A stretch of 63,093 nt of DNA, the filler included, from Globobulimina sp. (lineage: Eukaryota), in NCBI GenBank assembly GCA_003354225.1. It is 25 parts of 25 records of this genome, joined end to end, with 100 filler letters (N's around TTAATTAATTAA, not from the genome) between each part and the next. Parts side by side here need not be neighbours in the genome. Positions count along the whole stretch, not along the records: positions 22,762 to 25,189 come from PIVH01006730.1; 24 more parts are not named here. One strand, written 5' to 3'. The position numbers and the translations under genes were made by a program. Below the pieces are notes generated by a model, which was given only the letters and a program-made list of their open reading frames with translations, did no database searches and was not told the origin of the DNA. Positions 1-63,093 of this stretch are shown piece after piece (position 1 is the stretch's first letter; every line of letters starts with the position of its first letter).

Positions 1-10
1 TAAATAATAT

Positions 11-680
11 TTAGGTTATTTGTATTGCATGTAATCCATTTTCAATTTCTTTCACTATTTTATCACTATAATTATTATTTAATTTGTGTGTTTTCACCGA
101 ATGCGAATGGACTTTATGGCTCATTTTCTGTTTTGTTTTGCATTGTTTCCTGTGATATGTAATGAGACATCTTGGAATTCCAACATTACACAGATTACAT
201 TTCATTGGATATCTCAAACATTTTTTATAATGCATTTCAATTTGATAGACAAATAATAAATCTTTACAGCAGTCGCATGAAATAACACTAAGTGGGCAAT
301 GATTTACATGGCTATCTAAATCCGACTGCTTTCCCATCCAATTGCAATAACTAATATTCTCAATTTTATCCATTGCGGTGTTTTCATTCGAATTAAATAT
401 ATCTCCATTTTCAACGGAATTTCTGTTTCTACAGAAAAAAACAGAAATGGATTGCATTATTTTATAGAATATTTATATACCTTTCACGGGAACGTGATCT
501 GCTTCTTGAACGTGCTCGAGATCGACGATGAATAGCTAAACATGATCGAGACCGTCGCTTACAATTATCATATGAGTTGTTTTTGTATTGGATTGATTGC
601 AATAACTTTCTTCTTTTTGGTGTAATCCTATGGTTCGGACATTTTACATTCAATTCAATTCTGTTATGTTCTAAATTCAT
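11..680 (-). CDS. TRAF-type zinc-finger protein with Arg/Ser-rich insert, 2 exons
   Basis: ORFs 462-680 and 11-457 join in frame through GT..AG intron 429-480. Motifs VKCP, CNWMGKQSDLDSHVNHCP and CDCC..H..KC...PMKC..C....H...C match TRAF zinc fingers. Confidence 0.75.
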
Positions 681-778
681 TGTACTAATGATTCGATTGG
701 AAATGACACGATGATGATGTCAAAGAGAATGTTTTTACCTTTTTTAAAGAAATTTTAGTTGAGGCAAAAATTTTCATA

Positions 779-2305
779 ATGGAATCTCATAAACCAGCAC
801 AGCATGCTGCAGCATTTCAAATACAAGTCAGTACCGATCCAATCCATTGGTTAGTAGTGACTGGTATGATGGTAATGGTTATCATTCTTATTTTAATTAA
901 CCGATCATTGGTTGTTTCGTATCGCAAATTTCGTCAAAAAAATCAAGATCATCATTACACTTCGCTAACAGTATTATGCAGTATAATTACAACTATTTCA
1001 TTTGGAGCAGCAGCACTTTTGGTCTTCCTAACCACCGTTTTTGTGGTAATTTCAAACGATTTCTACCATCATACTGTTAATACAAAACCTTTTTTTTTAC
1101 TTTTGTCTGGTTTAAAAACATTAAATAACAAAATTAAATAATATTAGGTTATTGGTGATATTTTGTGCAAACTATCGATTAGTTTTTATACATTATCGCA
1201 AACATTGATGATTTTCATATTTATAAAACGCATTGACACAGCTTTTGGTGGCTCGGCTGTAGAATATCCGAAAATAGTTATTAAATCATTATACTTCGTA
1301 TCGATTGTGTTTGTTATATTTTGTCTCTCCATCGCTGTTTCATTAGCATTTGAACTAATGAATTTTTTTATAGTTTTAATATTTATCTGGATGACATTAT
1401 TCCTATCCCTGTCTATAATGTTATGCATTTTATTCATTCGAAAAGCAAATATATTGTTAGAATTTACTGCCGCCTTATCCGGAAACAATATTGTTGACAA
1501 AGATGTGCTTTATGTTATCGTGAAACAATCCATTTTGGTTCCATTCGCTATATGTACCTCATTCACCTGTTTTTCTATGGTGTTACTAGTTCAATATTTG
1601 AGAGCTTCTTCAGAATGGATACCAGCCGCTGTGTTTTGGATTGCTGTGGATTGCACAGTGAGTTCAGTCGGTATTTTTCTTTTATTTTCCTGGAATAACC
1701 ATATTTATGACAAATACTGCAATGTCTTACATGGCTGCTGTGAAAAAAACAAAATGCATCGCATGGAAGTATCACGATCAGGCTCCAAAAATTCAAAATC
1801 AAATCATTCAAAATCAAATGTGAATGATGCCGTGGAACCAAGTCAACCGACCTATACTATGACTCATACGGTCAAAGCAATGTCTTCAGTGACTCGTACG
1901 GTCAATGACAAGTCGACAGTCACAGATACATCTGGCACTGGTAAACAATTACTAAGTGTCCATGCTGAAAGTCCTGAATACGCAATGCAACCAATAATCC
2001 TTTCTCCGAAACTAACCATGGTCGAATCATTAAAACGGCGCTTAAGTAATAAAAATATTGCTGGTGTTGAGGATGAAGATATGAAAACAAAACCGAAATT
2101 AACAATTGTTGAGTCATTAAAACGGATAGTTGGCAAAGATAAAGATAAAAATAACGATGTGGATGATGAAGTTTCTTTGCATTTAATGGGAGCACATCGT
2201 GTCCCGAAATTACAAAATAATGTTCACTCAGCTCCTGTTCAGCGGTATGGAGGATATGAAGCAAGCAAAAGTAAACATGAATCGTCGCGGAGTTGGCAAA
2301 TTTAA
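779..2305 (+). CDS. Multi-pass (about 7TM, GPCR-like) membrane protein with long hydrophilic C-tail, 2 exons
   Basis: Intron 1076-1147 (GTTAAT..ATTAG) joins ORFs 779 and 1163 in frame. About seven hydrophobic segments, then a Ser/Lys-rich tail with two PKLT(M/I)VESLKR repeats. Confidence 0.7.
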
Positions 2306-2430
2306 GAAATAACGTAAATTATTTTAATGTTGTTGTTGAATTATGTACATTACAGAAAACACTGTTTTTGAAAACATCTGACGAATCAGACTAGTTAGAA
2401 CCATATCATATCAGATTCATATTTATTTTC

Positions 2431-2530
2431 NNNNNNNNNNNNNNNNNNNNNNNNNNNNNNNNNNNNNNNNNNNNTTAATTAATTAANNNNNNNNNNNNNN
2501 NNNNNNNNNNNNNNNNNNNNNNNNNNNNNN
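2431..2530. other. Artificial contig-joining linker (first of 24)
   Basis: 100-nt N-run with a central TTAATTAATTAA (stop in all six frames). The same linker starts at 4961, 7491, 10020, 12549, 15078, 17606, 20134, 22662, 25190, 27718, 30246, 32773, 35300, 37827, 40354, 42881, 45408, 47935, 50462, 52989, 55516, 58042 and 60568. Flanked segments shrink from 2430 to 2426 nt. Confidence 0.99.
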
Positions 2531-2638
2531 CGTTTCTCAGAAACAATAAAAATCTGACGCTGAAAACATGATGCTCTTAATAGAGTGTGAGTAAAAATTA
2601 AACTGATCCGCTGGCTGGCCAGCGGGTACTTCACTTGT
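2531..2638 (+). mobile_element. Possible Helitron-like 3' end / dispersed repeat fragment
   Basis: GC-rich hairpin CCGCTGG-ctgg-CCAGCGG (2608-2625) followed 8 nt later by CTTG-T. A 23-mer at 2545-2567 is identical to 10493-10515 on another contig. Confidence 0.35.
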
Positions 2639-2685
2639 TAATTACAACAACGAAAACAAAAATAAACGAAATATTATAAGTCACC

Positions 2686-2718
2686 ATCAAATCAAATCAA
2701 ATCAAATCAAAACAAAAC
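2686..2718. repeat. (ATCAA)n pentanucleotide microsatellite
   Basis: atcaaatcaaatcaaatcaaatcaaaacaaaac. Confidence 0.8.
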
Positions 2719-2887
2719 ATAGCAAAACAAACCAGCAAACAAAAAAAAGAAACATAAAATAACCAATGAAAGAAGTTAATACAGAAAAAAAAAATCGAAA
2801 CAATGAACATTACATTCCTAAATTCCACATAACGACACAAGAAAAGTCATTGCTTAATTATATTGATAAACGATATAAACAAAAATA

Positions 2888-4960
2888 TTATTGAATGTGT
2901 TTAATTTCTGAATCATGACAATAAATATCATTCAACATTTGCAATATATAGCCATGCAACTCAGTCCTTTGGCTATTCTCCTCATAAAACTGCACCATCC
3001 GAGCGACCATATTGCACTCAGTACACAAATGCTTCAATATCCTGCGCCTGAATATCATCGCCAAATGCACCAATCTCCGAAAATGGCACAAAAACATATT
3101 ATTATACTTATGCACAAAAGCCATATCCAACACCGCCGCCCAAAACGAAATGGGAATTTGCTTCAACACCAACGCACAATTCATTTCATGGAAATCTATA
3201 GTCACAGTCAACAACTCCAAGGCGTTCAATTTTAAGCGCCCCAACGGCGACGCAATGCTGCCGTACGATAATATTATCTCTCTGCTCTCCTCGCTGTGCT
3301 CCTCGGCAATGATCATCATACACAAGTCATCGATGTAATGTATGAGCCGCGCCAAGCAATACTTAAAAGAGGCATAGAATATGTTCTCTTTGTACGCATT
3401 CTGCGCTTGCATGAATCCAAAGGGCGTGCTCGCCACCGATGGGTCCATGATCGTAGGACGCGAAGCTAAGTCTAAATATTCCACCAAACTCTGTCCGCAA
3501 CGGATCCTCTGCCAGAAATTCAAGCCTTTCTTGCCTAACAAGCCAGACACAAACGAGTCGATAATCAAATCCTGACACCCTTCAAATAGACATTTGGTGC
3601 TCTCGATACTGGCACAGCGCGCCACCAAATCGACGAAAAACACGCTGTATTTTGTGCTCACGTCATCGCAGTGCTGGTTCAAGGCGCGAACCATGACATT
3701 CTCCACAAACTTCCACTTCTCACAAAGCACATTCTGCAACAAAATGTCCTTATACTCACTGCACTCTTTGCTCATCACACACTTTTCCGCAAAGGACTCG
3801 ATGTCGTCTCTCTGCTGAATCGATTCCGGCGAGAAACAGATCAGATCCATCACGAATGAGTTTAAATTGCCGTGATGGATATTGTTAAACACCGCGTACT
3901 TTAATAGAGCTTGTATGATATGGTTATCCTCCACCAAATACTTGAAAAAATCGCGTGGGAAATGATTCAGCAACACCTCCAATATCACGCGGCCATGGTA
4001 CACGTTCCCGGCGCTCAACGGATGGAACACGCACAGAGCATGCACTGTAATCTCGTAAATACAGTCCGAAATAAAGGATTTTATCCAATCGCTGCCATGT
4101 TCGTTGGTCAACAAACGCATTAAGTTATAACTTATCTGCGTCGCACAGATAAAGCCATGCTGTGCGTGTTGGTCCATATCCATTCCATCCATATTCATCT
4201 CGGCATCGGCGGGGTTGTCATACAACGCGTCCACATCATCGCCGCTGTTGATATTACTATTCATACTCTCCAAGCTATGATAATTTATTTTGCCATTCAC
4301 AATGTCCATATAATTGGAGTCAATATCAGTGGGCCAAAACTCTGTGGTGTCCTTAATCAGCGATAAATCATTGTAATCCACCTCGTAATCCAACAACTTA
4401 TTGATCCATTTCATCTCTTCATCGTCGTAATTGATGACTGTGTCGCACTTAATCTGCGAGATGCGACTCATCAATAAATGCGTATTGTGCTTATGGCTGA
4501 AAAACAGCATCTCTTCGTTGCCAAACTTCCAGTTATATTCGGGGTTGTTGTTACTTAAATATCTGTCGATATCGATGTTAAATTCATGCTCATTCTGTCC
4601 GCTGTCGTTGCTCAAGGCGTCCTTGCGGGGAAAGTCATAGATTTCAATGTCATTGTCGCCTTCGTACGTCTCTGTACTGCTGGAATATTCCTCCGCGGCG
4701 TCCACGCCGTCCACCATATCATTGCGGATATCCCCGTTCATATTCATATGTATGTCATCGTCGTCGCTGTGGACGACGTCCTATGGCGCTCATATCAAAG
4801 CCCATATTCTCTTCGTCGCCCGTCCCGAAAGTGCCTGCACTGCGATCTTTGCGACGTTGGCCGCGGATTTTGCGTCGTCGCTCGCGTACTGCCGCGATGT
4901 TGTTAGGTATATCGTCATCGTTGTCGTTGTCGTCGTTGTCGTCGTTGTCATCGTCGACGT
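2888..4960 (-). CDS. SAPS / PP6 regulatory subunit-like protein, 5' partial, with an apparent 1-nt frameshift near 4781
   Basis: 619-aa ORF with PLGRLKLNALELL, LDMAFVHKYNNMFL and LHGYILQMLNDI, resembling SIT4-associated protein motifs. Acidic coding-like sequence continues to the contig edge in a different frame. Confidence 0.6.
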
Positions 4961-5060
4961 NNNNNNNNNNNNNNNNNNNNNNNNNNNNNNNNNNNNNNNN
5001 NNNNTTAATTAATTAANNNNNNNNNNNNNNNNNNNNNNNNNNNNNNNNNNNNNNNNNNNN

Positions 5061-6021
5061 CAAAACTGGTTAACTGAGTGGCAGACTCGCTGAAAAATTG
5101 GCGAATTACGTCCTTGTTGTCTTCCAACACTTTTTTTTCAGACTCAGTGGCTGTTTTCGGTGGGTCAGAGATTAAATAATCGATGGTCTCATCGTAGGAT
5201 TTGCTGCCTATTAACTCGTGTAGTTTTTGCTTGTTTTTGTTGTTTGAATTTACGACCCAACCATGGAATATTTTAAATCCATAATGACTGAACATTCGAT
5301 AACCGGGATTTTCTTCGAAGTCGCAAGCATCGCTGAATTTGATATTTATGTCTAAGCCTTCCTCCAATTTCGGGAATAAAGAGACACATTCTTCAATTTG
5401 GCGGATTTTCAAATCCATTTCCTTCTCTTTTGCTGTCTCAGTGTCTGTGTCAATGGCACTCTGTGTTTGTGTCTGTGTTTGTTTTTGTTTCTGCTCTGTG
5501 TCATTGTTGTTGGTGTTGTTAATCAATGTATTTTCCTTGTCTTTGCACTCAATTTTATTAACATTTTCTGTTTTGTTGTTAACGATATTGTTGATATCAT
5601 CGTCATCGTCGTCATCTATGTCGATGCTTATGTCGATATCACTGAGATTGCTATTATCCAAAGTACTATGTTTGTCCACTCTGAGTTCGGTTTTTACCAA
5701 TTTCCCATCCACATTGCTTTCATTTAGCATGTTTTCAAGATGTTGCGTGAGGCAATCTGTTAATTCTTGGAATTTGATGCGTCGGCCTCCTTTGTTATAC
5801 TGGATTTGGTGATTTAGGAATAAAGTGTTGCACAACGCAAGCAATGGACACGCGCCTCCTACATTTTGTTGAATACGGTGGGTTCGCTTATTCTGTTGGG
5901 TGTTATGCATTTTTTAATTATTTGTTTTTTCTCTTTTTTTGTGAGGTTTATACTGGTACTTAACGAGGTAGTAAATTCCCTGGATTTTGTACCCTTGGAG
6001 TTGAAGATCATTGCTAGTCAT
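5061..6021 (-). CDS. MINDY-1/2 (FAM63) family deubiquitinase, 3' partial
   Basis: QQNVGGACPLLALCNTL (catalytic Cys motif), GLDINIKF..FE, HGWVV and QLT. Predicted intron 5893-5964 links an upstream exon MTSNDLQLQGYKIQGIYYL. Confidence 0.88.
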
Positions 6022-6151
6022 TGGTTCGAATTCGGTGTCTTTGCGACATGCAACAAAGTTTGTGTAAAAACCAACTAGAAAAAACTCATTTATGTCATGC
6101 ATACGTAAGTAAAACATGTCATCATATTTTTAGATAATAAGTGGCGGCATT

Positions 6152-7490
6152 ATGAAGATTGCATATAATTTGTTATCGTATTCGTTATCTGCAATCTGCG
6201 GGTTTTTAAATCTTGTTATTTTAATCATATCATTTAGCTTTCCTCAACAAAGTGAACAAACGTATTGCATCATATCATTCGTCATTCATTTTTTCGGCAT
6301 GATGGCTGTTCCTTTCATAATCTATCAAAGATGTCGAAGTCAGCAAATAATCCGCAAATATTTGATCAGAAATCCATACGTATCGAGTTTAACCCATTGG
6401 AGGTATAATAAAAAAATCGAGCATTTTGGGCTGATAATGTATGATTTACTATTCACAGCACCTCATTTATTATTACAAGCAAGTTGTTTAAAATTTGAGT
6501 TTGGTTTTTTATATATTCCCATAACCATTGCAACATTGTCATTGGCGACCAAATCTGTATTATTTGCCTTTGGCTGTCATACATTGACATTTATCTTTAT
6601 TTGTTTATGTTTCTCGACGGATATTTTAGGCTTTGTGTCGAGTCTCAGTTTTATTGACTTTTCCAATATTAATGGCTCAGCCTCACCTCTGACAACGTTG
6701 TGGTTTTATAAATTATTAATTGGCACTTTGCCAATGACATTTGTTGGTTGTTTTATGCTTTGCGTAGGAATCGCGTCGCAAATGTATGCCATCATAAAAG
6801 TAGCGCTAAGCTCGAAATGTGTAGCTTTGATAGCTGCCATTATTGTATTTCTTGTTTCATTACTTATATCAATGTGTATTATTGGCATTGGATTGGAATT
6901 AGGCGCTTTGTCGTATGTTGCGTTGATATTTCATATTTATAATTATTCGCGTTTCGCAGAAACACATTCGAAATTATGGACAGAATTAATCGAATGGATC
7001 GCCTGTGTACCAAATTGCATTGTAGACACTAATTATAATCGAATGGGCAATGTTTATATGAATCGACGCTTGGATACATATGAAAGGATGCAATTTCAAT
7101 CAGTCAGTCACAAAATTGTTTGTAGAGTAAATATTGCAAATTATGTATGTGCAAAATACACCGCAGGTTATGCAGTGTGCGAGGCTGCCGATAAAATGAT
7201 GAATGAGTATAATAATGATGATGATGCACGTGCATATGATCCATTTTACGCATGCAATTCTTTCGAGGCAATCCGAGGGAAAGCACGCAATGATTCTAAA
7301 TTTGATGTGTATGATGTAAATTTGTTGTGGAGAATGCGAAATTTATATTTTACAACATTTGAAGAAGGATTCAAAGTGGCGGAGGCTACGCTGTATTCAC
7401 AGAATAAGTTTGAGAAATATTGTGTTGGATATCCATTTATGGGCTGTACTGTATTTGCCTTATTTGTAACGGTGCCATTGTATCTTTTAT
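6152..7490 (+). CDS. Multi-pass membrane protein of unknown function, 3' partial
   Basis: Long ORF with many hydrophobic segments; no family recognised. Confidence 0.65.
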
Positions 7491-7590
7491 NNNNNNNNNN
7501 NNNNNNNNNNNNNNNNNNNNNNNNNNNNNNNNNNTTAATTAATTAANNNNNNNNNNNNNNNNNNNNNNNNNNNNNNNNNNNNNNNNNNNN

Positions 7591-8227
7591 TATTTGTGCG
7601 TATCTGGTGTTGGCTGCCTCTGTCTTTCAAAGATAAACAAAGTTTGTACTGTGTGCCATGGAAAAGTAATTCAATATTCACAAGTTCCTCCTGTATGACT
7701 TCTTTAATCCGTTTCGGAAGCGATCCCTTTAACATAATTCGGAATGCTTGGACAGTAAACATGGCGCCAACACTTGTACTATTTTGGTGCGACTTGATTT
7801 TTATAGTATTCTCGGTGCGGCCATGTGTGAACTCTGCAGCTTCATAAATGCATTCTGTATCTGGGAATTTTATAACAATTTTGACGTTGTGATATACTAT
7901 CTCTCCGGTCACCGCATACAAGGAGTCACGGAATCGAATGACGAAATTTGTTGTGTCTGCTCTGTTGATGTCAACGATTTGAACGGTTAAATCATCCGCA
8001 GTGAGTTCCAAAGCATTGTTAATAACATTGACATCCAAGTTATTTGGTATCACCTTAACATGTGAGGGAGAGAGGAATGTAACTTTGTAGGAATCTTTCC
8101 CTATTTCTTCATCATCCAACTCGAATGTCTCTTGCTCGAATATGTTTTTCATCACTGGCAGTATGTCGAGTTGTATTGGGAATGCAGAACGAATTAACAT
8201 TGCAGTAAATAATAAAATGAACATCAC
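7591..8227 (-). CDS. Secreted protein of unknown function, 3' partial
   Basis: N-terminal signal-peptide-like MFILLFTAMLIRSAF; open to the contig edge. Confidence 0.55.
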
Positions 8228-8627
8228 AGACAGGTAATTGCTACGTTTCAGTGAATTTTAGGCGGAGATTCCGTATATCGCCGACAATTTCGAAATAATC
8301 ATAATCCCATTTTGAACAGCTGCAATTGACACTGATAACGCTTGGACGATGTTTTGAGTATCTATACGTAAATGGGTACAGAAACGTTGCTGATATTTAT
8401 TTGTTGTCGGAGATATTGTTGAAGTACGCACTAGAAATCACTGGAAAATTCGTTTGCTAACAATCTTGCAAAATTTAGAGTAAATTCATTAAAGCATTGT
8501 GTTTTGTTAATTTTATTCATCGTCATAGTTTAGAGCATCGGTGACAATTACAATCAAATTATGGGCAATGATATAGTGCAATTACTGCATTTATAATGTT
8601 AGTTTTTGGTTTGCTGTGCATTAATCA

Positions 8628-9955
8628 CTACGTGTAATCAATTGATTTTCCATATGTTTCTTTCACCATCAATGTACAAATCATATTGATAACGATAACA
8701 ATGGGAATAACACTAAAACCGTAATTATAATCACTCACATTATATTTTCTATTCTTATTATTCTCATTATATTCACCATTTCTATTCTCCCAATTAATAT
8801 CCATCAATATACCAATCAACCATTGCATAATAAAGCCAGCAGAAATTGATACTGTATTTATCAAACCAGAGGCAATATCACTACAATGATAGTAATCATT
8901 ATATTCCCGCACCATCACAAAAGTAATCGAAAATGCACCAATTCCAAACCCGCTCAATATATTACACAGCACAATAATGCTTAAATGCGTATCATTGTCA
9001 CCATAAACAATATATACGCTTGCTGACAAACAAAAACTTGTACTCACCACAAATATCTTTCTTCTTTTATATTTCGACGATAATTTACCAATTACAACTA
9101 AACCAAAAGCATACGAGATCCAAAATGTAGCAGAGATCAAAGTGGATTGTTGTCTGCTTATATCGTATTTTAATATCATATATGCGATTAACCACAATCC
9201 ATTAAATGAATACAGCACAGTGGTCAAACAAAAGGAGTGTACACTGATTAACCAATTCCATTTGTTGCTGAATGTTAACTTAATTTTTTTCATCACATTA
9301 TTAGGCTGTGTGTCGACGTCATGTTTCTGATGTTTCTTTCGCACTGCACACAAAACATGAAACATTCGATATTTTGTCTGCGATGAAAATTTTAATAAGG
9401 GTACTTTTTCTTGTTTGGTATCATCAAAGCAGTCCATTTCGAAGCTCTCTCTGTTATCACTAATAATGAGTAAAAAATAAAGCACGACAGTTGTAGTTAA
9501 CGACAATATGGCTAACAACCAATAAATGGGTCTCCATATTTTATAGTTCTGATACAAATATGCTTGCGCTAAATTGCCAGAAACTAATATCAATGCGTTT
9601 AATGCAAACATTACTCCTGAATACAGCGCCAAATAATTATTATCAAATCTTGTAGCGACTAATGATGAAAAACATAAAAAAAGAGGTGCTGCCAAAACAC
9701 CTCCCAATAGCATGAGTATTGAGGGCAGAACAATGGCACTTGACTCGATTAAGCCAAATAATCCACATATTATACTGAAGAAAAATGATGATATTAATAT
9801 TATAAATTCAGCATTTGCATATTCCAGAGCTAAACCAACAGGTAGCTGTAATATAAAATAACTCAACCAAAACAATGATGACATTAAACCAATTTCAGAG
9901 GATGTTGCATTAAATTCTTCTTCCAATACATCTATGATAGGCGCAATCGATGCAC
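8628..9955 (-). CDS. MFS transporter, 5' partial
   Basis: About 11 TM segments; EIGLMSSLFWLSYFILQLPVG, IGKLSSKYKRRK (motif A-like) and ASGLINTV..AGFIMQWLIG. Confidence 0.85.
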
Positions 9956-10473
9956 CGTGTGTATATGGTGTGCAAAATGTACACCATGCCAGTGATCATC
10001 ATCGTGACGTGACGTGACGNNNNNNNNNNNNNNNNNNNNNNNNNNNNNNNNNNNNNNNNNNNNTTAATTAATTAANNNNNNNNNNNNNNNNNNNNNNNNN
10101 NNNNNNNNNNNNNNNNNNNTGATGGTTTTTGATCGCGATGATTCATTTCTGAAATGTGCTGTGATTGTGGTTGGTTTTGATGTGGTCCACGCGGTTTCAT
10201 TTTTTTTGAATCTACGTAGGCTTTTTTTTAACATTAAAATTTCATTTATGGTTGAATCTGTTTTTTCGTGTTTTTTGTCTGGTTCCTATGAATTATAACT
10301 TGGTTTAGTAAATGTTATTGGTAATATCGAGCAATATATAACCTGGTTGACTGCAAGTTGTTGGTTTTCAACTGATTCCATAATCAAACTATACTTATAC
10401 TTAGTACCATAGTTATGGTTTTTGATGAGACGTTTTGAGTTTGTCACTTTTGATGAGAAGTTTTCGAGCATCA

Positions 10474-10516
10474 GGTTTTCAACGTCATATTGAATAAAAA
10501 TCTGACGCTGAAAACC
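10474..10516. repeat. Imperfect 18-bp inverted repeat sharing a 23-mer with contig 2
   Basis: GGTTTTCAACGTCATATT ... AATCTGACGCTGAAAACC, two mismatches. Confidence 0.6.
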
Positions 10517-10762
10517 GTATGTATACAAAACTATAATACAAAAACATAAAAACAATGTAATTGTTTGAAGAGGTTCAATCCGCACAAGAAATATATATCT
10601 TAGATTAAATTTAATTTATGTATGTAAAAAGAGCAAACAAAATGGATATAAGTTGTAAATATAATTAATATATATATCACAATAAAAAACATTTCATGTT
10701 AGTTATTGCAAAAAGGACACTAAAGTGGGGGGAAATATATAACACTAAAGTGGAGGGTATAA

Positions 10763-11362
10763 TTAAACAATCTCAAAAAGCTCAGAGTCCTCATCGCTAA
10801 ATAACCCACCATCTGCTAATGGTGACGTGGACGCAGATAATGAGTAAAATGAGGAATATGAGTCACACGATGAGACCGATAGCGACCATAAAGGAATATG
10901 GTTTGTTGTAATTGCTGGGGATGATATGGATGACCAAGTTGGCGAAATAAGTGATGGGCGAACCGGTGAGGACAATGTTGGAGAGGTTATTGGTTCATTT
11001 TTTTTTTTACGTTTTTTCTTCTTTGTTGTCTTTTTCTTTTTCTTATAGGTATGTATGCTTTGGATAGGTTTAGTCCGTCTATGTCTGGGAACTTTTGCTT
11101 TTCGTGAATTCGAAGATGATGGGCGTGATAATTTTGGTTCTAACCAATCAGTATCATCAGCTACATATTTATAGTCAATGGGTGCCCATTTCTCGTTGGG
11201 ATCAATGAAGCGCTTCACATTATTCTTAATTGGATGTAAAGCAGAAATAATTGAAGCATCACTCAATGTCGATTCTATTGAATCACGCGGAGATATCAAT
11301 GCAGAACAATTCATCATTGATAACAATTCAACAGCATCGCCAGAGACATTACATAGGTGCAT
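10763..11362 (-). CDS. Hypothetical protein, tandem paralog A
   Basis: Shares ISAL.PI.N.VKRFID...EKW.PIDY.Y..DDT.WL.PKL, a poly-Lys tract and C-terminal LSAS.SP.A.GGLFSD with 11683-12171. Confidence 0.75.
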   Translation of the reverse strand: MHLCNVSGDAVELLSMMNCSALISPRDSIESTLSDASIISALHPIKNNVKRFIDPNEKWAPIDYKYVADDTDWLEPKLSRPSSSNSRKAKVPRHRRTKPIQSIHTYKKKKKTTKKKKRKKKNEPITSPTLSSPVRPSLISPTWSSISSPAITTNHIPLWSLSVSSCDSYSSFYSLSASTSPLADGGLFSDEDSELFEIV

Positions 11363-11682
11363 GTTGACGAAAAGTTTTTTTTAATATCCGGTTCAGACTT
11401 CCTGAGTTGCGAATTGAAGCGTCGTATACAGATATTCTGAAATTCCATAACTTGGATATTCACGAAAAGTATATCTGCTATACAAATTAGATACGAATTT
11501 TACGAAAAGTAGATATTGCTATAATGAACACTGTTGGTTCATAAAATGAGGTAAATTTAATATTAACATTCTAAACGTATATATAACACACACTCATTAG
11601 AAAGAAGAGGAAATAGAATATAATGTAAAAATATAGAAGGATAGAAAATAAATTTACAACAATCGTAAAAATAAAATATTGT

Positions 11683-12171
11683 TCAGTCAATGCTGAATAT
11701 GAGATCGCCATCGTCATCGCTGAATAGTCCACCAGTGGCAAACGGTGACATTGAGGCAGATAAGGATGAATATGATGAATATGAACATGTCTTTGTTAAA
11801 TGCGGTTTTATGGGTGGCAATGGTAAGGAACAAGTGCTTAAATGCGGTTTTTTGCCATTCTTTTTTCTCTTTTTTTTGGCAGAAGTTTTGACAGATTTAA
11901 AGGACATTTTTCGTTGATTTTGTTGTGAGAGTTTAGGTGGATGTAACAATTTTGGTTTCAACCAATGCGTATCATCAGGTTCGTAGTCATAGTCAATTGG
12001 TGTCCATTTTTCTGCTTTCAAATCAATGAACCGTTTTACACCATTTTGTATTGGCATCAAAGCACTAATAACTGTGGCATCGTCAAGTGTTGTAGGTGTT
12101 GAATCTTTACGCGTTAAATCAGGGGTATAAATACACTCTGACAATAATCCATTATCGGAATCTACAGACAT
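11683..12171 (-). CDS. Hypothetical protein, tandem paralog B
   Basis: Same conserved blocks as 10763-11362. Confidence 0.75.
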   Translation of the reverse strand: MSVDSDNGLLSECIYTPDLTRKDSTPTTLDDATVISALMPIQNGVKRFIDLKAEKWTPIDYDYEPDDTHWLKPKLLHPPKLSQQNQRKMSFKSVKTSAKKKRKKNGKKPHLSTCSLPLPPIKPHLTKTCSYSSYSSLSASMSPFATGGLFSDDDGDLIFSID

Positions 12172-12648
12172 GTGGGAATGGGGATAACTAAAGTTTTAAT
12201 TCAAGCAGTTTTCAAAAACGTTTTGTATGGCACTAATTTTATACAAATAAATCCGAGTGTGAAAAGAAAGAGAACGAACATAATATACACTACATGCAAC
12301 TAGTTGGTAGTAATTATTATTTGGTCATATTGTTGTGCGGCATCAGTGGCTGTAATAGTTCTTCTTAATTGGACAGTTAATGTTTGTTCAGTACATTCTT
12401 CATCGATGGTCTCTAACAATTTCATATTGTTACCAATGTCAACCTCTCCAACAACAATATCATCCATACATAAACATGCATAAACACAGCAAACTGAAAA
12501 CACGGAATCTGAGGAATTTCTGCAAGTTTCAAAGCTCCATACAACTATNNNNNNNNNNNNNNNNNNNNNNNNNNNNNNNNNNNNNNNNNNNNTTAATTAA
12601 TTAANNNNNNNNNNNNNNNNNNNNNNNNNNNNNNNNNNNNNNNNNNNN

Positions 12649-15077
12649 CGTAAATGCTGCGACTTGGCCACTTCCTTTATCGCAGCTTTCAGTTTCTCCT
12701 CTTTAAAGCCTTGGATATCCGCACCGGGAAAGGCCGAATCTAACAAGGAATCGAACAAAAACTTATCATTCATCACTAACTTGGGCACCACAGTGCTCAT
12801 CAAAGAGCGAATTAAAATCGTCTCTTCTTCTTTCGGTGTCATTATAATTTCCTTCTCGTCCTCTTCATCATATTTCTTTTCCTCATCACGCTCTTTACTC
12901 TCTGCCGCAGCGGCTTGCCGTTTAAGTGTTTGTTCGGACCGTTTCAAATTGCCGGCAGAGCGCAGCACCGATTTCAAGGCTCGTAAACCAAAGTCATAAT
13001 GCGACTGTTTCGATAATTGATCGCGACACAACTCAAATAACAATACGATTTTACTCGACAACAGCTCTGCGGCCGTAAAACCTTGCGAGAAGAGCATAAC
13101 TTGCGCAATTAACACGCGGTTCGGTTTAATCATCGCCATGCCTCGGAATAATTGTTTTAAGTTATCGGGTAACTCTGAGCGACCGGCATATCCTGGATTC
13201 ATCGTCACAAATATGCCCATATTCTGATCCAATTTGACGGTTTGCTCTCGGACTAAGATAGTCGGCGCATTCGTCTCCAGCCCTTCTTGTATGATTAAGA
13301 TCTGCTGAGATACTGCAGATAATATCTTCTCTTCCAATCTATTAAATTCATCAAAGCAGCCCCAGGCACCGCATTGACACAGCCCGACAAAAATACGCGA
13401 CATTGCCGCATAATCAAAGGTCTCATCGCAACAAAAGACCAACACAAATCTACCCAACTGGGCGCCCAACGCCTTGACTGATTCCGTTTTGCCGGTACCA
13501 GCCGGTCCGAATGGATTACCGCCTAATTTGGCATGCAATGCTTCACAAAGCGTCAAATATGCCTTATCCGTCAATGGCGTCTGTACCAATCGCTCCGTGG
13601 CACCAAAATATTCAAATCCATAATAAAACTTGGCGCGCGAGATTTTAATCTCCAATTTCTTCAACACGTCTTTCTCCGTTTTATTCCAATAAAATCGCAT
13701 CCGGTACAACCATTTGAAGTCCTTCTCCGAGCAAATACGATCTATGCCTAAGTTCTTAGTCACATCTCGCTGATACACCAACTCTGTAATCAACTGTTCG
13801 TATAACTTCCGCAACGCCGCAGGAACATTAGACAAGACCCGGTCCGCCAATATGGTCAAAGTAGCTTTGATTTTCTCCAATAAAACTTGCATTTGTTCGT
13901 GCGCTTCGTCGGATTGATCCTTATGTAGTCGAATCAGATTTGCTTCCACAGCCTCACTCCATAACACCTGCGTCGCCAACAAGGCCACTTGAGCTGGAAA
14001 CTTGCGACACCACGCAAAGTAATCTCGAGGTGCAGTGGGCTCAGGCATGGACTCCAAGGCTTCCTCCAACAGTGAGGCCAGAGAGATACGCATCTGCGCC
14101 TCGACCTGACTCAGCCAATCCTGGATTTTGGGCGATTTGCTCACATCGACGGCTTGTTGGAATGCCACAGTCTCGCCTTCTTTACTCACCATACCAATCA
14201 CTACGGAGTCATGATCCGGCAACAATTCCAGCTGCGTAATGCCTGCAAACATTTTGGACAAATGTCGGTTCATTTGGATGGGATCCCGTGCATTTCCAAT
14301 AATTTCCAATAAGTCGTCATCGCCGATAAAGTAAAAGCGCGCAAATAAGGCACGTTGCGATTCGAGATACTCATTCAATGCCTTTTGAATCTGGTTCAAT
14401 GTGTTTTGATTTTGTTCCAGTTTCTGTAATATGCCCATTTCGGGAGACACCCAATGGTCCACCAACGGGTCGCCTTTGATGCCTTTCATTAATTGTATGA
14501 ATTCGCGGTCAAACGCCTTGAACTTTTGATAAAAACCACCCAATTGGCGCTTGACATCCTCACTGTTCGTAAACACGCCTTGCAAATACACCCAACGCCG
14601 TTGTACGTCCACCATCACATCGAATATAGCCGTGGCAGAATTTAATTTCTCTTCCCATTGAATCGAATCACGTTCAAACGACTTGAAATACGGCGACTGT
14701 TTCATACTCATTACATCTGATAAAGCATCGGCAATATCCGCCATTAAATCATTCCAATTCTTGACCAATGAGCACTTTCCTTTATACTCCACCAACTCAA
14801 AAAAGGTCTGCTGCCATTTATCACTCAATTCCGCCAAGAAGTTCTCCAAAGCATTCTCGCCCTGAGCCACCAAACAAACCGCACGGATTTCATTCAAATA
14901 TTTCAGTAAATTGATACTCCACAAATCCTCCACCGTCAATTGGTTGGCATTCGACTTTTTAATCCCTAATATCTGGAACAATTCGCGCCAATGTTTCTGT
15001 CGCAAGATGGGAGTGTCCACACCGCCGGCATTCAAGTCGCCCAATATGTTCTTATTCATTTTCTTCTTCGTCTTGAT
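12649..15077 (-). CDS. DYNC1H1: Cytoplasmic dynein 1 heavy chain, internal fragment (linker + AAA1)
   Basis: GPAGTGKTESVKALG, RFVLVFCCDETFD, GAWGCFDEFNRLEE, TMNPGYAGRSELPDNLK and QSHYDFGLRALKSVL. Open across the whole contig. Confidence 0.95.
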
Positions 15078-15192
15078 NNNNNNNNNNNNNNNNNNNNNNN
15101 NNNNNNNNNNNNNNNNNNNNNTTAATTAATTAANNNNNNNNNNNNNNNNNNNNNNNNNNNNNNNNNNNNNNNNNNNNAAATGCAAAACCACT

Positions 15193-15916
15193 CTACATTC
15201 TCCTATCAAAAGCATTCATATTTCCCAATAAAAAACCACATATTGCACAGAAAAATAAATGTGCCACACCTGCAGTGTCCGCGTTAGTTCCATTCGGCGA
15301 TAACTGTATAACCCACATTTGATTATAAACGGGGCTCTCCACACGTTTGCCCACAGTGCTTTGGTCCAATTTGTTCATTACTCAGGCCCTGCAAAGTAAC
15401 CACAATCAAAATCAATATTATTCAATGCAAAGAGTGCACTGTTATACCTATGGTCCATTGCAATGTTTGGTTGTGAGGATAATCAAATTTCCTTTGATAA
15501 AAAAGCTGATTGTTTTGCAAACGTATCTGTAATATTTTGATTTTAACCACGAATATTAATTCTGCAAATTTCGACTGTTTGATTTCAGCGAAGGATAAAG
15601 CTCCGGAGGACCAACCATACGATTTATGATTGGTGTAAATGCATGGAACTGTATATTTGGAATAGGTTTGTGGCGAATCGATGGTTCTGATCACGATGAT
15701 GTTTTTCCATTTGGATGGGATTGTTAAGGGCTTAATAAATACGCCAAATTGTCCTCGCGTTGCATCGTTCCATCCATTTGGGTTTAATTCAATTTGCCAG
15801 TTTATTTTCTCAATTTGAAAGATATCTGATTTGAACTCATCGCCCACTTTTGCGCTGTATATGCGATTTAATACTTGTGGGTCTGTGATTGTCCATTCAT
15901 ACGAATCTGAAGCCAT
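15193..15916 (-). CDS. MATH-domain protein; second MATH repeat appears frameshifted
   Basis: YEWTI...F.SDIF....WQIELNPNG....G.FGVF, plus a second W.IQLSPNG....G...LF in ORF 15193-15378. Intron 15389-15447 gives a stop unless one base is missing. Confidence 0.7.
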
Positions 15917-16063
15917 GATTAAAGTACAAAATATTCAGAAAACTTGAAGTTTTGCATATTTAGATCTAAACAATTGCGCAGCTGCATAATTCTTCGGTAA
16001 ATCGCGCTCATTTAAATAGAAAAGGATAAACTCGTTCGATTTTCGTCCACTTCTATTACATTT

Positions 16064-16513
16064 ATGATGTTATTGAAACTGTTATTGGTGACATGCGTTT
16101 CTGTTATGAACGGAACTCTTGATCATAATGGCACTGATCAACCACAATCGTATGCAACAAAAATTGGTCAAAGTGTTGGACAAACACTACAAACACTTGC
16201 TAATATTTCACCAATATTACCTGGCATGCCTGGTTTACACGCATTTGATGCACCCATTGATGCAGCCATTGATGCAGCACTTCGAAATGCACAACAATTG
16301 CAACCTGATAAGAATGATCAATTTTTGAGAGATGCAACGCCGACTCCATGGTTAGATGTATTGGGATTCATTTTGGGTGCATTGTTTTTATGTGTCATAG
16401 CAATAATTGTTGCGTGCATATGTTGTTGCATTAAAAAAGTAAAAAAACAAACCCCAGCACATCAGCCACAAACAAACTCAATCCCAACACCCACAGACAT
16501 TGTTATTGTTTAA
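16064..16513 (+). CDS. Small type I membrane protein
   Basis: Signal peptide, one TM helix, then CCC and a basic stop-transfer segment. Confidence 0.65.
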   Translation: MMLLKLLLVTCVSVMNGTLDHNGTDQPQSYATKIGQSVGQTLQTLANISPILPGMPGLHAFDAPIDAAIDAALRNAQQLQPDKNDQFLRDATPTPWLDVLGFILGALFLCVIAIIVACICCCIKKVKKQTPAHQPQTNSIPTPTDIVIV

Positions 16514-16895
16514 TTCATTGTTATTTCATGCAAACTATTTATTTCTCTTATTTGCACGCTCTCAAATTAACAATTGACATTGTCCAAAAATTAAATAACC
16601 AATCTGTAAAAATCGCAAAATAAGATTTATGAGTAATGCCAATTATAACGTCTTTTTTTATTGCATTGAGACTGCGCTGCAAAATATGTTGGAATGTTGT
16701 GAGATATGTTGCTTTAAATATTATTGTCGGTGTTGCGTTCATTCCGGACATACGTTTTGTGGAATATGTCATTGTGAATGCAATACGAGAATTGCCATTT
16801 ATATTCAATCAGTATTCAATTGTTTGCTGAGACTTTAATTTGCCATAAAAAACTTCAACTTTTTCACTAACCAAATAATCCCTACTCAGTCGATC

Positions 16896-17605
16896 ATGGA
16901 TTTTATATTGTATGCATTGGTATTATTCACTGTTGCTGTTTATTCTCAATGTGATATCAGTATTACGCAATCAATTCCTGACATTGACAGTAACCCACCC
17001 CAGACGACCCAATACGATATAACAGCACTAGCGCAACCATCCGGCTGTTTTGTTGATTCCCTGAGCATTACACTCGAAGCGGCCCATACACTCGACGAAG
17101 CGGCAAAGGTGGGTGATTTACATTTTAGTTTAAATGGTTTTGATTTTTTTGGTGGTCAATGTGGTAATCAGAATGAATTAGATGTTACAGTCACAGGTAT
17201 ATAGGTTGTTTATTATTTGTTATTTGTATTTTGATCACTAATTATAATTAATGTATAACATACAAATAATTAATGTATAACAAGATTCAAGCACAACACC
17301 CTATGGCTGTCCAAATGGAGCAGATGACGTTCAACCAAGTTCTCCCTTTGCTGAAGAATTCGGTGGCGATTTATTGGATGTTGAGACTGTTTGGACACTC
17401 TCAGTTATCGATGCTGGGACTGGGGATGATGGGACATTAGAAAGTTGGACACTATGCATTACCACTCACTGTCCCACGACAACGGCAATGCCCATATCCA
17501 CCGCAACAACAATCGCAACAACAATGGCAACAACAACAATGGCCATATCATCAGATTCCTCATCAGAATCTTCGTCAGACAGTGCAGAGAGTGATGATTC
17601 GTCGG
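16896..17605 (+). CDS. Secreted proprotein-convertase P-domain-like protein with Thr/Ser-rich tail, 2 exons, 3' partial
   Basis: Signal peptide; HT.....GDL and WTLSVIDAGTGDDGTLESWTLCI. Intron 17197-17284 joins the two ORFs in frame. Confidence 0.75.
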
Positions 17606-17905
17606 NNNNNNNNNNNNNNNNNNNNNNNNNNNNNNNNNNNNNNNNNNNNTTAATTAATTAANNNNNNNNNNNNNNNNNNNNNNNNNNNNNNNNNNNNNNN
17701 NNNNNTTACGAATATTACAAAACAATATATAAGACATTGTTCAACAAAACACACTATACCCAATATTGTTTTGATATGATTGGATATTATAGCAACCCCT
17801 TACTGAACTTCTAAATATGACAGTAGTGAGGAAAGATTTATTTAAGCTGGTTTTCATCTAACTCATTTCATAAAAGTTTAGGTATATAGACATTGGACAA
17901 CTGAT

Positions 17906-19126
17906 TCAACAAATTGTTTGTTGCATTCCTGATTTCTGGTCAACAACAATTTCAATAGAATTAGCATTGAGTGGATCGGAGACAGTGTCGAATTTGGATT
18001 GGCAACCTCTTCGATATGTTTCTGGCACTCCAATCTCATAATAAATGATAACACCCAAAATGGAGAAAATAAATGAAACAATTAAGCACCATTCATTCCA
18101 TAATGTCGGATGAAAGGAATCCAAATATTTCCCACCTTTTCTTGGATTGGTAGCAATGAAAAGATTTATAATCCACACAGGAATCAACGCAAACCGTCTC
18201 AAGAACCTCTTAGCTACGGAAGATACATGAATTTGCACTTCTGTCCCAACATAACTCTTAACATATAACATGACGGTACCAATCACAAATATCATCAACA
18301 ACAGTTTATTCGCCAATAATTTAGCTATAAAATCTGCAAAATCGATCATCTCAAAATATGATAAAATCACAACAAACGCAATACATAATGGCAATGCAAT
18401 AAGTCCATTTACACCCAACCAAAATAAACTGTTCATATATGCTTTCTCTGTTGATACGTAATCAATTTTACACACATATTCAGCCATGATGTTGGTGCAT
18501 GTGCTGCTCAGACAATTAAACATCTCCAACGTTATTCCCATCGCATAGTCAGTGTCACTATGAATATTTTCTTGTGTATTCGGCTTTGACTGGTTTGCGA
18601 ATAATTTGAATGGGAGCAGCCATAAAACACTGATGATTAGTAATATTATCCCCAAATAATCCGCTTTAAATAACTTTTTTTGCAACAATAATTTCTCAGC
18701 AATACATAAAAAGATAATGGATAATGCGTTAATTATGGATTTAAGCACAATTCCGAGTGTCCATAAAGACACAAAATGTAAACATGTTTGAATTAATGTG
18801 ATAATTTGATTGAGCACCACTAAGAACAAATGTTTTGTTGGCAAATCTTTGACAATCGACTCTTTTTGCATGAAATAACTGATAAACATTAATGATGGTG
18901 TTTGCAAGCAAAGGAATAATACATCAGGCCCTTCTACGTAGGCATCGATACCATTCTTATTGATTGTTTGCAATAAATTTAAATAGAGATCAGAATACAT
19001 TGTAATTACATGGATAATGATAAAAAATGATGAAAACAATATTCCTTTGCATGTAATATTATTGATGATGGCTTTGCCTCCAATATTTTGTGATTGCGGG
19101 CATTGAACCTGTGTTGTTTCTGTCAT
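17906..19126 (-). CDS. DMT/SLC35-like transporter
   Basis: About 10 TM segments with a DMT-like pattern (EKLLLQKKL...YLGIILLIIS; MGITL...LS....NIMAE). Confidence 0.65.
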   Translation of the reverse strand: MTETTQVQCPQSQNIGGKAIINNITCKGILFSSFFIIIHVITMYSDLYLNLLQTINKNGIDAYVEGPDVLFLCLQTPSLMFISYFMQKESIVKDLPTKHLFLVVLNQIITLIQTCLHFVSLWTLGIVLKSIINALSIIFLCIAEKLLLQKKLFKADYLGIILLIISVLWLLPFKLFANQSKPNTQENIHSDTDYAMGITLEMFNCLSSTCTNIMAEYVCKIDYVSTEKAYMNSLFWLGVNGLIALPLCIAFVVILSYFEMIDFADFIAKLLANKLLLMIFVIGTVMLYVKSYVGTEVQIHVSSVAKRFLRRFALIPVWIINLFIATNPRKGGKYLDSFHPTLWNEWCLIVSFIFSILGVIIYYEIGVPETYRRGCQSKFDTVSDPLNANSIEIVVDQKSGMQQTIC

Positions 19127-19157
19127 CTGATCTCAGTTTAACTAGCAAGTGAAGAAC

Positions 19158-20133
19158 ATGCGAACCAATAAGAATGGCAGTACTTTTGTTTTGGTGGAAT
19201 GGGATGATGGGAGCATGCAACGTACCCAATGGTATTTAGGACAGATTACAGAATATAATGCAAACAATGAACCAACGAAATTCAAAGATCTTGGCATCGA
19301 AGCCTATGGCCAAGAAAGATTCAGCTTCTTCTCCCATTTGATGCATCATTACATGGTTAAGATATATTTATTTTTACAATGCCGACTCCATAAAACTCCA
19401 AATTCAATCCACAGATATTAAAAGACGGTGATTCAATCCGTGGCAAAGCAGAGTTAGCAGCTAACAAAGAAGAATTATTTAAAATATCCATCACCAATGA
19501 AAAAATATTACATATATTATCTCCAAACGGCAAAGAATTTGATATAGAGAGCAAGAAACTAATAATAATCGGTCCCACCACCACAGATAAAACACGTCTG
19601 ATCGATGGGAGTGGCTGTATTCATGCTATTGACGACGAAATAAATATAATTAAAAAGCACAAAATTAAAATCAACAAAAAAAACAAACTTAAAACCGATT
19701 CCAATGACGAAATAGATGAACCACAGAGGAAAAAGAGACGATTAACACGTTCAATCACTAAAGAAATCACCGCACAAAAATCAGATACAGATAAAGAGGA
19801 CGACGGCGAAGAGGAAGAGGAAGAGGAAGAGGAGGAAAATGAGGAGGATATCGATTCAAATTCAAATTCGAGTTCGATCACTTCGATGCAGATTGAAAGT
19901 GAGAAACCAATGATTCGTAAACAGAGAGTGAGGCCGCGAAAGATGAAAAGCAAAGACATCGAAGCTACAAAACTGGCAAAAAAAATAATAAAACAACTGC
20001 GATCCAAACAGTTGATACCAATGGATTTACCACTCCTCATTTCCTGCACCGATGGCCATGGCAATAATAATGCAATGGACAGTATTCATAGCAGTGTGAT
20101 GCGGCGGATGAATAAAAAAAATCGGGTAAAATT
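19158..20133 (+). CDS. Hypothetical protein with NLS-like basic and poly-Glu tracts, 2 exons, 3' partial
   Basis: Intron 19356-19414 opens a continuous frame into ORF 19886; PQRKKRR and EEEEEEEE. Confidence 0.55.
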
Positions 20134-20503
20134 NNNNNNNNNNNNNNNNNNNNNNNNNNNNNNNNNNNNNNNNNNNNTTAATTAATTAANNNNNNNNNNN
20201 NNNNNNNNNNNNNNNNNNNNNNNNNNNNNNNNNCGTCACAACTTTTAGGAGTTCCTAACTCTTATTGTCCGAAAAGTGTTTTTTGAAACATAAAATGCAG
20301 TAAGAAGGTTTTGGAAGTGATTTGCTGCATTTTTAAACAATGAAAAATCATCGATGTGGAACATGTACAAAGCTAAGAATATTATATACCGAAACAATAT
20401 CATTTAATCGCAATGAAACACAAAAAACATAAAACAAAAACACGTAAAAAAAAAAAGAAATGATAAATATATTTACATATCATATAAAAAACAATTTATC
20501 TCG

Positions 20504-21837
20504 TCATTGTAACGTTTCATGATTACAATTATCTTCGTCAGTGTCTCCATCGACAATAAATCCATTATCATTCATAATGGTAACATTATCATCCATTGTA
20601 ATTGCATTTATATCATTGGCGTCATTACTAACATGTACATTGGATCCAGGTGTTTGAGAATAATTAGTTTCTGGTGATGTTGCTGGAGCTCCTTCCTCCT
20701 GATCCTCTCGATCCACATTTATTATATCCTGTATCATATTATTTCCTTCTTTGCCAATGCTACTCACTGCATCCATCGCCATTGATTTTGAGTTAACGTT
20801 TCCATGCATACCATGCCTATTATCAGTAATTGCTGTTCCTATTGTTGCTGAAAAATTGATTTCAAATTTCCGAACATGTGCTTTTATCCTACTTTTCCTT
20901 TTCTTGAGAAACAGAAATATGGATAAAAATATACAACAAAATATAAACACTGAGAGATAAATAATCCAGTTCTTATTATTCTTATCATTGCCATTCCGAC
21001 TGTCTTTATCTTGAGACTCTCCCTCTCCATAAATTAAATCATCAGTGACTTGAGCTGAATTAAATTCGGTTGGATAGGATGTTGGTTGATATGTTGTTGG
21101 ATAAAATGTTGGTTCATTCGTTGTTGGTCCATTCGTTGTTGGATTGGATGTTGTTGGATCATTGGTTGTTGGATTGGATGTTGTTGGATTGGATGTTGGT
21201 CGATACGTTGTTGGATACAATGTTGGTTCATGTGTTATTGGATCTGTCGTAGGACTGGATGTTGGCGAAAAGGTTAGTACGTTATAGCATGGATTATTGG
21301 TGCCATTGCATGTTAATTCTGATACAACATTGCTATGGTTGCTCCAAAATATCTGTAAACTGTGACAGGAAACTTTCCCACTACATATTATATGACAGTT
21401 GGCATATAACGGACAATGTATTATTGCTCTCGCACATTCAGCCTCTAAATCGCAGTCATACACAAAATCTTGGTATGGATCAGGTATAGGAAAATTGACT
21501 CCGGCGCACATGTTTCTGAGCCCCATGCATGTCAGTGTTGAGGTGCCATTTATTGGCCACTGTATATGGGTATTATAACATGATGAATCACCAATGCATT
21601 TGACATGACAATCATAATTATCAGGACATATAAATTGATAGTTTTGACATTCAGCAAATGCTTGACATGTACACACATATGTATTATTTTCAAATCCGCA
21701 TTGAGAGTCTGTACGTGAAACAAAGAATTAGTATGTCGATCATTGTAAAACAGAATAACTTAGCATGTTGGTGATGGGGTTGATAATGAAATGGATAATT
21801 GATTCCAGAGAAACCAGAATGCGAGCAACATGATCAT
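20504..21837 (-). CDS. Cys-repeat / PT-repeat type I membrane protein with a GC-AG intron
   Basis: Signal-peptide exon 21765-21837, intron 21709-21764, C.G..SC repeats, PT(T/S)NP stalk, TM WIIYLSVFIFCCIFLSIFLF followed by KKRK. Confidence 0.8.
21070..21270. repeat. Coding tandem repeat (PT-repeat stalk)
   Basis: 12-15-nt units such as gttggattggatgtt, encoding PTTSN/PTTND on the minus strand. Confidence 0.85.
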
Positions 21838-21931
21838 GTTGTGAAGTGAGTTAGTCATCTTCTTTAGAGTAAAAACGTACAGCTCAAATAAATATGCAAC
21901 TGGAAGAACGTGCATTGGTTTCATTGATAAT

Positions 21932-22633
21932 TCATTCATTCAGATAGGCATAAATATTATAATCAACCATGCCATTAAAGAATGCTTTATTTTGCTCAAA
22001 CACGTTTCTGAATACTAACGAATTTTTATCAATTGCTCTATCAACGGATAAGACACCGTCTAAATGATCCATTTCATGCTGTAATAACTCACTTAAATCC
22101 TGTTTGATAATATCCTTTGTCCATTTATGAATGTTTCCTTTTATATCCATCCATTCGATGCAAATATCACAATATCTTTGAACCTTTACCAATAAGTCGG
22201 GAAATGACATGCAATCATCCCACAGTGTAAATGTATTATTGTCAGATTTGTACAATATCTTTGGATTTAATATTAAGAAGCTTTCATTATTTGTCATCCC
22301 CGGCAAGTTCGTGTATGAACCGCTTAAATTCATTGCAATCATTCGTAAATCGATATTAATTTGAATTGCTGACATTGCTCTGCCAAAACCATTGCGATCA
22401 CGGAATCTTTTCAATGCTAGTTTTAATTGTTTTGATTGAAGCTTAAAATCATTGGATGATAATATTTCTTTTGACACTGGTCTTGATATGTCACGTAAAC
22501 GTGGATGACCCAAGATAAGCACCGGTGGGATGCAAACAGTTGATTGCTGGTTTCGGATAAATGCAAGGGTTGAATCAATTAATTCGAGTGCAACTGACAT
22601 TTTCTTTACTGAGCATGCAACATAATGTCGCAC
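21932..22633 (-). CDS. def: Peptide deformylase-like protein (DDCMS variant)
   Basis: LGHPRLR, GRAMSAIQI (motif 1), WDDCMSFP (motif 2, usually EGCLS) and QHEMDHLDG (motif 3). Confidence 0.9.
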   Translation of the reverse strand: MRHYVACSVKKMSVALELIDSTLAFIRNQQSTVCIPPVLILGHPRLRDISRPVSKEILSSNDFKLQSKQLKLALKRFRDRNGFGRAMSAIQINIDLRMIAMNLSGSYTNLPGMTNNESFLILNPKILYKSDNNTFTLWDDCMSFPDLLVKVQRYCDICIEWMDIKGNIHKWTKDIIKQDLSELLQHEMDHLDGVLSVDRAIDKNSLVFRNVFEQNKAFFNGMVDYNIYAYLNE

Positions 22634-22761
22634 CTAGCTACTCAAATAACTCAATTCCAACNNNNNNNNNNNNNNNNNNNNNNNNNNNNNNNNNNNNNNN
22701 NNNNNTTAATTAATTAANNNNNNNNNNNNNNNNNNNNNNNNNNNNNNNNNNNNNNNNNNNN

Positions 22762-25189
22762 CTTGCATTTCAAGCAGCACTTAACAGCTCTATTAATATG
22801 GAATGATGTGTTGATATTATTGAAACAAAACGATATCACCATTTCCTATCCATTGTTACTAAGTATTTATGGTCGATGTTCATTACAAAACGCACAAGAA
22901 ATATTTGACATTATTCCGCATCAACAGAAAGATATAATATCCGTTGGTTTGATGATGAAATATTACATTCAATACAATGAACCACAACAAACCTTGCAAT
23001 TATATGATGCAATAAAACATAGAGCTGACACAGACGACGCATGTTTTATATTGGCAGTAAAAGCTTGTATCAAATGTGGCAATTTTGAAAAAGGCAAAGA
23101 AATCCATAACACCATCAAGCAAAATGATAATATTCAAATAAAAACGAGTTTGATGGAATTCTACAATCATTTTGGTGAACGGAGTGTTGCTTTGAATATT
23201 TTCGAGTCAGTCAATCAAAATAAAATTGATATTGTCTGCATTTCGACGATGATGAAATGTTTTATTGATGGCGGACATTACCAAAACGCTTTGGATTTAT
23301 ATGATAATATACATAATCACAACAATAATAACATGAAAGGAGGCGACATTTGCGATGTATTGGCGATAAAAGCTGCTATCAATTTGCGTTTGTATGAGAA
23401 AGGAAAAATGATTCATGAAAATATCAAACTAAAAACCATCATAAGTGATAAAAAAATCCATTTGAAAAACATTTTAATTACTTTGTACGGAGAATGCGGA
23501 GACATTGAGACTGCCAAACAAATATTTTCCAGCATCGATCCACACAAAAGAGATATCGCAGTGATAAATGCCATGATGAAGGCCTATCTCAATGGTGATT
23601 ACAGCGGAGAAGCGCTAAAATTATACAATAAAATCTATAAATTTAATTCGAAAAAAATCAAAACCAATCACATTTCACATTTAATGGCGATCAAAGCCTG
23701 CAAAATGGCCAAAGATTATGAAAAAGGAAAGAAAATACATGACATTATTAATGATGAAAAGATTTCAAATATTCAGATTGTAACAGCACTGATTGATTTC
23801 TATGGCAATTGCAATGACATTGGGAGTGCATTGGATGTATTCAATGGCATTTCGAAGGAAGAGATAAATATAATTTGTATCAATGCGATGATGACCGCGT
23901 ATATTGAGAATGAAGAATATGAGAATGCGTTGAAATTATATGAAGCTACGGAGATGATTAAGGATAACACCTCGCACATATTGGCCATCAAAGCTTATAC
24001 AAATATATCGCAGTTTGGGAGTGGCAAAGAAATTCATTTGAAATATTTTCAAAGCAATAATAATATTCACATCAAAACCACTTTAATTGCGCTATACGGA
24101 CATTGCGGGGATATGTTAACTGCGAAAACATTGTACGACTCGATTGTGGATAATGAGAAAGATATTTATGTGATCGATACGATGATGGAAGCATTTTGTA
24201 ACAATGATATGAATACAGAGTGCATCGAGTTATATAAAAAGATAAATACAATAAATGCAGAGTTGTCTGCGGATTTAGTGTCTTATGTCACAGTCTTGAA
24301 AGCTTGCACAAATTCAACGAGTTTGTACTATGGACGCAAAATCCACAATGAATTGGTTGCAAATCTCGATGCGCAGCTATGGCGACACAAAAATATCCAA
24401 ATCCATTTGATAAATATGTATGGAAAGTGTGGTATGTTGCAATTTTGTGACGAAATATTGTCCGATATTCGCGAGCATGAACCGTTTAAATACTTTTCCG
24501 AGATCGGAATTTGGAATGCAATGATTTTAGCGCATGGAAGGAATGGTAGTTTGTCGAAAGCACTTTCTTTTTATAAATTTATCAGCGATGAAATGAGCAT
24601 CACTGCCAATCGAAAGACATTTATTTTATTGATTACAGCGTGCAGTCATTACGGCGATATTGAACAAGCAAAATATATTTGGGAGCATGAGATTTGTGAT
24701 GCGGACATCAAATATGACGAATATGTGATGAGTGCATTGGTTGATGGCATGGCCAGGAAAGGATTATTAACGGAGGCGATGGAGTTAGTGATTAAACATC
24801 ATTGCAGATGCAAAGTGATGTGGATGTCTCTGCTGTTTGGCTGCAGGAAATATGAGGATTACGACTTAGCGACGGAGATATTTGAAGAAATCCAGCAGAG
24901 ATTTGTCGATGATGCGAGTTTTATTACTTCGGCATCGATTTTGTTGTCTAATGTTATTGCATCTGGCCATTGCGGTGTTGGTGGAAGTGATTGTGATGGA
25001 TTTGCAGAGATTGACATTTATGGCAAATTGCATAGATTTGAGAATGAGGATCAGTTTGAAGGAAATAAGTATATTTATGACGAGTTAACAGCGAAATTGA
25101 ATGGATTGCATGTCTGTGTCGGTGGTGATTACAAAAAAGAAGAAATGATGGCAGTTATGTATGGTTTGATGAACACAGAAAACGACTAT
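22762..25189 (+). CDS. PLS-class pentatricopeptide repeat protein with E1/E2 motifs and degenerate DYW-like start, partial at both ends
   Basis: Repeating P-L-S triplets, P2-L2-S2 (IWNAMILAHGRNG / TFILLITACSHYG / ALVDGMARKGLLTEA), E1 WMSLLFGCR, E2 ILLSNVIA, GFAEIDIYGKLHRF and KEEMMAVMYGLMNT. Confidence 0.9.
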
Positions 25190-25334
25190 NNNNNNNNNNN
25201 NNNNNNNNNNNNNNNNNNNNNNNNNNNNNNNNNTTAATTAATTAANNNNNNNNNNNNNNNNNNNNNNNNNNNNNNNNNNNNNNNNNNNNAATATAACAAG
25301 ACAAAAATTATTACTCTGCACAGCTGTGTCTGAT

Positions 25335-26830
25335 TTATAATGGTAAACTTGAGATATCCATCAATCGTTTCTTGTTATTTGTATTATTCGCTACTTTGCC
25401 ATAATTTTGAAATGTTATATTGATATTAAAATTTCCCTTTGTTTTCCAATCCTGACCAACATCAAACATCTCATCATTTAAAACAACCCCAGTATTATCC
25501 GCAAATAACTGCGTATTATCAAATTGATGATTTGATACTATTTCTTGCTGTTTATACGAATCATTTACAATTAGTACGCCTGTGGCATTTAGTAATTGTT
25601 TAATATTTGAGTTCACATAAAATGCATTTGCATTTTCATTATCTTTCTGATCATTCTCTTCTTGATGGTTTTCAATAATTATATTTAAATTAAAATTACC
25701 GTATAATATCCAATCACGACCGACATCAAACATTTCATCATTTAAAACAAATCCATGATTATCTCTAAAAACTTGTGTATTATCAAACTCAATATTGCTG
25801 GAAACATTATTTGATTTATCAATATACCAAACATTTGGACATACGACACCATCACAAGCAACAGTCAACGTCGTTGTATTGCTATAAACAAATACATTCA
25901 TATTCTCACACGCTCTCTGTACATAACAATATACATTACATATTGACTCGTTTTTACATTTAATATTTCCCAAACTGCCACTTAAATCAGCAATAATTTC
26001 GGCAATAATTTCAGTATTTTTGATTGGATACTTATCTGAATGTGCATACACTTGTTTTGCATAAATAATTGAATTTGAACACGACAATTTGCCGGAACAA
26101 TTCATGATTTCTGCAGTGTATACAATACGATCCACTCCATCCGCACCACATGATTGCTCACCTTGTAGTTGTTATATGTTTATATAATATAAAATAATAC
26201 ATGTATTATATACAAATTACCTGAACATTCAACGTATTTTGCATGAACTGCCGCGTTTAAATTGTAACAGGATTTGAGTCCTTTGCAATATAAATTTCCA
26301 GGCGTTTTCACTCCGCTTGCAATCAACATACATGACTCAAATCCAACGCAATTTATCTTTGAATCGGATGTGTTTGCTAATAATAAATTTGCGGCGTAAC
26401 AGGATTTGTCGGAAATGCAATTAATTGAGCCATGGTTAGATGATGATATTAATTGTGAATGTGAACATGTTCCGGAATTGAAACAAAATATATTGCTTGC
26501 AATGATTTTTTGATTGGAACACTGTGTTGCATTCATGCAAAAACGAGAGTCAATAGATTCTGTATAATTAATATCGACATACATTGCTGCTACTTTTGCT
26601 TTCCTTGATGCTGCTTGCTGTGGATGCATACGCTCTCTATTTGATGCGGTATTATTCGACATTACTAATGCGAGAACTGTTGAAGCAATCACTATAACTA
26701 AACATAATAATAATGCAATAATCACTGATGTTATCTTTATTTTTTGCCTACATTTAGTTTCTGTATTATGAACGGATGGCAATCCAATTTCATTGTTTGC
26801 ACGAGATATGACCAATGCAGTGGTTTCCAT
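25335..26830 (-). CDS. Type II membrane protein with Cys repeats and a duplicated C-terminal motif, 2 exons
   Basis: N-terminal TM and C.G..SC repeats. Intron 26162-26220 is in frame. Two copies of FDNTQ.F.DN.G.VLNDEMFDVG.DW...GNFN.NI. Confidence 0.75.
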
Positions 26831-26863
26831 GTTATTCAGAAATGCTAAAAAAAAAACAATGAT

Positions 26864-27682
26864 TTGATGTTTGCTACAAAAAACAGTCCACTACTTACTT
26901 GCTTTGCCATAATGTCCAAAGTTCACACTGACTTTGCGGTTACCACAAATTATTTAATATTAATTGCAACTTTTCTTTGCATTATGGATTTATTCACCTT
27001 CTCAAACGGCTCAAACCAATACAGTAGCAATGGTATCGATTCCTGGAACTCAACAACAGACTTTGTGCCAATCCAAAACCAATCGTACGGAACACTCAAA
27101 TTAAAAACAGGTTTCCGGATGACTTTTGACATATTGTTCCATGACAAAACAGACAGTACAAACTGGGAAAACATATTCCGAATAGGCCACGCTGGCCATT
27201 CCTCCACCGATTACAACTGCGCTAAAAATGACCGATTCCCTGCCCTGTGGATCAACGCTGAGAGCAATTCATTTGTATTTGATGTATCAGACAAAACAAA
27301 CTGTTTCCGCCAATATGCTAATTTCATAATCTCACCACACACCTTCTACCATATAACAATCCAATACAACTCGTCCTGGCTCACAATCTCCATCAACAAC
27401 AATACCATCGCAAACGAAGCGCGTTCAGATCTCACAGAGACGCACAAATTAGGCACAGATATTTATATTTATATCTCCACCGTCACCTCCATCCCTGCCA
27501 ATGTTACCTTATCCAATATACGCATCATCACATACGACGACAACACCATAAATGCCTCCACCACGCACCCGCTCTCCTCCATATCTCCTACGCATACACC
27601 ATCACAATCCCCTACGTACGCACCCACCATATACCCAACAACCACGGCCACACTAGACTCAGCGTGCGCCACATCGGTTTAG
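26864..27682 (+). CDS. Secreted/surface protein with concanavalin-A/LamG-like beta-sandwich and PT repeats
   Basis: WENIFRIG, RFPALWI, YHITIQY....ISINN, then an SPT/PT stalk. The 3' end may be chimeric. Confidence 0.6.
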   Translation: MMFATKNSPLLTCFAIMSKVHTDFAVTTNYLILIATFLCIMDLFTFSNGSNQYSSNGIDSWNSTTDFVPIQNQSYGTLKLKTGFRMTFDILFHDKTDSTNWENIFRIGHAGHSSTDYNCAKNDRFPALWINAESNSFVFDVSDKTNCFRQYANFIISPHTFYHITIQYNSSWLTISINNNTIANEARSDLTETHKLGTDIYIYISTVTSIPANVTLSNIRIITYDDNTINASTTHPLSSISPTHTPSQSPTYAPTIYPTTTATLDSACATSV

Positions 27683-27817
27683 CGGGGTGTATCGCCCGCT
27701 CGGTCGCCTCGGTGTCTNNNNNNNNNNNNNNNNNNNNNNNNNNNNNNNNNNNNNNNNNNNNTTAATTAATTAANNNNNNNNNNNNNNNNNNNNNNNNNNN
27801 NNNNNNNNNNNNNNNNN

Positions 27818-28445
27818 CGGCTACAAAAATAAAAATGATTTGTTGCGCACTGTAAAGCAAAGGATGGTTAAATTAAACCAAATTGTTGAGAATGATGATA
27901 TTCCCATTATTTGTGGGTGCGGAGTGGATAAACAATTTGATGACTTATTGTTGTTGAGTCGAAATATGATTAGACAGTTTGATAAATCCACTCAAATTCG
28001 ACAATCAATCAAAAAACCAGAGATTTGGTGTAATGCGAATGGTGATGATGGCGACAGTGATGTGCCTCTATGGGGCAATGTTACGTGGTCAGATGAGGAG
28101 GACTTTATTGATGCGAATAAGAATAAGAATAATGTTGAATTTGTTCATTGTAAAACAAAAATTGAGCATCAAAGTGCCGCCAAACAATATTATGAGAAAT
28201 TTGATGCAAACAAAATCTATCGATTTGAGGATGAGTTTCAACAAACCACCAAACATTCCACTGCTACGCCATTTGTTCAATATGACACTTTTAAATTTGA
28301 GGATGAATCTGCAAAACAAATGAAAATAGCTCACAAAGATAATATTGATGACAACCAACAGGAACTGGCTCATATTTTCAATATTAATCAAAAAAATGGA
28401 AACAAGAAACATAAACAAATGGATAAGCTCAACAAGTTACGATGA
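27818..28445 (+). CDS. Hypothetical protein, 5' partial
   Basis: About 200-codon hydrophilic ORF; no family recognised. Confidence 0.5.
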
Positions 28446-28632
28446 TGATATAAACAAGCGCAGAAATTAAACATGATACACGTAACCTTTTTGTAGTAAT
28501 TTTAATTTTTTGGCAGTGGCATTCATAGCAATTTACAATCAGTTCGAAGAGTATTTTCATTTTGTATAAGATAGGAAAAATTTAAAATTATTAAATAAAA
28601 TAAATAGTAGTAAGTCATTAATAGATAATTTT

Positions 28633-30245
28633 TCATCGACTCTGAGCATCTTCCTCTTCAACCGATAGCTCTGCATTTTCATAATTCATAAATAACAATG
28701 CATCCAATTTATCCTTCTCTTGTTCATTAATATTAAGGTTATCATTCAAGTGATTCAACTTGTTATTATTCATTGTTTTGCAAATATTATTCAACCATTT
28801 AATAAATAATCCGACAGCATTTACCATTGGTTGCTCCACAACAAACCATAATATCAAAGCAACCACAAATGTAACAAACCAAATTCCGACAAATATAAAA
28901 AACACATACCAAAATGTATAATATTGCGGCATCGGTAAATCACCAATCCACCACATAAATATTATCAAATGTGTCAAATACATGCAATATGTCAATTTCC
29001 CGATTGGTTGCCATATTTCCGCTGATAATATAGTTTTAATCATGGAACTCCTTCCATTATTAAATGTGTTTCTAAATACAAATGCAAATGACATTAAACT
29101 GAGACCAACAGCCCAGGCTGGACGGGACAACGTATAATACCATTGATTGGATTCTATGGACCATCGTTGTTGTGGACCATTTTTAACATCAGAATAAGGC
29201 CAAAATACTAAACTTATTAACACAAATCCTAAGACAGACATAATTACAAAATAAGTTAGCTCCAATATCATAAAGTTCTTCCTTTTGATTTCTTGCAACA
29301 TTAATATTAAAAACATTGTAAATACACCAATAAAATACACAGCTGCTCTCGGAATGGGTTTAAAATAGGAATATTCAAACGATTTATCACTGTGTGCACT
29401 TGGATGAGCTGCGGGATATATTGAATTTGCAGGAAATTCATATTCCTTCGCAAAATAAATTCGCTTTGAAATTGATAAGAAAATGGGAATTAATGTAGTT
29501 AATAAACCAACAATTTTTTTCCATTGAAATAATAAAACTAAAAACGGCAACACTAAGAAAAATTGCATATCACATTGAATATACCATAAATGCACCATGC
29601 ATGACATTGCACTCTCGCCGCTCTCCAAATTGGCATAGAAAAATAATACTTTATACCAATTTTTATCACAGGAATCCGTGTTTGAGGTTCTATCCGTTAC
29701 ATGATAGCCATATGGTAATTGATCTAATATTTGCCATTGGATTGCTGTCACAAACATCATCATTGGCACAATACGCAAAATCCGGGTAATAAATGTCATG
29801 GGAATCCATAAAAAACATAATTTAGCTGCTTTGTCACCATATTGCTTCACTTGTTTTACGATTGAAAAAGTAGCTAAAAATCCACTGAGCCAAAAAAAGG
29901 AATCCACGGAATAGAAGGCATAGCTCGCTATCATCATATACCATGTATTAGACACATAATCATATGATTCACTTCCAATTATTGGCATTAATGAGGGTAA
30001 ATTTGATACGCCGGTACTCATAAAAAATATAAATGCATGTCCATATATTACCTTTTTTGTGCGCACGTAATAACATTAAATATATTATAAATTAAATAAC
30101 AAAAAAATAAATAAATACCCATGACATTGATCCGACTCTAATGCCATCCAAGAAATTAAACTGTGATTTGTTTGCAGGCCGTCTCCGACCAAAATAATTC
30201 CAAATATTTTGCACACTAAAACAATATAAATACGCTTGCAACATA
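28633..30245 (-). CDS. Acyltransferase-3 family, NRF-6 / O-acyltransferase-like, 5' partial
   Basis: FLDGIRVGSMSW|VIYGH across intron 30052-30118, SVDSFFWLSGFL, CMVHLWYIQCDMQFF, KLTYCMYLTH and VEQP. Confidence 0.9.
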
Positions 30246-30345
30246 NNNNNNNNNNNNNNNNNNNNNNNNNNNNNNNNNNNNNNNNNNNNTTAATTAATTA
30301 ANNNNNNNNNNNNNNNNNNNNNNNNNNNNNNNNNNNNNNNNNNNN

Positions 30346-32523
30346 GGCGTTTTTGTAAACCGTCTCAATTAATCATTTAAATTTTTAACAATATCGATTT
30401 CGGCCAATGTCAACGCATCGACCACCTCTTGAACCTCTACCTTTCTTTCCATATTTTGCATATTGGCGCCATTGTTACTCGCATCTCCTTCATCCATTTG
30501 TTTCTTTGTAATCGTAGCTTTCAATGCATTCACAATAGTTTTTCTACTCTGCCACATTTGCGTAGCTCTGGGTTTATTCAGTTTGGATGTATTATTATTA
30601 TCTAACAATTGCTTGCGTTCTTCCATTAATAATTGATACGTAATCCTCACATAAATAGAATGCAACAAAGATCTATGAACACCGGAAATATTTATCTCAA
30701 ACGAACTCGATTTCCAATCGACATATTTATCGTATAATTTGACGAATATTTTCTCAAAATCATTCTGATATTTCTCTATTATTTGACTCTGCGGAATTAA
30801 GTGAAAGGGAATATAGTCCAATATCTTATTATCGCCGTCATAGTGATTACTAACATTTGCTAAATGATGCGCGGTTAATTTGCGTGTTGTGGTTTGCTGC
30901 TCTTTTGCTTCAGAAACGACCTCAATTTTGAGCAATTGATCGAATTTCTCGTCGCTCTCTGACTGCGGTGTCTGCGGTGAAACTTTCTCGTTTTCCTCTT
31001 TGCTCTCGTTTTCTTGTTCAGGCACCGTCGTCGGCACTGTTTAACGTTTTTATTGTGCATTTCCAGTCGGATTTGTTCTTCTTATTTGTTTGTTGTGCAC
31101 TGCTGTACATACCAGACAATAGCAAATGTTTTCGTTGCTTTGAATACGTGCCAAGCCGTCTTGTGCCACTATTGAGTGAGCTGAGTGATTTTGAGCCAGA
31201 TATCCTGGCCTTGTTTTCAAGCGCCATCACCTGAACACTCTCAATAGCGGAGGTCGACTGTCTCGCCATCAGCAACAGCTGCGTCTCGATGTTGTTACAC
31301 TGTCTCTTAAATTGCTGCGATTCGAATAGAAACAGTGCATTTTCGATGCAATATTCTTTGGCTAAGTGTCGAATAAATAGCTTGAATGTATCGTCGTTTT
31401 TAAACACATGATTGAGTCTTATGTTGCTGCGGTACGTGCTGTACGGCGACGACTTACCATTTTGATGTTGCTGCGTATTGTAGGCCGACACGGACGCATT
31501 GGAACCGTTTGCGTGGTGGAAGGAGCGGGGCGACTTTGAGTGTGCGCTCATTGCGGAGGCGATTTCAGGCGTGGTGACGGGCGATGTGTTGCCGCTGTCG
31601 TAGCCAGAATGCGGCGTAGAATTACTGGTCACACTATATTTGTGAGTGGCATATGCAAAATCTATCTGGGCCTCTGGCTGTAAGATGATAAATAAAGTTT
31701 GGATGTAGCAAATGCAGAAGTATATAATGGAGGTAATGACAGATATTATCGTATAGCCGTACATTTGTACAACGTTTTGGTGTTTTTCATCCATAAATAT
31801 ATACAGCAATGAATGGACGGTGATGACTATGATGCCGATAAAGGATAAGATGACGTTCCATAACAATTCCTTGCGTAGTTTGATATTATCCAAAAAGGAG
31901 GTTAATTGCTTGAAGATGATGATTAAGGGAATAATGTGCAATATTAACACGAATATGATTAATATCTGTGCGATGTATATGGTGCTACTGCCAAATATCA
32001 ATACGATGCCTATGATGATGGTGTTCAGTATGGACATAAATACGGCGAATATAATGTATTGGAAACGTGGTTTGCCATATTTTTCGCGATTGTTGATGTA
32101 AAAATTATTGGTTTGTGTGTTGATGGCTTGCGACCATATTTGGTCCGCCATTGACGAGTTATAATTTAAGTCATAATAAACTTGGTAGAAACGGATGGAG
32201 AAATGCAGTGAGATGAGCAATAATGGCAATGCATTGAATAAAAAATGTGTTTCTAATGTGAGATTATTGTACGCTTTCCAGGTGTTTGAAAATTGGGTTA
32301 ATATTAATAATGTTGGTGAGTATATGGAGGAATATAATATTGTTAAAATGCAGCAAGTAATCACTAATTTTGGGCGACGACAGTAAATAAAGGGATGGTG
32401 AAGCCGTTGGCGATAGCGGTGGACTGAAAATATCAATAACGGCGTTAATAATGTGTATAACACCACCAACCACGCAATTACTAGCAAGTGAGGCAATTCA
32501 AAGCCGAAAGGTTTGTCAGCCAT
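30346..32523 (-). CDS. 7TM-RGS protein (regulator of G-protein signalling), 2 exons
   Basis: Seven TMs with RRPKLV. RGS motifs F..HLAKEYCIENALFL..QQFK, LYDKYV....FEINIS and LND*LRRF. Intron 31037-31112 joins the two ORFs. TAA at 30369-30371 sits inside the last RGS motif. Confidence 0.85.
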
Positions 32524-32979
32524 GCTTTAATTTTACAAATGAACTGTTCGAAGAAAAACGTTTTTGTTCATCATCAGTTAACAACACATTATCCAAATCA
32601 TTTGAATCTTCGTCATTTACATTTATGAGAATAATGAGATAAACGTACAAAAGCAATTTCAATCGGAAACAACAAAAACTGAACAAGATCAAAAAAAACA
32701 AAGCAATCGGAAACAACAAAATAATTAACACATCAAATAAACAAATATTACAATCTCTGAATGGTTAATGTANNNNNNNNNNNNNNNNNNNNNNNNNNNN
32801 NNNNNNNNNNNNNNNNTTAATTAATTAANNNNNNNNNNNNNNNNNNNNNNNNNNNNNNNNNNNNNNNNNNNNCATGCAATATTTGTATACAACAGAAACG
32901 TTCCGCATATTTTTTGCTAGTTTCCCTCAAATTTGTTTCTAGATCCATTGTATACAAATATTTCATATTTAAACTGATT

Positions 32980-33862
32980 TTAATGAGCAAAAGTGTATAA
33001 AATACCGTCTTCAATTCCACCCTCAGGAAGAGTTGGACTTGGACTTGGACTCAATGTTGGATTTTTTGTTGGGTTTGTGGTTGGATATTTTGTTGGACTC
33101 AATGTCGGATTCGCTGTCTGCAGTGTTGGCTTATTGCTGGGTGGCAATGTTGGAACAATGGTGGGATTTAATGTAGGTTCAAATGTTGGATACATGGTTG
33201 GATTATTTGTAGGGAATGTGGTTGGTACTGGAGTTGGATTAGTAGTCGGCGATGGAGTCGGTGGTGAAGTGGTTGAATAATATACAATTCCATTCCAGAT
33301 ACGTGGTGTAAAGGGAGTAGTTGTCCAATCCCCCAGACCTACTCCAATGTAAATAGCAATATTCGAATCATTGACATAAAGCAGTCCTTCTGAGCCATCA
33401 ACGCCATTCGTATATCGCACGCTGGACGCTATCACAATTGAATCCGACATTTGATCATATTCTACGTCGCAAAATGAGTATATACATACGTTCACTGCTT
33501 GTAATATAAAAAGCTTGTGTTGAACCTCCAGAAATGGCAACTGTGCTCTGTAAGGTTGACAGTTGAGTGGCAATTCCATTGCCAGCAGGGATGACGGATT
33601 GAGAGTGAATTCGTGTCCAATATGTAGCAGTATTGGTGAATCCAACATATGTACCGGATTTTGTGTAAATAGTGACTGTAATATTAATTGCTGTCAATGC
33701 TATACAATGAATAGCAAAACGTTGAATGAATATAGGCGTCGATCCTATATTTCTCACATCAAACATATTGCCATTTGACGCGTTGTCGTCTATAAATGTT
33801 GTAGTCAGCATGGAGCCTTTGATTGTCTTCATCAACAGAAGCAATATTACTAAAGTTGCCAT
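32980..33862 (-). CDS. Secreted/surface protein with GNMFD..PR.WNG beta domain and PT-repeat stalk, at least 2 exons
   Basis: Signal peptide from ATG 33862. Intron 33429-33489 joins the ORFs in frame. PT repeats at about 33030-33270. Confidence 0.75.
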
Positions 33863-33970
33863 TGTTTGTGAATTATTAATTTTTAAAGTTTTCGAGTGTT
33901 GTGTACTAAACACAATGTCAAAAGGTATTTTTTGTTGTTGTTTGTGATTGAGTTATGACATATTGTCGAA

Positions 33971-35299
33971 TTGATAAACAACACAACATATTTAGTGACA
34001 ATCAAGATCCATATTAATCAAGATTTAGAGAGGACAGAGAATTTCGACACAAGTCTAGATCGTTCAGCATTTATTGACATCAATCGCGACGATGTAGAAC
34101 TCCAAACATTAACAGAAGATATACCACGTCTATTTAGAGAATACAAAGACATCAAATCAACCATCAGACATAAAAACTATTCAATTCATTATTACAGTTA
34201 TACAGAAGGCGATGTTGAGATTGATAACAACGATGATTTAATCACATATATTGATGTTATATTTCCAGAACCAACGAGTGATGAAGAAAGCGACGACAAC
34301 AAATACATCGATATCAGAGCTGTATTCAAACAGAGAAAGAAGCAAAACAATGACGCAAATAACGAAAATAACATTGAATGCATTCCAGGCAAACCAGATT
34401 TTGTATACAAACAAGCAAAAACGAGAAAAAACCCACCGGCAAATCCAAACAACAACTTTATAAATGACGTGTATCCACAGAACATGAAACAAAAACGTCG
34501 ATATAACAGTTGCAGAAATAGAGGAATTGAGTGTGTTAAATTGGATATATTGCCGTATCGATGGCAGTTACGAGTGGATATAAAAGATGAAGGCGTTAAT
34601 TTGCAATTAAATGAAAATGACAATGAGCTGGAATATGATAATGATGTAAAGGACGATAATATGTATTATTGGAAAAATCAAAGCATTCAACAGTCATTTT
34701 ATTATGAACAGCGATTCAATAAAAATGGAAAAACGTTTCTGGATAAAACATCATTTTCTGATTCTTTCCATACTGTGCGAAGGAAAACAGTTTAGTAATT
34801 TTCAATTTTTAATTGTATGGTTTTTGTGAGCATATAATATTATATATTTTGTAGAGATTTGAGGGAAGAATACTTAAAGTATCTAAGCAGAGAGGATTTG
34901 GTTATTTAACTCCAAATTATCCGCAGAAAGATGATAGAAATTATGGTGTTTTTTTCCATTTCGAACAAGCATTTCCGGAACAATTTTATCACAGAAATTG
35001 TATTATTGAATGTGAGAGAGGATGGAAGGTGTCATTTGAACTCAGAATGTTTAATAAAATCAAAAATAGTCATAAATATAAGAAGAGCAGTTATCGCGGA
35101 ATTAATTTGAAGATTTTATCAAAAGAAAATGCATTGCATTCACCATTGCACATAATATCTGATCAAATGTCCGAATTTGAAAGAAAAAATGAAGAAGAAT
35201 TTATTAATGAGAATGCGGGGAGGTTTACCGGCGAAGTTGTAAAGGTTTTGGCGGATAAACTCGATGGTTATGTGAAAGATACACAATTTGGACTACTGA
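33971..35299 (+). CDS. Protein with PB1-like N-terminal motif and cold-shock (OB-fold)-like domains, 2 exons, 3' partial
   Basis: IHYYSYTEGDVEIDNNDDL. After intron 34790-34854: FEGRILKVSKQRGFGYL...VFFHF (RNP1/RNP2-like), then a second RFTGEVVKV...GYV. Confidence 0.65.
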
Positions 35300-35399
35300 N
35301 NNNNNNNNNNNNNNNNNNNNNNNNNNNNNNNNNNNNNNNNNNNTTAATTAATTAANNNNNNNNNNNNNNNNNNNNNNNNNNNNNNNNNNNNNNNNNNNN

Positions 35400-35529
35400 G
35401 TAAAATTTTCCTTTTTTATTCTTACCATTGGAACTTTTTACTTTGCCAATATATCGAATAATGCCTTTCAATCCATCCTTTAATTCCACAGCTGCACCTA
35501 TTGTGAACTTGTCATCATTCTTAGGCATA
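35400..35529 (-). CDS. CAP-Gly-like domain protein, N-terminal fragment
   Basis: FTIGAAVELKDGLKGIIRYIGKV.......FY running into the contig edge. Confidence 0.6.
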
Positions 35530-35798
35530 ATTAGAAAAAGATCGAAAAAAAGCTTAAGATAAAGTTTTTTGGCAAAAGCACCAAACATATGGCAACGTCC
35601 ATAAACCTCATACACCAATCGTGATTTTTTGTTGTATACCGAGTATGTCAGTATGAAGAAGGTCCTAACATCTAGTTACCGCTTTTACAAAGTTTAGATA
35701 GATGTAGAATTCTACAAGTTGAGACAACGCCTTTGCAGCATTTGGCACAATTTGCTCAAAAAATTGCAGAAAATGCGTTATTTCTTCAAAATTCTCAC

Positions 35799-35879
35799 AA
35801 TGGACAATTTTTGAATGGACAATTTCGTTTTTGAATGGACAATTAAAGCATGGAATGTTTTTGAATGGACAATTTCGTA
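35799..35879. repeat. Short direct repeats TTTTTGAATGGACAATT (3 full copies + 1 partial)
   Basis: Copies at 35808, 35828 and 35858; partial at 35799. Confidence 0.85.
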
Positions 35880-36282
35880 TTTAATACTAACATATAAATT
35901 TGCTTATTTTGACCAGGAATATGAAAGCATTCCATTTTTTATTGTCATTACCTCCATCTTTCAAGTTATAAATATTTTGTTAATAATAATATTGTACTGC
36001 TTAATTGATGCAATGCAAATTGGTAGAAAATACAAAATTTGTTACGGAGTTATAGCGTTGTTCGTATCATCTATGCTAACAATTTATAATGCATTCACAG
36101 CACCAACTAATGATATATCCGTTATTCATATTACATCTGATATCTCAATATCTATATTGGATTCTTATACAACATCTATTCGTGTATTATGTATATTTTG
36201 GTGGGGACAAACTGTTAAACTTATTGCAAAACCAAACAAGTGTATTAATATTCAGTACTCACCATACATCAAATGGCGTTAA
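35880..36282 (+). pseudogene. 5'-truncated paralog of the membrane protein at 36463-37659
   Basis: SVIHITSDISISI...RVLCIFWWGQT....NKCINIQYSPYIKW aligns with SIVHITDSISISL...RIVAIFMWKQT....NRCILIKYSPVIRW. Homology stops at the repeats upstream. Confidence 0.55.
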
Positions 36283-36462
36283 GGCTTTAGGTCCGCTGTC
36301 TTGCACAAGAAATATATTGTTTTTATCCCTATTTATTTGTTGTCTGAACGTTTAATGCCAGCCATTTCGACCTATCTTGCAACTCTATGAACAAGATTGA
36401 AAAAATAGATCGATGTGGAAGTGTGCTACAATCCGACTCTTTTAACATACAATATTTCAGAT

Positions 36463-37659
36463 TCACAATTTCGTACTGTTGTTACTGTTGTCGCTATCAT
36501 TGCTATTACCCATTTGTAAATCTGTCAATTCAACTGTTTGATGATCATTAAGTTCAAATTCAATATCTTTCTCATTATCATTGGTTATTCCATCATCATT
36601 ACTGCTCTTCCTTAAGTTCCTTTTACTTTTATCAACGTCAAACCATCGTATAACTGGAGAATATTTTATTAAAATGCATCTATTCTTTTTCAAAATAGAT
36701 AATATCGTTTGTTTCCACATAAAAATAGCAACAATCCGGCTCGAACTTTCTATATAAGATATTAATGAGATTGATATTGAATCAGTAATATGAACAATTG
36801 AATCGTCACCGTTTGATTCAGCATATAGAGAAATGAAGAAAGCATTCAATGAATAAACAATGGATATGAAAACCCCTAAATATAATTTCATACATAATGG
36901 CAGCTGCAATGCATCCAACGAGGACCAAATCAAAATGACAAACAATCGAATAAATCCATATATTGCATCATATGTAAACCAAAATATATTCCTACGCGAT
37001 GTCTCAATATTTGTGCCGATATACTGTACATAAATAAACCTGGTCACAACAAATATAATCATATATATTACTTTAAACCAAAAATCAAAAGACTTTGTTA
37101 TCATTTTGAATGCTTTGATATTTACTGAGAGTAATAATAAAATGAGCCATGGAACAGTAACTAGCCACATAGCAAAAGCTGGGATAATAATAAAAAAATC
37201 TGCAATATATCCACGAAAAAATTGTAGAAAACCAACATTCATCAAAACAAACATTGGATACAAAAACATTTTATTGTATATGAAGTTATGTAGCAGTTTT
37301 GAGCCATAATATTCACCAAATAGAGAATGTAAATATGTGCTTTCTGTATTGAAATGGTACACCAATTCCTTGTCACTCGATGTTTCTAATGGTTTGTCTT
37401 TGCATTGTTTCTTGTAATTTGCCATTATTTCGTAGATTTGTTGTAATTGCAACTGAGTTAATGTTATTTCATCATTTGGTATGGTTGCACATAAATAATG
37501 AGACAAAATTACGTCGATTCCACCAATGATAGAGACAAGCTCAAGTGTATTTGGTGTATTTGTGTCACCATTTGCTATCAAATCTTTATGCAACTCATGA
37601 CACATTTCTGCAGTGACTGTTGCATTTAATTTTATTGAAACGTGTATTTGTTCTGACAT
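36463..37659 (-). CDS. Multi-pass membrane protein of unknown function
   Basis: 398-aa intronless ORF with about six TMs; a convergent paralog lies next to it. Confidence 0.75.
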   Translation of the reverse strand: MSEQIHVSIKLNATVTAEMCHELHKDLIANGDTNTPNTLELVSIIGGIDVILSHYLCATIPNDEITLTQLQLQQIYEIMANYKKQCKDKPLETSSDKELVYHFNTESTYLHSLFGEYYGSKLLHNFIYNKMFLYPMFVLMNVGFLQFFRGYIADFFIIIPAFAMWLVTVPWLILLLLSVNIKAFKMITKSFDFWFKVIYMIIFVVTRFIYVQYIGTNIETSRRNIFWFTYDAIYGFIRLFVILIWSSLDALQLPLCMKLYLGVFISIVYSLNAFFISLYAESNGDDSIVHITDSISISLISYIESSSRIVAIFMWKQTILSILKKNRCILIKYSPVIRWFDVDKSKRNLRKSSNDDGITNDNEKDIEFELNDHQTVELTDLQMGNSNDSDNSNNSTKL

Positions 37660-37926
37660 TAACAGCTAGAGAAAAAACTTTACTTTCATTCCAAAGCTTG
37701 AATCGTAAATATTGGCAACTAAATTTTAATTTAATTTTGGAATTTCACAGAAAAAAAAATTAGTCATCAAAAACAAAAAAATTGACTGATTTTCAAACAA
37801 TGTTACAAAAAATAAATATATTACTCNNNNNNNNNNNNNNNNNNNNNNNNNNNNNNNNNNNNNNNNNNNNTTAATTAATTAANNNNNNNNNNNNNNNNNN
37901 NNNNNNNNNNNNNNNNNNNNNNNNNN

Positions 37927-38537
37927 ACAGGAAAGAAATTGGCAAAAAAGAATTGTATTCGATACATTCAAAACGTGATTTATTAAATATGGTTTCTGCG
38001 TTTATTTATTGGATCTGTGATATAAATAATGCAGACAATAAATCGTATCCATTGGCAACAATTAGCAAACAAATATTAAATAAATATGGAAACGATAATA
38101 ATTATGTCAATATGTGCAAAGTAGTAAATATAATTTGTATGGATATGATTATGAAAGCAATTAATTATAAGCATGGATATAATGTATTTAATAAAATTAA
38201 GATATTATTAATGCTCGAATATAAATATTATAAACATAAAATTAACAATGTATCAAAAAAGAAAAGAATTGCAAATAAAAATGACATGGATAATATGCAT
38301 GAAATTTGGATTGAAGCATTATTGAATCAAACAAACACAGAATATGAAAATATGGAACATAAAACAAATAATGACAGTTTGAAAGCTTATAAAACAAAAT
38401 TTGCTGAAACAAGGGATTATATTTGCGATAAATATGGAAATCGAGCATTTAATGACTCTGTTTTTTTGTTAATGTGTGTTGAAACGTATTATAATAAAAA
38501 AATACAGAGTTTGCAACAATGTGTTGCTATTATATAA
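37927..38537 (+). CDS. Hypothetical protein, 5' partial
   Basis: About 200-codon ORF in very AT-rich DNA. Confidence 0.5.
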
Positions 38538-38641
38538 TTCTTGTCGGATTTAGTCATCGGACAAAAACATTTATTTAATCTGTTTTTATGTGCACTTTGT
38601 CAGCTTAACATCACCACCTAGCTACGTAACCATATCATAGA

Positions 38642-40187
38642 ATGACATCGAATGTCATAAAGCCCTTGGGAGAGACCGACGAAGTACAGTCGGATGATGT
38701 CATATTCGCAGACCGGTCACTAATAGGCGTGCCTTCCAAAGGGACCAACGGATTGCAGTCAGATGATATTGCAGCATCCACAGCCGTGCCTTTTAAAGGG
38801 AACACCGGAATCCAGTCAGAAGTATCGTTAACAATAAAACCAACAAGCATACCAGTTGCGATTGTAAATCTAGTTAAATCACAGTTAGGCGCAGGGATGT
38901 TATCACTACCCTGGGCATTTTCACTCGCTACGTTTATTCCAGCTTGCGTTGGTTTATTATTTACAGTGGTCTACTCATTCATAACCTGCATGTTTATTAT
39001 CAATGCCTGCGAAGTAACAAAGACTTTTGAATATTCGGCTTTGTTAAAATATGTCCATCCCGGCTGGGAAACTACGGCAGCATTCATTTTAATTTACGTG
39101 ACATACAGTTCCTGTTTAAGTTACGTCATATTAATTGGTGATTTTTTTACTGATGGTATACATGGTTTGCATCATTCTTTTGCCTTTAAATTTGACCGAG
39201 AGATATATATTGTCATCGTTACCTGCTGCACATTGTTACCATTATCCCTCTTAAAAGAATTTAAATCGTTAAAAGCAAGGTATGTTTGCATAAAAAATAT
39301 AGAAACAGTTTTGAATACATACAACGCAAAAAAAAAGTTCAATTATTGGAAATTTCTCGAATCTATATTGTGTTTTCTTAGCTATTGGTTATACTGTTTA
39401 TGTTACTTTTTTTCAAAAATCGCATTCAGTCAACGGAGACTTTTCATGGAATGATTGGGATTTTAATATATTAATTGTCATTAATATGGGAGCAAAAGCT
39501 TATGCGTCGCAGTATGCAGTACCTCCAATGTACGAACAGTTGAAAGATAGGACGGTGGGTAAAATGCGTGTTGTTACATTTTGCGCATTTTGTATTTCAA
39601 GTTGTATTTACTTTTCGTTTGCATTTTGTGGTTATTATCTATATGGAAACGATACGGAAGGTGACGTATTGCTTAATTATCCATCGACGAATGTATTGTT
39701 CATTGTGGCAAGATTTGCGATGGGAATTAGTATCATTGGCTGTTATCCATTGATTTTTAAAGCATTGTTTCAGTGCGTTGAAGATAAGTTTTTTAGTTAC
39801 GAAAAGGGTGCAAAATATAATTTTGTGGAGAACCCAAAGGTGCGCGTGCTTACCATTAGTTTTATTGTGTTGAGTATGATGGTAATTGCTCTTTTTGTGA
39901 AAGATGTTGGTCCGGTTTCGAGCATTGAAGGTGCGGTGACTGTGTTGGGATTAATGTGCGTGTTTCCACTTTTGGTTGCATGGAAAATTGGAAATGCTGG
40001 ACGGTTAAATAAGAGACAGGATGATTATCAGATTGTTAATGTGGTGGGTCAGGTGGTGGAAAATAGTGATGATGAAAAGAAATTGAATAAGCGTGAATAT
40101 AATGTGGCTTATTTGGGAACTTTGTTGTTTCTTGGCGTGGTTTTAGGAGTGGCAGGGATTGTATTGCAACTTGTATTGTTGGGATAG
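38642..40187 (+). CDS. Amino-acid transporter, AAAP/SLC38 family, 2 exons
   Basis: NLVKSQLGAGMLSLPWAF, AYASQYAVPPMY, GYYLYGNDTEGDVLLNYP. Intron 39280-39337 restores the frame. Confidence 0.92.
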
Positions 40188-40703
40188 TGTATTTTATGAT
40201 TTGTGCATATGTTCAATTTTTATAATATTCTTTTTTTTTATCAAAAAAAACGCCAATAAAACTGTTTTATTTTTTACCAACCTAAGCCTCCAAACTTTAA
40301 GTGTTTCAAAAAATAGAAACGAAAAACACTTTTTTGTACGTGTGATAAAAGTCNNNNNNNNNNNNNNNNNNNNNNNNNNNNNNNNNNNNNNNNNNNNTTA
40401 ATTAATTAANNNNNNNNNNNNNNNNNNNNNNNNNNNNNNNNNNNNNNNNNNNNCCGTAGGATTCGAACCTACATCCATTTGGTTTGCTTTCCATTCATTT
40501 GTAGCATTTTCCATTTTTGAAAAAGCAAATCTGGAGAGGTGATTTTTAGATTGCTTTAAATCTGTTTCATATGAATTTAATACTAAATTGGGTTAAATTC
40601 ATTAATGGGAGACCGATTTAAAGTTGGCAGACTAAAGCGGAAGTGACATGTAATTGAACTTTTAAGTTATAGCTCACAGAAAAAAGTTAGTTAGCAGGAG
40701 TCT

Positions 40704-41358
40704 AATGTTTTCACAGATCTGACAATTAACTGATAGACAGAAAACCATGATCAAAACCTTGAAAACGTTTCTGTCTGCAGCAGGACAAAAGAATCGCAGA
40801 GTTTCAAAATCCCAAAAGTATATGGATCCTAAAACATGAACGACAATGATTATGAAAATTAGTATAAAGGTCGTCGAGCCGTTTTTTGAACTCAACTTGA
40901 GAGCCGGCCTACACAAGTTAAATAGTCGCCTAAATAGTTGCACATGTTTCCTAAATAGTTGCTTTGTATTGAAATAGTCACTAAATAGTTGCCCATTTTC
41001 GTTTTTGTCACTAAATAGTCGCAAATAGTCACTAAATAGTCACATAGTGACTAATTAACTTGTGTAGGCTCCAACTTGAGTCAAAAAAAATCAAAAAAAA
41101 TGTAAGAGTTACCAATCTGTTAGAAACCAGGACTTCAAAAAACGGTGCATTAATTCAACCTTGGTGCAGTAACAATGTATAACCATTGTATGATATTTTT
41201 TTTAAAGGGGATCCCGTCCGAAATAATGGATACCCCCCATATACTTTTGGGATTTTGAAACTCTGCGATTCTTTTGTCATGCTGCAGACAGAAACGTTTT
41301 CAAGGTTTTGATCATGGTTTTCTGTCTATCAGTTAATTGTCAGATCTGTGAAAACATT
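40704..41358. mobile_element. Non-autonomous DNA transposon with 122-bp terminal inverted repeats
   Basis: 40704-40825 is the reverse complement of 41237-41358 with one mismatch seen; no transposase inside. Confidence 0.8.
40901..41071. mobile_element. Nested MITE with 8-bp target-site duplication
   Basis: TIRs GAGCC(ggcc)TACACAAGTTA / TAACTTGTGTAGGCTC, flanked by CAACTTGA at 40893-40900 and 41072-41079. Interior is rich in AAATAGT(C/T) repeats. Confidence 0.85.
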
Positions 41359-41460
41359 TCAAGCAATCTCGTATTGTTTTTCAGTTTTCGTTCTTAGTTC
41401 AGTTTTCGTTTATCCTAGCAACATATCCCACTTTATCGTTGCACAAAAGGTCGCAAAAGC

Positions 41461-42880
41461 ATGCATTCAACAGCGATATTGTCGTTTTATTTATTCATTC
41501 AAAGTCATTTTCTGGTGAATGTAATTCGATGCAGCCCAAATATTATATTTATCATAGGGGACGATCATGGAATAAATGATATGATGTCTGAAACAACGGA
41601 CACATTGACCCCAAATATCAATAGATTGGCATCTCAAGGAGTAATATTAAGCCATTACTATGTTCAAAACCAATGCAGTCCATCGCGCTCTGCTTTTATG
41701 AGTTCAGTCACAGAATAAATATATAATATATGATAAATAATTACATAATTAATTAGGTGGCAGACTACCATATCGTATAAATATGCAAATGACACTAAAA
41801 GAACAAGCAGCACTCTCTTTAACCCGCCAAGTTTCATTAATTTCGGAAGAATTCAAAGCTGGCGGTTACGACACTCACGCCATTGGGTATTATATTATAT
41901 TATACTTTATTTTTTATAAAAGATCGAAGCAGTTTCTATGACGTCCACTCCACTTTAACATCGACAAACATTCAAATTACTTTAGAATACTACATTTTTG
42001 AAACACCGCGTGTTCCAAACAGGTCCTATTCTAAAGTAAGCTCATATGCACATCTTTGTCATTAAAATCTATAAAATTGGCAACATTCAGTGACAAACAA
42101 CGAAAAACCACACTTTCCAAACAACATTTATATACATATACACATTTATACACATATACACAGTAAATGGCATCAAGGATATCAATCTATGGAATATACG
42201 CCGACATTTCGAGGATATGATACATTTTATGGGTATTACAATTCTGAAGTTGATTATTTCACTTCCACTGCGGAGACAGTACTCGATGGCGTAAATTATG
42301 AGTTTGGCGATGTGAGGATTAATTTAGAGACAGTAACACTGGATGGGGATGAAGCGGATTACAGCATTTACAGATTTCGAGACAGAGCGGAGGAAATCAT
42401 TAATGATTATGCAGATTGTGGAGCTGAAACATGTTCGCCATTCTTTCTTTATTTGGCCTTCCAAAGCAGCCACACTCCATCACAGGCTCCTGGCAAATAT
42501 ATTGACATATATGACGTCCCTAATGATCAGATAATTAAAACAGAAAAAAGAATCTGTAATCAGGCACAAACCACCTCTATGGACGATGCTATCGGTGACA
42601 TAGTGACAGTGTTAAAAGCAAACAACATGTGGCATAATACATTGTTGGTATTTAGCAGTGATAATGGCGCGGACTTTAGTAGTGGCGATAACTTTCCTTT
42701 ACGTGGTCAGAAACGAACTCAGTTTGAAGGTGGTTATCGTGTGCCGGCGTTTATAAATGGAGGCTATTTGAGTGATGATGTGAGAGGGACCACATTTGGC
42801 AGTGATGATAGTTTTGTTCATATCATTGATTGGTATCCCACATTATTGGAAGCAGCAGGCATTGATATATCGTATGCGAA
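41461..42880 (+). CDS. Arylsulfatase (ARSB-like), 3 exons, 3' partial
   Basis: Signal peptide, PNIIFIIGDDHG, CSPSR (formylglycine motif), GKWH, SSDNG and FEGGYRVPAF. Introns 41702-41756 and 41887-42163. Confidence 0.93.
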
Positions 42881-43095
42881 NNNNNNNNNNNNNNNNNNNN
42901 NNNNNNNNNNNNNNNNNNNNNNNNTTAATTAATTAANNNNNNNNNNNNNNNNNNNNNNNNNNNNNNNNNNNNNNNNNNNNTCTCAACTGTCTGGTTAAAA
43001 GCGTTATGCAGCACGCCATGTTCTTTATATTTTTCGTATGCTTCCGGCTTCTCTTTATGGGAGTCAAGGGGTGGAGTATATTTTTCATGGTGGCC

Positions 43096-45407
43096 TCAGT
43101 GATATTCAGTGTGAAACTGATCCTCTTCGTTACCACTGCTAAATGCACTCGTTATATCTAATAAATTGTGGTTTGAATCTGAGTCATACATTGTTTGTGT
43201 AAATGGCTGTGATTCGTTTTTGCATTTTGGTGTTTGTGGTAGTTCAGAATCAGTAAATTGATCGACAAATACATCGAGTTCATCAAAGGATGGATTGATT
43301 GTAAATGTTTTAATTTTTGGCTGGAAATTGATTTTCATTTTTTCCATTGTATTTGGTGAGCCTTTTTGCATTGATTTAGATTTAAACATTCCAGGCCGAG
43401 GATCCATAGCGTTTCTGGTTTTGGTGGGTGTTATGGTGATTGTTGTGGTCGGTGTATTTGGTGCATTGTTTGTAGAAATATGTGGCAATGTTTCCAGATT
43501 ATTTGTTGGTGATTGGGGCGCTGACGATGTCACTTTCAAACTTTGCGGTTTCAAAACCGGTTTTTTGTCGAAGTGCGTATGCGTTTGCAATGTGGATCCA
43601 ATATAATTGTTTGTAACAGTTTTTGACTGTGAATTTTGTGTAAATGGAAAATTGAATATTTCATCGCCAGTTTCCAGTTTAAAGGCTTTTTGTGGTGATT
43701 TATTCGATTTTGATGGCGAATTTAATCCATTTTCAAATATATTGTTCAATATCTCTTCATCCACAATGTCATTTGACTGATTATTTCCATTTATTGTCGC
43801 TTCATCGTCTTCTGTCATTATATCACAATTACTCATACAGTCGATATCAGCGCTCATTCCCATTGCCAAATTATCTAAAAAATGTAGTATCAAACTTGAA
43901 AAGATTATATTTCAAACAGTTTCAAACTCAAATATCGTAGTTTCAGTTTGCAAACAATTTCCAGAACAAAACATACATTGTTGCGAATTCAGAGACTTTT
44001 CATTAATAACCGCATCCAAGAAATCCACAGCAACATTCTCCATATTTTGCACATTCCCGCTTTGAATCTGAGCCATTTGCACCGTCTCACTGTTTTCCAA
44101 CGCATCACCACCATTTCCACCACCATCCAACTCGTCAAATTTGTCCATCTCAATCATATCCATGCATATATTATCAGCATTCTCCTCCTCTTTCACTTCC
44201 ATCACATCCACCATATTATCATTATTATCATCGCCAGTTTCAAACTCATCCATCGCCATAAATGCATCTCCCAGCTCATTCTCAGACGAATTCAATAAAA
44301 ATGCATCAAATAATTCATCAATAATATCAAAGTCTTCCTCGTTGATAGTTTCGTGAATTCCCATCACTTTTCCACCCATACCCTCCTCATCCATGTCAAT
44401 GGTATCATGTATATCGATGCTGCTCCATTTATTCAGTCCATTCGCTGTCATATTCAGTGGGATATTTGCATATTTTTGCGTCGCTTTGCGGTTCACATTA
44501 TTGGCAAACTCCATATTGTCCTCAGATGATAAACGTGTGAACAAATTCGCATTGATATTGGTGCCATGTCGGCCATGCGACAGTTGCCGTATTAACTGAA
44601 TGTCAGCGGGGTCAAAGGCGATTTCTTCCGTATCTGCCCGCCGGTGATAATGAGTGTTTTTGCGTCGTTTTCTTGACGTATTTAAATCCCATAGCTTTGT
44701 CGATTTGGCCCATTTACGCCAATGGTTTGTAAGGCGTTGTTGGATGATCTTGGAGTACAACAAAAGTGTGTTTGCCATGATCATTATGATGCAAAATTTG
44801 AATATGATCGCTAGCCAACGGATGTTGCGCAGAAATACGGATTTACTGGCACTTACGAGGAGGTATATGATGGTTCCTTGAGTGTGTTGTTTGAGGTAAT
44901 GGAGATATTTCAAACTGAAAATAGTAGCTTATGTCACAAACCTTGAATGAAATAGGATGTACTTAATACTATTCCGGATCCGAGCAGGCGACGACAGACA
45001 GAGCGATCAGTGGTAATTCCTGATAAATTGGATGTTTTTAGTACCCGTTTCATTAATAAATACGCGACAGAAATAAATGAAATTGACATTAAAATGCAAT
45101 ATGAAGCCACTATATACATTATGATGGCATATATTATGTTGATTAAGTAATTATTTTCATTAAAAGAGAGGATGATGAATGATGTTAATAAGCTTATAAA
45201 TGAGATTATTGATAGAGAGACCATAAACCATTTACAACAAACTAGCCATCCTTCGGTGACACCGACTGAAAAATATATTTTTATCCATTGAAATATTATG
45301 AAATTTGTGATAAATAATTCAAAATGGGCGGGGATACAAAATATTAGTAATATTTTGAGGTTCTTATTGCTGCGGTTTGCGTTATGTTGGATTGAATGTA
45401 ATTGTGT
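43096..45407 (-). CDS. Multi-pass (GPCR-like) membrane protein with long acidic/low-complexity tail, at least 3 exons, 5' partial
   Basis: ORFs 44934-45224, 43912-44913 and 43096-43893 join through introns 44877-44941 and 43875-43976. Confidence 0.65.
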
Positions 45408-46468
45408 NNNNNNNNNNNNNNNNNNNNNNNNNNNNNNNNNNNNNNNNNNNNTTAATTAATTAANNNNNNNNNNNNNNNNNNNNNNNNNNNNNNNNNNNNN
45501 NNNNNNNAAAGTTGGTATGCCCTTTGTTTGAGAAATTCTTAGATAATACGAATTTGTAGCTTTAATAACAATTGTTTTGAAGAGATTTATATTGATTTAA
45601 TTGAAAAATAAGTTTATACATTATTTTGACATTGCGAATATGCGCATATTAACTGTACAATGCAATATTTGCAATTTAATTAAAAAAATTATTCGATGCT
45701 TAATACAATTTATTCAATTCTTACAATAATTAATTGATGGCATGCGTTTAATGTGAAAAGGATGGAATCTTTGATAGCAGATCCATTCACTATAAACATA
45801 AACGCGTTTTTACATATTTTTAATCAATTTATTTGATGAATAATCATTAGTTACACGGACAATTTGTTATTGCGAATATACGTAAAACACATACTATAAA
45901 ATCACATTGAATAAATTCATTCTGTTTTAATAAATATTATTATCGGTTTATCATTGGTTTGGATAGGATATGACTTGAATAACAACAAAACATATTCAAT
46001 TATTTACAATATATAAATTAATTAAAGCTTGCATAGATAGCAGAGGCTAATAGTAATTATAATGCGCGATAATGCGCCACTTTAATAACCATTATATAAT
46101 CAATTCCCCGCTCCACGGTCCACCTAAACTATTTTCATTCACCCACGTAAATATAACTGCATTACACTTGATTAAAACTTTGATAAAAACGAGCATTTTT
46201 TGATATTATACCAATCGTCTAAACCCCAGCAACACCAATCGATCCTCTTATGTGCAGCATAATACAGGAGAACGCTGCATCCGCTTATCACCAGCAATTG
46301 AGAGGCATATCAACGGGTGATACATATCGTTTTGCACTCGTTGAAAATGACGAGGGGATGGTTAGTTTAGTGGGGTAGAGGGAAAATTGATTCTTAAAGT
46401 TTTGAAGAGTTATACCCTCACTTTAAGAAAATTTTCATCTAAAAAATAAATATATAGCTCCACTACTC

Positions 46469-47515
46469 ATGTCAGAAAACAAAAGACATTCGTACATATT
46501 GTATGGAGCAAATGGATCGCCGTATTCATGCAAAATTCGTTCGTTTTTACGTTATAAACGAATTCCATTCCAATGGACACCTTCCACGTTTGCCATGGGA
46601 ATATGGCCAAAACAATTCCAGCATATTAAACCCAAAGTAATACCAGTGCTTGAATTCCCTAATGGATTCTCGATGAATGAATCTACCAAAATAATTAAAA
46701 AAATTGAAGAAACTCATCCACAGAGATCAGTACTTATAAATAAAAAATGCTATCAATTTATAGCTGATTTATTGGAAGATTATGCAGACGAATGGTGCTC
46801 AAAATTAGTGTATGGCATTAGATGGAATAGGCAGATTGACCAAGATTTTAGTTCTAAATATATTACTTACACGGCGCCATTTAATATGCGAGATTTTGCT
46901 GCAAACGCTGCTAAAATGCGGCAGGTAGACCGTAGGGAAATAGTTGGCTGTGATGATGACGCTGAAATTCATGAGTCGTTACGAGAAACTTGTGATATTT
47001 TTGAAGAACATTTAAAATCAAATTATTTTTTATTTGGTAATGTGCCAAGCAATGCAGACTTTGCATTTTATGGACAAATTGGTCAGTTTCGTGTTGATTG
47101 TACTTCTGATAAAATATTACGAGAGAGATATCCGATGCTATTCTGTTGGTTGTATAAAATGGACGATTTATCTGGAATTAAATATGTTGATAACAAATTG
47201 CAAACATTTAAGATATCCAATGCAGCTATAAAATTGTTAGAGCTTTGCGGTAATGTTTATTTACCATTTTTACATTCAAATTATGATGGTTTGCTGAAAG
47301 GAAATAAGATGTTTAATGTGGATGTGGTGATAAATGGCAAGACATTTAATCATAAACAAAAAGTATTTAAATGGCAAGGAAAGTGTTTGTTGACATTAAG
47401 GGAACAATTTAATGCATTGAGGAATGAGAATGGATTTGATGAATTAAGACATATTTTAAAGAAAACACATTGTTGGGATGTCTTAAATGGTGATAATATG
47501 AAGTCAAAATTATAA
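46469..47515 (+). CDS. Glutathione S-transferase family protein with C-terminal PTS1 (SKL)
   Basis: SPYSCKIRSFLRYKRIP, IPVL..P, ESTKII, YADEW and FLFGNVPSNADFAFYGQ; ends MKSKL. Confidence 0.88.
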   Translation: MSENKRHSYILYGANGSPYSCKIRSFLRYKRIPFQWTPSTFAMGIWPKQFQHIKPKVIPVLEFPNGFSMNESTKIIKKIEETHPQRSVLINKKCYQFIADLLEDYADEWCSKLVYGIRWNRQIDQDFSSKYITYTAPFNMRDFAANAAKMRQVDRREIVGCDDDAEIHESLRETCDIFEEHLKSNYFLFGNVPSNADFAFYGQIGQFRVDCTSDKILRERYPMLFCWLYKMDDLSGIKYVDNKLQTFKISNAAIKLLELCGNVYLPFLHSNYDGLLKGNKMFNVDVVINGKTFNHKQKVFKWQGKCLLTLREQFNALRNENGFDELRHILKKTHCWDVLNGDNMKSKL

Positions 47516-47630
47516 TGATTTGCGGATTTGAGGATTTCAAAGCTATTTATGTTTCAAATTAATAGTGTATATTATGCATGTGATGTGAGATAAACTTGTC
47601 ATTATTTATGTATTTGCGTATATGCAATGT

Positions 47631-47934
47631 TCATGGTCCAAATAATTTGATAAGCTCTTGATTATGCGGGTTCATTGAAGGCAACCACCCAGGAAAGAGT
47701 TGCAAAGTCCAATTCCAAGTCATTGCGGTCGACACGGCGTTGGATAGCTGATTGGGATGAAATCCATCAACCGGTTCAATTAATTGCCACACTTCACCTC
47801 CCATTTCTTGCCAACTATCTGTTATATTTTGTAGCCAATCTATGTAAATTATTGATATATTTTCAAATGTTGTGTTTGCAATCAATCCCCATAAAATCAT
47901 CGAGAAATATGAATCAACGGTATGAAGCCGAGAT
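47631..47934 (-). CDS. AOAH: Acyloxyacyl hydrolase-like protein, C-terminal fragment
   Basis: WQLIEPVDGFHPNQ and NPHNQELIKLFG match the AOAH C-terminus (catalytic DxxH of the SGNH family). Confidence 0.85.
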
Positions 47935-48164
47935 NNNNNNNNNNNNNNNNNNNNNNNNNNNNNNNNNNNNNNNNNNNNTTAATTAATTAANNNNNNNNNN
48001 NNNNNNNNNNNNNNNNNNNNNNNNNNNNNNNNNNTGCAACAATTTCCAGACGCAAACACAAAAAAAAACTGTCAAAAACAAAGAAAAGTAAAACTAAAAA
48101 AAATAAATTTGTACCACATAAACAACAGAAAAAGAAACCAATTTATACGACAAAAAAAGCAAAA

Positions 48165-48561
48165 ATGATATCACATTCTCAGTTGAAACTGATCATAAAT
48201 GGCTATATCCGACTTATTATGCATAACTATAAATGTCTACATTTTAATATTCCGGATCAAATCAATAACATTTGTGTCAATTATAGTTATTTAGATATCT
48301 ACGATCTAAGTTTAGTGAATGTTTTTGTGTTTCTTCTGTCTGAAAATCGTAATTAATTTATTTTATTCAGATCGTTTAGATTTTAATGTTGTATTTAATG
48401 CTGACATAACACGGCAAGTCAACAAAATATATATCAAACAATGCCAATATACGCTCGGTACAATGGAATCTTTTGAAGATATGAAAATATTTACCTTTGG
48501 AATTTACAATAATTTCCCGCAATTCCTTCAATATCTGAGGTATATATCTAGCACAAATTAA
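48165..48561 (+). CDS. Small hypothetical protein with LIINGYIR..IP..I motif, probably spliced
   Basis: Two adjacent short ORFs; the N-terminal motif recurs in the LRR protein on the last contig. Confidence 0.4.
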
Positions 48562-48712
48562 ATAAACGAGATATATTTCCCACAATTTTCGGAAACCTCA
48601 ACGAATTTCTCTCCAAATTATCAACTTTTTAACTATAATTTGTGCAGAAATCTGTTTTTTTTCATCTACACATTGTTGTTGTTCTGCATTCAGCGATTGT
48701 TACATTAAAAAA

Positions 48713-49993
48713 ATGGCACAGCAACGTAAAAATCCATTCGATGAGGAATCGATAATTATATATCTTAAATCATTGAAATGGATGAAAAATGTAATAGCTC
48801 TGAAACCAAACTTATTTGCACATTTTGTACATAATTTAACATATTACATTCACGCAAAAACCAACAAAAACGACCTATATTCCAGCAACAAAACGTATGG
48901 AATGCGAACCAGTGCCATGCGGATCGATGCATATTTCAATAGGAATATTTATGATGATATTTACGCCATATTTTATTATATCAGTACAGCGTTTAAATTT
49001 GTTAACCACTTAGTTGCGGAAAATAAAAACACGCCATTTCAGTTTGATTTTTGTGTATTATTTAAACAATTAAAGCAAGTCAGAAAAGCATGTACAACAA
49101 ATTTATATCGCAACACAAATCATCTTTATATCAACGATGAATATGACAGCAACGACAGCAGTGATAACAGCGACATTGAATATGATTATCATTCCTTAAC
49201 GCCGCGGTTCCAAAGACAGAAAACACCGAAATCCAAATTGTTAATGGATGTCATTGGCGATGTTAAACATCGATTGACTGCGACAAACTGTTCATTTGTT
49301 CAAACAAATATTAATTCTAATTTTAATAAACAAAATGACGATACTTTTGAACGTGAATTGTTGTCTCATTTTAATAGCACACACAATACATTCATGAAAA
49401 AGATCGGTTTGTCATATCTACGCAATCGCAGATTTATTGGTGTTGTGGATAGAAGGAAATGGGTACAAAATGAAGAAAGAATGGATGAATATGACGAATT
49501 TGTAATGTTTGAACCGCCCAAAAGTCAGAAATGCAATGAATTGGAAATGGATTCGGAAAATGCGTTTTATGATAAGCCATTACCGGAATTATACCATAAC
49601 AAATCAATGCAATGTTTGCTTCCTGGGGTTGGTTTCAATGAGTGTGGCAATGAGGGAATGAAAGGGAATGATGAGGAGTTAACAGGCGATGTCCAAGAAA
49701 CAATTGGTTGCATTTCTAAGTCAAATGGAGCAATGATGACGTTGTCATTTCATATTGAATCGAAGGATCAAATTAAGTGTTATTTGTGGTACGGAAGTGG
49801 GCATTTAAGGTTTTATCCAAATGATGTCCAAAATATATTATCCTTAGCATTTATGTTGGATTATCAAAGTAATGCTTATTTTTTACACGATTCTTTTATA
49901 AAACAAAAAGCAAAACAATTGGAATTAAAAGATGCTCGCTTTGAACATTTTTATCAAACAATGACAAATAAAAGATTTAAATACTTTTTGTAA
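48713..49993 (+). CDS. Hypothetical protein (426 aa)
   Basis: Long intronless ORF; no family recognised. Confidence 0.7.
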   Translation: MAQQRKNPFDEESIIIYLKSLKWMKNVIALKPNLFAHFVHNLTYYIHAKTNKNDLYSSNKTYGMRTSAMRIDAYFNRNIYDDIYAIFYYISTAFKFVNHLVAENKNTPFQFDFCVLFKQLKQVRKACTTNLYRNTNHLYINDEYDSNDSSDNSDIEYDYHSLTPRFQRQKTPKSKLLMDVIGDVKHRLTATNCSFVQTNINSNFNKQNDDTFERELLSHFNSTHNTFMKKIGLSYLRNRRFIGVVDRRKWVQNEERMDEYDEFVMFEPPKSQKCNELEMDSENAFYDKPLPELYHNKSMQCLLPGVGFNECGNEGMKGNDEELTGDVQETIGCISKSNGAMMTLSFHIESKDQIKCYLWYGSGHLRFYPNDVQNILSLAFMLDYQSNAYFLHDSFIKQKAKQLELKDARFEHFYQTMTNKRFKYFL

Positions 49994-50698
49994 ATATATA
50001 TATAAATAAACAATATGTTGTGCATTGTCTGTATACTTTAATCTATGTTGTTATAAGTTTAATGAATAATTCTTTTTTCCGATATTATTTATTTTAATAT
50101 AACAATTACCTTTTTGCGTTTGTTTACAATGAAAGCTAGAATTACCATTAATTTCTAAATGCATTTTCCCATTGATTCATCTCTATAAATTTATTAAACG
50201 TTTTTGCTGAGCTCTGTATAGAACAATTTTAGATCATTTACGAGCAAAAAATATAGAAAAAATTAAAAATTAAAAAAAATAATATTACACTAATATTTCT
50301 ATTGTGCAGATTAACACTTTTGTCCTTTTATTATGCCAAAAAAATCATAACTTCCAAATTGAACATGATTCCCTTTTCCAATTTGTAATTTATATCCACA
50401 TTTTAAAAATGTATCATTGTATTTCTTTATTAATAATCTTAATGATGACAAACTATTTAATNNNNNNNNNNNNNNNNNNNNNNNNNNNNNNNNNNNNNNN
50501 NNNNNTTAATTAATTAANNNNNNNNNNNNNNNNNNNNNNNNNNNNNNNNNNNNNNNNNNNNCATTTATTTGCTTGCATACATACCTTCCGGTGGTTCTTT
50601 TGAAAGTGTACTTCCCATTATTACTTTTAATTAAAAACAGCAAATCAACTCTGGGCATCTGAATTCGAGTGGTCATTTTTAGTTTTAATTCAAATATA

Positions 50699-52257
50699 TC
50701 ATTTGCTACAAGATAAGTATGCATATCGCGGATCCGGAGTATTTTTGTTAATCCATTTCCGCATTTTAGCTTGATATTCATGTGTTAATTTTGCTTTATT
50801 TTTTTTCTTTTTCTTTTTCTTTCCTTTAATAACCAATATTTGATACACACTTGACTTTTTAGGCTTAAACTTCTAAACACTTCTTTTGTGATTGGCAAGG
50901 TTTTTGGGTTAGTTAGAGTGGTTTTCAACTTTGAATACTAGGATTCGAAACCTAGGTCAACTTCGAATACTAGGTTGAAAACCATTCTAGCTAACCCAAA
51001 AACCTTGCCAATCACAAAAGAAGTGTTTAGAAGTTTAAGCCTAAAAAGTCAACTAATTTTAATCCATTCACATTGCCAAGAATCTTTGCTATCATTCTCA
51101 AGATACAATTTATTCAATGAACCAATCTTATCATTTAAAAACACAATATCATCGAACTCAAAATTAAATTGGATATTTGTTTTCTTTTTTTGTTTAACTT
51201 CAAATCTATATTTATCCACCAACGCATTTCCATGCTCTCCATATATGCTCAGATATAAATTGCCATTGCTCAATGCATAGGGTCCATTACTTGTTTTTAT
51301 TTCCACTCTAAAATCATACTTACATCCAACACCATATATATCCCTCACAATATCCTCATTGTTTGGTACGCAAAAAGCAGTTTCATTTCCTGTTAATATT
51401 ATATGTATCTCCTTTTTTATATCTTTTATTTGCAAATTGGTCAATAATTCACACAACTGATTACTATCTAATTTATCGTTGCTATCATTTCCAATGGTTT
51501 TTATTGTGTTTTTATTAATATTTATGTTTAATTGTTTTTCTTTTACATTTATAATATGTGTGATACTCGATTTCTTTCCAAGTTCATTGCATTTCTTTGC
51601 ATATGTTTTGATGATATCTGATGTTGAACAGACACAAATTATTCCTGGTTTGCCATAAAAATAATATCCAAAAAAGTTATTGCTACAATTTTTTAAACTT
51701 TTGAGTTGTGATAACATTTCATTTTCTTTTTTATGATGCTTTCCATGCAATAAATGATTAAAACGTATAAATGCAATGTATTCTGCTTCAGTTTCAATCA
51801 TTTTCTCTTCCTTAACAATGGCATGTACATTAACTGATTGTTTCTTTTTGTTGCTGTTATTTTTTGCTGTAAATAGTGATGAATTTTGTTTTAATTCATT
51901 ATTAAAATAGTCAATACATTGATAAATAGGCATATTTTCAATCTCTTCTTTAAATTTATCCATCAAATATGAAACGATTAAATCCGTTGTTTGTGTTGTT
52001 AAATTATTTTTATTTTTTGATGTATTTTTAACTGTGATAATAATGGATGAAGCTATATTATTGATGTTAAATGCAAAAATGAGTTTTACTTTAATTTTTG
52101 TGTTATTGTTGGTAACCGTTGTCGTGTAATCAATTACCATCATATCATTGTATATAATATTTCTATTTATTTTAACTTCATTCTCAAACATTAATTGCAA
52201 TGTATCAACTTCTGATTGTAACTCATCACCAAGGTTCCCAAATGATTTTGTTGCCAT
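50699..52257 (-). CDS. RWD-domain + PLAT/LH2-domain protein interrupted by a MITE
   Basis: LQSEVDTLQLMF and MPIYQCIDY are RWD-like; VEIKTS......N.YLSIYGEHG...IGSLNKLYLEND...WQCEWIKI is PLAT-like. Removing the MITE plus one TSD continues the frame SVYQILVIKG...EYQAKMRKWINK to TGA at 50699-50701. Confidence 0.75.
50852..51051. mobile_element. 200-bp MITE, 78-bp TIRs, 3-bp TSD (ACT)
   Basis: 50852-50929 is the reverse complement of 50974-51051 (two mismatches). ACT lies at 50849-50851 and 51052-51054. Relatives at 58271-58366 and about 60792-60857. Confidence 0.92.
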
Positions 52258-52314
52258 TTACAAAATGTTTTTGAAAAGTTTTTTCATTTCCCAGCTCACA
52301 AAGTCTCGGAATTC

Positions 52315-52988
52315 ATGTCGAAATGTCCCTATTTATTTATCTTTGCCGGAGGCCTTGGGTTATATGGAGGATATTGGCAAACTAGCAGACGTCAACAAAA
52401 AATCGAGTATCTAGATTTTATGAAAAAACGTATCAATGCAGAACCAGTGGAATGTCCCACCACGTTAACTCAAAACGTATTAAACGAACGTAAATTGGAA
52501 AGGGTATACATTGAAGGAATCCCAGACTTTAAAAATGAAGTAATTGTTGGTCCAGATAAACCACCGCCGTCCTCTGGCATTAATTCCATTGAATATGACT
52601 GGGGCGGATATGTTTATACTCCAATTACATTAAAATGCGGCAACACCATATTAATTAATCGCGGATGGATAACAGAAGAGGACGCTTTAGAATGTCCAGA
52701 ACGAAAACAAGAGAATGACTCGAATAATGACTCAAAACTTTGGACTTTTTATGGATTATTAACGCCTTTGTCATTTATCCCAGAGCAAATTGAGCCATTT
52801 GATGTTGCGAAAATATTTTGGCCATTCATCCATCGCTTGTCTATCAATACGCGATGGTCAAATATAAGTATCCCATCTGATGAGGTTCCCGTTGTGGTTA
52901 CGCTGACCGGTATCGGGTCCAAATTGCCTTCGGCCATCTTGCCGCTGGCCCAAAACAATCTGTTCGCTGCCCTGTTTCTCCTGATGAT
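52315..52988 (+). CDS. SURF1: SURF1/SHY1 cytochrome c oxidase assembly factor, 3' partial
   Basis: G.WQ..R...K, GGYVYTPI and ILINRGWI. The last 90 nt or so look compositionally foreign. Confidence 0.82.
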
Positions 52989-53088
52989 NNNNNNNNNNNN
53001 NNNNNNNNNNNNNNNNNNNNNNNNNNNNNNNNTTAATTAATTAANNNNNNNNNNNNNNNNNNNNNNNNNNNNNNNNNNNNNNNNNNNN

Positions 53089-55515
53089 TTTTGTTTTTTT
53101 TACTTTTTTCAATTCCTTTTTCTTTTTCTTTTTATTTTGTCGCTTATTTTGTTGAATATATCCATCGTCCGCATCCACACCAAATCCTAATATTGTTCCA
53201 AATCTACTAATTTTTGATTTTGACTTTGAGTCAGCTGCAGTGCTATATTTCCGTTGTTTTAATATTCGATCCACCTCATAGCTTGATTTAACACTACGGC
53301 CACGTCTGGAGCTCCCAGATAATGCCTCCGCTGATAAATACACAGGACATGCTTCGCCAACTATACTTTCACTGCTTTGTGTTGTTTGCAGTGTTCGTTT
53401 TCTTGCTGTTGGAAATGTTTTACTTCTATTCAACATAGGTTTTTTTGCATTCTTCCTTTCAGCATCCGCAGCAACGATACCTTTTATAAATTCAAGCAGC
53501 CCCACAATTAGATCCATACATAATTCACAAATCACATAAATAATTTTAAGCAGTTTATGCAAATACTGCGCCATTGACCCAATGTCTTTCCCCGTTTCTG
53601 GATTAGCAGACACCACATCATCTCCATCAAGACATTCTTCGTCACTTTCCTCAAAATCGCTATCATATTTCTCTGAACTGTTAATTTCCGTTTTGAATTT
53701 CGTATATTTTGAATAATAGTTATAATACCAACTGCTTATCCCCAACACCAGCCATTGTATGAACTGAATAGGTTTACTGAAATAAGCCATACTGCTAAAT
53801 CCAATAAATAATAATTCGTATTGATAAAATGATGTGTTTTTCAAAATGATGTTTAACAAACACGAAATCATTAAAGCAATCACAATCATACTGGTAATCG
53901 ACACATACGTCCAGTTCAATAATTTTACACTATAATCAATTAATTCATTCATCCAAACCAATAACTCCTGATACCATCCAAGGTTATCTTTTAAACCACT
54001 TACGCGAACCACCTTATTTCCCATCATTGTGGTAAATGCTCCCATTGTAATATCTTGTTCCTGTGCATCATCACTCTGTTTCTCCTCTGACACACTACTT
54101 TTCTTCGTTGGTTGTTGCTGCAGCGACAATTCGTTATCACTCTCATCATCCGAGCTGTCCTCGTTGTTTTTGCCTGCTTTCTCTTTATTTCTTAATTGCT
54201 TATTCGTATTCGATACGCTATCAAATATGCATGGAATAACACCAAATAATACAACGAGCCAATGCAGCCATAGCGGCAAGTTAAATTTCTTCGATCCGTC
54301 AATACTATTATCCTTAGACAACACTGTTTGAGCACAGTAAGAGTGACACACATAAGTCAATAACCTATACTGCAGCCAAAATACTACAAACCATGGATGG
54401 AACACACAATACATATACATTAATAAATATACAGTGGCCCACACATATTTGACCCAAAATAAAATATCCATTGCAGACTGAGAGCCATCCATAACAGGAT
54501 ACACATACAACAACATTTTATTGAGTTGTGCATAAAAAATAGTCATATCAAAAGCTACTTTTTTCGGTGGTGGCGGCAGTAACGGGTCAAAATGCGATAT
54601 AAAATGTCCCCACCAACTCGCTTTTAATTTTAATTGTAAATGAATGTAACATTTACCTTTAATCACCTCGTCGTTATATACATTATCTATGCATAATAAC
54701 GGCATTGTTAATCGTTTATACACTGCCGTCAATTGTAGATTATCCGTATCATATTCATCATTGTCGTTTGGTATCTGCAATATACGCGATGTTCTATTAT
54801 ATTTTAGCTTTAATAGCTGCGCAGAGTGCGGATTGGTATAAACTGTGCTATTATTTGCGTTAAACATAGTTTTTGTTTTTCTTTTCCGCGCAATCTTGGC
54901 CATTTGCTTATTTTTTTGATTTCTCCATTCCGGCGCTAGATTTACTTCAAACCAATCATCAATGATACTATGTCTTGGCTGCTGACACGAAAAATGCAAG
55001 AACAAATCAGCCAATTTGATCTCGACTTTGCCTAAATAGTCATCCTCTGGTCCAAAATCATAATCCCATAATTCGATGACTAAGGTACCCGTGGTATTGG
55101 TGATGATGATCGTTTCGTCCTCATTCCATTTCGGTTCATACTGATAAATATATCATATTATATGTTGTGTATACTGCAATATTACAATTACTAAACTGTA
55201 TTATGCTGCACTTTTGTGCTGTATTTAAACGCTTCACCAAAACATGGATCGTTATTGGTCACATAATAAATGCAATAGCCATCGGGCTGAGAGAATCTGT
55301 CGCAATCAGGCAATCCCTGTGCTTCTCGAATATTTACATACAATAAACCTGTTTGCACAACAATGAGCGGGTTATATTTCTTCTTCTTTGCTATGGATTT
55401 CGTTTTTTGTAACGTTGCAGGATAATTATAATTGGGATGTGCTTGTTTCTCTTTTTCTTCTTGCATACTTGCTTGATATTTTTGCTTTTGTAGTCGTTGG
55501 TATATTTTCTTAGTC
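53089..55515 (-). CDS. C2-domain transmembrane protein (MCTP-like), partial at both ends
   Basis: LYVNIREAQGLPDCDRFSQPDGYC..STKVQHNT|YEPKWNE..LVIELWDYDFGPEDDYLGKVEI across intron 55141-55196, followed by TM regions. Confidence 0.8.
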
Positions 55516-55615
55516 NNNNNNNNNNNNNNNNNNNNNNNNNNNNNNNNNNNNNNNNNNNNTTAATTAATTAANNNNNNNNNNNNNNNNNNNNNNNNNNNNN
55601 NNNNNNNNNNNNNNN

Positions 55616-58041
55616 TCGGAATGTAAACAAATCCCAAAACAAACACATGCATTCACCTCTAAACATGGTTATATTTATTGTGAATATTGCATTGATGGTC
55701 TAATCAAAACACAAAAACTCTGCAAAATATCAAATAAATGTATAACCCACAAAAATCCAGCAAAAGTTATTGATAATTTAGTCAAAACATTACGTATAAA
55801 ATGTCCCCATTGTAAGCAATCCCAACTACAACAATTACAGGAATTGAATGATAATATTGGCGATGTCTCAAAATCAGAACTAAAAATTGATGAAATTGAT
55901 GATATTGAAGATGATAATATAAATATACCACCATTCCCCACCTCACATGTAAATAATATGATGAATGAAGGTGTGAATGAGAACCAAATTGGTATCGTTG
56001 GCATTGCAGCGGCTAATCACAAAAAAAAGTATGTGCCTCATACATATATCCTTGCACTAAAAACTATAGTTTGCATCTGCATAATCACACAGTTTATATT
56101 ATTGCGAGTGGATAGCTACTATTAAGGACTTACCCTATCATTTACAAAATGATTGTGAATTTATAAAAATAAACTGTCCGTTATTTGATTTGGATTCAAC
56201 ATTATGTGATGTGCAGAATTTATACCCACACGAACTGAGAAACCACATTGGAAAATGCAGTGTAACTCATTGGCAACACATTGTGAAGCAAATCAATGAA
56301 ATCAAATCCATGCAGTTATCCATTGTATTAAAACAACAGTTATTTGGAGAAAAACCGATGACAAACACACCAAAAACACCCAGCAACAGCAGCAATACTG
56401 CCATGCACAGAGAGTTGCAGCAGAAAATGGACAAAATGGAGAAAAAACTGCAAGATTTAGACTCAGAAAATAGAACAAAAGATGTGCTCATATCCGCACA
56501 GAATAACACATTAAATTTAATGCAGAAAGAAATTGCCCATTTAAAGAAAATAATGGAACAACAATTGTCTAGCCACCGGACCACCTATCAAAGTGACATA
56601 ACATCCATGTTTAACCATAGTAATTACGCATTGAATGCGCATAAAATGCATGAAATGCAGCAAAATTTGTCGCAAACGCAAAATAAAATTGATTTGATAT
56701 CCAATGAGATGAAGGTGAAGGACAATTTAATATCCTCGTTACACTCACAAATCGCGACTATGAACACAATGCCAGCCATACAGCCTGGTACACCGCACTC
56801 GCACTCGTATGACTATGCCAGCCATTCTGATCCGGTGCTGTTATCAGCCAAATCCATGCACTCCTATTCCCCGCATAGAAACACCAGATACCACCAACAA
56901 CACATATATCCCTCCAAATCACTGACCCACATCCGAAGGAATGATAAGATATACCGCTCAGACAGCGGTGGCAACAGTAACGACGAAATTGAGCACGTAC
57001 CGATGGTGCCAGCCTACAGACATCGGCATGGACATCGACATAAACACAATCATAGCAATAATAAAGGCATCCCGCAACCACAGCAATTGATAAATACCCG
57101 GAAAAGTGTGATAAGTAAATCTAAGAAACCAGTGTTGTCATTGTATGGCGTGGGGTATAACGAAGAAGGTGAGATTGGCCTCGGTCATCGTAACAATCTA
57201 TGCTCATTTACACGTTTACCTTTTTGCGATAAATATGATATCATCTCCGTTTATTATGGCTCTCAGTCGTTTTTTTATTTAACTGCCTCCAATGAGCTAT
57301 ATTGCTGCGGCTATAACAAATACGGACAGTTAGGTTTAGGGCATACGTCTGAATATATTATCAAACCGACGTTAAACAAATACTTCAAATCCGAGGAGAG
57401 ATTTATAGATTTTATATCGAATTCTGTCTGCGCCTATCATACCATTTTAAAAACGCAAAAAAACGGAAATAAATTGTATGGCTATGGCTGGAACAACAAT
57501 GGACAGTTAGGGATTGGCAAGAAATCATTTAAAGAGAGTGTGCCCATTGAATTGACTGCGGATATATTTTACAATAAGAATACAGGAAATATCATATCGA
57601 TATCGTGTGGCTTTCATCACACTCTCTTCTTAACGGATGGCGGCAAAGTAATCTGTTGTGGCAATAACCAGTACGGACAGTTAGGATTTGGATCGAATGT
57701 AAGTGAGGTGATGTCGCCATCCTTTATTGACGGATTGAACTTATTTAAGAACATTATTGGTGTGCAATGCGGGGAGTATTATAGCTGTTGTTTGGATAAG
57801 AATGGCTTTGTTTTTGTATTTGGGAGGAATGATTCTGGCCAATTAGGACTGGGCAACGTCGTTAAAAACGAAGAATGTGTATATATACCGACTATATTGC
57901 AATATTTTAAACAAAATGGCATTGTTGTCACTAAGATACAGTGCGGTGACTATCATACCTTATGCTTGGAGAGCAAAGTGAATGTTTGTGAATTTGGGAA
58001 TAATGAATATGGACAGATTGGATGTGTTGGGTTGGTCAATG
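55616..58041 (+). CDS. RING-like + TRAF zinc finger + coiled coil + RCC1 repeat protein, partial at both ends
   Basis: GYIYCEYCI, LRIKCP, then (after intron 56029-56092) CEWIATIKDLPYHLQNDC, a coiled coil, and repeated G.N.YGQLG.G and CG..HT. Confidence 0.85.
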
Positions 58042-58141
58042 NNNNNNNNNNNNNNNNNNNNNNNNNNNNNNNNNNNNNNNNNNNNTTAATTAATTAANNN
58101 NNNNNNNNNNNNNNNNNNNNNNNNNNNNNNNNNNNNNNNNN

Positions 58142-58495
58142 TATTTGCCATTAACTTCACATGTGTGACTAAAGAGTGTTATCTAATTCACATTATATTC
58201 ACCTTCTTAAATCCTACTTTGCATTATTGCAGAAGTTTTATCAGCAATAAGAAGAGAAGTTGTACACATTTGACTTTTTAGGCTTAAACTTCTAAACCAC
58301 TCTAGCTAACCCAAAAACCTTGCCAATCACAAAAGAAGTGTTTAGAAGTTTAAGCCTAAAAAGTCAAATGTGTACAACTTATCTTCTTATTGCTGATAAA
58401 ACTTCTGCAATAATGCAAACTAGGATTTAAGAAGGTGAATATAATGTGAATTAGATAACACTCTTTAGTCACACATGTGAAGTTAATGGCAAATA
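58142..58495. repeat. Fold-back palindrome (156-bp arms) centred on an internally deleted MITE copy
   Basis: 58142-58297 is the reverse complement of 58340-58495 with two mismatches. The core 58271-58366 matches the MITE at 50852-51051. Confidence 0.9.
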
Positions 58496-58602
58496 TAAAG
58501 TGATGCATGCAGGCAAACCCCAAAGTTTTTGCTAAATATTAAAAAATATGTAACTCAGAATTCAAAAAAAAAAAAACTTCGACAAAAAAAAAAATTTGCA
58601 GG

Positions 58603-60567
58603 ATGCTTTCGTTTTTGCTGTTATTTTGGATCCTAATTGCTTTCGTCTTTGCTGTTCCTAATTTTGTAGAAGATTATGTTGCGATTAGTAGTATTAGTGA
58701 TCAATCATTATCATATTACGAAGGATTTTATTTCAGAATCGATTTAACGGAATATTACTGCAACAACACTGATGGTCCAAATCCTTGTTATGAAGGAACA
58801 TATGCCTACAAATTAGAGAATAAGGATGTGTATTTATATGCTGATGGTGATGGAGTGGATTTGAATTGGACAGTTGATCCAGATTACAACGCTGGATGTT
58901 ATCCTGTATTAGTAATGAGTGAATCCATGCCATGTGCTGACATTTGGACTGCCAGAGACTATATTTTACTCGCTATAATTAATAAAGTCAATGCTTTGGA
59001 TGAGTGGGGCAATATTGATTTACTTAACACATGGCGGGATAGTTCGGATATTGCTGTTACTGCTTCGATCTGCAGTAGCAAACCACCCACAATCTCCTGT
59101 TCCACCAATGCACCAACCTGGGAGCCCACCTTTGAACCGACATGGGAGCCAACCGTCGAACCGACCACTTCGTCACCAACCCTAGAACCCACATTGTATC
59201 CCACCGTCGAACCTACGTACCATCCCACGCCTGCACCTACTGCACCGCAAGGTATTTATCATATATCTATACGCAAATTCGCATGTAATGTGTACTGTAC
59301 TCCACACAGTAAAATATTTATTGCAACAAACACTGCAAACACCAATCGATGGCTTTGACCCATTTGCATTAAAAATCGGTTTATTTGTATGGACTGATCC
59401 CTTGGGACCCTCCTACGTCAGAATCACATTAATTGGGCCCAATGATAGATCATTTATGGTGTTTTTCACACAAAAATACCTGACTCCTGCAAATTTCTCA
59501 GATACTCCCATTGTCGATGTCAGTGCCTCTGTCTGGTTAGATGCGTACCAAGGTAACTCCTCCGGTTTTGTAGTCAATCCAACCTTATCCACTGCCGGTG
59601 AAGTCGTAGTCGATCAAGATTTTACCATGGCGATGGCCTATCAAAATTACACCCAATACGCTCAAAATTCAAACGTGACTGAATTTCTTGCCAATTATCT
59701 ACCGGATACTGCGTTGGTTACCTTCTACCGTGCATATCGCACCTCTGATCCTGACGACTGGCGATTTAACTTCAAACAGCTAATTGACGAGTTTTATATT
59801 TGTTTTATCATTACAAAAACTGACTCATTCCGCAACACTCCGGATAAAGGCTGTGTAGATATCAATGCCGAAGTCATAGACTCGCAGTTTGGAGATATTG
59901 CTTGCAATTGTTAAGTATAATAATTCATCGCAAATACGCATCACAAATAACGCAAAATCGCATACATAATGTACACAATTATAGATGGTGTACGTACGAT
60001 TTTCGATTCCAACACTTCTCTCCCAATCTCGCCACCACCCTTCACCATATTTTTCGAATACGACCCCTTCCGATTCAGCTATGCCGGCTATGTCATCAAA
60101 CCCAAAGACACTTGGGTAGCTTGGGGCGATTATTACAACTATGACACCGTCGATGCCATCGCATACCAAAAACAATGGGCTTTTGCGACCTACTGCGACA
60201 TTGACGGTGCAGCCAAGCCCTCAGAATTCATCTCTCCATTAAAGAACCTCAACGGCTTCTTCTTCACCACAATACCCCAAACCATGCACACCACCGTGGA
60301 AGATTTAGGCGGCAATATGCATCGCATCAACTTCTCCACCAACCGCACAGAATTAGCCAACTTCGATATGGATATGCAAGCCACCGGCTGGGACACGTTG
60401 AAATTCCTCACAACGCGGCAAATCACCTTCAATATCTTATACGGTGACAGTGGAGCGGATATATTCGCCTCTGGCACTGATGGTGATTACGTATTTTATG
60501 GTCCTGTGACGGTATATTTAGACTATGTGACCTATGCACCGACATTGGCCCCCACTGCGGCGCCTTC
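58603..60567 (+). CDS. Secreted/surface multidomain protein with PT-repeat linkers, 3 exons, 3' partial
   Basis: Signal peptide and PT(W/F/V)E repeats. Introns 59252-59309 and 59910-59984 join three ORFs. VRITLIGPND segment is weakly DOMON-like. Confidence 0.75.
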
Positions 60568-60791
60568 NNNNNNNNNNNNNNNNNNNNNNNNNNNNNNNNN
60601 NNNNNNNNNNNTTAATTAATTAANNNNNNNNNNNNNNNNNNNNNNNNNNNNNNNNNNNNNNNNNNNNCTTGAATTAAAATGGCAACAGTATTTCTCCACT
60701 TATTTGCTCTGTTGACTCATTCCTTATATTGCACTCCAATCGCACCTGATTATTATCAAAAATATCACCAAATTCAAATTTCAAACATATG

Positions 60792-60857
60792 TGACTTTTT
60801 ACTTAGTTTTTAGGTTCACACTTCTAAACACTTCTTTTGTGATTGACTAAGTTTTTT
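60792..60857. mobile_element. Diverged terminus of the TGACTTTTT MITE family
   Basis: TGACTTTTT...TTTTAGGTTCACACTTCTAAACACTTCTTTTGTGATTG matches the TIR at 50852. Confidence 0.7.
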
Positions 60858-61087
60858 AAAGCTTTTTGCACCTACATTGCTACATTTAGGGATAGCGACC
60901 CGATCGCGCCCCTGCAAAAAACTTTAATAACACATTTGAAAATCTTGAATCTGATATTGTCCAAATTTTTTTGCAGCATTCTGTGCCAAATTTGCAGTAT
61001 TAAAAATGTTAGCAAAGCAAAAAATGTAGGCTAAAGTGTCAACAACAAACAGATAAAAAAAACGCATTCCTTCAAAATAGATTTTAT

Positions 61088-62157
61088 TTATGCTCCATGT
61101 AAATTTATTCTATGATCGACTTGAACAGCTTGATTTGCATCAAATGTATATAATTGTTTTGTTGGATTAGAACCTAATTCAATTTTAAAATTCCATGAAG
61201 TATTGCAATCTTTGACACTGGCATTGATTTGTTTAACTCCCTCAAAATCAATTTGATTGTGTCGCAATACAATTTTCCTTAAACATCTTTCTTTTTTTGC
61301 TCTATCATTCATATCATCCAAATATCCACCAATAGCGGCACAGCATTTATTTGTTAAACCATTATATGATAAGTCAATCTCTCGCAAATATGGCGTGTAA
61401 ACCAATAATGCTTGCAATAATTTATCAATATGACGATCTGAAAATTTATTATTTGATAAATCAATTCTTTCTAACAATTTAATAGGATAAATAGATTTCA
61501 TTTTTTCACTGTCATGACGCAATGACAGCGCTTCGATAATGAGTAGCAAATCAGCATCATTTATATCGTTATTATCAATCAATAATTCTTTTATTTCTGG
61601 CTGATATGGAAACACTTGTTTTAACCAAAATGCGCCTTCATAGCCAAAGTGTTGGTTATTTCCACTTAATATAACCGTCGATAACGATGACTTTGGCGAA
61701 CCGATAATCTCTGAGGACGTATTTAATCGCCACTGTAAATCTGTTATTAATCAGTTAGAAACATATAAAAAACAAAGAGGACAATAACCGACAATTAATA
61801 CATACATAGACGCAATGTGGTCCTTTGACAAACAGTCAAATTGGAAAATTTGGGTGTTTTTAAATCCATTACTTCTTTGTTGAATATTTTATTCATTGGA
61901 ATCAAACGTGCCATAGTTTGTGGTAAATGAGGGGATTTATCCAACATTTTGCTTGTAACCGAAACAATTAACATAGGCACATGACTAATATGCACTATTT
62001 CTCCTCGTATATAGCCACTAATTAACAAATCTGCCAAAGAAACTTCAGCAAACCGCACATTTGAATCAAATCGTACCTTTAAATCGGTTGCGTCAAATTC
62101 CTCCTTATAAAATAAGGGTCGCTGTTGTTGTTGTTTTGAGTTAGTTGACAGCGACAT
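61088..62157 (-). CDS. Leucine-rich repeat protein (RI-like), 2 exons
   Basis: IKELLIDNNDI, LERIDLSNNKF, LREIDLSYNGL and LRKIVLRHNQI. Intron 61741-61805. N-terminal LLISGYIR motif. Confidence 0.85.
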
Positions 62158-62282
62158 TGTGATTAAAAAAAACTTCAACTGCAGACTCTTAAATTGTGAC
62201 AAGCATATTAACTTTAATTAATTTCATACAACGTTACAAATTTAATTAATAACATCTAAATCTTTGTCATTTACAATATCAA

Positions 62283-63056
62283 TCAATTTGGTTTCTTTTT
62301 AGCAAACTGAAACGAAAATGGATTGATTGATATCGTCGCATTTGGCAACGATGCTTTTTGAACTTGCTGCGTTTGTTGTTGTTGTTGTTGTGGCGGTGTT
62401 TGTTGTTGTTGCGGTAATGTTTGGTGCTGTTGCGGTGACGGCCTTTGTTGCCGTTGCGGTGTTACTTGTTGTTGCGGTGTTTGTTGTTGTGGTGTCTGTT
62501 GTTGTTGTGGTGTCTGTTGTTGTTGCGGTGGCGGTCTTTGTTGCTGTGGAGGTATTAGCTTTAACGACGAAACAGAACCAGATGGTGATCGATGTTGCGG
62601 TGAATTTGTAGCTAAATTATAGCGATAATTAGTTGGCGGTGATGGAATAATATTAACCTGCGGTCGAAAGAAGGCAGCAGTCGCCGCAGACAATGTATGT
62701 CCGTGCGGTGGTGGTGGCGGTATAGCCGCCGGCAACGGATTGAATGCAGGATACATATATGGTTGATATGCCATTGCTGCTGCTTGCGGTATATACGGTT
62801 GTTGTTGCTGTACTGGTACAGGTTGTGGTTGTTGGGCATGTTGCTGTTGTTGGACATGTTGCTGTTGTTGGAATTGGAAATTCTGCCATGGCCACGACAT
62901 TGGATTACTATATCTCTGTCGTTTATTGTTATTATAATAATTGTTATTATAATACTTACGTTTATGTGGTGGATTATTCCTTTTCTGCCAATGCCTATTC
63001 CTATTATTCGCATTCATAGCTGTTGCATTTGTATTTGTTTGTCGCTCCACACTCAT
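62283..63056 (-). CDS. Gln/Pro/Asn-rich low-complexity protein
   Basis: 257-aa ORF with YYNNNYYNNN, poly-Q and QQQ(Q)TP repeats. Confidence 0.65.
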   Translation of the reverse strand: MSVERQTNTNATAMNANNRNRHWQKRNNPPHKRKYYNNNYYNNNKRQRYSNPMSWPWQNFQFQQQQHVQQQQHAQQPQPVPVQQQQPYIPQAAAMAYQPYMYPAFNPLPAAIPPPPPHGHTLSAATAAFFRPQVNIIPSPPTNYRYNLATNSPQHRSPSGSVSSLKLIPPQQQRPPPQQQQTPQQQQTPQQQTPQQQVTPQRQQRPSPQQHQTLPQQQQTPPQQQQQQTQQVQKASLPNATISINPFSFQFAKKKPN

Positions 63057-63093
63057 TGCTCTCCTCTGTCTCTTTTGTTTATCAATGCTGTTC

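Follow-up and report, generated by a model that had tools for sequence, protein, structure and literature searches.

A conserved foraminiferan PPR protein resembling plant E/E+ factors and carrying a putative pseudo-deaminase remnant

Main

What might a PPR protein of land-plant style be doing in a foraminifer when the DYW domain at its end has lost the histidine that should bind zinc? The question is raised by one contig in the window, by which we mean the whole 63,093-nucleotide stretch of Globobulimina sp. DNA (assembly GCA_003354225.1) analysed here. The window is a series of ~2.43-kb contigs separated by N spacers, and because these contigs are ordered by size and joined by N runs (the joints, such as 22662-22761, carry TTAATTAATTAA mid-run), adjacent ORFs in it are not genomic neighbours. 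The tenth contig, C6730 (PIVH01006730.1, positions 22762-25189), is included whole and holds one open frame on the plus strand, from 22763 to 25189, which is truncated at both ends and runs for 809 amino acids with zero stops. No canonical intron joint was seen within this frame, and the GC content of the contig (0.346) is similar to that of neighbouring contigs. A fragment of a dynein heavy chain, recognized from its motifs by eye, takes up the whole of another contig (12649-15077, minus strand); it is open for 809 amino acids at a GC content of 0.45.

DYW proteins outside plants, Rhizaria included, are already known; what is new here is a conserved ortholog group with a dead DYW domain. The C6730 protein is a PLS-class PPR protein and not a DYW enzyme. 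That it is a non-catalytic, sequence-specific RNA binder seems to us highly probable, and its sequence marks it as a conserved protein of PLS-E/E+-like type with a putative pseudo-deaminase remnant.

Results

Most of the frame (22838-24502, residues 26-580) is a PPR array, placed by motif scan and alignment, in which an S motif is followed by five P-L-S triplets. A position-weight scan, seeded on the C6730 protein and retrained on 35 paralogs, recovered the five triplets in exact order over residues 58-543; across our 36 own sequences, triplet order was found in 256 of 346 adjacent motif pairs, a count in which terminal P2, L2 and S2 motifs were scored as S. Alignment places the first S motif at residue 26 and the terminal P2-L2-S2 triplet at 24503-24811 (residues 581-683, with the three motifs at 581, 617 and 653), followed by an E1 motif (24812-24913, residues 684-717) and by the first helix of E2 with a short Gly/Cys-rich linker (24914-24997; helix a at residues 718-734). 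This linker, ~13 residues shorter than the corresponding part of intact paralogs, replaces the second E2 helix. The motifs quoted in a preliminary description of this DNA are all present in the frame, and tandem P-L-S triplets that end in P2-L2-S2 and then E1 are the features of the PLS class. The best PDB match is the synthetic PPR-DYW protein 9kfx (E 1.2e-42, residues 269-734), whose alignment takes in both E1 and helix a of E2; PLS9-PPR (5iww) was also matched. Pfam detected PPR in the protein, with no match to E_motif or DYW_deaminase.

The frame continues into a shortened DYW-derived tail. A PG-box-like strand pair (24998-25039, residues 746-759 by alignment to paralogs) leads into the remnant of a gating domain (25040-25135), in which the helix is partly kept and ~26 residues, probably the beta-finger region, are missing, and then into a pseudo-active site with the helix that follows it (25136-25189). 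Alignment to intact paralogs gives the equivalents of the two HxE residues: K792 for the zinc-binding His and E794 for the catalytic Glu. The preliminary description was right about the Lys, but it missed two deletions: E1 and the PG box are 61 residues apart in C6730 against 73-79 in six intact paralogs, and the PG box and HxE are 44 residues apart against 67-74. It had also held that the absence of any E or DYW HMM match would count against the assignment, and such a match is indeed absent from Pfam. However, with a custom profile of intact foraminiferan-type paralogs (21 sequences) the 75-residue tail scored 28.5 bits, and none of 1000 shuffles exceeded 5.3. PF14432 itself recognizes the ortholog P0002, at 37.5 bits against a cut-off of 24. 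The proposed PLS-E-DYW ancestry is therefore upheld by the tail score and by the alignment of the HxE positions.

P0002 is an ENA protein that is identical to the C6730 protein at 460 of 796 aligned columns (57.8%), and its top match among our 36 own sequences is C6730 (424 bits versus 301 for the next). Its frame stays open as far as a terminal DYY, and the span from PG box to HxE is again 44 residues. At the HxE His it has Gln, it has no CxxC, and its second zinc site is broken; the catalytic Glu position is retained in both proteins. Conservation within the tail is strongest at the PG box, where 10 of 13 residues (747-759) are identical. In the ESM Atlas the tail of P0002 lies nearest to DYW/E-motif clusters (0.92), which we treat as a lead only.

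Two features of a DYW enzyme, the HxE signature and an intact gating domain, are thus missing from C6730. In the DYW enzyme OTP86, the accessible text of PMC7611903 reports, His-to-Ala and His-to-Cys mutants are inactive and removal of the gating beta-finger reduces editing activity. From these mutants and the lesions of the ortholog we infer that C6730 and P0002 are both dead enzymes. A deaminase that is still active, through another zinc ligand or through other chemistry such as the U-to-C conversion of DYW:KP, would accord with the retained Glu, and the CxxC region of C6730 lies beyond the contig end. As had been noted at the outset, the contig does stop short of that region; no overlapping contig was found in the assembly, and contigs from two sequencing runs reach 195 nt (X2) and 160 nt (X6) beyond 25189. 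However, P0002 lacks both cysteines, and even His-to-Cys inactivates OTP86 (PMC7611903, as far as its text is accessible). The His position is Lys in one protein and Gln in the other, so there is no shared replacement ligand. Nor is there the variant but intact zinc site of DYW:KP, as the His is lost in C6730 and the His and both Cys in P0002. Continued activity is accordingly highly improbable.

The plant PPR code links repeat residues to RNA bases, and the P and S motifs of C6730 and P0002 share the code residue at position 5 in 13 of 13 cases and at the last position in 11 of 13, with an array identity of 58.5%. Among 21 other proteins comparable over at least five motifs, agreement with C6730 at position 5 is at most 60%. 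The code pairs of C6730 are, in order, S:PD, P:GD, S:TD, P:SG, S:ND, P:NN, S:TN, P:ND, S:TD, P:DD, S:IE, P2:NN and S2:SC, the defined positions of which we take to read about G..UY.AU.G...Y under the plant code. Identity between C6730 and P0002 is 44% in the tail versus 60% in the array, whereas six intact pairs are 57-78% identical across the same tail stretch; by this comparison of sequences, the tail of C6730 and P0002 changes faster (is more relaxed) than that of the intact pairs.

A third protein, P0175/P0031, groups with these two (support 0.947, FastTree of P2 to E2 helix a). P0175 shares six of seven terminal code pairs with them, is 55% identical and ends 13 residues past E2 helix a, and is likely to be a second ortholog that has lost the DYW tail altogether. 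No additional dead-DYW orthologs were present among the best 150 of 363 matches, and a metagenome scan returned only two distant loci (22% and 27% identity).

Variation among sequencing runs bears on whether the gene is under selection. It is present in runs from three studies, one of which may be the source of the assembly, with ~99% identity to C6730 in X2 and ~93-94% in X6 and X7. None of the runs listed with the gene is recorded as RNA, X6 and X7 being RNA by guess only. In one source, organism C, the variants listed (40 of 143) fall in 34 codons, 19 changed synonymously and 15 non-synonymously. As only ~18% of sites are synonymous in the main listed stretch, 23445-24246 (synonymous to non-synonymous, 147:657), the 19 silent codons of 34 among these listed variants point to selection on the frame. 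Organism C also carries an in-frame deletion of 18 nt (25063-25080) within the gating remnant. In one contig of X6, 29 nt spanning the KxE remnant are missing, which shifts the frame; the segment is kept in X7, from the same sample, and its loss may be an allele or an artefact. The several tail deletions and this frameshifting variant are what decay of a pseudogene might produce, but 809 open codons, the synonymous excess and the conserved code residues oppose that view, as does the array, in which no gap was listed in any of four runs. We consider decay very unlikely.

Several lines of evidence place the gene in a foraminiferan host. A gene adjoining an intact paralog (L076) on contig C193 has its best match in Ammonia (74%, versus ~45% for Acanthamoeba), and six DYW relatives are Nonionella stella transcriptome proteins in EukProt. 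Plant matches of the C6730 protein are 21-29% identical, compared with 56% for P0002. In a 50-row IQ-TREE, from which 15 rows of a second DYW class and 40 of 65 other rows were left out, C6730 pairs with P0002 as its sister (100/98), and the two lie in a foraminiferan-type clade of 25 rows (100/100) that is distinct from plant-like, rotifer and Balamuthia sequences; C6730 filled only 45% of the columns, and the tree, being unrooted, says nothing on the donor. A 105-row FastTree agrees with this placement. A search for SSU rRNA under a stricter filter gave no match, so the host was assigned from proteins. The assembly does hold foreign DNA, including a ciliate-type cox1 and a bacterial Mrp-type gene, which might suggest that a plant or alga contributed the C6730 gene. 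Against this stand its GC content, its low identity to plant proteins, the position of its DYW domain in the foraminiferan clade, the paralog beside an Ammonia-like gene and the recurrence of the gene in runs of three studies, one possibly the source, and we regard the chance of such contamination as negligible. The non-plant host proposed earlier is thus confirmed by the clade, the neighbouring gene and the low plant identity. 'Land-plant-style', the term then applied, is apt for the architecture and not for the domain, which falls among foraminiferan rather than plant-like sequences.

C6730 belongs to a large family. PF14432 gave 35 matches from 37 candidates in the assembly, 34 of them above the cut-off, and none in 14 prokaryotic controls. 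Whether paralogs with an intact HxE exist had been posed as a check, and they abound: HxE and CxxC are kept in 29 of the 30 DYW loci fetched. The main clade takes in 12 of these 29, L001 and L004 fall outside it, and the other 15 form a second class with short tails. Tree-based cross-species partners of intact members (L003/P0008, L006/P0029, L008/P0034, L013/P0037 and L005/P0089) indicate that the DYW family is old and stable within foraminifera. With the C-terminal repeats of C6730 as query, at least 84 of 118 candidates in the assembly matched. Among the top 30, six end in DYW, one is the C6730 gene itself and 23 lack a deaminase, stopping ~30-66 residues from E1 and in many cases within E1/E2; no DYW signal was found downstream of these 23, at least 300 nt being checkable in 16. 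The preliminary description had offered two prospects, a lineage that edits or a family repurposed as non-catalytic binders. At the level of the family these are not alternatives: both kinds of member are present, as the intact loci and the deaminase-less majority of the top matches show, and C6730 is among the non-catalytic ones.

The remaining DYW loci are varied. The second class (L014, L016-L028 and L030; 15 loci) has H[SA]EKKALA and CxxC, no DYW tail and a long branch; at least one of its members, L083 (C2304), has a PLS array without normal E1/E2. L016 and L017 are each second-class genes in two frames, a T-rich run ending the first, which suggests an intron at the same position. The main foraminiferan clade does not include the intact DYW genes L001/L079 (C3365) and L004 (C21112), which are candidate donors or the product of a second acquisition; in L079 recognizable PPR motifs are few, as they are in DYW2 and MEF8, which act as trans-donors in plants. 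On C5558 (L081, 2031-2600, plus strand), a second PPR-like gene with a presequence-like N-terminus lies head-to-head with an intact DYW gene. Ten complete relatives begin with 30 residues that are, for the most part, basic and rich in Ser/Thr and that include 0-3 acidic ones, a statement about composition only and made without a control set. A MORF domain was not found in the assembly by a search that also detected none in controls.

Discussion

Our leading reading, which we advance tentatively and by analogy with plants, is that C6730 guides editing: it would bind a mitochondrial RNA site and recruit an intact DYW paralog for a C-to-U edit. A nuclear foraminiferan gene would encode a PLS-class PPR protein with a DYW domain minus the zinc-binding His and ~26 lid residues. 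The protein would be imported into mitochondria, as the N-termini of its paralogs suggest (its own is missing); its array would bind one conserved mitochondrial RNA sequence, to judge from the plant PPR code; and an intact paralog recruited in trans would make the edit, as with plant E/E+ factors. Such plant factors recruit MEF8/DYW2, and those of the E+ type keep the gating helix (PMC9522420, in its accessible text). For the guide role, intact DYW donors are available in the same genome, and the best-kept part of the tail, the PG-box strand pair, is also kept by E+ factors. Against it, host cox1, cox3 and nad7 were not found in the assembly and there is no known editing site. Further, the majority of the deaminase-less paralogs stop inside E2 helix a or shortly after it, as does P0175; since they have no E+-type PG box, a role outside editing becomes almost as likely.

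In that alternative, C6730 would be a mitochondrial RNA binder that acts in end protection, in the processing of fragmented rRNAs or split genes, or in translation, and the DYW remnant would be a structural leftover. That the code is conserved despite a difference of 40-45% between species is in keeping with a stable and essential site, and the absence of the DYW tail from P0175 and from the bulk of the closest paralogs fits as well. In retarian mitochondria, according to the accessible text of PMC10127745, the rRNAs are truncated and fragmented and nad1 is split. A leftover, however, does not readily account for PG-box strands and a post-Glu helix conserved in frame in two lineages, for a catalytic Glu position kept in both C6730 and P0002, or for the many intact deaminases in the genome, several retained as cross-species ortholog pairs.

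Alternatively, the family might not act in the host mitochondrion at all: its targets might be nuclear or cytosolic RNA, or might lie in diatom plastids that the host has sequestered. Nonionella stella, the source of the named relatives, is kleptoplastidic, and the assembly contains a non-host cob fragment, presumably diatom-like. But the complete paralogs have presequence-like N-termini, and other DYW-bearing protists edit mitochondrial RNA (PMC11946409 and PMC4758236, each as far as accessible). We consider this reading unlikely.

Seed-plant E/E+ PLS factors, which act with DYW2 and MEF8/MEF8S partners, have a PLS array, P2-L2-S2 and E1/E2 and no active deaminase of their own, all in common with C6730. 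As in E+ factors, a PG-box-like strand pair is present in C6730, and the gating helix is partly preserved; C6730 may well work as an E/E+ factor does. It differs in that its group keeps a dead, shortened remnant of the deaminase fold (full-length in P0002) rather than a stop, and in that, of the E/E+ features, E1, E2 helix a and the PG-box-like pair are present and E2 helix b is replaced. A further difference is that MORF was not found in the foraminiferan assembly (by a search that missed controls too), and the partner and target of C6730 are candidates only. As C6730 derives from the foraminiferan DYW clade, its loss of the deaminase is independent of that in seed plants. Land-plant PLS-E1-E2-DYW enzymes (OTP86; 9kfx) have the same domain order, with a match to 9kfx at E 1e-42 through E2 helix a; C6730 lacks their HxE His and ~26 residues of the gating domain, and P0002 their CxxC and second zinc site.

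Protist PPR-DYW proteins (Naegleria, Acrasis, Physarum, paradinid Ascetosporea and Balamuthia) likewise form non-plant families, and for several of them there is a link to C-to-U editing in mitochondria. Full PLS triplets distinguish the foraminiferan family from that of Physarum (mostly LS); the foraminiferan family is also much larger than those of paradinid transcriptomes (1-3 DYW found, versus 35 DYW matches) and has many deaminase-less members. In bdelloid rotifers DYW families also occur and, to our knowledge, no editing has been shown, which counts against the guide reading of C6730. Paradinids have both PPR-DYW proteins and C-to-U editing (PMC11946409, accessible text), and a 2026 survey counts 31 DYW domains in Rhizaria, which are not named by taxon in the main text and may include foraminifera (PMC13386178, in part). 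Our search of the literature, with subscription papers mostly outside its reach, found nothing on foraminiferan PPR-DYW proteins or C-to-U editing.

Put together, these comparisons allow a broader proposal, which is possible and on balance somewhat doubtful: that foraminifera have their own plant-type mitochondrial C-to-U editing and have independently arrived at a division of labour like that of seed plants, with dozens of deaminase-less PLS-E guides and intact DYW proteins acting in trans. The ortholog group of C6730 would then be a DYW-to-E transition in progress, its pseudo-deaminase kept as a docking module. Should the deaminase-less members prove to be guides, the E-class strategy would have at least two origins, and the C6730 gene, in which a conserved code is combined with a dead domain, would lend itself to studying how catalytic editing factors turn into guides. 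The large PLS-DYW family predicts RNA editing in foraminiferan mitochondria, which is directly testable. This matters in practice, as foraminiferan mitochondrial genes now serve barcoding and phylogeny, and the frameshift in miliolid cox1 and the split nad1 are unexplained. That frameshift may require post-transcriptional repair (PMC10127745 and PMC8589990), and the accessible text of these two papers on foraminiferan mitochondria contains no DNA-RNA comparison.

Searches for cox1, cob, cox3, nad7 and nad4 did not find host mitochondrial DNA in the assembly, cox3 and nad7 giving no match at all. Other pieces came to light instead. One cob fragment (L045) looks non-host and is, we presume, diatom-like. 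L042 is a bacterial Mrp/NuoN-type gene and probably a foreign piece, and L043, probably foreign too, joins a 49-residue nad4-like piece to unrelated sequence, as a chimera or a NUMT; among the 120 matches listed for that piece, none exceeded 90% and none was a named foraminiferan. The COX1 search gave ten matches, one of them cox1 and nine nitric-oxide-reductase-like. The former (L034, C24873) is a mitochondrial fragment with TGA read as Trp and a GC content of 28%, and its best matches, long insert included, are the 688-residue chains of 8b6h and 7w5z, which we take to be ciliate structures; by sequence it is foreign DNA of ciliate type. The nine others (L033 on C2729, and L035-L041) are spread over eight contigs and, in translation, all correspond to a single nitric oxide reductase gene of quinol type, the best match of L035 being 3ayf (E 8e-64). 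One copy is full-length, with a 799-residue frame, and several have frameshifts or stops. Denitrifying foraminifera carry several nitric oxide reductase copies, and those found here fit such a foraminifer.
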